DNA from: Acidilobaceae archaeon
GTDB taxonomy: Archaea; Thermoproteota; Thermoprotei_A; Sulfolobales; Acidilobaceae
Direction: 5' to 3'
Assembly: GCA_038824665.1 (NCBI GenBank)
Contig: JAWBBK010000002.1
Location: forward strand, 1-50,354
DNA: 50,354 bases
A program made the position numbers and the translations under genes. The notes under the pieces are model-generated. The model had not been told where the DNA came from and made no database searches. It saw only the letters and a program-made list of their open reading frames with translations. Numbering within the stretch: position 1 is the stretch's first letter; every line of letters starts with the position of its first letter. Of the stretch, positions 1 to 50,354 are shown in pieces.

Positions 1-479
1 TTGCTTTCACTCTCCGTTTCATCTTTATCGGCTTTGCTTTCACTCTCCTTACTTCTTTTTTTGTCACCTTCGCCTTTTTTCATATATAGGAATCCACCAA
101 CGTCAGCTACCACACTAGCCTTAATGAATGTCTCCTCTATACCACATGGATCTTTATTACCTATATCAATTCCTGAGTACCAGTTCTTAATAATATCATC
201 ATCAGAGTACTTCAGATAGTAGCCTTGCTTATCTAGACCAGTAACTTTAAGTTCCATAGATTCCGCTATTTGGGTTAACAGCCTCTGATAGTGATATGCA
301 ATTGCTTCTCCGCTAACCACCGGCACATAGACTACGTTATACTTGCCCTCTGAGTACGTAACTATAGGCGCTCTTCTGTGTTTAGTAACGTTGCCAACGC
401 TCTCAACCATGTTTAGTGCTTCAACGTTAACTAAAAATCTACCTGAAAGCGATAAGGTTAGAACACCTCCTGAAGACAT
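1..479 (-). CDS. cas7: Type I-A Cascade backbone Cas7 (Csa2), truncated by window edge
   Basis: Not in ORF track. Translated by hand from ATG 479: MSSGGVLTLSLSGRFLVNVEALNMVESVGNVTKHRRAPIV...VPVVSGEAIAYHYQ...DVGGFL, typical Csa2 motifs. GGTGA RBS upstream; follows csa5. Confidence 0.93.
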   Translation of the reverse strand, partial: MSSGGVLTLSLSGRFLVNVEALNMVESVGNVTKHRRAPIVTYSEGKYNVVYVPVVSGEAIAYHYQRLLTQIAESMELKVTGLDKQGYYLKYSDDDIIKNWYSGIDIGNKDPCGIEETFIKASVVADVGGFLYMKKGEGDKKRSKESESKADKDETESES

Positions 480-489
480 GATTCATCAC

Positions 490-1014
490 CTACTCTTTTA
501 TGCGCAGTTCTTCGAAAGCGCTAGCTTTCTTAGCCATTACCTCTATATATAGGTTGCGAGTCTCTTTCACTATATCAGCGCTGCTCTTTCCCTCAATGCG
601 TTTTTTAAAACTAATAACGCTTTTTTCAATATCCTCCGGTTCGATGTTTGGACATCTCAGTTTGAAAGTAGTTCCTCCTATCTTAACTTCAACAACTCTC
701 TCTTGAGCAGGTTTATCGGTACAGAGAGAATGATAATCTCTCACCGCGTCCTTTATCGCTTCGTAGACCGTTATTTCATCGAGAGCGTTGCCTATCCTAT
801 CTATATATCCATAGTTTCTCTGCGCAGCGAAGAACGCTAATATTTTAACTAACGCGCTCGTTTTATCGAACTCTCTCCCCTTAGGAGTTTCTACAGCTTG
901 AAGATCGTTATGGTGAGACCTTTCATGCGATTGAGAAGGTTCTGGAATCAAACTCTCAAGCCTCACAGATAAGTGTAGTGGGTTAAAGGTTAATAAACTT
1001 AACGTTAGAAACAC
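490..1014 (-). CDS. csa5: Type I-A small subunit Csa5 (Cas11); true start possibly TTG at 951
   Basis: Motif YGYIDRIGNALDEITVYEAIKDAVR; directly upstream of cas7. A GTGAGG RBS-like sequence precedes the TTG at 951. Confidence 0.8.
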   Translation of the reverse strand: MFLTLSLLTFNPLHLSVRLESLIPEPSQSHERSHHNDLQAVETPKGREFDKTSALVKILAFFAAQRNYGYIDRIGNALDEITVYEAIKDAVRDYHSLCTDKPAQERVVEVKIGGTTFKLRCPNIEPEDIEKSVISFKKRIEGKSSADIVKETRNLYIEVMAKKASAFEELRIKE

Positions 1015-1058
1015 TTTTAGATTGTCTTATCGTAAAGTTAAATATCATAGAAAAACGC

Positions 1059-1212
1059 TTAACTATTAAAAGAACAGATGTCAAATTGAATGAGACAGAA
1101 GCGTAAGCGCAAGAAAGTTCTAACTATGTGGAAGTCCTGGAAAGATGTGCGAAAGTCGATGAATAAAGGTAAGAAGAGACTTCTGGACAATAGCTTAAGC
1201 CTATCCTTAAAG
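1059..1212 (-). promoter_or_regulatory. Upstream element with TATA box (TTTTAATA on - strand) of the csa5-cas7 operon; paralog of 5924-6080
   Basis: Collinear similarity to 5924-6080: ctattaaaaga..cagatg.ca.attgaat.agacagaa ... aagat.tgcgaa ... ttaaag. Confidence 0.6.
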
Positions 1213-1278
1213 ATGTTGACCTCAGATCTGAGTTCTGCAGACGCTCTCCTAGCGCTTTCGTGCTTGAAGCGGTTCTTC

Positions 1279-1304
1279 ACGTCTATTCCCTTGAGGAGAC
1301 TCAG
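1279..1304 (-). repeat. Degenerate CRISPR-repeat-like motif
   Basis: CTGAGTCTCCTCAAGGGAATAGACGT shares the exact 11-mer AAGGGAATAGA with the repeat at 6290-6315 (15/26 ungapped). Confidence 0.4.
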
Positions 1305-1636
1305 CTCTGTCTAGCGTTTTCGAGCCGTAGCTCAGGTTGTTCATTAGATAGCTTATACTTAAAAACTCTTTGCTGAAGCGATTCTCAAAAGAGTATACTT
1401 TCTTTAGCGCTAACGATCAATTTCATAACCTCAAAGTCTACATAGCGAAACGAGCTGACAGCTCTTCAAGAGACTTTCAAGAAGTCTTAACTATATGCAA
1501 AAACCGTAGCTAACTCAGTTACGGCTTTAAGTCTTAAGCACTCTTTAGATGATGCTAAGTTGGCGATGTCTAACTATTTAGTCAAAGCGTGACAACAGTT
1601 TCGATGAGCGTTGCACAGATCATTAGTCGTTCAGAT

Positions 1637-2419
1637 TTACCTGTTGAGCGCCATTATAGACTTCAGCTTTATCTGTCCAAACCCTATTCCTTTGCTCTTC
1701 CCTATGTTTGTTTTCTCCGCTAGCTTTACTAAAGCAACAAATATCTCAGCGTTTTTCGCTCCGTAAACTCCATACGTCGCTATTCCTCTGAAAGCTTTCA
1801 GCGTCCTTTCTTCACCTTCTTTTTTTCCAATACTGTATTTTTCGACTATCGTTTTAGGAGATCCTATCAGCTCTACATATCTAAACAGCTTGTGAGCCGT
1901 CTTTCTCAAGTCCACACCAGTTAATCTTGACGCTATGAGCGCAGCGCTGTAAATTAGCCTTTGCGGTGAAGGGTATAACACTCTCCACGATCTGAACATG
2001 AATATAGTTGGAGCGTACTCTATAGTAACGCTAAACCTATCGCCGTCTAGACCTAGAGGGTCTTTAGGCAGTCTGGTCTCTTCAACGCTCAAAGATTCAA
2101 GTCTTAAGCCTTTAGACTCAAGAGCTTTGAACTCCGACAGAATAGAGTCGAGAGGCTTCTCGCCAAGAAAGGTGACTCTAAAGGACACGTTAGAGCCTTC
2201 GGGAACTACTTTTGAAGAGACTCTGTTGTCAACTACGCGTCCGCTAAGAAGAAGGTTGCCATCAACATAGAGCGGAGAAACAGATAAAGGCTTGACGTTA
2301 GAACCTATAGAATATATAAAGCTAGAAACGAGAGAGCCGCTCCAAGAAATAACGGGAAACCCTCTCAAAGCTCTGAAGCTAGCGTAAACAACATAAGCGC
2401 GACCGAAGACTTCACTCAA
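1637..2419 (-). CDS. cas6: CRISPR RNA endoribonuclease Cas6
   Basis: C-terminal Gly-rich loop IGKSKGIGFGQI, PTIF and YPSP motifs, cas context. Confidence 0.88.
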   Translation of the reverse strand: MSEVFGRAYVVYASFRALRGFPVISWSGSLVSSFIYSIGSNVKPLSVSPLYVDGNLLLSGRVVDNRVSSKVVPEGSNVSFRVTFLGEKPLDSILSEFKALESKGLRLESLSVEETRLPKDPLGLDGDRFSVTIEYAPTIFMFRSWRVLYPSPQRLIYSAALIASRLTGVDLRKTAHKLFRYVELIGSPKTIVEKYSIGKKEGEERTLKAFRGIATYGVYGAKNAEIFVALVKLAEKTNIGKSKGIGFGQIKLKSIMALNR

Positions 2420-2605
2420 CTCTCAACACCGACGAGCACTACATCAACTCTCCTATAGCTCTTTTAACCTACTTAACTCTTATAGGTCAAAGCCTGAACA
2501 AACGTCGAAATCCACTTAGAACTAATCGAACTCTTAAATGACTTCTAAAGACGACAGTTAAAGCTTTAAGACTTTCATAACCCAAATCTTTAAGCTAAGG
2601 GAGTA

Positions 2606-3301
2606 GTGTTGTACAGAGCTATAGTAGCTGGCGTTGGGTTCAATTGGCGTCGTGTTTTAAGAGGGTTTTACGGTATTGGCTTCAACCCTGGAGATTACGC
2701 TATTCTAGTCAACTCAGAGCCTAGAGATAACAACGCAGTAGAAGCTATGAACATCCTCTCATCTAGATTAAGCGAGTTAGGCTTATCTACCAAAGAGTTC
2801 TGGCTAGATCCCACAAAACCCTTCGAGGAAAACGTAGCTATCGTCAGGAGCTTTATTGAAGACCGTGCTCCTTGTACTACCGTTTTTCTAATAGGCGGCG
2901 GGTTTAGGTGGCTTAGCGCTCTTTTAATGATGACAGCTATGATCTTAAAGTCTATCAGCTTCGTTGGCGTTGATGTTGAGAAGATCAGGATCGAGATCGA
3001 AGAAGAATTAGAGAGCAGAGCTGTCAGCGTTCCAACTTTATATATCGAGATCCCAGTAGTCCCTAAGTTTGTCAACATTTCGGTTCAAGATTACGACGTT
3101 TTAAAAGCTATAGCTAAAAAAGGAAAAGCTAGAGTCAAGAATATCATAGATGAGACTAGCTTATCGAGAACTGTTGTCGTTAAGAGGCTTAAGAAGCTCT
3201 TAGACCTCGGACTGATAAAGTCTGAGACCAGAGGTAAAGGCAATCTCTACAGCTTAACTCAGCTAGGAGTAATGCTCGCTCACAAAGTTCTTCAAAGCTG
3301 A
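2606..3301 (+). CDS. csa3: CRISPR-associated transcription regulator Csa3 (CARF + winged HTH)
   Basis: N-terminal VGF and GGGFR Rossmann-like CARF; C-terminal wHTH (LSRTVVVKRLKKLLDLGLI...KGNLYSLTQLG). Confidence 0.85.
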   Translation: MLYRAIVAGVGFNWRRVLRGFYGIGFNPGDYAILVNSEPRDNNAVEAMNILSSRLSELGLSTKEFWLDPTKPFEENVAIVRSFIEDRAPCTTVFLIGGGFRWLSALLMMTAMILKSISFVGVDVEKIRIEIEEELESRAVSVPTLYIEIPVVPKFVNISVQDYDVLKAIAKKGKARVKNIIDETSLSRTVVVKRLKKLLDLGLIKSETRGKGNLYSLTQLGVMLAHKVLQS

Positions 3302-3892
3302 GCTACACATCTTCTTGTAGAAACAGGCTTTACATTTAATCTTATCGATAGTCCCTCTAGGCTTAACCGCGCTTCTCACCATCTCTTTGAACTCTTTCGC
3401 TAACGTAACTACATAATTTCTAATAGGAGGAGTTAACTTAATCCTAACTATACCTTCTTTTTCTAAAGGCACTATAGTGATCTCATCTACAACAACTTTG
3501 AGCGTCTCCTCTACAGCTATAGCGTAAGCTACAGCCTGAACTACATGATGTCTGTACTTTTTCCAAAGATTCCTTCTTGAAGTTTCGAGCTTTACTTCAA
3601 CGAGCTTAGCTCTAAAACCGTTAACGATCACGAGATCAGCTATGCCTCGAACGTTGAGTTTTTTAGACTCTACAGGCACTGACCACAGGAACTCTCCATC
3701 TATGCCTTTTCTTCTGAGCTTCGTTTCAACAACGTTTTTATCTATCTTCTCCTTAGCGTACTTCATAGACTCTGTAGGAGGTTCCATAGTTAAAAACGTT
3801 TTATAGTACGCTATCAAAGGACAGTACGCATATTCTTTAAGTAAAAATATAGGTATGCTATAACACTGCGTATTTAGAAATCGATTCAGCAT
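3263..3892 (-). CDS. cas4: CRISPR-associated exonuclease Cas4
   Basis: EYAYCP, RecB-type GIAD...VEVK, QAVAYA and C-terminal KCKACFYKKMC Fe-S cysteines. Confidence 0.92.
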   Translation of the reverse strand: MLNRFLNTQCYSIPIFLLKEYAYCPLIAYYKTFLTMEPPTESMKYAKEKIDKNVVETKLRRKGIDGEFLWSVPVESKKLNVRGIADLVIVNGFRAKLVEVKLETSRRNLWKKYRHHVVQAVAYAIAVEETLKVVVDEITIVPLEKEGIVRIKLTPPIRNYVVTLAKEFKEMVRSAVKPRGTIDKIKCKACFYKKMCSSALKNFVSEHYS

Positions 3893-4142
3893 AGTTAAAC
3901 ACGCCTAATCTAAAAGCTTTCTCAAGAGATTCCCAAGGGACTACCATGACTATAACGTTGTCTGTCTTATAGTCTATAATTCTAGCTAGAGCTCTAGCGG
4001 CTTCTTTAGCCTCATGTGCTCCTCCTCTTCTTACATAAAGACTTCTTTGTACTCTCGTGAACCCCATTGATTTAAGCTTCTCTGACGCTCTAAACCTAAC
4101 AGCGTCATCAGATATGTCGTAAGCTACTACCACATAGGGCAT
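3858..4142 (-). CDS. cas2: CRISPR-associated Cas2
   Basis: VVAYDISDD..R and RVQRSLY motifs; 94 aa; follows cas1. Confidence 0.95.
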   Translation of the reverse strand: MPYVVVAYDISDDAVRFRASEKLKSMGFTRVQRSLYVRRGGAHEAKEAARALARIIDYKTDNVIVMVVPWESLEKAFRLGVFNYAESISKYAVL

Positions 4143-5134
4143 TAGAAGATCACCCTAAATCCTAAATAAGACTCTCCAGATCTAAACGTGTTTGCAAGAT
4201 CTTGAGCTTCAAGTCTCACATGGTCTTTAAACGTTAAAGCTCTACGTCTTTTAGACGATCTAACGGTAGAAGAAAGATTATCGAGAACTATTGACGCTAC
4301 TAGCTTTCTAGACTCGTATTCTAAGAAGCCGTTTACAAGCTTTACTTGTTGAAGTCTATAAGCGTTAACTATAAGAGCTTTATCTACTACAGGAGCTCTG
4401 AACATTTCTATAAAGTCTAGCGTTAACGACGGCTTTCCGCTTTTAAGTGTATGAAGTAAGCCTAGATACGGATCTAAGCCCGCTAGCATCAACACTTTCT
4501 CACATTCAGCATATAGTATACCGTAGCCGTAGTTCAAAGCTATGTTGAATATGTCTGTGCCTTCTGGATCTCTGCCAGCAAAGCCTAAACTTCCAGGCAA
4601 CAGCTCTGAGACCATGTTCCAATATCTTCTAGCAGCTTTAGCTTCAATGCTCATAATGTCTTCTGGGTTTACTCTATCTATAGGCGTTTCTAAAACCTCT
4701 CGCGCTATATGTTCGACCTCCCATCCTCCTTCGATTATTCTGCTCTCTCTTCTACTCTTTCCCATATATTTAAGAACTTGAGCTTGATTATACACCTTAG
4801 AGTATATCATCTCTCTAATTATGGCTTTAGCTAAGCTCGTGTTGACGTTTGAATACTGTCCTATTCTAGCCATAACGGTCTTATTAATTATAGGTGAACA
4901 CACTCTAGCTACTACGTCTCCTCTCGAGTCTAAGAACACAACATCGATTCCTAGCTTAGACGCTAAGCGTATAGCCTTAGACGTTATCGACACTCTAGAC
5001 GAAGCTATTACTATCTGGTCTACGTCGCTAGTGATTTGAATCTTCTTGCCGTTCTTAAGGCTGATAACGATAGAGTCTTTTCTTACATAAATTTTAGATC
5101 CCGGATCCACTAGAAACAGCTCCATAGCATACAC
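4142..5134 (-). CDS. cas1: CRISPR integrase Cas1 (start probably ATG 5125)
   Basis: EAKAARRYW, NIALNYGYGILY, GLDPYLGLLH and LDFIEMFRAPVVD motifs. Confidence 0.97.
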   Translation of the reverse strand: MYAMELFLVDPGSKIYVRKDSIVISLKNGKKIQITSDVDQIVIASSRVSITSKAIRLASKLGIDVVFLDSRGDVVARVCSPIINKTVMARIGQYSNVNTSLAKAIIREMIYSKVYNQAQVLKYMGKSRRESRIIEGGWEVEHIAREVLETPIDRVNPEDIMSIEAKAARRYWNMVSELLPGSLGFAGRDPEGTDIFNIALNYGYGILYAECEKVLMLAGLDPYLGLLHTLKSGKPSLTLDFIEMFRAPVVDKALIVNAYRLQQVKLVNGFLEYESRKLVASIVLDNLSSTVRSSKRRRALTFKDHVRLEAQDLANTFRSGESYLGFRVIF

Positions 5135-5897
5135 CCCTGAAGGGACATGAACTAGGACAGCTAGCGGCTAAGCCAGGGTCTTCGTTGTATTCGATCATTC
5201 TAGCAACTCGATCTCTCACGTCTAAGAACTTCCTCCTAAGGCTATCGTCTACGTTAACTACTTTCCAATTGATCTTAACGTCGCTGTTAAACGATATATG
5301 AGCTATAACTCCATAATCTACAGGATGTCCGATCCAAGCTTCAATAGATAAAGCGTAAGCTGCAACAGCTAGCTCTTTCTTCTCTAACTCTCCAGAAGTC
5401 GTGATCTCCACTGGGATAAAACCTACTAAAGCGTCTGGCTTTACGTGATCTGAAAGACCTATAGCTGAAGCGGGAATAAGAGGTTCAACAGATACTGGGA
5501 TGCCGTCTACTTTAGAAATAGCGTAGAGTTCGAGAGCTCTTTCAAACACGTTCCATAAAAGCCTTTCGGTATCGTCATCAACTTTAGTTGGGCTGAGGTA
5601 TTCGCTAAACCTAGAAGGCAAAGAACTCAAGCTACCTCTATAGTTAAACGGGTATAGAAAAGCTTCGTGAACGAGTCTACCGAAAACCATAGGACTTGAT
5701 TTGCTCTTCAACCCTTTAACTTTCCTCAAGTAAACATCGCGCTTGCTAGGACAGACGCTGGTGATATCGGAAACGCTAGGTCTAAATCTAAACCTAGGTC
5801 CTACGAAATCAAACCTCCATCCTCTAATCTCATAAAAGCCTCTCTCATCTAAGCTCCTAATATAATCCCAAACGCTTCTAGGGATCATTCTGATCAC
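5094..5897 (-). CDS. csa1: Type I-A Cas4-like Csa1 (Cas4a)
   Basis: EIRGW, PSVSDI..CPSKRDVYL, LSD.VKPD, AAYAL.IE and CPSSCPFRGVC motifs; first gene of the csa1-cas1-cas2-cas4 operon. Confidence 0.9.
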   Translation of the reverse strand: MIRMIPRSVWDYIRSLDERGFYEIRGWRFDFVGPRFRFRPSVSDITSVCPSKRDVYLRKVKGLKSKSSPMVFGRLVHEAFLYPFNYRGSLSSLPSRFSEYLSPTKVDDDTERLLWNVFERALELYAISKVDGIPVSVEPLIPASAIGLSDHVKPDALVGFIPVEITTSGELEKKELAVAAYALSIEAWIGHPVDYGVIAHISFNSDVKINWKVVNVDDSLRRKFLDVRDRVARMIEYNEDPGLAASCPSSCPFRGVCYGAVSSGSGI

Positions 5898-5923
5898 CTG
5901 TAGAGATCAAACCTTCAAAACAT

Positions 5924-6080
5924 TTAGCTATTAAAAGAGACAGATGACACATTGAATAAGACAGAAAGAACAAACAATGAGACAATTCTTAACATGCGAA
6001 AACTATTAGAAGATATGCGAACACTGACGAGAAGAAGCCTGATGGAGATATCCGAACAAACATTATACAAACCGTTAAAG
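5924..6080 (-). promoter_or_regulatory. Upstream element with TATA box of the csa1-cas1 operon / distal CRISPR leader; paralog of 1059-1212
   Basis: TTTTAATA on - strand about 30 bp upstream of the csa1 start; sequence similarity to 1059-1212. Confidence 0.6.
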
Positions 6081-6289
6081 CCTTCCGAACGCTGACGAAG
6101 CAAGACGATATAGCCTTAAATTGTTCGGATGAAGGCTAGGAGGAACTCCATAACGGAGTTAGATATTTAAGCTACGAGCGATTAATAGAGACGTGGCTGA
6201 CGGTCCCCAAAGGGATATTTACATAAAGGAGACGACAAGCCTCAAAGGGGAAAAATTAAAAGATTAAGAAAGAACTTAAAGTATTAAAC
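6081..6289 (+). promoter_or_regulatory. CRISPR leader, proximal part
   Basis: Non-coding. Ends in the purine/AT-rich GGGGAAAAATTAAAAGATTAAGAAAGAACTTAAAG, typical of crenarchaeal leader BRE/TATA, directly before a repeat-like 26-mer. Confidence 0.6.
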
Positions 6290-6315
6290 GATAACTCCCT
6301 AAAGGGAATAGAAAG
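6290..6315 (+). CRISPR. Single (orphan) CRISPR repeat GATAACTCCCTAAAGGGAATAGAAAG, no spacer array
   Basis: GAT start, ATAGAAAG 3' handle and internal palindrome TCCC-TAAA-GGGA; adjacent to the leader and cas1 operon. Only one copy, so the call rests on context. Confidence 0.6.
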
Positions 6316-6321
6316 CAAAGG

Positions 6322-7677
6322 TCAATCGTCGTACTTAACTCTTTTCCACTTACTGAAAACGTCTGGAAGGTCTTGTATAGTGTATATGAAAAAACGCTTT
6401 TTTCGTTTTTCTCGCTACTTCATCAGCTAGCCTCTTAGTTTCATCAGTAATCCCTATGAATCCGTCTGTGAACACCACGACTACTGAAGGAACTCTCTTC
6501 TGTTTGAGAACCTATTTGAGTGCATCATCTATTCTTGTATCTCCACTGCCAGTCGTCTTGACCTTGTCTTCATATTCATCTATATCGAACACCTCTCTAA
6601 CTTCAGTATCCCAAGCGATTACCTTAACGTTTTTGATTCTAACTTGATGAACGAGTTCTCTCATATCTGAAAGAAACTCAAACAACTCTTTCTCAGAGAC
6701 GTTTCCGCTTATGTCTATCAGCACTGCGACGTCTGGAGGCTCAACTGGTCTCATTACGATCGCAGGAAGCTCGTCTCCAAACCTTCTGTTCGGTAGTCTC
6801 CAATCAGTTTGTACAATTGGGTAAGATAGTTGAAGTAAAGCTCCTCTTAAGTAGTACTTCCACGATTGTTGAGACTTATAGACTAGCGGGATCTCGCGCT
6901 CGTTTTCTTCAGCTTTCTCTTCGACCTCGGTCTTTGACCTCTTCTCCTCCAAGAGGTTATAGAGAGCTCTGATAAGCTTATGCGATCTTATAACGTCGCT
7001 TATCTTCGTTCTCCACTCAAGATCTAGATCTCTTTTCTCTTTTGTTTCTCTCAGCTTGTCTTCTTGGTCTTTGGGAACCGTTAAGTAATATTCTCTCTTT
7101 TTCAGCTCTTCTATCAGGTCTTTAGCGTGTTGTTTGAGCGCACGCATCAAAATGTAGTATACAGTTAGCGGATGTGACTCAAGCATTTTTATGGGTTCTA
7201 TTGTGATCTTATAGGAAGCGTTCGTTCTAACGAGAATCTCGTTTGCCAAACTTATCAGATCTTCGCCGGTTATAGGCTTCGCTCTTCATATACGCTTTTT
7301 GACAACATACCAACTTTTCTAGCTATCTCGTTTATAGCTGCATCTACAACATAGTCGTAAAGAGCGAGGTTTTCTACGTTCTTTCTCTCAACTAACGTTA
7401 AGTCTCCAAGAACCCAATGTATGATCTCATGAAATGCTACGAACTTCTTGACTTCTGGAGACGCATTGCTTATCTTGTTCCAGAACTTTGAGTTCACGTA
7501 AACCTTCTTATCGTTGCTTACAACAATAGTTTCGACTTCATCATCCGCTATGACGACCTCTTTAGGAACATAATCAGCTAGCGTGAACGCAGTGTTCTTC
7601 AATACATCAACAAAAGTCTCAAAGACGTCTTTTTTAATGCGCATGTTCTCGTCTTCAGCGCTTAAACTTAGCGACAC
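6322..7677 (-). pseudogene. Disrupted HExxH-metallopeptidase + VWA protein (DUF2201-like)
   Basis: ORF 7270-7677 (HEIIH..GD...DAAINE) and ORF 6512-7249 (W..PNRR, IDISGN MIDAS-like, GSGDT) are joined by a frameshift near 7290. In-frame TAG at 6512-6514 is followed by VVVFTDG. A further frameshift in the A6 run 6389-6394 gives ...WKRVKYDD* ending at 6322. Confidence 0.75.
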
Positions 7678-8256
7678 GCCATCAGCGCCTTTAGATCAGC
7701 CACATAGAGGCTAGCTCTTATATAGATTTGTTTTAGTTGATCAACAGGTTTGAGAAGTTTTTTGAACATCTCAGAGAACTATAGACTAGAACTTCGCATA
7801 GCTTTATCATTCATCAGACTTTTCCGCATAAAGTCTTGTTTTGATCGGATTGACTCAAGAACTTTATTCCAAGCCTCTCGAGGTCGCTTTAACGGTTTCG
7901 TTCAGATCTTCGTTTTTGAAGAATCACAACTCGTTGCCTTGGGCTTTTGTGATCTTGACTATCGCTAGGACCTTAACCATTTCTTTCATGCTTTCTGCTT
8001 TCCATGTAAGAGGCACTATAGCTATATCCGTTTTCCCAGCTCCTATAGATGTTGTGGTAGAACCTTTAGCCAATACAACTTGCTGAGTTAAGCGGATAGG
8101 CTAAGGCATAGCCGATACCGGATCTCTCTCGTAGACTTTCTTCAAAGAAAGCGTGAAGCTCTTGTGTGAGATCTGTAGCGTTAAATAGGCTTCAAGTCAA
8201 ACAAGATGCGCAGAGTTTAAAAAGGTCGTAGCGTTGGTTGAGAGAGGTGCGAAAAA

Positions 8257-8562
8257 GTGCACGAACTCAGAAACCTAATCTACGCTTTAGTCATAGCGGT
8301 CTTAGCGATTTCAGCATCGCTAGCTTGGGCTCAAGAAGGTCAAGAGAGCACTGTTCTTTATAAAGCTGCAGCAGCTGCAGCAGCTGTAGGCATAGCCGGT
8401 ATAGCTGCTGGAATAGCTATAGCTATGGCTGGATCAGCAGCAGCAAGCGCTATAGCTGAAAGAAGAGAAGCAGCAGGTACGTTGCTGATTATCGTAGCTC
8501 TAGGTGAAGGTATAGCGATCTACGGATTCCTAGTGGCTCTACTTATCATCCTTCTCCTCTAG
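8257..8562 (+). CDS. atpK: A/V-type ATP synthase proteolipid subunit K (c)
   Basis: Signal-like N-terminus and hydrophobic hairpin with IVALGEGIAIYG carrying the conserved Glu; GAGGTG RBS. Confidence 0.88.
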   Translation: MHELRNLIYALVIAVLAISASLAWAQEGQESTVLYKAAAAAAAVGIAGIAAGIAIAMAGSAAASAIAERREAAGTLLIIVALGEGIAIYGFLVALLIILLL

Positions 8563-8591
8563 GCTAAACAACAACTCTTATATCGACTAAG

Positions 8592-9068
8592 CTAAGTCTT
8601 CTCTTTCCTTTGCTCTACTAGCGCTATTGACTCAAAGACTTTAACGATATCCGTTACGCTGAGTACAGCAGCTTCATGAAGAGGTAGTAGAGCTACTTCT
8701 CCTTTTTCAAACGTTCTTCCTCTTATCTTAACGTCAGTTAAAAATTGAACTACGACTAACTCATTCCATGTGACTAAAAAACCAGCTATGTATTTAGAGT
8801 AAACGTTGAGAACTTTCTTCAGTATATCGAAAAGCTGTTGGTCTAACCCTTTGTAGTCTTTAGACTCCATAAGGTCTTCAACTCTTATCTTAGCTGTTTT
8901 CTCAGCAGCTTTAGAAACAAGAGAGACGTAGTTCTCACAGAACTCGTCAAGCTGTCTACAGTATATAGAGAGCGTTCTTCTAGCTTCTTTAACGTTATCT
9001 AGAGTTAAAGATTCATGCATTCCTGAGATAGCTCTATAAATACCTCCTGCTGGAACTCTTTCACTCAA
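8592..9068 (-). CDS. GINS complex subunit Gins15 (Gins51)-like
   Basis: Helical A domain plus C-terminal B-domain-like VQFLTDV..FEKGEVALLP..A.VL; conserved pcn-priS-gins15 order. Confidence 0.6.
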   Translation of the reverse strand: MSERVPAGGIYRAISGMHESLTLDNVKEARRTLSIYCRQLDEFCENYVSLVSKAAEKTAKIRVEDLMESKDYKGLDQQLFDILKKVLNVYSKYIAGFLVTWNELVVVQFLTDVKIRGRTFEKGEVALLPLHEAAVLSVTDIVKVFESIALVEQRKEKT

Positions 9069-10134
9069 TTCTTATCTCTCCTCTTAAAAGCTCTACAACT
9101 CCTTTGCTAGCTAAAAGCACAGCTATAGGAGCTTCAAGCTCTACCTCTTCTCCTGCTCTTAGCTCTACCTCTTCTCCTAAAATCTTTATTGAAGGTATGT
9201 TGTCTTTAGCTTTAACTAGAGCTTCGCCTCGAAAAGGCGATAAGTGTGGTCCGATAACGAAAACGTTTTCGTTGATCTCAGTTACGAGAAGAGAGGCTTT
9301 GCCATTAAGGCTTCCTCTAAGTCTAGATAACCTCGTAGGGTCTCTAGTCACTTGTTTGTCTATAGGAACTCGAAGTTCAGCAACTAAAGACTCAATAAAA
9401 GAAAGGTCACGAACAGCTTGGAGAAGCCCTCTCTCTTTTAGCTCAGCTCCGATCCAGCCTCTCCAACCAAGGTCTTCAGGAGAGATCACGAGCTCTCCTT
9501 TAATGTTTCCTCTTCTACCTCTTGTCATTAAAACGACTTTAGTTACGTCAAAACCTTCAGCCATCACGTAAGAAGCTATCTCTTCTCGTTCTTCTTTGCT
9601 CATATCTAGATAGCGTTCAGAAGAGACCAACACGTGAAAGCCTCTATTTCCTGTGAAGTAGATCGTCGATTCTATCCCTAGATCTCGTTTAAGCATAGCT
9701 GAGACTCTTTGAGCTAACTTAAAGCCTATATACAAACAAGAGTCATCAACTAACGGGTCATCGCCTATCCTAATGGATTGACAGTCAGGAACGGCGTCTG
9801 AGTCTATATCGAAAAGCAGCTCTGACCCTCTCCAACCTTTTTCCTCCATAGACTTAGCGTCAGGAAAGTTGTAGAGAGCTACAGAGTAGTAGGCATGTTT
9901 AGGAGCTTTATCTGCAAGATATTTCAAAAGCTCTTTTTCAGACCTGAAAGACAAATGTCTTACATAAGACTCTTTTTCAAATAGTTGGAAAGCGAACTCT
10001 CTCATAGATATATGAGAAGGAGGTTTGACCTTAGGTTTATGTGTATAATAAGCTTTGTAAAGGAGCTGTAAGGTCTTAGCGTCACCTTTCTTAATCTCTA
10101 CTATCGTTTCTTCATTCAACTCTCGGTGAAACAT
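9061..10134 (-). CDS. priS: DNA primase small (catalytic) subunit
   Basis: REFAF, YYSVALY, ELLFDID, FTGNRGFH and ID.QVT.D.TRLSR motifs. Confidence 0.95.
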   Translation of the reverse strand: MFHRELNEETIVEIKKGDAKTLQLLYKAYYTHKPKVKPPSHISMREFAFQLFEKESYVRHLSFRSEKELLKYLADKAPKHAYYSVALYNFPDAKSMEEKGWRGSELLFDIDSDAVPDCQSIRIGDDPLVDDSCLYIGFKLAQRVSAMLKRDLGIESTIYFTGNRGFHVLVSSERYLDMSKEEREEIASYVMAEGFDVTKVVLMTRGRRGNIKGELVISPEDLGWRGWIGAELKERGLLQAVRDLSFIESLVAELRVPIDKQVTRDPTRLSRLRGSLNGKASLLVTEINENVFVIGPHLSPFRGEALVKAKDNIPSIKILGEEVELRAGEEVELEAPIAVLLASKGVVELLRGEIRIE

Positions 10135-10870
10135 AAAATGTCAGCCTGCCTCCTCCCATATATTCTAAATCGACTCTTATCGGAGCTTCGTTAGCGTATT
10201 GAATGCTAACTATATCGGCAGCTTGTGAAGCTGTAGCCATATACGTGAAGTACTCTAACGTGTAACTGGATTCATCAAGACTTTCAGCTTCATATTCTAT
10301 TAGAGACTGTTTGTCGAGAGAAAGTTCAACTTCTCCCTTCATGACGTCGCTACTGCCTATCACTATCAACACGTCTTCTCTAGCTTTGAACTTTATGCTA
10401 TCTCCGATTTTTTCTAGAGATTTGATCACGTCTCTAAAAACGCTGCTAAGCATCTTAGCTCTCACAGTGAAGCTAACTTTAGGCTCTGGAAGCTTATCGT
10501 AAAGGAGATTTATAGTTGGGATAGAGAACTTCCTAATCCCTCTACCTAAAAAGCTTATGTTGAGATTGTTCTCTTCTAACTCTATAGCTAGCTCGTCTTC
10601 TTTACCTCCTCTTCTCAAAACTTTAGTCAATGTTTCGAAAGACACTCCGATCTCTATCTCGTCTTTTTTAACTTCGTACTCTATGAAAGCAGAAGCGGGA
10701 TAAAAGAGGTCTACCATAACTACGTGACTCGGGTCTAGAGCTCTCAACTTTAATCCTTCTCTGCTCGCTATGAAAACGCCTTCATCTAAGACTTTCTCGA
10801 TGCTAGACAAGATGTATCTCCAAGTCCTAGCGTCTTTGAAGTGCATTTTGAACAAGCTCTTCACTCTCAC
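10112..10870 (-). CDS. pcn: DNA polymerase sliding clamp PCNA
   Basis: LRALDPSHVVMVDL, SSYTLEY and LTFYVSPRVE motifs. Confidence 0.96.
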   Translation of the reverse strand: MRVKSLFKMHFKDARTWRYILSSIEKVLDEGVFIASREGLKLRALDPSHVVMVDLFYPASAFIEYEVKKDEIEIGVSFETLTKVLRRGGKEDELAIELEENNLNISFLGRGIRKFSIPTINLLYDKLPEPKVSFTVRAKMLSSVFRDVIKSLEKIGDSIKFKAREDVLIVIGSSDVMKGEVELSLDKQSLIEYEAESLDESSYTLEYFTYMATASQAADIVSIQYANEAPIRVDLEYMGGGRLTFYVSPRVE

Positions 10871-10940
10871 TTTCTATACGGTTCATCGAACCTATAAGGT
10901 ATTCACCTCGAGCAGAGAAGAAAAGCTCTCGGGCTAACTG

Positions 10941-11999
10941 GTGGAGTGTGAAGAGCTAAAAGACGCTTCTTACGAGATAGATATGAATTTTCTGTTCAAA
11001 ACGCTGAAAGAAACGAAAGCCGAGAGAGTAGTATTACAACTACCTGATGGTCTTAAACATCTCTCTCCTCTTTTAGCTTCATGTATCAAGAGAGCTCTTG
11101 GAGAAAGAACAAACGTCTACGTTTCAGGTGAAGGAGTTTATGGAGCTTGCGACCTAGACTTAGAAGTCCTTGAGAACACCATCAGACCTGACCTAATAGT
11201 TCATATAGGTCATACGCCATATCCTTCTTGGCTTTGCTCTAATTCGATTAGATCACGAGTAGAAAGAGCTAAGGTCATTTACGTTCCAGCTTTTAGCAAA
11301 ATCCCTATAGCTGAGAGCTTGCTCGAAGAGGCTTTAAACATAGTGAAGTCTTACGAAGCTAAGAAGATAGGTCTTGTAGCTGTCTTACAACACATCAACA
11401 AGCTCAGAGACGTTGAGAAGTTCTTTAAAGCTAGAGGGCTAGAACCTATAGTGCCTCAAGGAGTACCTCCTTATCTTTTAGACGGTCAGATCATAGGCTG
11501 TGAATATGGAGCTGTATCGGGATTAGAGGTAGACGTCTTTCTTTATTTAGGCGGAGGACTGTTTCATCCGATAGGTCTATACTTAACGGTTAAGAAGCCA
11601 GTGATTAAGATAGACCCTCATGAAGCTAAAGTTGTTGACGTCACTCCTATAGGAGTTAAGTATTTCAAAATCCGTCTCTTCAAGATCCAACAAGCTATGA
11701 GCGCTAAGAGATGGGCAGTAGTGATAGGAACTAAGACCTGTCAGTACAGAGATCAACTGGTAGAGTCTATCAGAAGACTGTTAGAAGAGAAGAACAAAGA
11801 GTATCTTCTCATAATAGCTGGAGTGCTTAACTTAGAGAGGATAGCGGCTATAGACAACTCTTGGATAGAAGCCTTTGTGGTGACTAGCTGTCCTAGATTG
11901 CCTATAGATGACTTATGGGAGTATCATAAGCCTGTTCTAACTCCAGGCGAGATGCGCATAGCTCTCACAGGAGCTCTTGAGAGCTATTCAATAATTTGA
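10941..11999 (+). CDS. dph2: Diphthamide biosynthesis enzyme Dph2
   Basis: LQLPDGLK, YGACD, GQIIGC, GGLFH, TSCPRLPIDD and LTPGE motifs. Confidence 0.95.
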   Translation: MECEELKDASYEIDMNFLFKTLKETKAERVVLQLPDGLKHLSPLLASCIKRALGERTNVYVSGEGVYGACDLDLEVLENTIRPDLIVHIGHTPYPSWLCSNSIRSRVERAKVIYVPAFSKIPIAESLLEEALNIVKSYEAKKIGLVAVLQHINKLRDVEKFFKARGLEPIVPQGVPPYLLDGQIIGCEYGAVSGLEVDVFLYLGGGLFHPIGLYLTVKKPVIKIDPHEAKVVDVTPIGVKYFKIRLFKIQQAMSAKRWAVVIGTKTCQYRDQLVESIRRLLEEKNKEYLLIIAGVLNLERIAAIDNSWIEAFVVTSCPRLPIDDLWEYHKPVLTPGEMRIALTGALESYSII

Positions 12000-12073
12000 A
12001 ATATTAAAAACGCTTCAAGCTTCTTCCTCTTTTAAAGTCTCTAGGTTACAAGAGAGGTGGAAGGTGGTTTTGA

Positions 12074-13048
12074 ATGAGTTCTATAGCTGAGATCTTGTGG
12101 GTTGAGAAGTACAGACCTAGAACTCTAGATGATATAGTCAATCAGACAGAAGTGATTTCAAGGCTTAAGCTGTTTGTGAAAGAAAAGAATATGCCACATC
12201 TTCTTTTCGCAGGTCCGCCGGGTACAGGCAAGACGACAGCAGCTCACGCTTTAGCTCACGACCTTTTTGGAGAGGACTACAGACAACACATACTTGAGCT
12301 GAACGCTAGCGATGAAAGAGGTATCAACGTGATCAGAGAGAAAGTGAAAGAGTTCGCGAGAAGCAGAGCTCCCGAAAAGGTTCCTTTCAAGATAATCATC
12401 TTAGACGAGGCAGATAACATGACGAGTGATGCTCAACAAGCTTTAAGGAGATTGATGGAACTCTACTCTGGAGCTACGAGATTCATATTGATAGCTAACT
12501 ATCCATCTAAGATCATAGACCCTATACAAAGCAGATGTGCGTTCTTTAGATTCACCTCGCTTAAAAGAGAAGACGTTGTTAGCAGACTCAAATATATAGC
12601 CGATAGAGAGGGAGTGAGCTACGATCACGAAGCTCTAGACGTCATATATGAGATAAGCGAAGGAGATATGAGAAAAGCCATAAACATTCTGCAAGCAGCT
12701 GCTGCTTTAGGTAAAGTCACAGTTGATTCGGTCTTCAAAGTAGTAGGTATGGCTAAACCTAAAGAAGTTAGAGAGATGATAAAAATAGCTTTAGGAGGCG
12801 ACTTCACATCAGCTCGTAACATGTTGAGAAAACTGATGTTAGAATACGGTCTTAGCGGTGAAGATGTAGTGAAACAAATCCATAGAGAGATATTTGGACC
12901 AGATATAAACATACCTGAAGAGCTGAGAGTTCTCATAGCCGATTACTTAGGTGAAATTCAGTTTAGGCTTGTAGAAGGAGCAGATGAAGACGTTCAGCTC
13001 TCAGCTCTACTAGCTTGGTTAGCGCTTTTAGGAAGGAGGCTAAGCTAA
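12074..13048 (+). CDS. rfcS: Replication factor C small subunit (no intein)
   Basis: WVEKYRP, GPPGTGKT, ELNASDERG, LDEAD, IQSRC and GDMRKAIN motifs. Confidence 0.98.
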   Translation: MSSIAEILWVEKYRPRTLDDIVNQTEVISRLKLFVKEKNMPHLLFAGPPGTGKTTAAHALAHDLFGEDYRQHILELNASDERGINVIREKVKEFARSRAPEKVPFKIIILDEADNMTSDAQQALRRLMELYSGATRFILIANYPSKIIDPIQSRCAFFRFTSLKREDVVSRLKYIADREGVSYDHEALDVIYEISEGDMRKAINILQAAAALGKVTVDSVFKVVGMAKPKEVREMIKIALGGDFTSARNMLRKLMLEYGLSGEDVVKQIHREIFGPDINIPEELRVLIADYLGEIQFRLVEGADEDVQLSALLAWLALLGRRLS

Positions 13049-14482
13049 ATGCAGAAAAGCTCGTTGCCTTGGGTGATCAAACACAGACCTAAGAGAATAA
13101 ACGAGGTAGTAAACCAAGAAGAGGCTAAAAAGACCCTCATCTCTTGGATAGAGGAGTGGCTATCAGGCAGACCTCCTAAACAAAAAGCCGCTTTACTTTA
13201 TGGACCTCCTGGAATCGGAAAGACTAGTCTTATCGAAGCTATAGCTGACGAATTCGATCTTCAAGTGTTAGAGTTGAACGCTAGCGATTATAGAAGGAAG
13301 TCCGATATAGAGAGAACTGTAGGGATAGCGGCTAGTAAAAAGTCGTTGACTAAACGAGGTCTCATAATCTTAATGGACGAAGTAGATGGAATCAATCCAA
13401 AAGCAGACGAAGGAGGTTTGGAGACTCTTATAGAGATCATCAAAAGAACTCGAAACCCTATAGTGATGACAGCTAATGATCCATGGAAAGAAAGTCTTAA
13501 GACGTTAAGAGACGGGAATCTTGTCTTGATGGTTGAATTCAAAAGCCTTAAGATCTCAGACATAATGACACTTCTTCAAAGAATATGTGATGAGGAGAGA
13601 CTTCAGTGTGATGGAGAAGCTCTTAGATACATAGCGGAAAAAAGCGAAGGAGACGCTAGAGCGGCTATCAACGACCTACAGGCTTTAGCTGAAGGTTATG
13701 GAAAGGTGACTATAGACCTAGCGAGGCTATTGATTAGAGGTAGAGAGAAAAGCATAGACATATGGAGAACTCTTAACTCGATAATTTACGCTGATAAGTC
13801 ATGGAAAGCGAAGAGCGCTGTAGCTCAAAGCGAAGTAGATTATGAAGAACTCTTGCTCTGGCTTTCTGACAACGTTTCTAAAAAGTACACAGACCCCTTA
13901 GACCTTTTTAGAGCTCTAGATGCTCTCAGTAGAGCCACAATACATTTAGCGAGAGCGAAAAGAACAGGAGAATGGAGCATGCTTTCATACGTCTTCGATA
14001 TGATGGGACCTGGAGTAGCTTTGGCTAAGTCTTCTAGCTCGAAGATCTCGCCTTCTAAATACGCTTATCCTGAAAAGCTGAAGCTTGCAGCTCAATTAAA
14101 GAACGTGAGAGAAGTTAGAGAAAGGTTAGTTGAACACCTCTCTTATAGAATGCTGGCTTCGAAGAAGCTCATAAAATCTGAAGTTCTTCCGTTTTTATTC
14201 ATAGTATTCAGAAACGTGGAGTCTTCTCTTGTTGCAGCTAGACTAGCTATAGGCTATGGTCTAGATATGGAGAAGATAAAGTTGCTAGCTGGTCCTAACG
14301 CTGAGAATGTGATAAACGCTATAGAGAAACTGAAGAGAGCTCGTGAAACGCCTCAAGTTAAAAAACCTCAACAAACTCAACCTAAGCCTAGCTCTAAAAC
14401 AGGTGAAGAGAAGAAGTCTGAAGAGAAAGAGAAGAAGGGAGAGACCAAGTTCAAAGGGTTAGACTTCTTCCTTAAAGACTAG
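13049..14482 (+). CDS. rfcL: Replication factor C large subunit
   Basis: PWVIKHRP, GPPGIGKT, ELNASD, DEVDG and GDARAAINDLQ; C-terminal PIP-box-like LDFF. Confidence 0.96.
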   Translation: MQKSSLPWVIKHRPKRINEVVNQEEAKKTLISWIEEWLSGRPPKQKAALLYGPPGIGKTSLIEAIADEFDLQVLELNASDYRRKSDIERTVGIAASKKSLTKRGLIILMDEVDGINPKADEGGLETLIEIIKRTRNPIVMTANDPWKESLKTLRDGNLVLMVEFKSLKISDIMTLLQRICDEERLQCDGEALRYIAEKSEGDARAAINDLQALAEGYGKVTIDLARLLIRGREKSIDIWRTLNSIIYADKSWKAKSAVAQSEVDYEELLLWLSDNVSKKYTDPLDLFRALDALSRATIHLARAKRTGEWSMLSYVFDMMGPGVALAKSSSSKISPSKYAYPEKLKLAAQLKNVREVRERLVEHLSYRMLASKKLIKSEVLPFLFIVFRNVESSLVAARLAIGYGLDMEKIKLLAGPNAENVINAIEKLKRARETPQVKKPQQTQPKPSSKTGEEKKSEEKEKKGETKFKGLDFFLKD

Positions 14483-14793
14483 TTGTGAACTTAGAAACAG
14501 CTCTTAAACATAGTTTTAAGAAAGACGCTATCCAAAATAGACCTCGATACGTTCAATCTCGTGTTGACTAGAGTTCATAGAAGAGACAGATCAGAAATAC
14601 TTCGATCTGATTTTATTCATAACTATAATGTTTGCTTTCTGAAAGAGTTCGAGACGATCTTATCGGAAGGCGTATCAAAAGGCGAGGAGAAAGATAAAGA
14701 TTACTAGCTAAGAAGGCTAACGTCAACTAGCGAAACTCTCATTTCACTTAATGCGTTTTTAAACATATGGTTTCAGAAGCTGAGACAAGAAAG

Positions 14794-15240
14794 CTATATA
14801 GGAGACTTTAGTTTAGACTCGACTCTAACTTCTTCGATCTTAGTAGTTGGATACTGTCCTCTTTCGTCTTTTTCATACTTTTTTACCATGTCCCAAACAA
14901 CTAAAAGAGCAGCAGTAGCTCCAGCTAGAGCTTCCATTTCTACACCGGTCTCAGCTTTAGACCTAACGGTAACCGTTACCTCCACATAGTTTTCACCATA
15001 GGAGAAGTCGACGCCAACGTAGCTTACTGGAATTGGATGACAAAGAGGAATTAGCTCAGGGGTCTTCTTTACAGCTAGTATTGCAGCTACAGAAGCTACG
15101 CTCTCTACGTCTCCTTTTTCCACTTTTTTCTCTTTAATCAACTTGACTGTTTCAGGTTTTAGGACTATCTTACCGCGAGCTATAGCTTCTCTAAAACTAA
15201 TCGGCTTTTCTGAGACGTCGATCATAGAGGCTTTAGTCAC
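14794..15240 (-). CDS. moaC: Cyclic pyranopterin monophosphate synthase MoaC
   Basis: MIDVSEK, LIPLCHP, TGVEMEAL and WDMVK motifs. Confidence 0.97.
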   Translation of the reverse strand: MTKASMIDVSEKPISFREAIARGKIVLKPETVKLIKEKKVEKGDVESVASVAAILAVKKTPELIPLCHPIPVSYVGVDFSYGENYVEVTVTVRSKAETGVEMEALAGATAALLVVWDMVKKYEKDERGQYPTTKIEEVRVESKLKSPI

Positions 15241-15250
15241 ATCTCTACCC

Positions 15251-16306
15251 TCATTTCGCTTCTAGCACTGCTATGCTCTTAGAGTCTTTGACTCTTAGAG
15301 CTAAAGTCTCGCGTATTCTGTAAGAGTACTCTCCGTTCTCAGGACCTAGAAACTCGATTTCTCCATCAGCTCCGACTACTAAATCTAAAGCTGCAGGATT
15401 AACGGAAACTAAGAGCACCTCGTTCTCAACTTCAGGGACTAAGACTACTTCTCCTACTAAAGCTCTTAATCTCTCTATTTCCATAACGCCAGTCTTCTCA
15501 TGAACAGCAACAAGCTTAGAATAAGTAGAAGGACCTACTATCAACACGAATGGAAGTGAAGCTCCTTCTTTAAAGAGATGCGCTAAAGCGTTCACTACGT
15601 CTTTTACGGCTTCTCCAGGAACGTCCCAATCTCCTCTAACCAATTTGATCTTTGCTCGTTCTTTAAGACTGTTTACTATTAAAGAGTTCTCTTTTCTAGC
15701 TAGCTCGATAGCGGCTTTTAGAGCTTCGTCTATGTAGAGCTGTGCTCCAGTAGCTTTAGAAAGGTCGAGAGAAGCTTTTGAGATCTTGAACTTCTCTGAG
15801 ACCTCTATGAGAGGCAATAGGTCTTCTTGACTTGAAGATCTAGGCACAGCTAGAACTCCTAAAGGCACTCTGACTACGCTTATGTGTTTTCTGAACACTC
15901 TTAGCTCTTCTAAAGCCTTTCTTGTTCTGTTTTCGATCTCCTTTACTAAGCCTTCAGGATCGATAGCGTTAAGAGTTGAGATCTCAGAGTTCTTAGGAGG
16001 ATCAATAGAGTTAACGGTTTTCAACCCTAAGATCTCAGAAGCTTCTTTAAAGCCTTCATAAAGCTCTTTGGCCTGTTCTTCATCAACTTCTTTAAGAGCT
16101 GCTAGAAACTCTCCTAGATGTGTTTTCTCCTCTCTAGCTACGTCGAGAAAGAGCTTCTTTAATCTCTCATCTCTTATAGCTTCAGCGAACTGTATGTACG
16201 TGTTTATCGCGTCTAGCTCAGCGATTATAGAGACTCTCAAAGCTTCAGCGATTCTGGTCTTGGATAAATCGCTTTCTCTAGACTCAAGAGGATGACGTGC
16301 GAACAC
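15251..16306 (-). CDS. Ferritin-like protein-Family 1 encapsulin fusion (PfV/linocin M18-like)
   Basis: N-terminal AELDAINTY...DVAREEKTHLGEF ferroxidase-type helices. C-terminal encapsulin motifs: AAIELARKENSLI, W..PGEAVKDV, PFVLIVGP..Y.KL, LDLVVG.D, RETLALRVKD. Confidence 0.9.
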   Translation of the reverse strand: MFARHPLESRESDLSKTRIAEALRVSIIAELDAINTYIQFAEAIRDERLKKLFLDVAREEKTHLGEFLAALKEVDEEQAKELYEGFKEASEILGLKTVNSIDPPKNSEISTLNAIDPEGLVKEIENRTRKALEELRVFRKHISVVRVPLGVLAVPRSSSQEDLLPLIEVSEKFKISKASLDLSKATGAQLYIDEALKAAIELARKENSLIVNSLKERAKIKLVRGDWDVPGEAVKDVVNALAHLFKEGASLPFVLIVGPSTYSKLVAVHEKTGVMEIERLRALVGEVVLVPEVENEVLLVSVNPAALDLVVGADGEIEFLGPENGEYSYRIRETLALRVKDSKSIAVLEAK

Positions 16307-16398
16307 GCTTACACCTTGTCGTTAGTCTGTATTATAATCCTTAAAGTTTTTTCCGTTACCAGCTTAATTAAGGTCTAGCCGTATCCGATTTCTTCTAG

Positions 16399-17682
16399 GT
16401 GCTTCAGACCTTGACCTCTTCCAGTGGCTTCAAAAAGCTCAAAAGCTTAACCGAAGTAGTTGAAGAAACAAAGCGATGGATAACTCACAGACCAACAGCA
16501 ATTGAAGTCTCTCTAGAAAAGGCTTTAGGTAAAGTGTTAGCTGAAGACATAACGGCTCCTTTCAACCTTCCTGTTTGTAAGAGAAGTCTTGTTGACGGTT
16601 ATGCTGTTCATAGCGTAGATACTGTAGGCTCTGGTCTCTATAAACCAGCTAGGTTGAAGCTCGTAGGCTTCATCAAAGTTGGCGATAAGCCGAACCTAAA
16701 GCTAGGCTCTGGAGAAGCTGTAGAAGTATCTACAGGAGCCTGTTTGCCTGAAGGAGCTGATGCAGTAGTTATGTATGAACACTCTCGCAGAGTCAGCGAG
16801 AAAGAGATAGAGATCTATGCTCCTGTCGCTCCTGGGTCCAACGTCTCAGTAATTGGTGAAGACTTCAGAGAAGGAGAGACGTTACTCAAAAAAGGCGTTA
16901 GACTATTGCCTTGGGACTTAGCTATAATAGCGGTTATGGGCATTAAGAAAGTCAAAGTTTACGATCTCAGAGTTGCGATATTGAGTATAGGTAACGAGTT
17001 GGTAGAACTAGAGAACGTAGAGAACCCTCTTAAAGTCTACAGTGAAGGCAAAGTGATAAACACGAACAGGTTCGCCATAGCGGCTATGGTTGAAAGACTG
17101 GGCTTCACTCCTGATTACTTAGGGCTTCTCCCAGACGACGAGAGTGTGGTGTCTGAGACAGTAGCTAGAGCTCTTAGAACTCACGATGCTGTGATCACTC
17201 TTGGTGGAGCTTCAGTAGGTAGAGTCGACGTCACTGTTTCTGCTGTTTCGAAGCTCAAACCTGAATACTTAGCGCATGGAATTCTCATAAGACCCGGTAG
17301 AGCTAATAGCGTAGCTGTAGTAAACGGCAAACCGGTCTTTATGCTTAGCGGGTTCCCTGTAGCAGCTATAGTAGGCTTTGAGGCTATAGTTGAGCCAGTT
17401 CTCAACTATATGGTGGGAGCTCGAGCTGAAGTCAGACCTACGCTTTCAGGAACTCTTTTGAGAAGAGTTACAACACCTTATAACATGAGGAGCTACGTTA
17501 GAGTAAGGGTGTTCAGAGGAGAAGACGGCAAGATATATGTTGAACCGCTGGCAGTTACAGGAAGCGGAGTGTTGAGTACTTTAGTTAAAGGCAATGGTCT
17601 ACTCATAGTTCCTGAAACTCGAGAAGGATATGATGAAGGAGATCTGGTTGAAGTAGTTCTTTATAGAGGTGTAGAGGAGTGA
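16399..17682 (+). CDS. moeA: Molybdopterin molybdenum/tungsten transferase MoeA
   Basis: RSLVDGYAV, TGACLPEGADAVVM.E, SIGNEL, GGASVG and SGFP motifs. Confidence 0.95.
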   Translation: MLQTLTSSSGFKKLKSLTEVVEETKRWITHRPTAIEVSLEKALGKVLAEDITAPFNLPVCKRSLVDGYAVHSVDTVGSGLYKPARLKLVGFIKVGDKPNLKLGSGEAVEVSTGACLPEGADAVVMYEHSRRVSEKEIEIYAPVAPGSNVSVIGEDFREGETLLKKGVRLLPWDLAIIAVMGIKKVKVYDLRVAILSIGNELVELENVENPLKVYSEGKVINTNRFAIAAMVERLGFTPDYLGLLPDDESVVSETVARALRTHDAVITLGGASVGRVDVTVSAVSKLKPEYLAHGILIRPGRANSVAVVNGKPVFMLSGFPVAAIVGFEAIVEPVLNYMVGARAEVRPTLSGTLLRRVTTPYNMRSYVRVRVFRGEDGKIYVEPLAVTGSGVLSTLVKGNGLLIVPETREGYDEGDLVEVVLYRGVEE

Positions 17683-19649
17683 GTTCTGAGCGTAGAATCT
17701 TTCATACATTACTTAAACTAGAAGAAGCTATAGCTAGAGTGCTTGAATACATCAAACCAGGATCTTGGGGTACAGAAACTGTAAAACTTAGTGAGGCTTA
17801 TGGAAGAGTCTTAGCTGAAGACGTTTTCGCAAAAGTCAGCTATCCACCTTTCGATAGGTCTACAGTAGACGGCTATGCGGTAAGGTCTACAGACCTAGCT
17901 TATGCTTCTGAGGTCACCCCAGTGAAGCTGAAGATCGTAGGCTCTATCAAAGTCGGAGAATGGTCTCAGATAGAAGTCAAGTCTGGAGAGGCTGTAGAAA
18001 TCGATACAGGAGCTTCTCTTCCTAGAGGAGCTGACTCTGTGGTCATGATTGAGCACACAAAGAAAGTGGGTGACGAGGTCTTAGTTTTCAGAAACGTTGC
18101 ACCAGGAGAGAACGTAGCGAAGGTGGACTCCGATATAGCTGTAGGAGACCTAGTCTTGAGGAAGTGTACACGGCTTGGTGAAAGAGAGATAGCGGTTTTG
18201 GCTGCTGCTGGATACTCTTCCGTCTTAGTTTTCAAGAAGCCTAAAGTAGCTGTAGTGTCAACAGGCGTAGAAATCGTAGAGCCTGGCTCAGATCTCTCTC
18301 TTGGAAAGGTTTACGATATAAACTCTTATTCAATAGCTGCAGGGCTTTTCGAAATAGGAGCTGAGCCTGTAGTTTTCGGGATCGTGAAGGACGAGCTAGA
18401 AGCTCTTGTCTCTGCGTTAAAACGAGCTGTAGAGTCTACAGACATGATCGTAGTGACAGGCGGTACTTCTGCAGGTCCTACAGATATCACTTACAGAGCT
18501 GTTGAAAGCCTCGGCTTCGTTAGAGTGTTGGCTCATGGACTTCTCGTTAAGCCTGGAAAGCCAACGCTTATAGCTATAACTGATTCGGGAAAGCTGATCT
18601 TCGGTCTTCCAGGTCATCCAGGAGCAGCTTTAACAATGTTCAACCTGATAGTAAAACCAGCAATTAAGAGAGGACTCTGTCTAGACGAGGAGCAACCAGT
18701 AGTGAGAGCAAGACTTGCAAGACGAGTAGAAGGAGCTAGAGGCAGAAAGGCTTTAATCCCAGTTAGTCTTGTCAAAAAGTCTGAAGAAGACGTAATAGCA
18801 TATCCAATTTTAGCTTGGTCAGGAGCTGTGAGAGCTCTCACGTTAGCGGAAGGCTTCATAACTGTCGGAGAAGACTTAGAGTACTTAGAAGAAGGCGAGA
18901 CTGTAGATGTATTTCTCTACTCTCCTTCATACAAACCTGCTGATCTTTATGTTGTCGGAAGTCATGATATAGCTCTAGATATCACAATCATTCCTAGACT
19001 TAACTTCAAAGTTAAGGCTCTTTACGTTGGTTCTCTAGGTGGTATAGATGCAGCAGTTCGAGAGGACTCTGATGTTTCAGGGATCCATCTTCTAGATATC
19101 GAGACAGGCGAATACAACGTTCCAGAGTTAGAGAAGAGAGAAGTCAAAGGCTTGGTTCTAGTAAGAGGCTATCAAAGAGAGCAAGGCATAGTGTTGCCAA
19201 AAGGGAATCCTCATAGAGTCTCGAGCTTTGAAGACATAGTAATCAAGAGGCTTAGGATAGTGAATAGAAGCAAAGGGTCAGGAACCAGAACTCTGATAGA
19301 TTATTTGTTGAAAAAGGTAGCAGAAAAGCTTTCTATAAGCTTTACAGAACTCGCTAAAAGAGTAGAAGGGTACACTCACGAGGTCTCAACTCATACTGCT
19401 GTAGCAGCTCTTATAGCTCAAGGTAAGGCTGATGCTGGAGTAGCTACAAGAATAGCGGCAGAACTCTATGGTTTGGACTTTTTGAGCTTAGGCTGGGAAC
19501 AGTTCGATTTCCTGATACCTAAAAGCAAACTTAACAAACGCGCAGTAAAGAAGTTCCTCGAAGCTATCGCAGAGTTGAAAGACGAGATAAGCAGACTACC
19601 CGGTTATAGAGTTCCCAAAGACTACGCTACGGTGATTTGGGAGAGATGA
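17679..19649 (+). CDS. moeA: MoeA fused to a C-terminal periplasmic-binding (PBP) domain
   Basis: PPFDRSTVDGYAV, GGTSAG, KPGKP and GLPGHP; then GSHD, GSLGG and NRSKGSGTR PBP domain. Confidence 0.93.
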   Translation: MSSERRIFHTLLKLEEAIARVLEYIKPGSWGTETVKLSEAYGRVLAEDVFAKVSYPPFDRSTVDGYAVRSTDLAYASEVTPVKLKIVGSIKVGEWSQIEVKSGEAVEIDTGASLPRGADSVVMIEHTKKVGDEVLVFRNVAPGENVAKVDSDIAVGDLVLRKCTRLGEREIAVLAAAGYSSVLVFKKPKVAVVSTGVEIVEPGSDLSLGKVYDINSYSIAAGLFEIGAEPVVFGIVKDELEALVSALKRAVESTDMIVVTGGTSAGPTDITYRAVESLGFVRVLAHGLLVKPGKPTLIAITDSGKLIFGLPGHPGAALTMFNLIVKPAIKRGLCLDEEQPVVRARLARRVEGARGRKALIPVSLVKKSEEDVIAYPILAWSGAVRALTLAEGFITVGEDLEYLEEGETVDVFLYSPSYKPADLYVVGSHDIALDITIIPRLNFKVKALYVGSLGGIDAAVREDSDVSGIHLLDIETGEYNVPELEKREVKGLVLVRGYQREQGIVLPKGNPHRVSSFEDIVIKRLRIVNRSKGSGTRTLIDYLLKKVAEKLSISFTELAKRVEGYTHEVSTHTAVAALIAQGKADAGVATRIAAELYGLDFLSLGWEQFDFLIPKSKLNKRAVKKFLEAIAELKDEISRLPGYRVPKDYATVIWER

Positions 19650-20509
19650 GAGTTCTCGGGATAGTGCTTTCTGGAGGAGCATCGAAGAGGTTTCAGATAG
19701 AAGGAGAGACTTGGATAGACAAAGCTCTTTACCCTATTGAAGGTAAGCCTATGATCTCTTATGTAATAGACAAAGCGTTTAAGGTAGTGGATAGACTTGT
19801 AGTTGTAGTCAGAGACAGAGAAAGAGCTAGACTCTACGAGAGAGAGCTAGGAGTCGAGACCGCGATCGACGATTTGAGGCTCTCCGGCCCTTTAGCTGGA
19901 GTGTTAGGAGCTCTTAGATCTAACTCATGTGAAAAGGCCGTAGTGCTTCCGAACGATATGCCATGGTTTGATCCGGTCTTCTTAAGGTCTCTTTTAGAAT
20001 CTCTCGAACAGTACGATATCTCGTCTCCTATTCTTCCCAACGGATTGGTGATGACTACAGTAATGGCAGTGAGATGCGATGTAGCTTTTTGGGTTTTAGA
20101 AGAACTCTTAAAGTTCCCTCAGAGGAGCAGAGTAGCGGACCTTCACAGAGGTGCTCCTCGCGTTGCTTTATTGAACGCTAAGAAGAGAGGTGTTGACCCT
20201 TTCTCTCTTCTCAGTGTGAACAAAAAAGAACTCGTTCAGAGAGCTAGCGCCTCTTATCCCGAAGGAGTTGTTGAGGACGATGTTTATATAGAGAGAGACT
20301 TTACTCGAGAAGATGTCAGAGCTGGAAATCTGAACATCGTTGGATCTCTTTGGGGCTCTCTGACTAAAGGACTGTATATAGAAGAGTTTAGACTTTATGT
20401 AGAAAAGGGAGCGTTCATGCTTGCAGCCTACGCTCTTCTAGACTCTCCTAGTCTTCTAGCTAAAGCTCTAGGCAAAACTATAGCGAACTCTTTAAAAGAG
20501 GTGTCTTAA
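19637..20509 (+). CDS. mobA: Molybdenum cofactor guanylyltransferase MobA (start probably ATG 19646)
   Basis: VLSGGASKRF...DKA, GPLAG and PNDMP motifs; in the moeA operon. Confidence 0.85.
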   Translation: MGEMRVLGIVLSGGASKRFQIEGETWIDKALYPIEGKPMISYVIDKAFKVVDRLVVVVRDRERARLYERELGVETAIDDLRLSGPLAGVLGALRSNSCEKAVVLPNDMPWFDPVFLRSLLESLEQYDISSPILPNGLVMTTVMAVRCDVAFWVLEELLKFPQRSRVADLHRGAPRVALLNAKKRGVDPFSLLSVNKKELVQRASASYPEGVVEDDVYIERDFTREDVRAGNLNIVGSLWGSLTKGLYIEEFRLYVEKGAFMLAAYALLDSPSLLAKALGKTIANSLKEVS

Positions 20510-21058
20510 TTGCCGGTCGAGATTCTTCTCGTGCCCATAGGGGTAAGCGTTCAGTTGCTTGAACTCGTGAGAAGAGCGATAGAAGAAGAACTAGACGAGG
20601 AGTTTATAGTTAAAGTCTTCTTGTGGTCTCTGAGACTAGACTACAGAAGGTCTTTTAACTGGTCAAGAGGTCAGCTGAAAGCATGGAAAGTTAACGAAGA
20701 GGTCAGCGAGGCTCTTTCAGACTACTTGAGGTCTCCTCTGAAGCTCGTTGTAGCTGTTTGCGCAGGAGACGCTTACTACGACGATCTTAACTTTGTTTTT
20801 GGTTTAGCCAACCCTAAGCTAGGAGTAGCAAGCGTTTACATAGCTAGACTTTCTGAGGAGAGTCCAGAAAAGCTCGTAGAGAGGTTAGCAAAGGAGGTCC
20901 TCCATGAGATCGGACACCTACTAAGATTAAGCCATTGTGAGAACGAGTGTGTAATGAAGTTTAGCAATACCCTTTCAGATGTCGATAAAAAGCCTAGAGG
21001 TTTCTGTTCTAAATGTTCGAACATACTTAAGAAAACTCTCAGCGAAGCTAAAACGTAA
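20510..21058 (+). CDS. amzA: Archaemetzincin Zn protease
   Basis: LNFVFGLA, KEVLHEIGH..LSHC...CVMKFS....VD.K...FC..C. Confidence 0.88.
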   Translation: MPVEILLVPIGVSVQLLELVRRAIEEELDEEFIVKVFLWSLRLDYRRSFNWSRGQLKAWKVNEEVSEALSDYLRSPLKLVVAVCAGDAYYDDLNFVFGLANPKLGVASVYIARLSEESPEKLVERLAKEVLHEIGHLLRLSHCENECVMKFSNTLSDVDKKPRGFCSKCSNILKKTLSEAKT

Positions 21059-21084
21059 AGCGTACAGAGTCAGCAGAACTCTAG

Positions 21085-21534
21085 GTGCTAAACTTGAAAG
21101 CTTGTGAGCCCGGTTTCGCTCATCTCGAACACACAGCTGACGTTTTGATCGAAGCCAAAGGCAGAAGCCTATCCGAAGCTTTCGAGAACGCAGCTCTTGG
21201 CGTTTATGAAGTGATGACGGATACAAGCAAAGTAGAGCCTAAGATAGAAGAGAAGCTAGAAGTCGAAAGCTTTGATCTACAAAACCTTCTTTACAGATGG
21301 ATAGAAGAGCTCTTGATCAAAACCGACGAGAAGCGTTTGCTTTTCTCGAAGTTCAAAGTGTGGAGGATCGAGGTCTACGCGGACAAAATGAAGCTCAGAG
21401 CTTCAGCTTGGGGAGAAGAGTTTGACTCTTCTCGTCATCTCAGCAAGACTTTAGTCAAAGCTATGACATATGCTCAGATGAGTTTAATCGAGGAAAACGG
21501 CTGTTGGGAGATCAGATTCGTCGTAGATATATAG
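21085..21534 (+). CDS. Archease
   Basis: EHTADV, LLYRWIEELL, VKAMTY and terminal FVVDI motifs. Confidence 0.95.
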   Translation: MLNLKACEPGFAHLEHTADVLIEAKGRSLSEAFENAALGVYEVMTDTSKVEPKIEEKLEVESFDLQNLLYRWIEELLIKTDEKRLLFSKFKVWRIEVYADKMKLRASAWGEEFDSSRHLSKTLVKAMTYAQMSLIEENGCWEIRFVVDI

Positions 21535-21574
21535 ATTTACATCAAACTCTGCTATAGCTGAGCGTGAGAAAGGC

Positions 21575-22201
21575 GTGAGCGAAGTCGTTTATTTGTCTTG
21601 GAATGAGGTCATAGGACACTGCTACAGGTTAGCGCTCTCAATAGCTAAATCAGGCTTCAAGCCCGACGCTATAATCGCTGTTCTGAGAGGCGGTCTAGTT
21701 CCAGCTCTTGTGATAAGCGATGTACTCAATGTGTCTGAGTTCTATGCCGTTAGGGCTAAACACTGGGGAGTCGCTAAAGAGATCTACGAGAAGCCTCTGC
21801 TCGAACAACTGCCTCCAGACGTCATCAAAGACCGAAAGGTCTTAGTAGTAGACGAGGTAGCTGATACAGGCAAGACTCTAGCTGAGGTAGTGAAAGCGCT
21901 AAAGTCTATAGGAGTTCTCGAAGCTAGAACAGCAGTAATCCACCTTAAGAGTTCCTCAATTTACATCCCGGACTACTACGTAGAGAAGCTCGATAAGTGG
22001 GTTTGGATATTTTATCCCTGGTCTCTCATAGAGACTCTTTACGCCTTCGCTATAAGAGAACTTAGCGGAGAGACTCGCGATATCAAAAAACTGTTGGATA
22101 AAGTAGATGAGATAGCGAGAAGACTTTCAGTCAGTTACGATAGAAGAGTGATAGAAGAGGCTCTAAGCTTTTATGTTGAAGACAGAGAACAGAGTCGCTG
22201 A
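21575..22201 (+). CDS. Type I (purine) phosphoribosyltransferase
   Basis: YLSW, RGGLVP, VLVVDEVADTGKTL and WIFYPW motifs. Confidence 0.9.
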   Translation: MSEVVYLSWNEVIGHCYRLALSIAKSGFKPDAIIAVLRGGLVPALVISDVLNVSEFYAVRAKHWGVAKEIYEKPLLEQLPPDVIKDRKVLVVDEVADTGKTLAEVVKALKSIGVLEARTAVIHLKSSSIYIPDYYVEKLDKWVWIFYPWSLIETLYAFAIRELSGETRDIKKLLDKVDEIARRLSVSYDRRVIEEALSFYVEDREQSR

Positions 22202-22295
22202 GTTTAGACAACAAGCGGAGACCTCTGAGAGAGTCTAGGAGTTGTTCTCAGCTTAGCTCATCTAAGTCTCTCTCAACTAAGCTTCTGGGCTTAGA

Positions 22296-22850
22296 ATGGT
22301 TGTATGTCCTTACTGTCTTTCAACTAACATCATTTGGGACTCTTTTTATGGAAGCGTTGTCTGTTCTTCTTGTGGTATCGTGTTAGCTGAAAACCTTATA
22401 GACGACGGCCGGTCTTCTTTTTATGCTGATGATGAAGAAGGTTTAGTTCAAAAAAGTCTCGAGAGACAGCTTAGGCTTAAACTGAAGCATAGAGAGACAA
22501 GACCTGACCCTCTTGCCTCACCAATAAACAAGAAGGCTTTAGAAGTTCTCAAAAGAAATCGTGAAGTTTACGAGATCTTGGTAGAAGTCTCAAAACATCC
22601 AAAGATCAAGTCTAGAAAGTTAAGGATGAGAGTCGCGCTAGCTCTTTATCTCTACTTAAGAACACTAGGATATCTTAAGTCGAAAGCTATAGCGGAGGCT
22701 TCAAGGAGAGCGGGGGTTTCAGCTAGATGTTTAGAGAGAGTCATCAAAGAAAGAGAGATAATGGTTGTTCTAGAAAAACTCTTTTTTTCCGAAACAATTA
22801 AAACTCTAGAAGGGAAAAAGCTAATTAGGACAACTCGATGGGATCTCTGA
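22296..22850 (+). CDS. Short TFIIB-type zinc-ribbon protein (TFB3-like)
   Basis: CPYC-x17-CSSCG.VL.ENLIDDG TFB ribbon; only 184 aa, with a single cyclin/HTH-like remnant. Confidence 0.6.
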   Translation: MVVCPYCLSTNIIWDSFYGSVVCSSCGIVLAENLIDDGRSSFYADDEEGLVQKSLERQLRLKLKHRETRPDPLASPINKKALEVLKRNREVYEILVEVSKHPKIKSRKLRMRVALALYLYLRTLGYLKSKAIAEASRRAGVSARCLERVIKEREIMVVLEKLFFSETIKTLEGKKLIRTTRWDL

Positions 22851-23479
22851 CAGTCAAACTTCTTACTGTAGCTCTTATCGCTATGTTCGTTATAACCTAT
22901 GTGGTCTTAGCTAGAGAAGAAGCGGTTATTTATCGAGTAGGCGATCATTTTGAATACAGAGTCAAGTCAAAGTTCATTAGGGTGGACGGCAAGGAGTTTA
23001 TGTGTATGTGGACTTTAAAGGCTATAATAAAAGAAATCTCGTATCCATTTGTCTATTTAGATTTATATTGGAGGCTAGAACAAGGCGATCCAGAGTTCTG
23101 TGGAAATGAGACAGCGACTATCGAGGTCAGATGTAGAATAGACATAAGACCTGAGGATCCGGAGTTTGCGAATCATTGGGAATGGCCTCTTCTTATCGAT
23201 CCTCAATACTCTCAGGTCTTCAGGATCGAAGGAGGACTTATCCATAAAGAAGTCTTTGAGTATAAAAAAGGAGTCCTCATTAAAAGGACCTCTACTCTAC
23301 CTGATATCTTCGGTACCTATGAAGTAGAGATGACTTTAATAGATACTAGCGTCGATTTAAATAGATTTAGCATATTGTGGGTCTTGGCAGTCTTGGTCTT
23401 AGGAGCTGGAGTCGGGGTTATAGCTTTTAAGTTAGCTAAAAGCGTTTTAATGAGAAGAGAAGCAGGTCAAGCAACGTAG
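22838..23479 (+). CDS. Exported, C-terminally membrane-anchored hypothetical protein
   Basis: N-terminal hydrophobic signal and C-terminal TM followed by basic residues. Confidence 0.65.
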   Translation: MGSLTVKLLTVALIAMFVITYVVLAREEAVIYRVGDHFEYRVKSKFIRVDGKEFMCMWTLKAIIKEISYPFVYLDLYWRLEQGDPEFCGNETATIEVRCRIDIRPEDPEFANHWEWPLLIDPQYSQVFRIEGGLIHKEVFEYKKGVLIKRTSTLPDIFGTYEVEMTLIDTSVDLNRFSILWVLAVLVLGAGVGVIAFKLAKSVLMRREAGQAT

Positions 23480-23481
23480 TT

Positions 23482-26400
23482 TTATTGAACTTGGTTCTCA
23501 CGTTTAAGCTGATTGAGTAAAGAGATAGCGACTATGTAGATCTCGCTGACCAGGAGAGCCAACGAGCCTATCCACACTAGGTTGACGTAGTGTACAGTCT
23601 TAACTCTTAGAAGTAATCCTTGTGTGACTAAAGTGGAGTTCTCAGGTTTAAAGTTTTCTATGGTTTCAATTACATGAAATAGAGCAGGAGTCATAGATTC
23701 AAGCATACTCAAAGAGATCCTCAGCGTAAAGATCCTCTGGAAGAATGGCTCTATGGTTTCAGTATTAGTTAAGATCGAGACCCACACAATGCTTTGTGTG
23801 AGAGGATCTAGCCACTTAGCAGCTGCTGCCTGAATTTCTGGAGGAGCATTCGCTAAAGCTGGTGGCATGAAGAGCTTCATGTTTAAAAACGAAAGAACCA
23901 TGGCTACCCCTATTTTGTCAATAGGGTCGAGCTCTTTGAATACCTCATGTAGGTAAAACATTAGAGACTCAGGTAGAGAGATCGAGGCCGGTACTTGTGC
24001 CATCATTCCATGAACCATAGGCATGTAAATGAAGATCCCTCCTATAGGAATCGATTTTTCATAAAACGGTAAGTAGGGCTCTACGTATATCTCTGTAAGT
24101 CCTGTTCTGATCACTAGAGGCTTTGGAACTGTTCCCTTTATTCCTTGAAGCTCACCATTGATATCGAATCTAGCCTCTACTGTTTGTCTGTAGACTTCAT
24201 TACCTTTTCTTATCTCAAAATGTAACAAAAGCTTTGCGCCTTCAGGTAGCGTAGAAGGTAGCGGAGGCGCTTGTGCTAGTCGTGCTAGCTCGTCTATTGT
24301 CAGTTCTCTCAACTCGACATAGCTTAAAGCTCTTCCGCTAGTTCTCTCTATCATAGTCATGATGGCGGTCTCATTTGTTAAAATCTCAGCGTAGCCTGTT
24401 TTCAAAAGTATGTTCCAAAGATCGCTTCTTTCAGAGGAGAGTCTAGAATAGTAATAGACTTCTTCGCTTAAGATAAGAGAAGGTATCTGAAAGACCTCTC
24501 TTACAGATTCTAAAAGACCTCCTATATCTACAGTCATGTTGCTGAACTCTAGAACTATCTTCTCGTCCGAGACTTTGACTAATGGATTTCGTAGCGTTAA
24601 GTTGTGAACAGATAAAGTTACACCCCTCATATTTAGCTTTAAGTTTGAAGGTTTGACTATAACGCTATCTATCTTTGATTCGAGCGCTTTTTGTGCTTCT
24701 TCACTCATACTTAGCTCTATTAAGACGCTTCCTGAAAAGGAAGCGGTTAATATGGCGTAACGTATGTCTGTTGCGTTAATGTTCTCGAGTCCATAGTCTA
24801 GATTGATAGATAACGTCTCTAACTCTAAAACCAGCTTCTCAGCCTTCAGCTCTAAGACCTTGTTCTGCTCTCTCAGTATCACTACATCGCTCATCTCTTC
24901 CTCTATCGATAGAGTTAAAGAGTGGTTTCCGAGGACTTCTAAAATCCCGAAAGACTCTAACAGCTTCATTCCTTTATAGGCTTTACTCCAGGCTTCAGTC
25001 CACTCTGTAGCTATTAAGAGAAGGGTCCAGTAACCAGACAACTTATAATAGGGAAGTCGTTCTTTATAGGCATTGTATACGTCTACAGGCTCCCAGAAGA
25101 CCTGATATTCATAACCTAAAAACTTGACTTTAACGTCTCCTAGGTCCACTTCTTCACCTACTTTTAGTTGCACGAAGTCGCTGAAATACCTCTGATTGTA
25201 TGCAAAGGGACCACTGAGGATTACTCCTAGAGCTAAGAGAGCTAAAGAAAAGTGTAAGAGAGAAAGCCCTAGAGTTCTATGTGTGAACTTAGAAAAGCTC
25301 AAGATCACAGAAATGGCGCTAGAGGCTAGCGCTAAAGCTAAAGGCGGAAGGCTTAGCGATATCATTACATTAGTCCAGATACTACTAAGCGGAGACCATA
25401 CGAGATAACCTCTATAGCTTTGAATAGCTAAGATCGTTCCTGCAATTAAAGATGCAACAACTAGAACTAGATGAGTTCTTAGGCTCAGTCTTTCTCTAAG
25501 AGAACATAAAGGCATACTGAGAATTCCTATTAAGAAAGCAGGAAAGAGCAATGGATACGTAGCTTTAACGAAACTATCGCCAGCTAAAGTTATCTGAGTT
25601 GCATCTCTTCCGATAGCGGAGACTCCTACAGGGATCAAGAGGACGATGTAAACGACTAAAGAAGCAATGAGTAGAGCTATAAAAGACGCTAACATACCGA
25701 TGAGATAAGGAGACTTGCTTTCTACTACCTTTTCTATAGTCTTCATAGACTCTTTACTGGTCTCGTTTAGAGCTAACACAAGAAAAGCTACGATAAAGAG
25801 GAACAGAATCCCTATAGCAATTGTTCGAGCTTCTGCGAAACCATGAAGAGGCGAGAGTCCTGTTCTGGTTACGGCCATACTTAAGAAAACCGAAGAGGCA
25901 CTTAAGTAAAGCATAGCGCTAGCCAAACGTTTGCTAAATGGAATAGAGTGGAAGTAAGCAGTGAGGAAGAGCCACGGGACAAGTGTTGAGGTCTCGACAG
26001 GATCCCATGCCCAATAGCCTCCCCATCCTAATGTTGTATAAGCCCAATAGCCTCCCGTTACGTTACCGAGAGTTAAGAATATCCAACCTATTCTAGCGGT
26101 GTTTAAAGCAACTTGTCCATGTCTTCCAAGTTCTAGAGCAGCGCTTAAAGGTATAAGCGAATAAGCGGCGAACACAGTTAGCGGATGAGGTAGCAACCAG
26201 AGGCTTTTTAAAAGAGGATTTATTCCCATTCCTGTAGTCGCATCAAAGCCTGTCTTTTCAAAAGCTCCGAGAAGCATGGCTAAGATTGTTCCAGAAACCA
26301 CTAAGGCGTTACTTAAAGTCAGAGCGACAGGGTTCAAAGTCTTAACTATTAGTCTAGCGATTAGAGATCCAGTGCTTAAAACAGCTACGAACAGAACTAA

Positions 26401-26664
26401 GCTACTACCTCCACCAGCCCAGCTAGATCCTATTTTGATCAGTAACGGCAATCCTGGAGCTGAGGTCTCGTAGACAGGTTTGAGACTATAGTCTTGGACT
26501 ACGAAAGAGTAAACATACAACACATAGCCTAAAAGCGTCAAGACCAGACCTACATATCCAAGAGCTTCAACCCTCTTTTTGGCTAAAAGGAGTAGCAGAA
26601 CTTCCGATACGAGAACAACAATTCCGCTGATCATAATCAGTCCTGTGTAGTGAATGTCTAACAT
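23482..26664 (-). CDS. ccmF: Cytochrome c biogenesis heme lyase CcmF with large extracytoplasmic insertions
   Basis: GINPLL, HPL, WAY..LGWGGYWAWDPVE (WWD motif), YFHS, PLHGFA and LLH; C-terminal VNLVWIG. Confidence 0.92.
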   Translation of the reverse strand: MLDIHYTGLIMISGIVVLVSEVLLLLLAKKRVEALGYVGLVLTLLGYVLYVYSFVVQDYSLKPVYETSAPGLPLLIKIGSSWAGGGSSLVLFVAVLSTGSLIARLIVKTLNPVALTLSNALVVSGTILAMLLGAFEKTGFDATTGMGINPLLKSLWLLPHPLTVFAAYSLIPLSAALELGRHGQVALNTARIGWIFLTLGNVTGGYWAYTTLGWGGYWAWDPVETSTLVPWLFLTAYFHSIPFSKRLASAMLYLSASSVFLSMAVTRTGLSPLHGFAEARTIAIGILFLFIVAFLVLALNETSKESMKTIEKVVESKSPYLIGMLASFIALLIASLVVYIVLLIPVGVSAIGRDATQITLAGDSFVKATYPLLFPAFLIGILSMPLCSLRERLSLRTHLVLVVASLIAGTILAIQSYRGYLVWSPLSSIWTNVMISLSLPPLALALASSAISVILSFSKFTHRTLGLSLLHFSLALLALGVILSGPFAYNQRYFSDFVQLKVGEEVDLGDVKVKFLGYEYQVFWEPVDVYNAYKERLPYYKLSGYWTLLLIATEWTEAWSKAYKGMKLLESFGILEVLGNHSLTLSIEEEMSDVVILREQNKVLELKAEKLVLELETLSINLDYGLENINATDIRYAILTASFSGSVLIELSMSEEAQKALESKIDSVIVKPSNLKLNMRGVTLSVHNLTLRNPLVKVSDEKIVLEFSNMTVDIGGLLESVREVFQIPSLILSEEVYYYSRLSSERSDLWNILLKTGYAEILTNETAIMTMIERTSGRALSYVELRELTIDELARLAQAPPLPSTLPEGAKLLLHFEIRKGNEVYRQTVEARFDINGELQGIKGTVPKPLVIRTGLTEIYVEPYLPFYEKSIPIGGIFIYMPMVHGMMAQVPASISLPESLMFYLHEVFKELDPIDKIGVAMVLSFLNMKLFMPPALANAPPEIQAAAAKWLDPLTQSIVWVSILTNTETIEPFFQRIFTLRISLSMLESMTPALFHVIETIENFKPENSTLVTQGLLLRVKTVHYVNLVWIGSLALLVSEIYIVAISLLNQLKRENQVQ

Positions 26665-26670
26665 AGCCTC

Positions 26671-27723
26671 TCACCCCATAAGAGAAGCGTAGACTCCTAA
26701 GGCTATCATAATAGCTCCGCTTAGTCTCGCTAAGTTTTCGGCTCCAACTAGCTTATATATCATGCCAGCTACTCTACCTGAGGTATAGACTACTATAGCT
26801 AGCGCGATTGCCAATCCGGAGACCAACAGAAAGAACGCTACTAGCCCTAGAGCTAGAGAGTTTAAAGCAGTCGGAGATAGAAGAGCTCCTATGAGCAAGG
26901 GTAGACTACACTGAGAGGCTATTACTCCAAAGCCAAGACAGGCTATTTCAAAAGACCTGACTTGTACTTTAGTTAAATACCAGCCAGTTTCTCTTAGCGT
27001 CACAACAACAAGTCCTAAAGCTATTAGCAGAAAGCCTAGAGCCTTTGGCAAGACTTCAATGAAGTTAGTTAATAAGGCGACAGAGAACATCACTATCAGA
27101 CCGAGCGTTGCTAGACCAGCGCTAGCCAACAGAGCACATTTAAGAGCAGTAGAAACTCCAGGTCTAGAGGCTATAGAGGCTGAAGCGTATAAAGCAATGA
27201 GCGGTGCGCTACATGGTGAAAAAGCTATAGCAACTCCTAAGATCGGGTAGAGAACTAAGCTAAAAGCAGAAGGTTCGAGAGACCTCTCTTCATCTTTAGG
27301 CTTTAGGGATTCCTCAATGATCTTAGTCAGTTCGGCAGAACTCCTCACGTTCTGTAGAGCGTTCCACTCCAGCCTTGAGACCTCTCTGAGTTCTCTATCT
27401 AGAACTAATATCGTAGGGGTTCCCTTTACTCCATAGGAGATAGCTATCTGAAAAGCCTTAGGGTCATTGAGGCTCAGCTCCAACGTTTTTACGTTAGGGG
27501 CTATAGAGAGTTCGTTCCAATAAGGCTTGATTTTATCACAAAGTCTACAACCTGAACTCGTGAAAAGAATCACTAACCATTCAGCATCGTCGACTTCAAG
27601 CTTTTGGTGCTCAACGCTCTCTCGAGGAGCAGTTGAAAGCAGGATTACAAGAGTCAGAAAGTAGAACACTAAAAGGACTCCTAGCAACTTCTGGTCTTCG
27701 ACTACGTCCTTGACTCTCAACAA
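26671..27723 (-). CDS. Thioredoxin-CcdA/DsbD-type fusion for heme-motif thiol reduction
   Basis: Extracytoplasmic CRLC...GTPT thioredoxin fold followed by a multi-TM domain with FSPCSAP and QCSLP. Confidence 0.8.
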   Translation of the reverse strand: MLRVKDVVEDQKLLGVLLVFYFLTLVILLSTAPRESVEHQKLEVDDAEWLVILFTSSGCRLCDKIKPYWNELSIAPNVKTLELSLNDPKAFQIAISYGVKGTPTILVLDRELREVSRLEWNALQNVRSSAELTKIIEESLKPKDEERSLEPSAFSLVLYPILGVAIAFSPCSAPLIALYASASIASRPGVSTALKCALLASAGLATLGLIVMFSVALLTNFIEVLPKALGFLLIALGLVVVTLRETGWYLTKVQVRSFEIACLGFGVIASQCSLPLLIGALLSPTALNSLALGLVAFFLLVSGLAIALAIVVYTSGRVAGMIYKLVGAENLARLSGAIMIALGVYASLMG

Positions 27724-27775
27724 GGAGAAAGTCCACCCTCTTCTCTTAAGCTCTAAGCTGACTTTAAATAATGAT

Positions 27776-29392
27776 CTACAGACTTTCAGATTTGAACTCT
27801 CTGATGGACTGATGTCTGCGGAAGCTGAACGGTGATAAGAGTTCTAGAGCAAGCCCAAAGGCTCCAGGAAGAGAGGTCAAAGCTGCTATTTTGATAGAAC
27901 TTTCTTCAACGCTTCTATAAACGGCTAGCTTTACAGCTAGCGAGAGTTCTTCTGTAGGCTCAGGGATCAACGTTTTCCCGCTAGCCAGAGAAGCTATATA
28001 GTATACTTGTAAAAAAGCTTCGAGAGAAGGAGCGAGTACGACTACGATCTTTACCACATCTCCACCTACTCTCTTTGAAAGCTCTAATGGCTTTTCGAAA
28101 ACCCACTCTCTTCGTTTTTCACACCAGTAGAACTTGAACGCGAGTTCTTCAGTCCATACTCTGCCTTTATACTCAAACTGTAAGTCTATTCTACCTCGTA
28201 CGCTTTTTTCTCTCATATCGAAATCTAGGTCTTCAAGAACGCCTATTCTGACGGATACATCAGTGATTTTGTCTGTAAGCGTAGAGTTCAGACCTACGAG
28301 AACGGAGTTCTCTTTGATAGGCTCTATCGGAATAGAGAGAACAAGAGGAGCAACTATTAGAGCTACCAAAAAGGGAGCAAAAAGCCTCAATGGTCTTCTT
28401 CTAGTAGCTATGACTATGAGAGAGGCAAGGACTGTTCCAATAACGTAGGAGATAGGGACTGTGACTATTCTCATGGTGGTTAGTAGCCAAGAGCTAGCTA
28501 AGCTAGTGAGAACTGCTCCAACAGCTCCGAGAAGAGATCCAGCAAGAGTTCCTGAGAAGAGCACTAAAGCAACGGCTCCAGACACTATCAGAGAAGCTAG
28601 GACTTTAGCGTGTTCTCTTGGAGTGGAGAATCCAAAGACTTCTAAAAACATCATAACTAAAAACATGAAAAAAGCTAAAGTCAGTCCTAGACTTACAATT
28701 TCTCTCTCCTCTTTTCTGAACTCTAAACCTTTGGGAACAGTGGGCTCTGAGACTTTCTGAGTGAAGAGCGTAACTAAAGAGTAAAGTGCAAATACAGAAA
28801 GCAACAGATCGCCTCGATAGACGTCTTTAGCTAGAAGCCCTCCTTGTACAAATCCTATGGTTAGGATAGGAGAGGCTACTGAAAGAGTTCCCAAAAGACC
28901 ACGAAGACTTGAATCTTTGAGGAAGCTATAGCAGAGTGTAGCGGTGGTTGCAACAGCTAGAAGAAGTATATGAACTCTTCCAAGAAGGTTTTCAGCAGGA
29001 GCTCCTAGAAGCTGTAAGTGTCTAACCTCTAGGCCCCAACAAATTCCCAAAAGAGCTAGAGAAAGCCAAGACCAGATCCTAGCGTCATCATGTCCTGAGA
29101 GAGAAGCGATAGCAGAGAGAAGGATAAGGTGAGAGGCTAGCGCTAGCACTGGGAAAGCAGAAGGGTTCCAATCGTCTCTGAGAAGAGCTAGAGAACTCAA
29201 AATCAGTTGAGTTAGGATAGCACCAAGACCCAACCTTAGAGCCTCTACAGACTTGATATGAAGATAGACGGCGAGAGTGGCTAGAGCAGCAGGGAGGACA
29301 TAAAGGAGAGGAGGAGGAGCGGCTACAGCTGTGAGTACAAGAGCTAAAGACACTGCAGCAGTAGCGGCAGCTCCTATCTCTAGAGCCTTCAC
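27776..29392 (-). CDS. Polytopic membrane protein with extracytoplasmic C-terminal domain (possible degenerate CcmF-like)
   Basis: About 12 TM segments, then a ~140-aa soluble domain and a final TM; in the cytochrome maturation operon. Confidence 0.6.
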   Translation of the reverse strand: MKALEIGAAATAAVSLALVLTAVAAPPPLLYVLPAALATLAVYLHIKSVEALRLGLGAILTQLILSSLALLRDDWNPSAFPVLALASHLILLSAIASLSGHDDARIWSWLSLALLGICWGLEVRHLQLLGAPAENLLGRVHILLLAVATTATLCYSFLKDSSLRGLLGTLSVASPILTIGFVQGGLLAKDVYRGDLLLSVFALYSLVTLFTQKVSEPTVPKGLEFRKEEREIVSLGLTLAFFMFLVMMFLEVFGFSTPREHAKVLASLIVSGAVALVLFSGTLAGSLLGAVGAVLTSLASSWLLTTMRIVTVPISYVIGTVLASLIVIATRRRPLRLFAPFLVALIVAPLVLSIPIEPIKENSVLVGLNSTLTDKITDVSVRIGVLEDLDFDMREKSVRGRIDLQFEYKGRVWTEELAFKFYWCEKRREWVFEKPLELSKRVGGDVVKIVVVLAPSLEAFLQVYYIASLASGKTLIPEPTEELSLAVKLAVYRSVEESSIKIAALTSLPGAFGLALELLSPFSFRRHQSIREFKSESL

Positions 29393-29413
29393 TTGCCGAC
29401 ACCTACTTATAGT

Positions 29414-29454
29414 AAAACGGAGAAAAAGAAAAAGAAAAAAGAGTGGGGAAAAAG
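29414..29454 (-). terminator. U-rich archaeal terminator after the tetraheme cytochrome gene
   Basis: Minus strand reads CTTTTTCCCCACTCTTTTTTCTTTTTCTTTTTCTCCGTTTT immediately after the stop codon. Confidence 0.7.
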
Positions 29455-29456
29455 AT

Positions 29457-30602
29457 TTACTGAACTCTCCTAGAGGCTATGGCTAGTCCTAGTCCAGCGG
29501 CGATAGCGAAGAGTGCGACTAGTGCTTGAGCTATTGAGGCTAAGCTTATGGCAGGGGCTTCAGAGACAGTAACTACTTTCACAGGCTGTATGTTGTGCGG
29601 ATCAGTTAGCTCGAAGACGCTAGCGGGTATTCCAATGAGCCAGAAACCGTCTGCGAACTTGATGGGGCTAGTTCCTGTAGCTGGAACAGGAGTAGCAGTC
29701 ACGAAGTGACAGTTGTAGCAGACAAGCCAGGCTTCTCTAGCTGGACGTGTATAGCCAGCGTAGGGTCCTGTGAACATGTTCTGAGTCTCAGCAGCTCTGG
29801 TACCTATGGGCAGTATTATCACTCCTCCAGTTACAGGACCTACATTAGACCAGCCGCCGGCGAGACCACCGGTTGGGGTGGGACCGATGAAGTTATAGGT
29901 AGGCTTGTATCTGAAGGTCAGTAGCTGGACCTCAACTCCATAGGCTTGTGTCCCAAAGTCTCCGCCGTCTCCATTGTCATATGCAGTGAAGAGTTCGTAT
30001 AGAGTCAGATAGCCTACGAGGGCGCCGTTTTCGAACTTAGGAGCTGCAGTAGGTGTGTTTCCGGGAAGTCTGACAAGGACTCTGGTCAGATACTTTAGCC
30101 CCTCACCAAAGCCTGTTTCAGGAGGTATGTAAGGCTTGTAAGCAGGTAACTGGGTTGGCACGGATGCGCTCTTTATCATATCGACCGTAACTCCAACGCT
30201 GCTCAGAGCGTTTTTAAGAGCCTCCTCGCCTTCTGAGTTTAGACCTATGAGAGCGAAGACTGCCCAGGCCTCGAAGGACTGTTGGGCATCGAACTTTCCT
30301 GCGTGGATCACAGCATGACAACCACAACCTATGCTGCTGTGGACGCTCCGTGCGACGCTATTAGCTACACCTGAGTGACAGACAGCACAAGCACTCCAAG
30401 CCTCTTCCGTATAGACAGTGTGATTCCACATCATTGTACCAACATCTTGTACTAGGTCTCCAGCCTTAGTTCCCGCATTGCGGTCGTAGTAAAGTGAGTA
30501 GTGGCAGGCGTTGCATCTATCCGGGTGTCCTGCTAACGCTAGAGGCGATAGCAGAGGTAGTGTTAGTAAGACAGCAAGGAGCAAAGCAGTTAGTCTATTC
30601 AC
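29457..30602 (-). CDS. Tetraheme c-type cytochrome, archaeal extracellular cytochrome nanowire (ECN)-like subunit
   Basis: Signal peptide; CNACH, CAVCH, CGCH (CxCH) and CYNCH; W.IGIPA.V..LTDPH.I; C-terminal TM + RR; GAGGTGA RBS. Confidence 0.85.
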   Translation of the reverse strand: MNRLTALLLAVLLTLPLLSPLALAGHPDRCNACHYSLYYDRNAGTKAGDLVQDVGTMMWNHTVYTEEAWSACAVCHSGVANSVARSVHSSIGCGCHAVIHAGKFDAQQSFEAWAVFALIGLNSEGEEALKNALSSVGVTVDMIKSASVPTQLPAYKPYIPPETGFGEGLKYLTRVLVRLPGNTPTAAPKFENGALVGYLTLYELFTAYDNGDGGDFGTQAYGVEVQLLTFRYKPTYNFIGPTPTGGLAGGWSNVGPVTGGVIILPIGTRAAETQNMFTGPYAGYTRPAREAWLVCYNCHFVTATPVPATGTSPIKFADGFWLIGIPASVFELTDPHNIQPVKVVTVSEAPAISLASIAQALVALFAIAAGLGLAIASRRVQ

Positions 30603-30646
30603 TCTAGGTCACCTCTGTCGTGCTCTAAAAAGAGACTCCAGACCTT

Positions 30647-32758
30647 TTATTTTTTTATTCTTAGAATTCTCTCTTGAAAAATGTAAAACACTTTCAGATT
30701 CATAAACCCCCAACCAGTAAGGCTTAGAGGTCTAAGGACGAGCCTTCTAGCCTTACTAAGCCCTACAGTGAAGAGAGCGACAGCAACGACTGCTAAGACT
30801 ACTGTCAACAACATCCTTCTAGCCTCTATGTAAGGCTCTAGAAGGGCCTCTCTGAAGCCTAAGTCGGCTATGCTGATTCTAGGGTCGGAACGGGGACGAG
30901 CGGCAGAGACCAGCTTTATTTCTTGAGACAAGACTTTTACTTCCTCAGCGTTGTTCACATAGATCACGACCTGTCTTATCTCGTTGTCCCAGGCGATGGC
31001 TCCGTTTACAAGCTCTTCTACAGTGTAGCCTATAGAAAACTCTAGAGGAACTCTTAGACGCTCAACTGTAGGCGCAAGCTCAAGTTTTCCTCCCCAAGAT
31101 CCGCCTGCTAAATAGTTGAACAGAACTCCGTTCAGAGCTGATCCTCTCTTGACTGTCACCACCTCTAACCTCAGCTCAACAGGCTTAGAGAAATCACTAG
31201 GTTTGATCTCAAGAAGCAAAGACGTTTCGAGCCACTTATTCCAAGAGAGTCTGGTGTTTAGATCAGTCACTAAGACCCAAGTGTCTTGAGGAGCACTCTC
31301 CAGAGCTCTTCTTAGCTCGGACAGCTTAGCTAGGTCCTCTAGTCTCCCCTGACCTCTTGCCATCTTCTTCTCGAGCCATGCTATCTCTGTCTTGAGATAC
31401 TCTGCAAGAGGTAGAGCAAAAAACCTGACGCCTTGCTCCATTTTTTCGAAAGCTCCTCTTTCAGTGACCTCAAAATCAAGCCTAGTCTCTAGTCTCACGG
31501 TGGGTCTTTCTACATGAGGTCTCTCTAAGACCAGAGTACCCAAAGCTCTACCTCTAGCTTCGAAGAACATCAGTACTTTGAAGACTATGGTGTGATTCAT
31601 GAAGTTTCTTATTGCAACAGCTCTAATGAACACGGGCTGAACGCTACCCGGGTCGGCCTCGAACTTGACTCTGGTAGAGGCTCCGTTAACTGTATCGTTA
31701 GTCCCTATGTAAACAGCTAACCAACCTCTTCCCAAGTCTTCTATCTTCAAGACCTTTGAGGGTAGCTCAACAACCTTGTCTAAGACTTTGGGAGAGATTC
31801 TCACTAAGCCTATACGCTTAGTCACGTTAAAAGATATTAGCTCGAACTCTTTGAAAACGCTATTCCACTTCAGTTTAAGCACAAGGTTTTCTATGAGAAC
31901 TTCTTCTGCAACTAGAGTTTGAGGTAAGTCATGAGGTAAAAACACTTGCTCTCCGCTCTTCAGAACTAGTTCTGTTGAGAACGGTGATCCTCTAATCTTT
32001 CCAGAGATTTCAACTAAGAGGACTCTAGGATTTATTCCTCTGGTAATTGGGTTGTCGGAGAAGAATATTCTCAGAACAGAAGCCTCGCTGAAGCTAGGAT
32101 ACGCTACAACGTCTATCATAACTCTAGATCCACTTCCATCCGTTAACTCGTAGCGTATCCAATTATGACCTGTTCTTTCAGTGTCAAGTCTAACTGCTGC
32201 TTGAGCTAGACCTCTCGTGTAGACTAGCTCGACTCCTATCTTCCTAAGGGCTTCTTTAAGGTCTAGAGTCCAGACCACTCCTCTATATCCATCTGAAACC
32301 ACTATCATTAACTTTAGGGTCTCTATCCTCAGGTCTAGGTTAGGATTGAGAACATCTAAAGCGAGAAGTATTGAGCCAGTGTATCCACTAGCCTCTCTCG
32401 ACATCTCAACATCGTAATACCAGGTAGGATAGGGCTTTACTGGAGCAACGCTCCACTTTGCTCTCACAAACACTTCCTCTACCTCAAAGCCTAGAGCTTT
32501 AGACAAAGCGCTTTTTGAGAACTCATACTCAACAGAGATTTGATAGCAAAGCTTCATATCTCTAGAAAAGACAACAGATATAGTTCCAACTCTATAGTTC
32601 TCAATGAAAAGCCCTATTCGAACTGACCTCTTCGATATCTCTTCTATTGCGAGATTGAGTTCTGGAGGAAGGCTTTGAGCTAAAGCCGCAACTGGCAGAA
32701 GCTGAGCTAGCGTTAGCGCTATGAGCAAAACTACACTTAACGTGCTTTCATGACGCAC
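30647..32758 (-). CDS. Secreted, membrane-anchored beta-rich hypothetical protein
   Basis: Signal peptide (..VAALA|QS) and C-terminal TM + KARR; overlaps the upstream protease gene. Confidence 0.7.
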   Translation of the reverse strand: MRHESTLSVVLLIALTLAQLLPVAALAQSLPPELNLAIEEISKRSVRIGLFIENYRVGTISVVFSRDMKLCYQISVEYEFSKSALSKALGFEVEEVFVRAKWSVAPVKPYPTWYYDVEMSREASGYTGSILLALDVLNPNLDLRIETLKLMIVVSDGYRGVVWTLDLKEALRKIGVELVYTRGLAQAAVRLDTERTGHNWIRYELTDGSGSRVMIDVVAYPSFSEASVLRIFFSDNPITRGINPRVLLVEISGKIRGSPFSTELVLKSGEQVFLPHDLPQTLVAEEVLIENLVLKLKWNSVFKEFELISFNVTKRIGLVRISPKVLDKVVELPSKVLKIEDLGRGWLAVYIGTNDTVNGASTRVKFEADPGSVQPVFIRAVAIRNFMNHTIVFKVLMFFEARGRALGTLVLERPHVERPTVRLETRLDFEVTERGAFEKMEQGVRFFALPLAEYLKTEIAWLEKKMARGQGRLEDLAKLSELRRALESAPQDTWVLVTDLNTRLSWNKWLETSLLLEIKPSDFSKPVELRLEVVTVKRGSALNGVLFNYLAGGSWGGKLELAPTVERLRVPLEFSIGYTVEELVNGAIAWDNEIRQVVIYVNNAEEVKVLSQEIKLVSAARPRSDPRISIADLGFREALLEPYIEARRMLLTVVLAVVAVALFTVGLSKARRLVLRPLSLTGWGFMNLKVFYIFQERILRIKK

Positions 32759-34661
32759 CTTTCCTCACTCTCCTCCACATAATTCCAATTGCTAAGAGAG
32801 ATAGAATGCTTATCTGAAAGTCTACAGCGGTGCTTATGTTTTCTGCCTCTACTGGGGTCATAGAGGCTAGACCTTCAAGAGCAGTAGCCCAAAAGCTCTC
32901 ATAAAACTCTTCTCCTACTCCTGAAGCTATGTGAAGCATTCTATAGGCTTTGAGATAGACTAGGGCTAGCTCTAGATAGTAGAGTCTGTACTCAGGTCTT
33001 TCCTGAAGACTTGCTAGCTCTAGATAATAGAAAGTCATTAGAGGAACTCTTTTCGTCTTGGAGAACTCTACGTTTATATTCTCTTCAAGTGTTGACAGTC
33101 TGAGGTCTCTGAAGGGATCATGAGGAATGGGTAAAGCTATCATTGTTAACCCTCGTCCGGTTGCCTCTAAAGAGTGTACGAGAGCTCTCGGATAATCTCC
33201 TATTTCAGCTGAACTTCTAGACGCACTCAAATGTAATAGCGCTTGGGTTCTGATCTCAGACTGGATTTCAACAGTGTACAGCGTAGCGTAGTTAGATGCG
33301 GTATAAAAATACTCATAGACTTTTTGAGAGGCTTCATAGAGTTCGCGATACGGGATCTCCATACCCTCTGCGTTGACGAAGTAAAGAAGAGCTAAAACTT
33401 GAGCTCTTAACGAGTAAAAAGCTACGTTAGCGGCTAAGTACATAGCGTATTCGCTGTTTAGAGCTCCGAGACGTGAGACCATAGCTATTCTAGCTACGTA
33501 GTCTGAGGCTTCTTCGAGAAGGCTTCTACAATAAGCTAAAGTCAATAGATGGTCTGGAGTAGCTGAAGGCGTTAAACGGACAACCCACGTTGAGACAAGA
33601 TAGACTTTGAGAGCTTCAGTAATTGCATGCCTTGGGTCTCTTTCAGCAGCTAAGAACGCTAAGTACTTAGCGTACTTGGCGTGATAATAGGCTAAAGCTA
33701 AAGCGTCAAAGGGAACGATCAGATAACCTTTGCCTTTTAGCTCTCGACTAAACTCTAGGTAGGCTTTAGCTTTAGAGACAGAGTTCAGTAGAGACTCTTG
33801 CATCTGTCTCGGTATGACCTTTCGGAGTCTCTCAATGATGTTCAAAGTAGCTTCAAGATCTCTTTCTATCTCACGCTCGTATGTTTCCATCACGCTATGC
33901 GCTAAAAGAACTCTGCTCTCAGGAACGGCTAGTCTTAATTTTTTGAGGTTTTGAGAAGGCACCTCAAACTTCAAGTCAGTAGCTATATTAAGGACTTCAA
34001 AAACTCCTGTAGCCTGATGAATGGACACGTTCAAACGTTCTAGACCTAAGCTTTTCATAACGATCTTGGGGGTCTCGATTATGTATGGTCCAAACGTTCT
34101 ATATTCTGTCTCGACGCTTACAGTCACGTTTTGGAGAAGTGGGATCAAGAGTTCAGAGTAGCCTCGAGTCGCTACTGCTTCAGCTTTGGTCTCGATGTCT
34201 CCAACCCATCCAATTAGTCCATCGGGCTGGACTACGCCTGTAGATACTAGACCTTTCTTTACTTCTGTTTTTGTAAGAGCGGAGTAAGTGGCTAAGAAGA
34301 CAGTAAGCCCTAAGCTGGGTCCCGTTATCCACCAGAGTCTTCTATTGTCTTCAGCTTCGATCTTCACGTAGAAGTCGAGAGACCAGGGATTACGTTGAGC
34401 TAAAAGAGCAGCCTCATAGCATGCCATGAGCAAAGAGGCCATAAAAAGTTCATCTCCTTTTACGTTGGTTAGAATTCTTCCCGATCCTGGATAAACTTCA
34501 ACTGAGACTTTGATCACAAACCCTTCGACTGGATCGTCCCGGTACCTGTGGACTCCAACGCCTAGAGCTTCTCCTTTGCTGATAGAACTAGCTAGAGGTA
34601 AGCTTGGCTGTAGAACTATCATGACCAAGATCAGTAGAGCTATCGTAACTCTCATCTTCAA
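32748..34661 (-). CDS. Secreted ATP-independent Lon-like (S16) serine protease
   Basis: Signal peptide, ITGPSLG (catalytic Ser), TGVVQPDGLIGWVGDIETKAEA (catalytic Lys), no AAA domain, helical C-terminal region and TM. Confidence 0.85.
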   Translation of the reverse strand: MKMRVTIALLILVMIVLQPSLPLASSISKGEALGVGVHRYRDDPVEGFVIKVSVEVYPGSGRILTNVKGDELFMASLLMACYEAALLAQRNPWSLDFYVKIEAEDNRRLWWITGPSLGLTVFLATYSALTKTEVKKGLVSTGVVQPDGLIGWVGDIETKAEAVATRGYSELLIPLLQNVTVSVETEYRTFGPYIIETPKIVMKSLGLERLNVSIHQATGVFEVLNIATDLKFEVPSQNLKKLRLAVPESRVLLAHSVMETYEREIERDLEATLNIIERLRKVIPRQMQESLLNSVSKAKAYLEFSRELKGKGYLIVPFDALALAYYHAKYAKYLAFLAAERDPRHAITEALKVYLVSTWVVRLTPSATPDHLLTLAYCRSLLEEASDYVARIAMVSRLGALNSEYAMYLAANVAFYSLRAQVLALLYFVNAEGMEIPYRELYEASQKVYEYFYTASNYATLYTVEIQSEIRTQALLHLSASRSSAEIGDYPRALVHSLEATGRGLTMIALPIPHDPFRDLRLSTLEENINVEFSKTKRVPLMTFYYLELASLQERPEYRLYYLELALVYLKAYRMLHIASGVGEEFYESFWATALEGLASMTPVEAENISTAVDFQISILSLLAIGIMWRRVRKGAS

Positions 34662-36142
34662 GGTCTAAACCTCCTAATAGCTATCGCTGAGGCTATAGTG
34701 GAGATCAAGAAGAAGAGAAAGATAGAGATCGCAGTAGCGTTTATAGGAGGTCTAGATTCATCAGAGCCTTTCGGAAGCCAGAGGTTTGTCGGAATTCCTG
34801 TTGCGATTTCTCTAGTGACTATATGTGGGTCGAATACTAGACCGTCGAGCTTAATAGGTATTCCATCAAGTCTTCCTGTAACGCTTCCGTCAGGCATTGA
34901 GATCAGATGGCAGTTGTAACAGACCAACCATCTTGATCCAGGGAATAAACGAGAGGTGGTGTTCGCTAAGACCCATCCGTCTCTCATAGCGTACGCTATT
35001 CCAGCATATCTGAGAAGTCCGCCTATGCTTATCGCGTAGATAGGCACACAAGGAGAGGTTCCTCCATAGACATCAGGATAGTAGCGTCCTTCAGGCGGCT
35101 CTACTCTAAACCATATACAAAGAGCGCTGTTGTTAGCTGGAGTATATCGTAAAGCCTTTTTCCAAGAGTTCCAATCCGTTAAGTCTTTGTAGACAGAGTA
35201 GGTTCCAGGAGGCGAAGCATAAAGTATAATCCAAGAGGCTGTACTATTGTATCTAGAGATATGGAGTGCTCCATGACATCTACAACCAAGCCTTGCGTGA
35301 ACGCTTTGAGATACCTTGCTCGCTACTCCAGAATGACATCTACCACAATAAACTTCGTTAGCCTTAGGAGCGAAGTCTACGGTATGAGCTTTAGCTGAAG
35401 GAGTGGTAGTGAAGCCTGAGCTAACTGTAGTCAGTTTTGAGTGACATAGAGCGCACTCACCTGGATGCGTATAAATATAGCTAGTTGTCGTATCCCAAGC
35501 GGCAGGTCCGGCGTTAGCGAAATGACAGTGAAGACAGGTAAGGTTTCTAGCTTCGGGGGGGTATGCACCAGCAGGGCCTAAATAGGGGTTCATAAAGGCA
35601 ATCACGTAAACGCCTAAACGGACAACTACGGTTGTGCGGTAGAACCTGTTCTTAGCTATGTCTGCAGTCTTCGTGGTCGTAGAACTCACGTAGTAGGTCA
35701 TACTGAACACAACAGTATTGGCACTTATTCCTGGAGGAGGGTCCCAAGTAGAGAGCGCTATATTATGATCACATCCATAGGTTCTCCTAGTTGTGTCTAG
35801 TGTGAAGCGCTTGTGACCATCATGGTGTATCTGATGACAGTAAGAACAACCGACGCTTGCATGAGGCCCCAAAGCCACTTCTCTGGTGTGAGGGGCAGTT
35901 CGGGGAACGTCTGAGTGGCAGGCTATACATCGATAGTTTTCTAGTAGTCCTGAAGCGACGCTCCACACAGCCTCAGATACTATCTTAGGGTGACAAAACA
36001 TACACATGAGTTTCTCGTTCCAAGCGGAGAAAGTAATTCTTCTAGTATGTGAGGTTCCACCTATGTCGGCTACGGTTTCAGTTGTCGAGAGTAACAAAAG
36101 AGCCAGCAGAGCTACTGCGATCAACAGTTTAGCGTTAGCCAT
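34658..36142 (-). CDS. Octaheme c-type cytochrome with C-terminal ECN-like module
   Basis: CMFCH, CIACH, CSYCH, CLHCH, CALCH, CGRCH, CRCH and CYNCH; DPH; signal peptide and C-terminal TM + RR. Confidence 0.88.
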   Translation of the reverse strand: MANAKLLIAVALLALLLLSTTETVADIGGTSHTRRITFSAWNEKLMCMFCHPKIVSEAVWSVASGLLENYRCIACHSDVPRTAPHTREVALGPHASVGCSYCHQIHHDGHKRFTLDTTRRTYGCDHNIALSTWDPPPGISANTVVFSMTYYVSSTTTKTADIAKNRFYRTTVVVRLGVYVIAFMNPYLGPAGAYPPEARNLTCLHCHFANAGPAAWDTTTSYIYTHPGECALCHSKLTTVSSGFTTTPSAKAHTVDFAPKANEVYCGRCHSGVASKVSQSVHARLGCRCHGALHISRYNSTASWIILYASPPGTYSVYKDLTDWNSWKKALRYTPANNSALCIWFRVEPPEGRYYPDVYGGTSPCVPIYAISIGGLLRYAGIAYAMRDGWVLANTTSRLFPGSRWLVCYNCHLISMPDGSVTGRLDGIPIKLDGLVFDPHIVTREIATGIPTNLWLPKGSDESRPPINATAISIFLFFLISTIASAIAIRRFRP

Positions 36143-37682
36143 ATCTTATCACCCTATCAAAAGCTGTCACTATAGCTCTCGGAATCCCATCTACAGAGAC
36201 TACAGAGATCGAGGTGAAGGTATATTTGAGCCCTGTGCCTGTCTCTGTAATGGCAGTAGCAGTCCAGATCGAGGCTCCGGTATCTCCTCTGATCGCTCTC
36301 AGGGTATAAGTCAAGCTCGTAGTGCTACCTGTCTGATACATCACCAAAAGGTCCAACACTCCGTCTCCGTTCACTTCGACAACAGCTAAGCTAGCCGTTC
36401 TAGCTACGGCATCACGAGTTCCAGTGTTAGGACCTATAGGGCTAGGAGGAGCAGCACTCCACTTTATGTCAAAAGTGCCAGTAGCTGGGCTGTAGTCTAT
36501 TCTATGAAGATAGAGGTCCTCTCCTACTACAAATATTTCGTCGAGTCCGTCTTTATCTACGTCAGCTAAAGCTATAGCCGGTTGAGAAAACCAGACAAAG
36601 AAAGTCCTTCCGCTAGGCGGAGAGATTACATAGAAAGCGTTAGTGCAGGGGTTTAAAACCACAAGATAGCCAACGCTTCCGCTCTTGTACCAAAGGCCGC
36701 CGGATTGAGCAAAAGTCTCTTTACCAACGCTGACCACCACGTCTTTACAAACAGCTCCAACAACTTTGCCTACAACAGGGCTGTGGATTATGAGAAGCCC
36801 GTTGAGTCTCGTGTCAAGCTCCCATAACCTCCACTCTCTAATAGTCTTCCCGTCTTTTCCGCTCACTACGTAGACTACTGCTGGATATCCTCTCGTGTAG
36901 ACAACATCGAGAACTCCATCTCCATTAACGTCGTCAAGGAGAGCTGGGCTAGAGACAAAAGAGAGTCCATAAGACTTATGGCGCCAGACTAGAAACCCAG
37001 TCGTAGCGTCAATAGCGTAGAGCCCATCGCCTGCGCTGACTAAGACTAGAGGAGGACCGTTGGGATCAAGTCTCCAAACCAAAGGGCTTGTAGGTGGATG
37101 TGATTCAACGAAAGGCAGACTGGTTCTCCATAAAACGCTCCAGCTCCATGTAGTTGTGAACTTAATACAGACAAGCTGTTTCCCTCCTGTCCTTACGCTA
37201 GCGGTTAAGGCTATGAGTTCAGCTCTTCCATCTCCATCTACATCATAAGCTGTAGGAGCGCTGAAACTCCCTAACTCTAGATCAGGAGGCGCGAGTCTAA
37301 GTTGCTGAACTCCATTATCGATCCGTACTATATAGAGGACTCCAGCGGCGTTTACCAAAGCCACATCTATTATTCCGTCTCCATTGAAGTCTGCAGCAAC
37401 AGGATTAGCGTGAAAAGGGAAATCGTCATCAGCGGGATCTAACGTCCACTGAGAAGTTGGTGCAGCCGTTAACCCCATGCTGCCTACAGTGACAGCAGCT
37501 GTTCTGTAAGGGTTTCCTGCAAGAGTCCACCAAGTAGTTGGCGGAGGTCCTGGAGTAGACGTTTGTCCCAAAACAGGAACGACAACGTTCTTAAGGTCTT
37601 GAGAAGAAGGAGATTCCAATATTGTTGCCGAGAGCGCTATCAATATGATTAGAAACGCAAAGAGCGCTAGCCTTGTTTTCAT
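36135..37682 (-). CDS. Secreted FG-GAP/PQQ-like beta-propeller protein
   Basis: Repeated DxNGDG/DVDGDG Ca-binding blades and LYAIDATTG..VW motifs; signal peptide. Confidence 0.85.
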   Translation of the reverse strand: MKTRLALFAFLIILIALSATILESPSSQDLKNVVVPVLGQTSTPGPPPTTWWTLAGNPYRTAAVTVGSMGLTAAPTSQWTLDPADDDFPFHANPVAADFNGDGIIDVALVNAAGVLYIVRIDNGVQQLRLAPPDLELGSFSAPTAYDVDGDGRAELIALTASVRTGGKQLVCIKFTTTWSWSVLWRTSLPFVESHPPTSPLVWRLDPNGPPLVLVSAGDGLYAIDATTGFLVWRHKSYGLSFVSSPALLDDVNGDGVLDVVYTRGYPAVVYVVSGKDGKTIREWRLWELDTRLNGLLIIHSPVVGKVVGAVCKDVVVSVGKETFAQSGGLWYKSGSVGYLVVLNPCTNAFYVISPPSGRTFFVWFSQPAIALADVDKDGLDEIFVVGEDLYLHRIDYSPATGTFDIKWSAAPPSPIGPNTGTRDAVARTASLAVVEVNGDGVLDLLVMYQTGSTTSLTYTLRAIRGDTGASIWTATAITETGTGLKYTFTSISVVSVDGIPRAIVTAFDRVIRYG

Positions 37683-37727
37683 AACTCTCTCCGAGAGAAA
37701 CTTCTGTGTAAAGGTTTTAGTCTTTAT

Positions 37728-37746
37728 CTTATATACTTATATACTT
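37728..37746 (-). promoter_or_regulatory. Putative promoter of the cytochrome cluster (tandem AGTATATA)
   Basis: AAGTATATAAGTATATAAG about 45-65 bp upstream of ATG 37682, preceded by an A-rich BRE-like sequence. Confidence 0.45.
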
Positions 37747-37761
37747 TCAAAAAGTTTCTAG

Positions 37762-38883
37762 CTAGCAGAAACGGGGCTTCGAAACCGTCTCTATATAACT
37801 TGTTTTAACTCTCTCTTTCAGTCTAGCAGCTCTTGGATGAATTAAGTGATCGACAACGGTTCCACAGGCTTCTGTTATCTTCATTCTATAAGCAAGCTTT
37901 TCTTCGAGACCGCCAGCTATGTCTAAACCTAAGAGAGCATATCCTTGTGCTGCTTCTTTTATGCTTCCAGCTCCCGGTAGTCCCTTTAGTCTTACTATTT
38001 GAACGTCTTTGAGCTTCTCTTGTATTATCTTCAATACTCTTCTGTTTCTTGCATATCTGCCTGTAACCACTACCACTTCTGCTTCTGGAACAGAGACTAG
38101 AACTCTCATCACGTCTTTAGCCACGTTTTCAACATAGGTCTCAATAATCTCATCGTTTGCGTCTTCTAAAGCGGGACCAGAGAGTTCAACTAGTCCTCCT
38201 TTTAATGAATCCCATCTGTTCCAACAACCAGCTCCTGCAACGACCTCAGCGTCAAGACATCCAGCAGTCAATATACCTCCTGAGGCTACAGTGCCTCCTA
38301 CGCCATCTACTATAAGCCCTCTTCTTACAGCTATGGTTGCACTGTAGCCAAAGCCGAGCTCAGCTACAACTAAGTTGACTTTCTCCAAACCTCCTTCTCT
38401 TTCAGAAAACTCGTAGACGGAGAGATAAGCTGAAGCTAGCTTGTCTGCTGTTCCCATATCTATTTTGTTAAGCTTCCTCCGCCACGGAACAGTGGGAAGC
38501 AAGATCACTGAAGGTATGAATAGAGTTTTATGTCTAGCTCCTGTCAACAAGGCTTCAACGACTTTCACTAAAGCATCATACACCAAGACTCCGAACTCTC
38601 CCTCTTTAACTCCTTGACTCACCTCGTTCTCGCTAGAGAGCAATAAGATCTCTAAGGCGAACCTCCTAGCGTCTACGACCTCGTTTCCCCAGGTCAACGG
38701 AACCCCGTAGCCTGACGGAGCCACTATAACGTCTGCCTCAATAGAAAGAACGTATTTGAATAAGCTTTCAGGGTTTTTGGCTACGTCTTCTGTAGGAAAA
38801 GACTTAAAATCTACTGCTTTGCCGTCTTCGATCACAACTACATCAAAGCTTCCTGTTCCGGGGTCTATACCGACAGCTCTCAC
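37762..38883 (-). CDS. DUF1464 family ASKHA (butyrate-kinase-related) protein
   Basis: GIDPGTGSFD, APSGYG, NKIDMGTADK, ELGFGY, IVDGVGGT and KEAAQG motifs. Confidence 0.85.
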   Translation of the reverse strand: MRAVGIDPGTGSFDVVVIEDGKAVDFKSFPTEDVAKNPESLFKYVLSIEADVIVAPSGYGVPLTWGNEVVDARRFALEILLLSSENEVSQGVKEGEFGVLVYDALVKVVEALLTGARHKTLFIPSVILLPTVPWRRKLNKIDMGTADKLASAYLSVYEFSEREGGLEKVNLVVAELGFGYSATIAVRRGLIVDGVGGTVASGGILTAGCLDAEVVAGAGCWNRWDSLKGGLVELSGPALEDANDEIIETYVENVAKDVMRVLVSVPEAEVVVVTGRYARNRRVLKIIQEKLKDVQIVRLKGLPGAGSIKEAAQGYALLGLDIAGGLEEKLAYRMKITEACGTVVDHLIHPRAARLKERVKTSYIETVSKPRFC

Positions 38884-38893
38884 TGGCTATAGT

Positions 38894-39196
38894 TCACCTC
38901 TTTTCTCCTGCTTCTTTGTTCATGTTTTGGATTCTCTCTAGCTCTTTCTCTATTTCTTTCTCTATTTCCTCTATGGGCTTTGGAGGCGGTGTTGTAGCCA
39001 GAGTGTAACCTATCCAGGCTATCAGTCCAAAGAATATCAGAACCCAAATCATAATAGTCGCCTTAACTACAAACACCGAGATCTCCATACCGAAGACTCT
39101 GACGTCGGGAGGGAAGAAGAGTAGCCAGAAGTAAGAGGCTATTGCGAGAGTCGAGATGATCATGAGAACAACACCTATAGTCCTATCGTCTACCAA
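38894..39196 (-). CDS. Conserved archaeal two-TM small protein
   Basis: Two TMs followed by WIGYTLATTPPPKPIEEIEKE. Confidence 0.75.
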   Translation of the reverse strand: MVDDRTIGVVLMIISTLAIASYFWLLFFPPDVRVFGMEISVFVVKATIMIWVLIFFGLIAWIGYTLATTPPPKPIEEIEKEIEKELERIQNMNKEAGEKR

Positions 39197-39283
39197 TCTC
39201 TCTACGCCTCCTATGCTTCAAAAAGTCTTGAAACGGTTGTGAATATATAAGCTTAAGTACGGTATTCAAAGAGGGTTCTTTCA

Positions 39284-40672
39284 ATGATTTACGACGATAT
39301 AGCTGAGAGAGCAATGAAGTTAGCCAGCTCTCTAGGAGCTCGAGAGACTATCTTAAGAGTTCACAGAACAGAGTACGAGATCTTGTCTTTCGACGGAGGT
39401 CATCTGAAAGAGCACAGCTTCTCCATATCTTCAGGTCTAGCGATAGAGGTCTATACAGAGAAAGGGAGAGGTCTAGCTTATACATCAAGTCTAGACTGGA
39501 GGTCAGTAAGCGAAGCAGTAAGATCGGCAATAGAGTCGACTATCTCCTCAGGACAGAGAAGTCTAGCAGAAGCAGAGCCTCAAAACATAGCTTACAGAAG
39601 CAGAGTCGTCGAAGATCCTTTTGAAGTAGATGCGACTGAAAAGATAAGTCTGATCAAAGAGCTCAACAGAGAGGCTTTAAAGATCGCAGGAGTGGTTTCA
39701 GCAACCACTAACCTAGGGATCGAGCGAGACTATGTCTTTGTGGCCAGACCAGATGGCACAAAATCTTGGAAAGAAGTAGTGCTTATTGGCATATCTCATA
39801 GCGCTATAGCTAAATCCGAAGGAGTAGCTGAGAAGGTTAAGGTTAGAGACTCGCGAAGCTTCGAAGGGGGTTGGGAGAAAGCTAGAGAGTTTAACTGGAT
39901 AGAGTTTGTCTCAGAGGTAACGGAGACGGCTGTAAGAGCTTCTCGAGCTAAAATGCCTCCTGCTGGAGTATATGAAGCCGTAGTAGACAACAAGCTTGTA
40001 GGCACAGTAATTCATGAAGCTTTGGGACATGCTGCTGAGGGAGACTTAGTCGTAGCGAACGCCTCAGTGCTGACTGGAAGGCTAGGAGAGAAGATAGCTT
40101 CAGACCACGTAAGCGTTATTGATGAGGGTATTGTGGATGGAGGATATCCAGTTCCTTTTGATGAAGAAGGTATGGCTAAAAGGCGAATAGCCATCATAGA
40201 GAAAGGGGTTCTGAAAAGCTATCTCACTAGCAGAAGCGTTGCAGCAAGCCTCGGGTTAGTTCCTACTGGCAACGCTAGAGCTTCGGGATTTAGAGTCCCA
40301 CCTATAGTCAGACAGGCTAACTTCTATATAGCTCCTGGAGATTATAGACTAGAAGAACTTTTTGAAGGACTTGATGGTATATATTTGAGAGGCGTTGGAG
40401 GAGGAGGTCAGGTAGATCCGGCTACAGGCACTTTCACATTCAATGCAGGTCCTTCATATCTAGTGAAGAAAGGAAAGATCGTAGAGCTGGTTAGAGGAGT
40501 TCTAGTATCGGGGAGGATCTTAGACTTCCTATCTAAAGTCAAAGCAATAGGCAGAGACTTGGTCATAGAGACGAGCGTTTTTGGAGGTTGTGGCAAAGAC
40601 GGACAGATAGTTAGAGTAGGTCTAGGCGGTCCTCATTTGAGAGTCGAGGGTGTAATCGTTGGTGGACGCTAA
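39284..40672 (+). CDS. tldD: TldD family metalloprotease
   Basis: HEALGHAAEGD, FDEEG, TGNARA and GGCGKDGQ motifs. Confidence 0.93.
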   Translation: MIYDDIAERAMKLASSLGARETILRVHRTEYEILSFDGGHLKEHSFSISSGLAIEVYTEKGRGLAYTSSLDWRSVSEAVRSAIESTISSGQRSLAEAEPQNIAYRSRVVEDPFEVDATEKISLIKELNREALKIAGVVSATTNLGIERDYVFVARPDGTKSWKEVVLIGISHSAIAKSEGVAEKVKVRDSRSFEGGWEKAREFNWIEFVSEVTETAVRASRAKMPPAGVYEAVVDNKLVGTVIHEALGHAAEGDLVVANASVLTGRLGEKIASDHVSVIDEGIVDGGYPVPFDEEGMAKRRIAIIEKGVLKSYLTSRSVAASLGLVPTGNARASGFRVPPIVRQANFYIAPGDYRLEELFEGLDGIYLRGVGGGGQVDPATGTFTFNAGPSYLVKKGKIVELVRGVLVSGRILDFLSKVKAIGRDLVIETSVFGGCGKDGQIVRVGLGGPHLRVEGVIVGGR

Positions 40673-42014
40673 CCTATTGGATCTAGCGGAGCTAGCTATT
40701 AAGAAAGCGGACTCTCTCGGAGCTAACGAGACTGAAGCGTACACAGTTCGCGTCAGCGAGAAGAGCTTGAGTCTACGTAGGGGATCGATTGAGGTCTCAA
40801 AAGCAGGCTCTATCATAGGTCTTGCAATTAGAGTGTCTTGTAACGAGAAAGTCAGCTTAGCCGGTGGAGTAGTATCTTCATCAAGCGATGTTGAGAAGCT
40901 AGCGGAGAAAGTTATGGCTATGTGTAGAGCTCAAAGCGAGCTAGAGGCTTGGAGAGGATTACCTCGAGGTCTCTCATCTTCAAGACCTGAAGGAACATAC
41001 GATAAAGTCATAGCTGAGATCACATTAAATGGTCTAGCGGAACTTGCGAATCAGCTAGTTTCAGAAGTTGCTGAGATTAGCGACAAAAAAGTAGAAGTAG
41101 CTAGAGGCTCTCTTCATACTAGTTCTATTGCTAGACTAGTGATTAATTCTCAAATGGAGAAAGTCTTTGAGGAAGCGACCTATCTTTTCGTCTCGGCTGA
41201 AGGAGTATCTAGAGACGTAGGTTTAGAATCAGCTTTCTGGAACACAAGCTCTGCTAGAAGACTTCAAGACTTAGACCTCAAGGCTTTTGTTGACCATTTG
41301 GTTGAGAGAACTCTAGCTGGACTGAAGAGAGCTAAGTGCGAAAGTGGAAGCCAACAAGTCCTTTTGGCTCCTCGAGTCTCAGCAAGCGTTTTAGACGCTC
41401 TTTTGGCTCCTGCGGTATCGGCGTTATCGATTCAGAAGAAGAGGTCTCCTCTTTTCAATAAGGTAGGTCAGGAGGTCTTCAGCGACCAGGTAACAGTCAT
41501 TGATGATCCAACTCTTGAAGCTATGTTCGGCTCACGAGGATTTGACGATGAGGGAGTCAGAACTAGAAGAAAGAACGTTATAGAGAGAGGAGTTTTTAAA
41601 ACTCCTCTTTATGACACGTGGACTGCCAGAGTGGATGAGACCGAGTCTACAGGAAACGCTGTGAGAGTCAAAATATCATCAATGCCTGAACCAGGTCCTC
41701 TCAATCTGATCTTAGAGCCAGGCGACAAAAGCTTCGAGTCTCTAGTTCAAGAGGTCAGAAAAGGACTCGTGGTCTACGGTGTCATTGGTGAATGGCTATC
41801 AGACTATACTAGAGGGTATCTCAACGCTACAATAGTGAACGCAGACTGCGTGATTGACGGAGAGGTTAAAGGAGCGATAGTTAGCGGAATGCTTTCAGGA
41901 GACTTTTATGAGATGCTCCGTTTAAAGCTTATTGCGAAGAGCAGAGAACTTAACAACGTAGGCGTAGTCTACGCTCCAGCTCTTCTACTTGACGAAGTTA
42001 AGGTGACGCTTTAG
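40659..42014 (+). CDS. pmbA: PmbA/TldE family protein
   Basis: DDPT...FDDEG and STGNA; lacks HExxH; follows tldD. Confidence 0.88.
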   Translation: MVDANLLDLAELAIKKADSLGANETEAYTVRVSEKSLSLRRGSIEVSKAGSIIGLAIRVSCNEKVSLAGGVVSSSSDVEKLAEKVMAMCRAQSELEAWRGLPRGLSSSRPEGTYDKVIAEITLNGLAELANQLVSEVAEISDKKVEVARGSLHTSSIARLVINSQMEKVFEEATYLFVSAEGVSRDVGLESAFWNTSSARRLQDLDLKAFVDHLVERTLAGLKRAKCESGSQQVLLAPRVSASVLDALLAPAVSALSIQKKRSPLFNKVGQEVFSDQVTVIDDPTLEAMFGSRGFDDEGVRTRRKNVIERGVFKTPLYDTWTARVDETESTGNAVRVKISSMPEPGPLNLILEPGDKSFESLVQEVRKGLVVYGVIGEWLSDYTRGYLNATIVNADCVIDGEVKGAIVSGMLSGDFYEMLRLKLIAKSRELNNVGVVYAPALLLDEVKVTL

Positions 42015-42029
42015 AAGCGGTGACTCACC

Positions 42030-42641
42030 ATGACCTTTAGCGCTTTTGACATAACCAATTTCTTAAAGCCTATAGTCATGCTCTTCATAGTCTTAGACCC
42101 TATAGCTATTACTCCATACTATCAGGCGATAGTTAGCAAATACGGAGTCAAAGATAGGTCTAGGCTTTTAAGGACTACCGTTATAGCTATGTCAACATTC
42201 CTTTTAGCCTTCGCTTTCTTGGGCGACCTTCTCTTCGGTTTGTTCAATATAAGCTTTGCCGACTTTAAAATAGCTGCTGGAGCTATACTTTTAGTATACT
42301 CTATTGCTTCTCTTTTAGGAATAGAGCTTACCAGTTCGAAGAGTGGAGAAGAGGCAGCTATAGTACCTCTCGCTACTCCATTGCTTGCAGGTCCAGCAGC
42401 TACTTCTGTGACTTTATACATAAAGTATGCTTATGGACTTTGGGTAGCTGTTGTCGCAGTCTTAGTGAACGCAGCTATAGTTTACGTTGTTTTCTCTTTT
42501 GGTGACAAAATTGTTAAGCTTATAGGTCCACAAGGCAGGTTACTTATAGAGAAGTTCTTAAGCTTTCTCTTAGCGGCTCTAGCTACATCGATAATGTTCT
42601 CAGGACTTCAAGACAAGGGAATAGTTCCAAGAACAGCTTAA
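42030..42641 (+). CDS. MarC family membrane protein
   Basis: LFIVLDP, FKIAAG and IVPLATPLLAGPA motifs. Confidence 0.92.
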   Translation: MTFSAFDITNFLKPIVMLFIVLDPIAITPYYQAIVSKYGVKDRSRLLRTTVIAMSTFLLAFAFLGDLLFGLFNISFADFKIAAGAILLVYSIASLLGIELTSSKSGEEAAIVPLATPLLAGPAATSVTLYIKYAYGLWVAVVAVLVNAAIVYVVFSFGDKIVKLIGPQGRLLIEKFLSFLLAALATSIMFSGLQDKGIVPRTA

Positions 42642-42694
42642 GACTTGATTAAAGACTAACTTTAAAGCCGAAAGGTTCTCCTTCCCTAAGGGCT

Positions 42695-43288
42695 GTGAGG
42701 AGGGACGCCTCTCTGATCAATGATGAAGCTGAACTGCGCGGAGCTCTCAAAGTAGCTGGTCTAGACCTGGCCGCTAGACCTAACCGCTGTAGCGGCTATG
42801 CCATAATAGACGCGAACTCTAAGACTGTAGAGAAGACTTTATGTCTTTTTACAGACAAAGAGATATTAAAGACTGTGATTAAGACTAAACCTGAAGTCTT
42901 GGCAGTAGATGCACCTCTCTCTCCTATCCCTAAATGGAGAGAGATCGACAGGCTTGCGAGAAGAGCTGGGTTCAAGGTAATGCCTCCGACTCTAGGCTCA
43001 ATGAGAGACCTCACTATCAGAGCATGGAGACTCTATGAAGCTCTCTCTGCTCTTGGCATAACGGTTATAGAAACTCATCCTTCTAGCGTGCTTTCATTCA
43101 CATCAACAAATAATCTCCTAGAACTCTTGGATAAACTCAAGCTGATGTGTTCCTTTTGTAGCTCTATTTCTAAGAGAGACCTAAAGGACGCTATCCTAGC
43201 TGCCATAGTTGCTTACTGCTATCATATTAAGGAGTGCTTTTATTCGGTAACGGCGTCAGACGGAGCTATATACCTGGTCAAGACTTAA
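42695..43288 (+). CDS. DUF429 RNase H-like predicted nuclease
   Basis: AGLDLAA, AVDAPLS, IETHP and DAILAA motifs. Confidence 0.8.
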   Translation: MRRDASLINDEAELRGALKVAGLDLAARPNRCSGYAIIDANSKTVEKTLCLFTDKEILKTVIKTKPEVLAVDAPLSPIPKWREIDRLARRAGFKVMPPTLGSMRDLTIRAWRLYEALSALGITVIETHPSSVLSFTSTNNLLELLDKLKLMCSFCSSISKRDLKDAILAAIVAYCYHIKECFYSVTASDGAIYLVKT

Positions 43289-44393
43289 GCCAAGTTATGC
43301 GGTTTCCGTCGACCCTAGCTAAAACGTTGAAAGTCCCTATTCGTTTGACTAAAGCTGCGTAAACGTTTAAAGCATTTAGCACTCCATAACCCTCTACTAA
43401 GGCCAAAACGAACTTAGCCTTTTTCCCCTCAGCCACGATCGGCGGCTCTATCCTAACTGCTTTATAGGGGTTGACTAAGATAGCTTTCAATATCTCTAAA
43501 GGAACTCTTTCTCCTTTCTCTTTCTGAGCTCTAGCTACGTAGAGCGCTGCTCTAGCCTCTTCCCAAACATCTGGAAGACTCCATGAAGCGTTGTCAGTTC
43601 CTAGCGCGAACTCTAACCCCGTTTTCAGAGCTTCAGCTATAGGAGGAGTGCCAACTCCGTGCCAGAGGTTAGAACGAGGACACATAATGAGCCACACCTT
43701 CTTCTCTTTGAGTAACTCTAAGTCCTCTTTGGACAGATGGGTACCGTGAACTATAGCGTCAAATCCGGCTTCGAGAGCAAGCTCTAGATCTCCTTCAGCT
43801 CTAACTTTGAACGTCTCGGCTACATGAGTCATAGCCGGTCTTCTCGTTTCTATGAGCTTTCTAAGTTCGTCTTTAGAAAAGCCTAGAGGACTCGCTAGCC
43901 CCAGTCCATCACAGTATTCCGGCCATTGAGGTCCTGGTCTTCCTAACACTATTACTCTTAGATCCGGGACGCTTTCCTTAGACATCTGAGCTAACTTACA
44001 GCCTTCTCCTCCACCTTCTCTGAAATCAATGAGAAGCCCTAGCCCATTTCTCCAAGCGAGTCTATAAAACTCCGTTATAGCTTCAATCAACTTTTCGGAA
44101 GGCGTTGAGGCTAGTAGTCTATGCTTAAGTCCATGAGGAGGGGCTACTAAATTCTCTAACTCAGCTTCTAGTCCGTACTCTGGGAACGCGTGGTCAGCTG
44201 AGTGTGTGTGAGCGTTTCCAGGTTGTGGAAGCAGAGCTACGCTCCGACCTCCTATAGAATTCTCAGGACACATCTCATAGCTAGAGATCGAGATTATGAC
44301 TCCGTTCTCAACGATAACGCATCTATCTCTCAACGCCTCTAGCTCTTCTCCCAATAGAACCAAACCCACTCTTATGGCGAAACTCTCTCTCAT
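43278..44393 (-). CDS. Amidohydrolase family (deaminase-like) protein
   Basis: NAHTH, HVAE, VHGTH, CPRSN and LGTDN motifs. Confidence 0.9.
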   Translation of the reverse strand: MRESFAIRVGLVLLGEELEALRDRCVIVENGVIISISSYEMCPENSIGGRSVALLPQPGNAHTHSADHAFPEYGLEAELENLVAPPHGLKHRLLASTPSEKLIEAITEFYRLAWRNGLGLLIDFREGGGEGCKLAQMSKESVPDLRVIVLGRPGPQWPEYCDGLGLASPLGFSKDELRKLIETRRPAMTHVAETFKVRAEGDLELALEAGFDAIVHGTHLSKEDLELLKEKKVWLIMCPRSNLWHGVGTPPIAEALKTGLEFALGTDNASWSLPDVWEEARAALYVARAQKEKGERVPLEILKAILVNPYKAVRIEPPIVAEGKKAKFVLALVEGYGVLNALNVYAALVKRIGTFNVLARVDGNRITWLKS

Positions 44394-44508
44394 AGAAAGA
44401 CCCCAACACGTTATCTAATCGAAGCTACTATAGTCTGATGCGACAGCAGACTTCGGTCAAGGAGCTTTCGGTTGAGTGTTAGCTAGAACTAAGTGTGGTA
44501 CTAAGATG

Positions 44509-44586
44509 TGGTGGGGCCGCCGGGATTTGAACCCGGGACCACGGGGGCCCAAGCCCCGCATCCTAGCCAGGCTAGACTACGGCCCC
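44509..44586 (-). tRNA. tRNA-Pro(TGG), CCA encoded, no intron
   Basis: GGGGCCG/CGGCCCC acceptor stem, anticodon arm CGGGG-CTTGGGC-CCCCG, GGTTCAAATCC T-loop. Confidence 0.96.
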
Positions 44587-44595
44587 TAGTTTTCG

Positions 44596-44684
44596 TGGCG
44601 CCGGGGGCGGGATTCGAACCCGCGCGCCCCCGAAGGGGCAACGGGTCTCAAGCCCGTCCCCTTGGTCCGCTCGGGCACCCCGGC
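44596..44684 (-). tRNA. tRNA-Ser(TGA), CCA encoded, long variable arm
   Basis: GCCGGGG/CCCCGGC acceptor stem, ACGGG-CTTGAGA-CCCGT anticodon arm, GCCCC-TTCG-GGGGC variable arm, GGTTCGAATCC. Confidence 0.96.
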
Positions 44685-44771
44685 ACTCCGGTCTCTTCGA
44701 CTCTTCGAGTTCACCACTCAACTAGGTCTCTGAAGAGGCTTTTTTAGGAAATCTCTCGAGTCGCTTTGAGC

Positions 44772-45254
44772 TTATTTCGTCTTGGGTAGCTTTATGTAAA
44801 CTCTACCGCCGCTTCTCTTCGTCTCTATTCGAGAAACGTCTATCTCTTCGGGCAATCTGTACTCTCCTCTCATTATTTTCTTTGTTCTACGATAAGCTCC
44901 AACTCCAAACGCTTTAGCGACTTTTTTCTCGTCTAGCTCTGCTCGTACTGAGACTCTATCTGGGTATACGTCTATCGTTATAGACTCCTCTTTGACTCCA
45001 GGGACGTCTACTACTAAGAGATAGTAGTCTCCTCTATCTATCAGTGTAGCTATAGGTGAAACCTCTCCTCTCTCTTCTTCTTCTAGACTTTTCTCAAAAG
45101 CTCTCTCCAACTCTTCTTCGACAGCTCCAAGCTCTTCAAAACGTTCCTCTATCTCTTTCAAAAGCTTCTCTACACTTTCGAATGTGCTTCTGAACTCCTT
45201 CAACATTCTTCTTCTATAGTGCTCGAAGATATCGAAGCTCAAAATCAACAACAC
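44772..45254 (-). CDS. Small heat shock protein Hsp20
   Basis: Alpha-crystallin motifs VVDVPGV.EESI, LPEEID and GRVYIKLPK. Confidence 0.85.
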   Translation of the reverse strand: MLLILSFDIFEHYRRRMLKEFRSTFESVEKLLKEIEERFEELGAVEEELERAFEKSLEEEERGEVSPIATLIDRGDYYLLVVDVPGVKEESITIDVYPDRVSVRAELDEKKVAKAFGVGAYRRTKKIMRGEYRLPEEIDVSRIETKRSGGRVYIKLPKTK

Positions 45255-45255
45255 C

Positions 45256-46026
45256 CTAATACACTATAGGAAGTCTGTGTTCGTAGCTTTTACCCATTCT
45301 AGCTATCACAGGCTTGGCTTCTCTCATCATTTCTCTCAGTCTTAGCCTTATCAGCTCTCCTTCTTTCAGGAGTTCTTCAACTGAGACCTCTATACCCGAG
45401 ACTTTAGAGAATACTCGAAGGACTTCGGCTGAAGCCTCTGGGTCGGGTATGTCTAAATAGGAGTCAGCCATAATTAGTAAGTAGTTCAGCTTTTTCCTCA
45501 AAGCTTCTTTAAGCATGACTGCATAAGGTCCTACTATAAAGCCCTCTTTGGCTTTTGTCACATTTTCAACACCTTCAAACATTTTGTCGAGAGAAGGATT
45601 GCTAGCGGTCCAGTAAACTCTAGGCTTCTCGAGCTCTGCTCTTTCAGGATTGGCGATCCCAGTAAAGCCTACTAAGAGGTCTACTCCTTTTAGTCTAGCG
45701 TATTCTATAAGAGCTAGCGAAAGGGCTATAGAGGCTCTGCTACTTAAAACCACGTCAGTAAATACTATCAGAACGGACTCATCTCCATAGATTCTTATAG
45801 GACATAAATTTTCTCCTTCTCTAATGACAGCTACTGGAGGAAGCATTGTGTAACTGTCTATACCGACTTTGTCCTTTAGCTTTAAGCTCTTTACAAGATG
45901 TACTGCAGCGATCTGTCCTACTAAACCCACGTCTGGAAGACCTACGATCATGTACTTAGGTCTACCTACATCTGCGAACTCTCTGAAGAGGAAGCCTTCG
46001 ATCTCTTCTTCGTATACGGGCATCAA
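45256..46026 (-). CDS. Proteasome assembly chaperone PAC2 family protein
   Basis: GLPDVGLVGQIAA.HL, PIRIY and PDPEAS motifs. Confidence 0.88.
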   Translation of the reverse strand: MMPVYEEEIEGFLFREFADVGRPKYMIVGLPDVGLVGQIAAVHLVKSLKLKDKVGIDSYTMLPPVAVIREGENLCPIRIYGDESVLIVFTDVVLSSRASIALSLALIEYARLKGVDLLVGFTGIANPERAELEKPRVYWTASNPSLDKMFEGVENVTKAKEGFIVGPYAVMLKEALRKKLNYLLIMADSYLDIPDPEASAEVLRVFSKVSGIEVSVEELLKEGELIRLRLREMMREAKPVIARMGKSYEHRLPIVY

Positions 46027-46091
46027 TTCTCAGCCCTCCAAGCTACAGAATATAGTCTCTTAAGAGAGCTTTTTAATATGAGGTGTAACGT

Positions 46092-46343
46092 TTGCCAGTA
46101 AAGGTAGAGATAAACCCTAGAGCCTCTTGTATTTCCGATATGGTGTGCGTCGTTCTCTGTCCAGAAGTCTTTACTATTGAAAGAAACGATGGGAAAGTAG
46201 CGGTAAGGAAAGAGTTCAGAACCGAAGAGAACGATCCTTCTAAAGGAGAGATTAGTGACGACTTAGCCTATTGTGTCGAAGCGGCAACCGAGAACTGTCC
46301 TGTAGAGATAATAAAGGTGATCAGGAACGAAAGCCGTTCTTAA
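46092..46343 (+). CDS. Monocluster ferredoxin
   Basis: CISDMVC...CPEVF...CPVEII. Confidence 0.88.
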   Translation: MPVKVEINPRASCISDMVCVVLCPEVFTIERNDGKVAVRKEFRTEENDPSKGEISDDLAYCVEAATENCPVEIIKVIRNESRS

Positions 46344-47112
46344 GAACATCAAAGACTTCGATAGACTGTTCTACCCTGTAGTTCCACTGATAGTTCTCGC
46401 TGAGCTAGACAACACGATAGGAGCTATGGTGGTCACTTGGTGGACTGCAGCTTCTTACGATCCTCCTAGAATGGTCTTTTCGCTCGCTCCAGAAAGGTTT
46501 ACTTATAGATTGATACTTGAGTCTAAGAAGTTCGGAGTATCGGCTGTCAGCATCGATCATATTCAAAAGCTTCTCTATTTAGGCGATTTCTCAAGCAGGT
46601 TCGTCAGAAACAAGGTGGAGAGATCAGGTTTCACAATATCTCGAGGTTCGGTTCTCGGAGCTCCTCTAATAGAAGAAGCTTATGCATCAGCAGAGCTAGA
46701 ACTCTGGAAAGTAATTGACGTTGGCGATCACGACCTGGTTGTAGGAGAGGTGAGAGCAGTTTACGGACTTCCTTCTTTTGATGGAGTCTGGAAGATCGAG
46801 GAGTCTAAACCGATACTCTACTTAGGCAGATTGAGAGCAACAGAACTCAAGAGAGCTTACGTGAATTTAGAGAATGCAAAAACAGCGGTAGTAGAAGTAA
46901 AATATGAGAAAGACCTAGAAGAAGCGAGAGAACTCAGAAGAAGACTAATGGATGAAGTGCTCTCGGCTGTAGAGACTTCTGAAGCGGAAGAAAAGACTAT
47001 GAAGAGGATCGCTGAGATAGCTTCGAGATACGGTCTAAGTTCAGGAGATGTGCCCTATCTTTTGAAAGAGGCTCTGAAGAGATTAAAGATAACTTCAAGA
47101 ATTCCTAGATAG
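46327..47112 (+). CDS. Flavin reductase-like protein (frame extends upstream of ATG 46426)
   Basis: RLFYP.VP.IV upstream of the ORF-track start; M..TW...S..PP, GDHDLVVGEV and PILYLG motifs. Confidence 0.8.
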   Translation, partial: TKAVLKNIKDFDRLFYPVVPLIVLAELDNTIGAMVVTWWTAASYDPPRMVFSLAPERFTYRLILESKKFGVSAVSIDHIQKLLYLGDFSSRFVRNKVERSGFTISRGSVLGAPLIEEAYASAELELWKVIDVGDHDLVVGEVRAVYGLPSFDGVWKIEESKPILYLGRLRATELKRAYVNLENAKTAVVEVKYEKDLEEARELRRRLMDEVLSAVETSEAEEKTMKRIAEIASRYGLSSGDVPYLLKEALKRLKITSRIPR

Positions 47113-47136
47113 AGTCTAAAGAACTTTAAGACAACA

Positions 47137-47928
47137 TTATCTTCTTAGGTTTCTCAAGTAGAAGTACGTTCCAACGAAAATCATAACAACACTCAATATA
47201 AAGAGCTTAACGAACAACTCTAAAGGCTCTCGAGCAGGAGCTAGCTCTTGAGGTAATAGAGTGTACCTATAGATGTCAGCAGCTAAAGAGACCGGATTGT
47301 TTTCAGCTAGCGTTACCAAAACCTGAGGAAATCTAGCGCTCAAAGCTTGAGGAGGATAGAATACTGTAGACAAGAAGAAAAAGAAGAAATAGACGATGCT
47401 TCTAATAGTTACATGGACGTCCAAGTTCTTAGTCAGTGTGGAAAGAGCGATCGAGAAACTCGACATAGAAGCCGTTAGGAGAACTGAAGTTAAGAACAAA
47501 AGCGGTAACAGATGTGGCTTATCCACTCCTGTAACCATTAAGACTGCAATTAAGATCGGTGTTTGATATATGAGTCCTCTCAATACGCCTCCTAGAACTC
47601 TTCCAAAAGCTAGCTCTATTCTACTTAGAGGAAGGCTTAGCAGATATAGATGAACTTCTCTTCTCAGCTCCATCATTACCTCTCTGCCTATAGTAAATGC
47701 TGATGCGAAAGCGGCAATGGCAGCAATTCCTGGAGCTAAGAACAAGAAATAGTTAGGAATTATCTCTTTTCTCACAAGTCCGCTTATCAGAAAAGCGAAA
47801 ACGAAAAGGTCAGCCAAGTTGGCAGCCATGAGTCCCGCTATCCACCACTTGTATTTTAAAAACCTGTAGAAGTCTCTCAGGCTGACCACGGCTATCCTAT
47901 AGACAGCGTTGTTCTTGTCGGTAATCAC
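47137..47928 (-). CDS. ABC-2 type exporter permease
   Basis: Six TMs, FLAPGI, LLSLPLSR, FLSTVFYP and NP motifs. Confidence 0.9.
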   Translation of the reverse strand: MITDKNNAVYRIAVVSLRDFYRFLKYKWWIAGLMAANLADLFVFAFLISGLVRKEIIPNYFLFLAPGIAAIAAFASAFTIGREVMMELRREVHLYLLSLPLSRIELAFGRVLGGVLRGLIYQTPILIAVLMVTGVDKPHLLPLLFLTSVLLTASMSSFSIALSTLTKNLDVHVTIRSIVYFFFFFLSTVFYPPQALSARFPQVLVTLAENNPVSLAADIYRYTLLPQELAPAREPLELFVKLFILSVVMIFVGTYFYLRNLRR

Positions 47929-48719
47929 CTACTATAACCTCCTTCAGCTCTTCTATCCATAAATATAACGGCTATGGAGAAAGTGGTTATAGCAAAGCCT
48001 ATTATGTATGCGGTCATCAACCAAGGGCTAACTAGAGGAGGAGACCCTACTTCTTTTGAGAAGAGAAAGCGAATTAAGTCAGCCAAATGGGATATAGGAT
48101 TACCTAGAGCGATGTAGTAATATATAACGAAAGAAGCTATTGTGATAGCCGGATAGAAGGCAGTGCTTAGCCTTATCGCTAGAGAGTCTATAGTTCCCAT
48201 TATCACATCGAGCTTTTCACTAGCTCGGAGCGCGAGAGCTAAAGCCATAGACCAACTCGTTAATCCTAGAGCGAATATGAGGGAGAGCAGGAGCAGAGCT
48301 AAGTACGAGAGAACGTTGCTCTTCAAAACATAGGCTAGCGCGAAGCTCATAGGCAATGAGAGAAGGAAAACGGCTACTCCTCCACCAAGTACTCTGCCTA
48401 GTGCCAACACTCTTCTCGGAATAGGTAGCGATAAGTGATAGTTGATCACTCCATCTTCAAACTCTTCTATTATATCGTAGCCGTGAAGCGCAGATAAAGA
48501 GAATATAACGGCTACATAAGAGCCTACTATATAAAATTTGTAGTAGTCAAAACCAGGGGCGATCTTAGCGGAATCTACCATATATGAAAGTATATACCCT
48601 AATAGAAGGACTTGAAAGATAAACCAGGAAAACCTCATAGCTAAAAAGAATTTGTATTTACTCAGCTTCCTCACATCCCAAAGCATCACTATGATAAGCT
48701 GTCTGAAGGTCTCTAACAC
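47925..48719 (-). CDS. ABC-2 type exporter permease
   Basis: Six TMs, LSLPIPR, LSTAFYP and NPISH motifs. Confidence 0.9.
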   Translation of the reverse strand: MLETFRQLIIVMLWDVRKLSKYKFFLAMRFSWFIFQVLLLGYILSYMVDSAKIAPGFDYYKFYIVGSYVAVIFSLSALHGYDIIEEFEDGVINYHLSLPIPRRVLALGRVLGGGVAVFLLSLPMSFALAYVLKSNVLSYLALLLLSLIFALGLTSWSMALALALRASEKLDVIMGTIDSLAIRLSTAFYPAITIASFVIYYYIALGNPISHLADLIRFLFSKEVGSPPLVSPWLMTAYIIGFAITTFSIAVIFMDRRAEGGYSR

Positions 48720-48720
48720 C

Positions 48721-49677
48721 TTAGCGAACCTCCTCTTTTAGGCTAGCTCCTGTGTAGTAGAAGAAGACATCGTCTAACGTGGGCTCTTTCAGAGAAGCTC
48801 TTCTAACTCTCAACTTAAGACTTTCTAATAAGGCTACAGCATTAGCCAAAACCTCTTCACCTTTGTTTACATAAAGTCTAACTAAATTCCCATCGATCTT
48901 CACATCGAAGACTCCGAGCTTTTCTTTAAATAGCTCTTTAATGTCTGAGTCCAAAACTCTTTCTAGCTCTAGCTCAACTACATCGCCTCCAGGTATTCCA
49001 TCTTTTAACTGAGCCACAGTGCCTAGGGCTTTCAGCTTGCCTTTGTGGATGATACCTATCCTTTCAGCTAGTCTCTCTGCCTCGTTCATGTCGTTAGTGG
49101 CTATAATTATGGTCGAGCCCTCTTTCTTCATTTCAATTATTTTCTTCCAAACAACGTGTCTGGCTATCACATCTAGCTGAGCTGTGGGTTCATCGAAGAT
49201 AGCTACTTTAGGTCTTTGGATTAAGACTTTAGCCACCTCTATCTTCTTTCTAGACCCTCCGCTCAACTCGCTCATCATCTTTCTTCTATGTTCCCAAAGT
49301 CCTAGCTCTTCCATGATCTCTCTGACTACTCTCTTTGCGTCTCCTAAGCTATAGCCTACGGCAAGAGCATGCCATAGTAATATATCGTAGGCGGTGTCCA
49401 TCCATAAAGCCTTAGGATCTTGAAACGCTATTCCTATAAGCTTTCTAACCTTGTCACCTTCTTTCAATACACTATGTCCGTATACAAAAACGTCTCCACT
49501 CGTTGGCTTGTAGACTGTAGAGATGATTAATAGAGTGGTAGTCTTACCGGACCCGTTTGGTCCTAGGAGGACGAAGAGTTCGTTGTCGAATATGTCCAAA
49601 TCTAGATCATCAACAGCTGTAACGTTGCCGAACTTTTTAACTAACTTTCTAATCACTATAGCTGGCTCGTTTCTCAT
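48721..49677 (-). CDS. ABC exporter ATP-binding subunit (DrrA-like)
   Basis: GPNGSGKT, LSGG, FDEPT and PTLDDVF motifs. Confidence 0.95.
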   Translation of the reverse strand: MRNEPAIVIRKLVKKFGNVTAVDDLDLDIFDNELFVLLGPNGSGKTTTLLIISTVYKPTSGDVFVYGHSVLKEGDKVRKLIGIAFQDPKALWMDTAYDILLWHALAVGYSLGDAKRVVREIMEELGLWEHRRKMMSELSGGSRKKIEVAKVLIQRPKVAIFDEPTAQLDVIARHVVWKKIIEMKKEGSTIIIATNDMNEAERLAERIGIIHKGKLKALGTVAQLKDGIPGGDVVELELERVLDSDIKELFKEKLGVFDVKIDGNLVRLYVNKGEEVLANAVALLESLKLRVRRASLKEPTLDDVFFYYTGASLKEEVR

Positions 49678-49785
49678 AGCCTTCGCCTCTCAGATCTGCT
49701 CAGAGCGGTCATAAGCGAGTTCAAACCTTAATATCACATAATAAATGCGGCTAGTTTTAATATAGAATAAGAACTGGGAGAGACT

Positions 49786-50354
49786 TTGAGGCTAGCAGGT
49801 TGGAGCACTATAGTCAAACTTGTCAAGACAGCTGACGTGGTCTTAGAGGTAGTCGATATCAGAGACCCTCTTTCTACTATGAGTAGAAAGCTTGAAAGAA
49901 TAACCAAAGCTTTTGATAAAAGTCTCCTTATCGTTTTAAATAAATGCGATTTAGTGCCAAAAGCTGTAGCCGAAGAGTGGAAGAGATATCTGGAAGATCA
50001 AGGCTATAACGTCATGTACGTCTCGGCTACACAGAGGCTGGGGACCAGAATGTTAAGAGGTTGGATTCGGTCGGTAGCGTCTTCTAAACCCTTCACTGTA
50101 GCTGTAGTAGGATACCCCAAGACTGGCAAGTCTAGTGTCATAAACGCTCTTAAAGGAAAACATAGCGCAAGCACCAGTCCGATACCCGGCAGTCCCGGAT
50201 ACACTAGGGGCTTTCAGATCTTGAAGATTGAAGAAGGTTTCTATATGATAGACACTCCTGGCATAATCCCAGCAGAAGGCAAAGGGTTAGAAGCAGTAAT
50301 AAGAGGAAGGTTACCTGAAGAACTAGAAGATCCAGTAAAACCTGCTCTTCAGCT
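49786..50354 (+). CDS. Circularly permuted YlqF/RbgA-family GTPase, truncated by window edge
   Basis: Not in ORF track. Translated from TTG 49786: DVVLEVVDIRDP, LNKCD (G4), VSA (G5), GYPKTGKSS (G1), PGYT (G2), DTPG (G3). Confidence 0.92.
   Translation, partial: MRLAGWSTIVKLVKTADVVLEVVDIRDPLSTMSRKLERITKAFDKSLLIVLNKCDLVPKAVAEEWKRYLEDQGYNVMYVSATQRLGTRMLRGWIRSVASSKPFTVAVVGYPKTGKSSVINALKGKHSASTSPIPGSPGYTRGFQILKIEEGFYMIDTPGIIPAEGKGLEAVIRGRLPEELEDPVKPALQ

Follow-up and report, generated by a model that had tools for sequence, protein, structure and literature searches.

Cytochrome nanowires are a recently recognised microbial route for long-distance electron movement, and to our knowledge archaeal cytochrome nanowires with solved structures are of two types only. 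PcECN of P. calidifontis (PDB 8E5F, A3MW92; 385 aa) carries three CxxCH sites and one CxCH site, and is described as tetrahaem. AvECN of Archaeoglobus veneficus (PDB 8E5G) and the Geobacter proteins OmcE/OmcS are insulated bis-His c-type haem wires which work alike, with alternating stacked and T-shaped haem pairs in tetra- or hexahaem subunits; their folds are described as unrelated. The secretion and assembly of cytochrome wires are called an unanswered question in the discussion of a 2025 preprint. Full-text literature searches returned no homologue distribution for PcECN (Baquero et al. 2023, Cell, the primary source, lies outside that search) and nothing relevant on Acidilobaceae multihaem cytochromes, and the accessible portion of the proteomics of Kashyap and Holden (2021; PMC8105010) holds no protein mappable to an ECN homologue.

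The window analysed here, a stretch of 50,354 nucleotides from an uncultured hot-spring Acidilobaceae archaeon (assembly GCA_038824665.1, contig JAWBBK010000002.1), encodes a 381-aa protein (GTG start, TAA stop) which, by sequence comparison, is a true homologue of PcECN and a divergent new example of an already known protein kind. The gene, the features of its product and the signals flanking it are as follows.

30644..30659, minus strand: AT-rich TATA-like box AATAAAAAAATAAAAG, −57 to −42 from the start (from sequence; similar in relatives)
30609..30615, minus strand: Shine-Dalgarno-like GAGGTGA, with a 6-nt spacer to the GTG (from sequence)
29457..30602, minus strand: gene of the ECN-like, predicted tetrahaem c-type cytochrome (homology to 8e5f_A, E 3.4e-14; family alignments)
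30531..30602, minus strand: predicted signal peptide, residues 1-24, ending ALA before G25-H26 (from sequence; hydrophobic segment at residue 1)
30501..30515, minus strand: haem site 1, C30-N-A-C33-H34 (Cys, Cys and His in 40/40 family rows)
30375..30389, minus strand: haem site 2, C72-A-V-C75-H76 (40/40 family rows)
30315..30326, minus strand: probable haem site 3, C93-G-C95-H96 (CxCH, one-residue spacer), then H100 (family columns)
29721..30302, minus strand: haem-free middle domain, residues 101-294 (194 aa), clade-specific (no Cys or His; hhalign; insert lengths)
29706..29720, minus strand: haem site 4, C295-Y-N-C298-H299 (40/40 family rows)
29595..29642, minus strand: C-terminal motif W321-LIGIPASVFELTDP-H336 (H336 in 40/40 rows; G324, I325 and P326 nearly invariant)
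29475..29558, minus strand: C-terminal hydrophobic helix, about residues 349-376, then SRRVQ (from sequence; basic tail conserved in the family)
29414..29453, minus strand: oligo-T tract with runs of T5, T6, T5, T5 and T4, putative archaeal terminator (T content)

A phmmer search of all PDB chains matched 8e5f_A at E 3.4e-14 (55.9 bits) over two stretches, 5-117 and 279-375, with no other relevant match; the AvECN and OmcE/OmcS chains were absent from the matches at E ≤ 10. The similarity to PcECN on which the sequence-only reading depended is thus significant. By blastp, the protein of the PcECN locus was found at E 1.2e-13 and Pyrobaculum-type relatives at values down to 4.6e-20; Pfam and NCBIfam searches gave sub-threshold cytochrome matches only. 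The 8e5f_A sequence itself was located as L027:10912-12069(-) (890.9 bits over residues 1-385), and what the sequence-only reading stated of PcECN holds on that gene: the motif order is the same, site 3 reads GCACH, and the C terminus has a hydrophobic helix with RRR behind it. PcECN shares with the window protein the order CxxCH, CxxCH, CxCH, CxxCH, the same five further conserved histidines, the signal peptide and the C-terminal helix with its basic tail, although the two are only 26% identical overall.

Conservation within the family follows the haem-binding residues. In a 17-row alignment that includes PcECN, all eight Cys and H26, H34, H61, H76, H88, H96, H100, H299 and H336 are invariant; in a 40-row alignment of single-module members, the eight Cys and the four attachment-motif His are invariant in 40/40, with H26, H61, H88, H100 and H336 kept in 36, 35, 39, 39 and 40 of the rows, respectively. 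The window protein contains exactly eight Cys and nine His, every one inside the motifs G25-HPDRC30NAC33H34, W59-N-H61, C72-A-V-C75-H76, V87-H88, G92-C93-G-C95-H96-AVI-H100, C295YNC298H299F and W321LIGIPASVFELTDPH336. Four bis-His haems call for eight His; the nine conserved ones, five of them candidate distal ligands outside the attachment motifs, leave one to spare. All motifs listed in the sequence-only reading, from the CxxCH sites, the CxCH and the haem-free insert to the transmembrane helix and its arginine pair, are present in the translation.

The third site merits separate attention. A scan of the protein for CxxCH yields three sites, as had been predicted, and the CxCH at C93-C95-H96 is, on the family alignment, very likely a real haem site. 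The opposing possibility is that it binds no haem, or a haem held by a single thioether, which would make the protein effectively a trihaem cytochrome with a conserved Cys/His cluster in some other role, e.g., a metal site. The motif is indeed non-canonical and lies outside the coverage of the Pfam and NCBIfam models, and a full-text literature search found no treatment of a CxCH haem site in archaeal nanowires. However, among the 40 single-module members 31 have CxCH at site 3 and the other 9 have a canonical CxxCH in the same columns, H96 is conserved in 40/40 rows and H100 in 39/40, and PcECN, with its single CxCH, is described as tetrahaem. We therefore regard the trihaem alternative as very improbable. 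Since CxCH alternates with CxxCH in the family, motif scans restricted to CxxCH undercount haems.

The region between sites 3 and 4 behaves differently from the core. Residues 101-294 make up 194 of the approximately 325 mature residues, and from profile comparison they show no detectable similarity to the middle domain of PcECN, with a very distant relation possible given shallow profiles: hhalign of the window-clade insert against the PcECN-clade insert gave a probability of 0.1% and E 0.45 (Neff about 1.8). On a tree of the haem core, the two long-insert clades, that of the window and that of PcECN, are separate, and the window middle domain appears on this tree as an expansion separate from PcECN's. 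A protein atlas search with the insert returned best scores of 0.81, within the range of shuffled proteins. The sequence-only reading was right that a long haem-free insert is present, but this insert is not the one of PcECN. Polymerisation need not carry over to the window protein, should the subunit contacts of PcECN lie in its middle domain.

This bears on a second interpretation, namely that the protein is a PcECN homologue which stays membrane-anchored as a monomeric or small-oligomer surface cytochrome, acting as a terminal or intermediate electron carrier of the envelope and forming no long filament. Only PcECN has been proven to form polymers, and its middle domain and that of the window protein are unrelated; the C-terminal helix and basic tail are conserved throughout the family, and most family members are short forms of 239-312 aa. 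PcECN, however, has the same anchor and core and does form filaments, and 8E5F orders 293 of its 385 residues, so both subunit ends can be absent from the filament. Also against permanent anchoring, the gene has a TATA-like box on one side and a strong oligo-T tract on the other, as a structural gene with its own transcript would. On these grounds we consider a purely anchored cytochrome unlikely, and prefer the wire subunit.

Structure prediction adds little to this choice. AlphaFold2 models reached a mean pLDDT of 43.9 (17 rows) and 53.9 (40 rows), too poor for conclusions about the fold; with such a low-pLDDT model, a Foldseek search of PDB structures found nothing at E ≤ 0.001 and ranked 8e5f first at E 0.02 (TM 0.17/0.22). 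A complex prediction with two copies of residues 25-350, supplied with only four of the eight haems, scored 0.00 in both runs and bears neither way on polymerisation.

The flanking signals are largely those that the sequence-only reading had described. The GAGGTGA heptamer lies at 30615-30609, at the ribosome-binding position claimed for it, and is one of seven occurrences in the window, both strands counted. The AT-rich promoter-like tract is real, with AATAAAAAAATAAAAG at 30659-30644, where it runs into the end of the upstream 703-aa gene and covers its final codons and stop codon (30649-30647); it is a putative promoter element of the ECN-like gene, and TATA-like boxes stand at a similar distance from the ECN gene in the related loci L030-L032. 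What had been called the clearest U-rich terminator of the window, the tract at 29414-29453, has T at 27 of its 40 positions, more than any other 40-nt stretch of the window on both strands. No terminator hairpin was found there by a bacterial-type scan, as expected for an archaeal oligo-T signal, and bacterial-type promoter and terminator scans are in any case uninformative for an archaeal host. In 8/9 loci inspected, a run of five or more T follows the ECN gene at a distance of no more than 60 nt; a TATA-like box upstream and such a run downstream thus recur at the ECN genes of other loci. The PcECN-type Pyrobaculum genes look leaderless, in contrast to the window gene with its leader and Shine-Dalgarno-like site.

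The ECN-like gene stands within an island of genes on the same strand, of which seven neighbours are listed below.

23482..26664, minus strand: CcmF/NrfE-like haem lyase, 1060 aa, with a long C-terminal extension (PF01578, 58.2 bits; TIGR00353, 139 bits, below cut-off)
26671..27723, minus strand: thioredoxin-like domain plus CcdA/DsbD-like membrane part, 350 aa (sub-threshold thioredoxin matches)
27776..29392, minus strand: polytopic membrane protein, 538 aa, of no known family, directly downstream of the ECN-like gene (family searches)
30647..32758, minus strand: secreted, C-terminally anchored protein, 703 aa, of no known family (profile of 544-679-aa proteins of PcECN loci, E 1.9e-13)
32748..34661, minus strand: secreted, anchored protein, 637 aa, with an N-terminal Lon-like (S16) protease domain, Ser116/Lys159 (profile against PDB)
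34658..36142, minus strand: eight-site cytochrome (seven CxxCH and one CxCH), 494 aa, with two ECN-like modules and a C-terminal anchor (motifs; alignments)
36135..37682, minus strand: secreted FG-GAP beta-propeller protein, 515 aa (domain search)

Several of these partners recur. The lyase, the thioredoxin/CcdA-like protein, the Lon-like protease, the anchored surface protein and the second CxCH cytochrome are common to the window and four to five genome loci. CcmF-like homologues occur in all ECN loci long enough to show them. Homologues of the 350-aa protein are found in L030/L031 and in PcECN-type loci, with a weak blastp value of 1.5e-6, and a profile of the thioredoxin/CcdA-like proteins gave no match to the 350-aa protein. 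The 494-aa cytochrome has homologues in PcECN-type loci, and in L024 the second cytochrome has a homologue of the FG-GAP protein next to it (E 3.5e-44). A dedication of the CcmF-like lyase to the CxCH site was considered and rejected, because a single CcmF-like protein and a single CcmC-like protein are all that the genome (83% complete) shows and because relatives place the CcmF-like gene within an ordinary Ccm gene set.

A profile of the 637-aa protein against the PDB finds Lon proteases (best E 3e-10), with its GPS and K aligned to the GPSAG and GGxKEK of 7p6u_A, at positions which we take to be the catalytic Ser-Lys residues of Lon. S116 and K159 are invariant in 6/6 homologues, the Pfam Lon_C match, at 21.1 bits, lies at the cut-off of the model, and a homologue is present in 5/5 genome loci (profile E 2.1e-56). 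The protein thus has, on sequence, the Ser-Lys dyad of the Lon (S16) family and is a predicted protease.

We note several differences between this island and the PcECN-type loci. First, the gene order of the island differs. Second, the downstream polytopic membrane protein of PcECN-type loci is unrelated in sequence to the 538-aa protein, as profiles of the Pyrobaculum-type protein and the window protein showed no similarity in either direction. Third, the PcECN-type cluster includes a membrane-anchored cytochrome with eight CxxCH, whose counterpart here lies on another contig (C5) and has seven. In the PcECN-type cluster of G265 (a genome from the same taxonomic order as the host), the second cytochrome and FG-GAP pair is homologous (E 5e-24 and 3.5e-44) and homologues of the Lon-like protease and the ECN protein are present too; that ECN homologue is shorter, at 337 aa with a 105-aa insert, and the cluster holds three additional 8-CxxCH cytochromes. 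The closest relatives, in L030 and L031, are 46% identical to the ECN-like protein, and within 10 kb upstream and 2-6.5 kb downstream these two loci have no protease, 703-aa protein or second cytochrome. As a separate observation, a polytopic membrane protein downstream of ECN genes recurs by position only, its family differing; in 4/4 metagenome loci, a homologue of the 538-aa protein comes after the ECN gene.

The gene is no assembly artefact: with strain variation, it recurs in hot-spring metagenomes, on contigs from four sequencing runs that belong to three studies. The variants listed consist of substitutions and one in-frame 3-nt insertion behind position 30028, and no indel is listed in the CxCH codons (30315-30326) in the runs which cover them (X2, X3 and X4). 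The host genome measures 1.10 Mb at 83% completeness; its only multihaem ORFs are three, all beside Ccm genes, and its whole c-type cytochrome complement therefore appears, at that completeness, to be three proteins. Sampling of 401 genomes from the phylum turned up the PcECN family in 7, the host included, and in 0/12 genomes of the host's own family (Acidilobaceae label); a locus-pattern search of genome contigs gave 25 matches, none of them confirmed.

Such a patchy distribution, together with the small genome, could also be read as the trace of a horizontally acquired island in which the ECN-like gene is a silent or decaying remnant, without present function. Against decay, the reading frame is intact in this gene and in each of its seven island neighbours, no functional residue has been lost, and independent metagenome contigs show, among the variants listed, substitutions or changes that preserve the frame; as to a foreign origin, the GC content equals that of the genome (43.4% vs. 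43.7-45.0% for contigs). We give the remnant explanation hardly any weight.

Taken with the homology, we judge it probable that the window protein is a PcECN-family tetrahaem cytochrome which is loaded with haem by means of the island Ccm proteins and stacks into an electron-carrying wire. The patchy distribution of the family and the variable neighbourhood count against this reading. For this protein, we infer haem occupancy, polymerisation, where electrons would flow and between which partners, how the subunit is processed and how strongly it is expressed, and the same holds for the terms 'major subunit' and 'highly expressed' of the sequence-only reading. The signal peptide, probably cleaved after residue 24, would export the precursor, which its C-terminal helix would keep in the membrane. 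Four c-type haems, one of them on the CxCH site, would be attached outside the cytoplasm by the organism's single Ccm system, with a CcmF-like lyase and a thiol-reducing protein encoded in the same island, and all haems would be bis-His ligated by the conserved histidines. The subunits would then stack such that the haem chain is continuous between them and respiratory electrons are carried away from the cell. In this scheme, the eight-site two-module paralogue is a candidate for the membrane-anchored base of the wire, and a candidate enzyme for severing the subunit from its anchor is the secreted Lon-like protease.

A more far-reaching version is possible but doubtful: that the window encodes a second, structurally distinct PcECN-type wire, with the haem core kept inside an independently acquired 194-aa sheath. 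The PcECN family would then be a far bigger, unrecognised set of archaeal wire subunits (56 cluster representatives, mostly short forms of 240-310 aa), with cleavage by the Lon-like protease triggering assembly and the two-module cytochrome as base. If true, the question of cytochrome nanowire release and assembly would be answered in concrete terms. The present finding extends the P. calidifontis-type wire family to an uncultured hot-spring lineage (Acidilobaceae label) with a very small genome, and suggests that the haem core alone is conserved, the domain surrounding it being replaceable. The recurring partners, i.e., the Lon-like protease, the anchored surface protein and the two-module cytochrome, are testable candidates for wire release and assembly.

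The sequence-only reading had described a tetrahaem subunit resembling extracellular cytochrome nanowire (ECN) proteins, and every motif that it listed, together with a long haem-free insert, was found in the translation of a single ORF, whose features are as follows.

Features of the ECN gene and its product (the window protein)
29457..30602, minus strand: ECN ORF, 381 aa, GTG start
N-terminus: hydrophobic, ending ALA-G25
H26-PDR-C30-NA-C33-H34: haem site 1
W59-N-H61: motif
C72-AV-C75-H76: haem site 2
V87-H88: motif
G-C93-G-C95-H96-AVI-H100: haem site 3 (CxCH)
Residues 101 to 294: haem-free middle stretch without Cys or His
C295-YN-C298-H299-F: haem site 4
W321-LIGIPASVFELTDP-H336: C-terminal motif
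From about residue 349: C-terminal hydrophobic helix, then the tail SRRVQ

The protein contains exactly eight Cys and nine His, every one inside these motifs, and a scan restricted to CxxCH returns three sites, as had been predicted. The gene is no product of misassembly, since it is carried by contigs of four hot-spring metagenome runs from three studies, with strain-level differences that include one insertion of 3 nt that keeps the frame in the middle domain. Three of the runs have contigs that span the CxCH codons, and no indel is listed at this site in any of them.

A phmmer search of the window protein against all PDB chain sequences gave a single relevant match, 8e5f_A (E = 3.4e-14), the subunit of the Pyrobaculum calidifontis nanowire (PcECN), so that the absence of similarity to PcECN, which would have spoken against the earlier reading, did not occur. 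The alignment runs in two stretches, one over haem sites 1-3 near the N-terminus and the other over haem site 4 towards the C-terminus together with the GIP...DPH motif. Searches with Pfam and NCBIfam gave only sub-threshold cytochrome matches. The PcECN sequence itself was located in its genome (L027:10912-12069, minus strand; 890.9 bits vs. 8e5f_A over 1-385). It was aligned with the window protein, 11 relatives from metagenomes (41-47% identity) and four other homologues from genomes, and in these 17 rows none of the eight Cys and nine His of the window protein varies. The PcECN-type family is small: among 1.84 billion representative proteins, a profile search found just 56 at E <= 0.001 (41 at E <= 1e-10). 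Its single-module members were assembled in a 40-row alignment, from which the cluster of the query itself, a partial protein, fragments or short hits below about 240 aa, and multi-module paralogues of 434-863 aa were omitted. Here, the eight Cys, the His of the four haem motifs and H336 do not vary, and H26, H61, H88 and H100 occur in 36, 35, 39 and 39 of the 40 rows, respectively. Family matches occur in seven of 401 sampled genomes of the phylum, its own genome included (0/12 in its own family, 1/5 in one family of the same order and 5/23 in the family holding the PcECN genome). The window protein almost certainly belongs to the PcECN family by descent, and it agrees with PcECN in every sequence feature tested except the middle domain. 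No homology to AvECN of Archaeoglobus veneficus or to OmcE and OmcS of Geobacter was found by phmmer against PDB chains, and any likeness in working to these filament subunits would hold only in the general sense given in the available part of the literature.

The third haem site is CxCH in 31 of the 40 rows and CxxCH in nine, in identical alignment columns, and both forms carry an extra His three residues downstream of the motif. The CxCH site that the sequence-only reading ascribed to PcECN is present in its actual sequence, which has three CxxCH and one CxCH, and the available part of the literature describes PcECN as a subunit with four haems. Based on this motif count and the exchange of the two forms in the same columns, the CxCH site very likely carries the fourth haem. 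Since one CcmF-like and one CcmC-like protein were found in the genome (83% complete), a single lyase probably serves both CxxCH and CxCH sites.

The exception, the middle domain, varies in length across the family. The H100-C295 insert measures 80-115 aa in 23 short-form rows, 177-194 aa in 11 of the 12 rows of the window clade (151 aa in the remaining one) and 160-186 aa in the five rows of the Pyrobaculum clade. A profile-profile comparison of the two long inserts, in which both profiles are shallow, showed no similarity (probability 0.1%, E = 0.45). On a maximum-likelihood tree of the haem-core columns, rooted at its midpoint solely for display, the window clade, itself supported at 100/95, joins a 265-aa short form (98/90), and the Pyrobaculum clade (100/100, long branch) is placed among other short forms. 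The null insert comparison and the distinct positions on the core tree suggest that the two long inserts expanded separately. The PcECN structure cannot serve as a guide to some 60% of the mature window protein.

The ECN gene lies within a minus-strand island of eight genes, from 37682 to 23482.

Genes of the island, in order
Minus strand: secreted FG-GAP propeller, 515 aa
34658-36142, minus strand: anchored cytochrome, 494 aa, seven CxxCH and one CxCH
32748-34661, minus strand: secreted, C-terminally anchored protein, 637 aa, Lon-like N-terminal domain
Minus strand: anchored 703-aa protein, no family
29457..30602, minus strand: ECN gene
27776-29392, minus strand: polytopic membrane protein, 538 aa, no family match
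Minus strand: thioredoxin-like/CcdA-like protein, 350 aa
23482-26664, minus strand: CcmF/NrfE-like lyase, 1060 aa

The 494-aa cytochrome consists of two tandem ECN-like modules, the first with CxxCH at the third site (GCSYCHQIHH) and the second with CxCH (GCRCHGALH), the GIP...DPH motif and a C-terminal anchor; it could be a covalent 'dimer' that forms the wire's base or cap. Module 2, with its HP-x-x-C start, begins only about 20 residues past the last haem site of module 1. In the 637-aa protein, Ser116 and Lys159 are invariant in six of six homologues and align with GPSAG and GGxKEK of PDB Lon proteases (best E = 3e-10; 48 hits at E <= 0.1), positions which we take to be the catalytic Ser and Lys of Lon. 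Its further residues, about 400, match no family. Homologues of this protein are encoded beside ECN genes in five genomes. The 538-aa membrane protein has about 11 hydrophobic segments. The family match of the lyase stops near residue 520, leaving about 540 C-terminal residues without a match, one terminal hydrophobic segment included; its homologues in ECN loci are also long (859-994 aa). The gene immediately upstream of the island, also on the minus strand and with its own GAGGTGA site, encodes a DUF1464 protein (37762-38883, 251 bits), for which no link to the island was seen at other loci.

Five genome loci with ECN homologues were compared with the window. The Lon-like protein is found in all five (profile E = 2.1e-56 vs. 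the 637-aa protein), the CcmF-like lyase in all four Pyrobaculum-type loci, and the partners further include a second cytochrome with CxCH sites and a large anchored protein (profile E = 1.9e-13 vs. the 703-aa protein). PcECN-type loci and the window have a partner set in common; gene order varies between loci. The polytopic protein at the equivalent position in Pyrobaculum-type loci has no sequence relation to the 538-aa protein, a homologue of which directly follows the ECN gene, as in the window, in four of four metagenome loci of the closest relatives (45-47% identity). In the two long loci among these, L030 and L031, the genes for the lyase and the thioredoxin-like protein are also present, upstream and on the opposite strand; no protease, 703-aa protein or second cytochrome is encoded within the DNA examined (10 kb upstream, 2-6.5 kb downstream). 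At one ECN-type locus (L025:8240-10987, plus strand, genome G051), a 915-aa ORF fuses an N-terminal polytopic membrane part with a nine-site second cytochrome (residues 440-863), a fusion in a single ORF which hints that the second cytochrome and the polytopic membrane protein act together. Similarity of this membrane part to the protein after the ECN gene in Pyrobaculum-type loci is weak (E = 2e-4).

The expression signals attributed to the gene by the sequence-only reading, namely a GAGGTGA ribosome-binding site, an AT-rich promoter-like tract and a U-rich terminator, were each located.

Signals flanking the ECN gene
30615-30609, minus strand: SD-like heptamer GAGGTGA, 6 nt upstream of the GTG start
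30659-30644, minus strand: AT-rich TATA-like box AATAAAAAAATAAAAG, at -57 to -42, overlapping the stop codon of the upstream gene
29414-29453, minus strand: oligo-T tract, 27 T in 40 nt (runs T5, T6, T5, T5, T4), the T-richest 40 nt on either strand of the window

Nine ECN loci were compared by eye for such signals. An AT-rich TATA-like box precedes the ECN gene in all nine, and a run of at least five T lies within 60 nt after the stop in eight. In Pyrobaculum-type loci, the box and the ATG are about 25-30 nt apart, a spacing that points to leaderless transcripts; in the window and its relatives, it is about 40-57 nt before the GTG and is followed by a purine-rich SD-like site. Between L030 and L031, the 86 nt that immediately precede the ECN start are 82.6% identical, the sole conserved part of a 3-kb upstream spacer. 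The boxes, the T runs and the conserved 86 nt would fit a gene that has a promoter of its own and whose terminator restricts read-through to the accessory genes. The high expression proposed in the earlier reading is putative. The spacers (L031:6836-9935 and L030:6366-9941) have no ORF of at least 100 aa over the 3.1-3.6 kb directly upstream of the ECN gene; they have no Rfam match and resemble each other only in the last 86 nt. The L031 spacer contains a longest small ORF of 72 aa and a run of degenerate TTACACCYAY-like 10-nt repeats (8366-8535).

Further maturation genes lie on another contig, C5, of the same genome (C5:22511-26254), encoding a CcmC-like protein (394 aa), an unassigned 140-aa membrane protein, a CcmA-like ATPase and an ABC-2 permease (CcmB-like). 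No CcmE model match was found in the 83% complete genome, and the place of CcmE may be taken by the 140-aa protein. Divergent from these genes is a membrane-anchored 239-aa cytochrome with seven CxxCH. Beyond this cytochrome, the ECN protein and the 494-aa cytochrome, no multihaem ORF was found in the 1.10-Mb, 83% complete assembly.

In the proposed working, the window protein would be exported by Sec with its C-terminal helix as an anchor, and its haems would be attached through the Ccm system and ligated by two His each. Release of the subunit from its anchor would follow, with the Lon-like protease as an obvious candidate; in 8E5F, 293 of 385 residues are ordered, which is compatible with the loss or disorder of both ends of PcECN. 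The main rival holds that the window protein is an anchored, non-filamentous surface cytochrome, a reading that we consider unlikely. An ECN homologue with the whole proposed working, filament formation included, is the probable reading; released subunits would stack head to tail into an insulated haem wire, fed with electrons from the C5 membrane cytochrome via the two-module cytochrome. The observation behind the earlier reading is confirmed, and the assignment as an ECN-like subunit is supported by the relation to PcECN, in which homology to a proven wire subunit is joined by conserved haem-binding and candidate ligand residues, common neighbours and sequence signals. The present analysis adds a new lineage whose set of cytochromes is minimal, the alternation of CxCH (31 rows) with CxxCH (nine rows) and the conservation of a Ser-Lys dyad in the associated protease, as well as new evidence that the sheath domain appears to be replaceable in this family.
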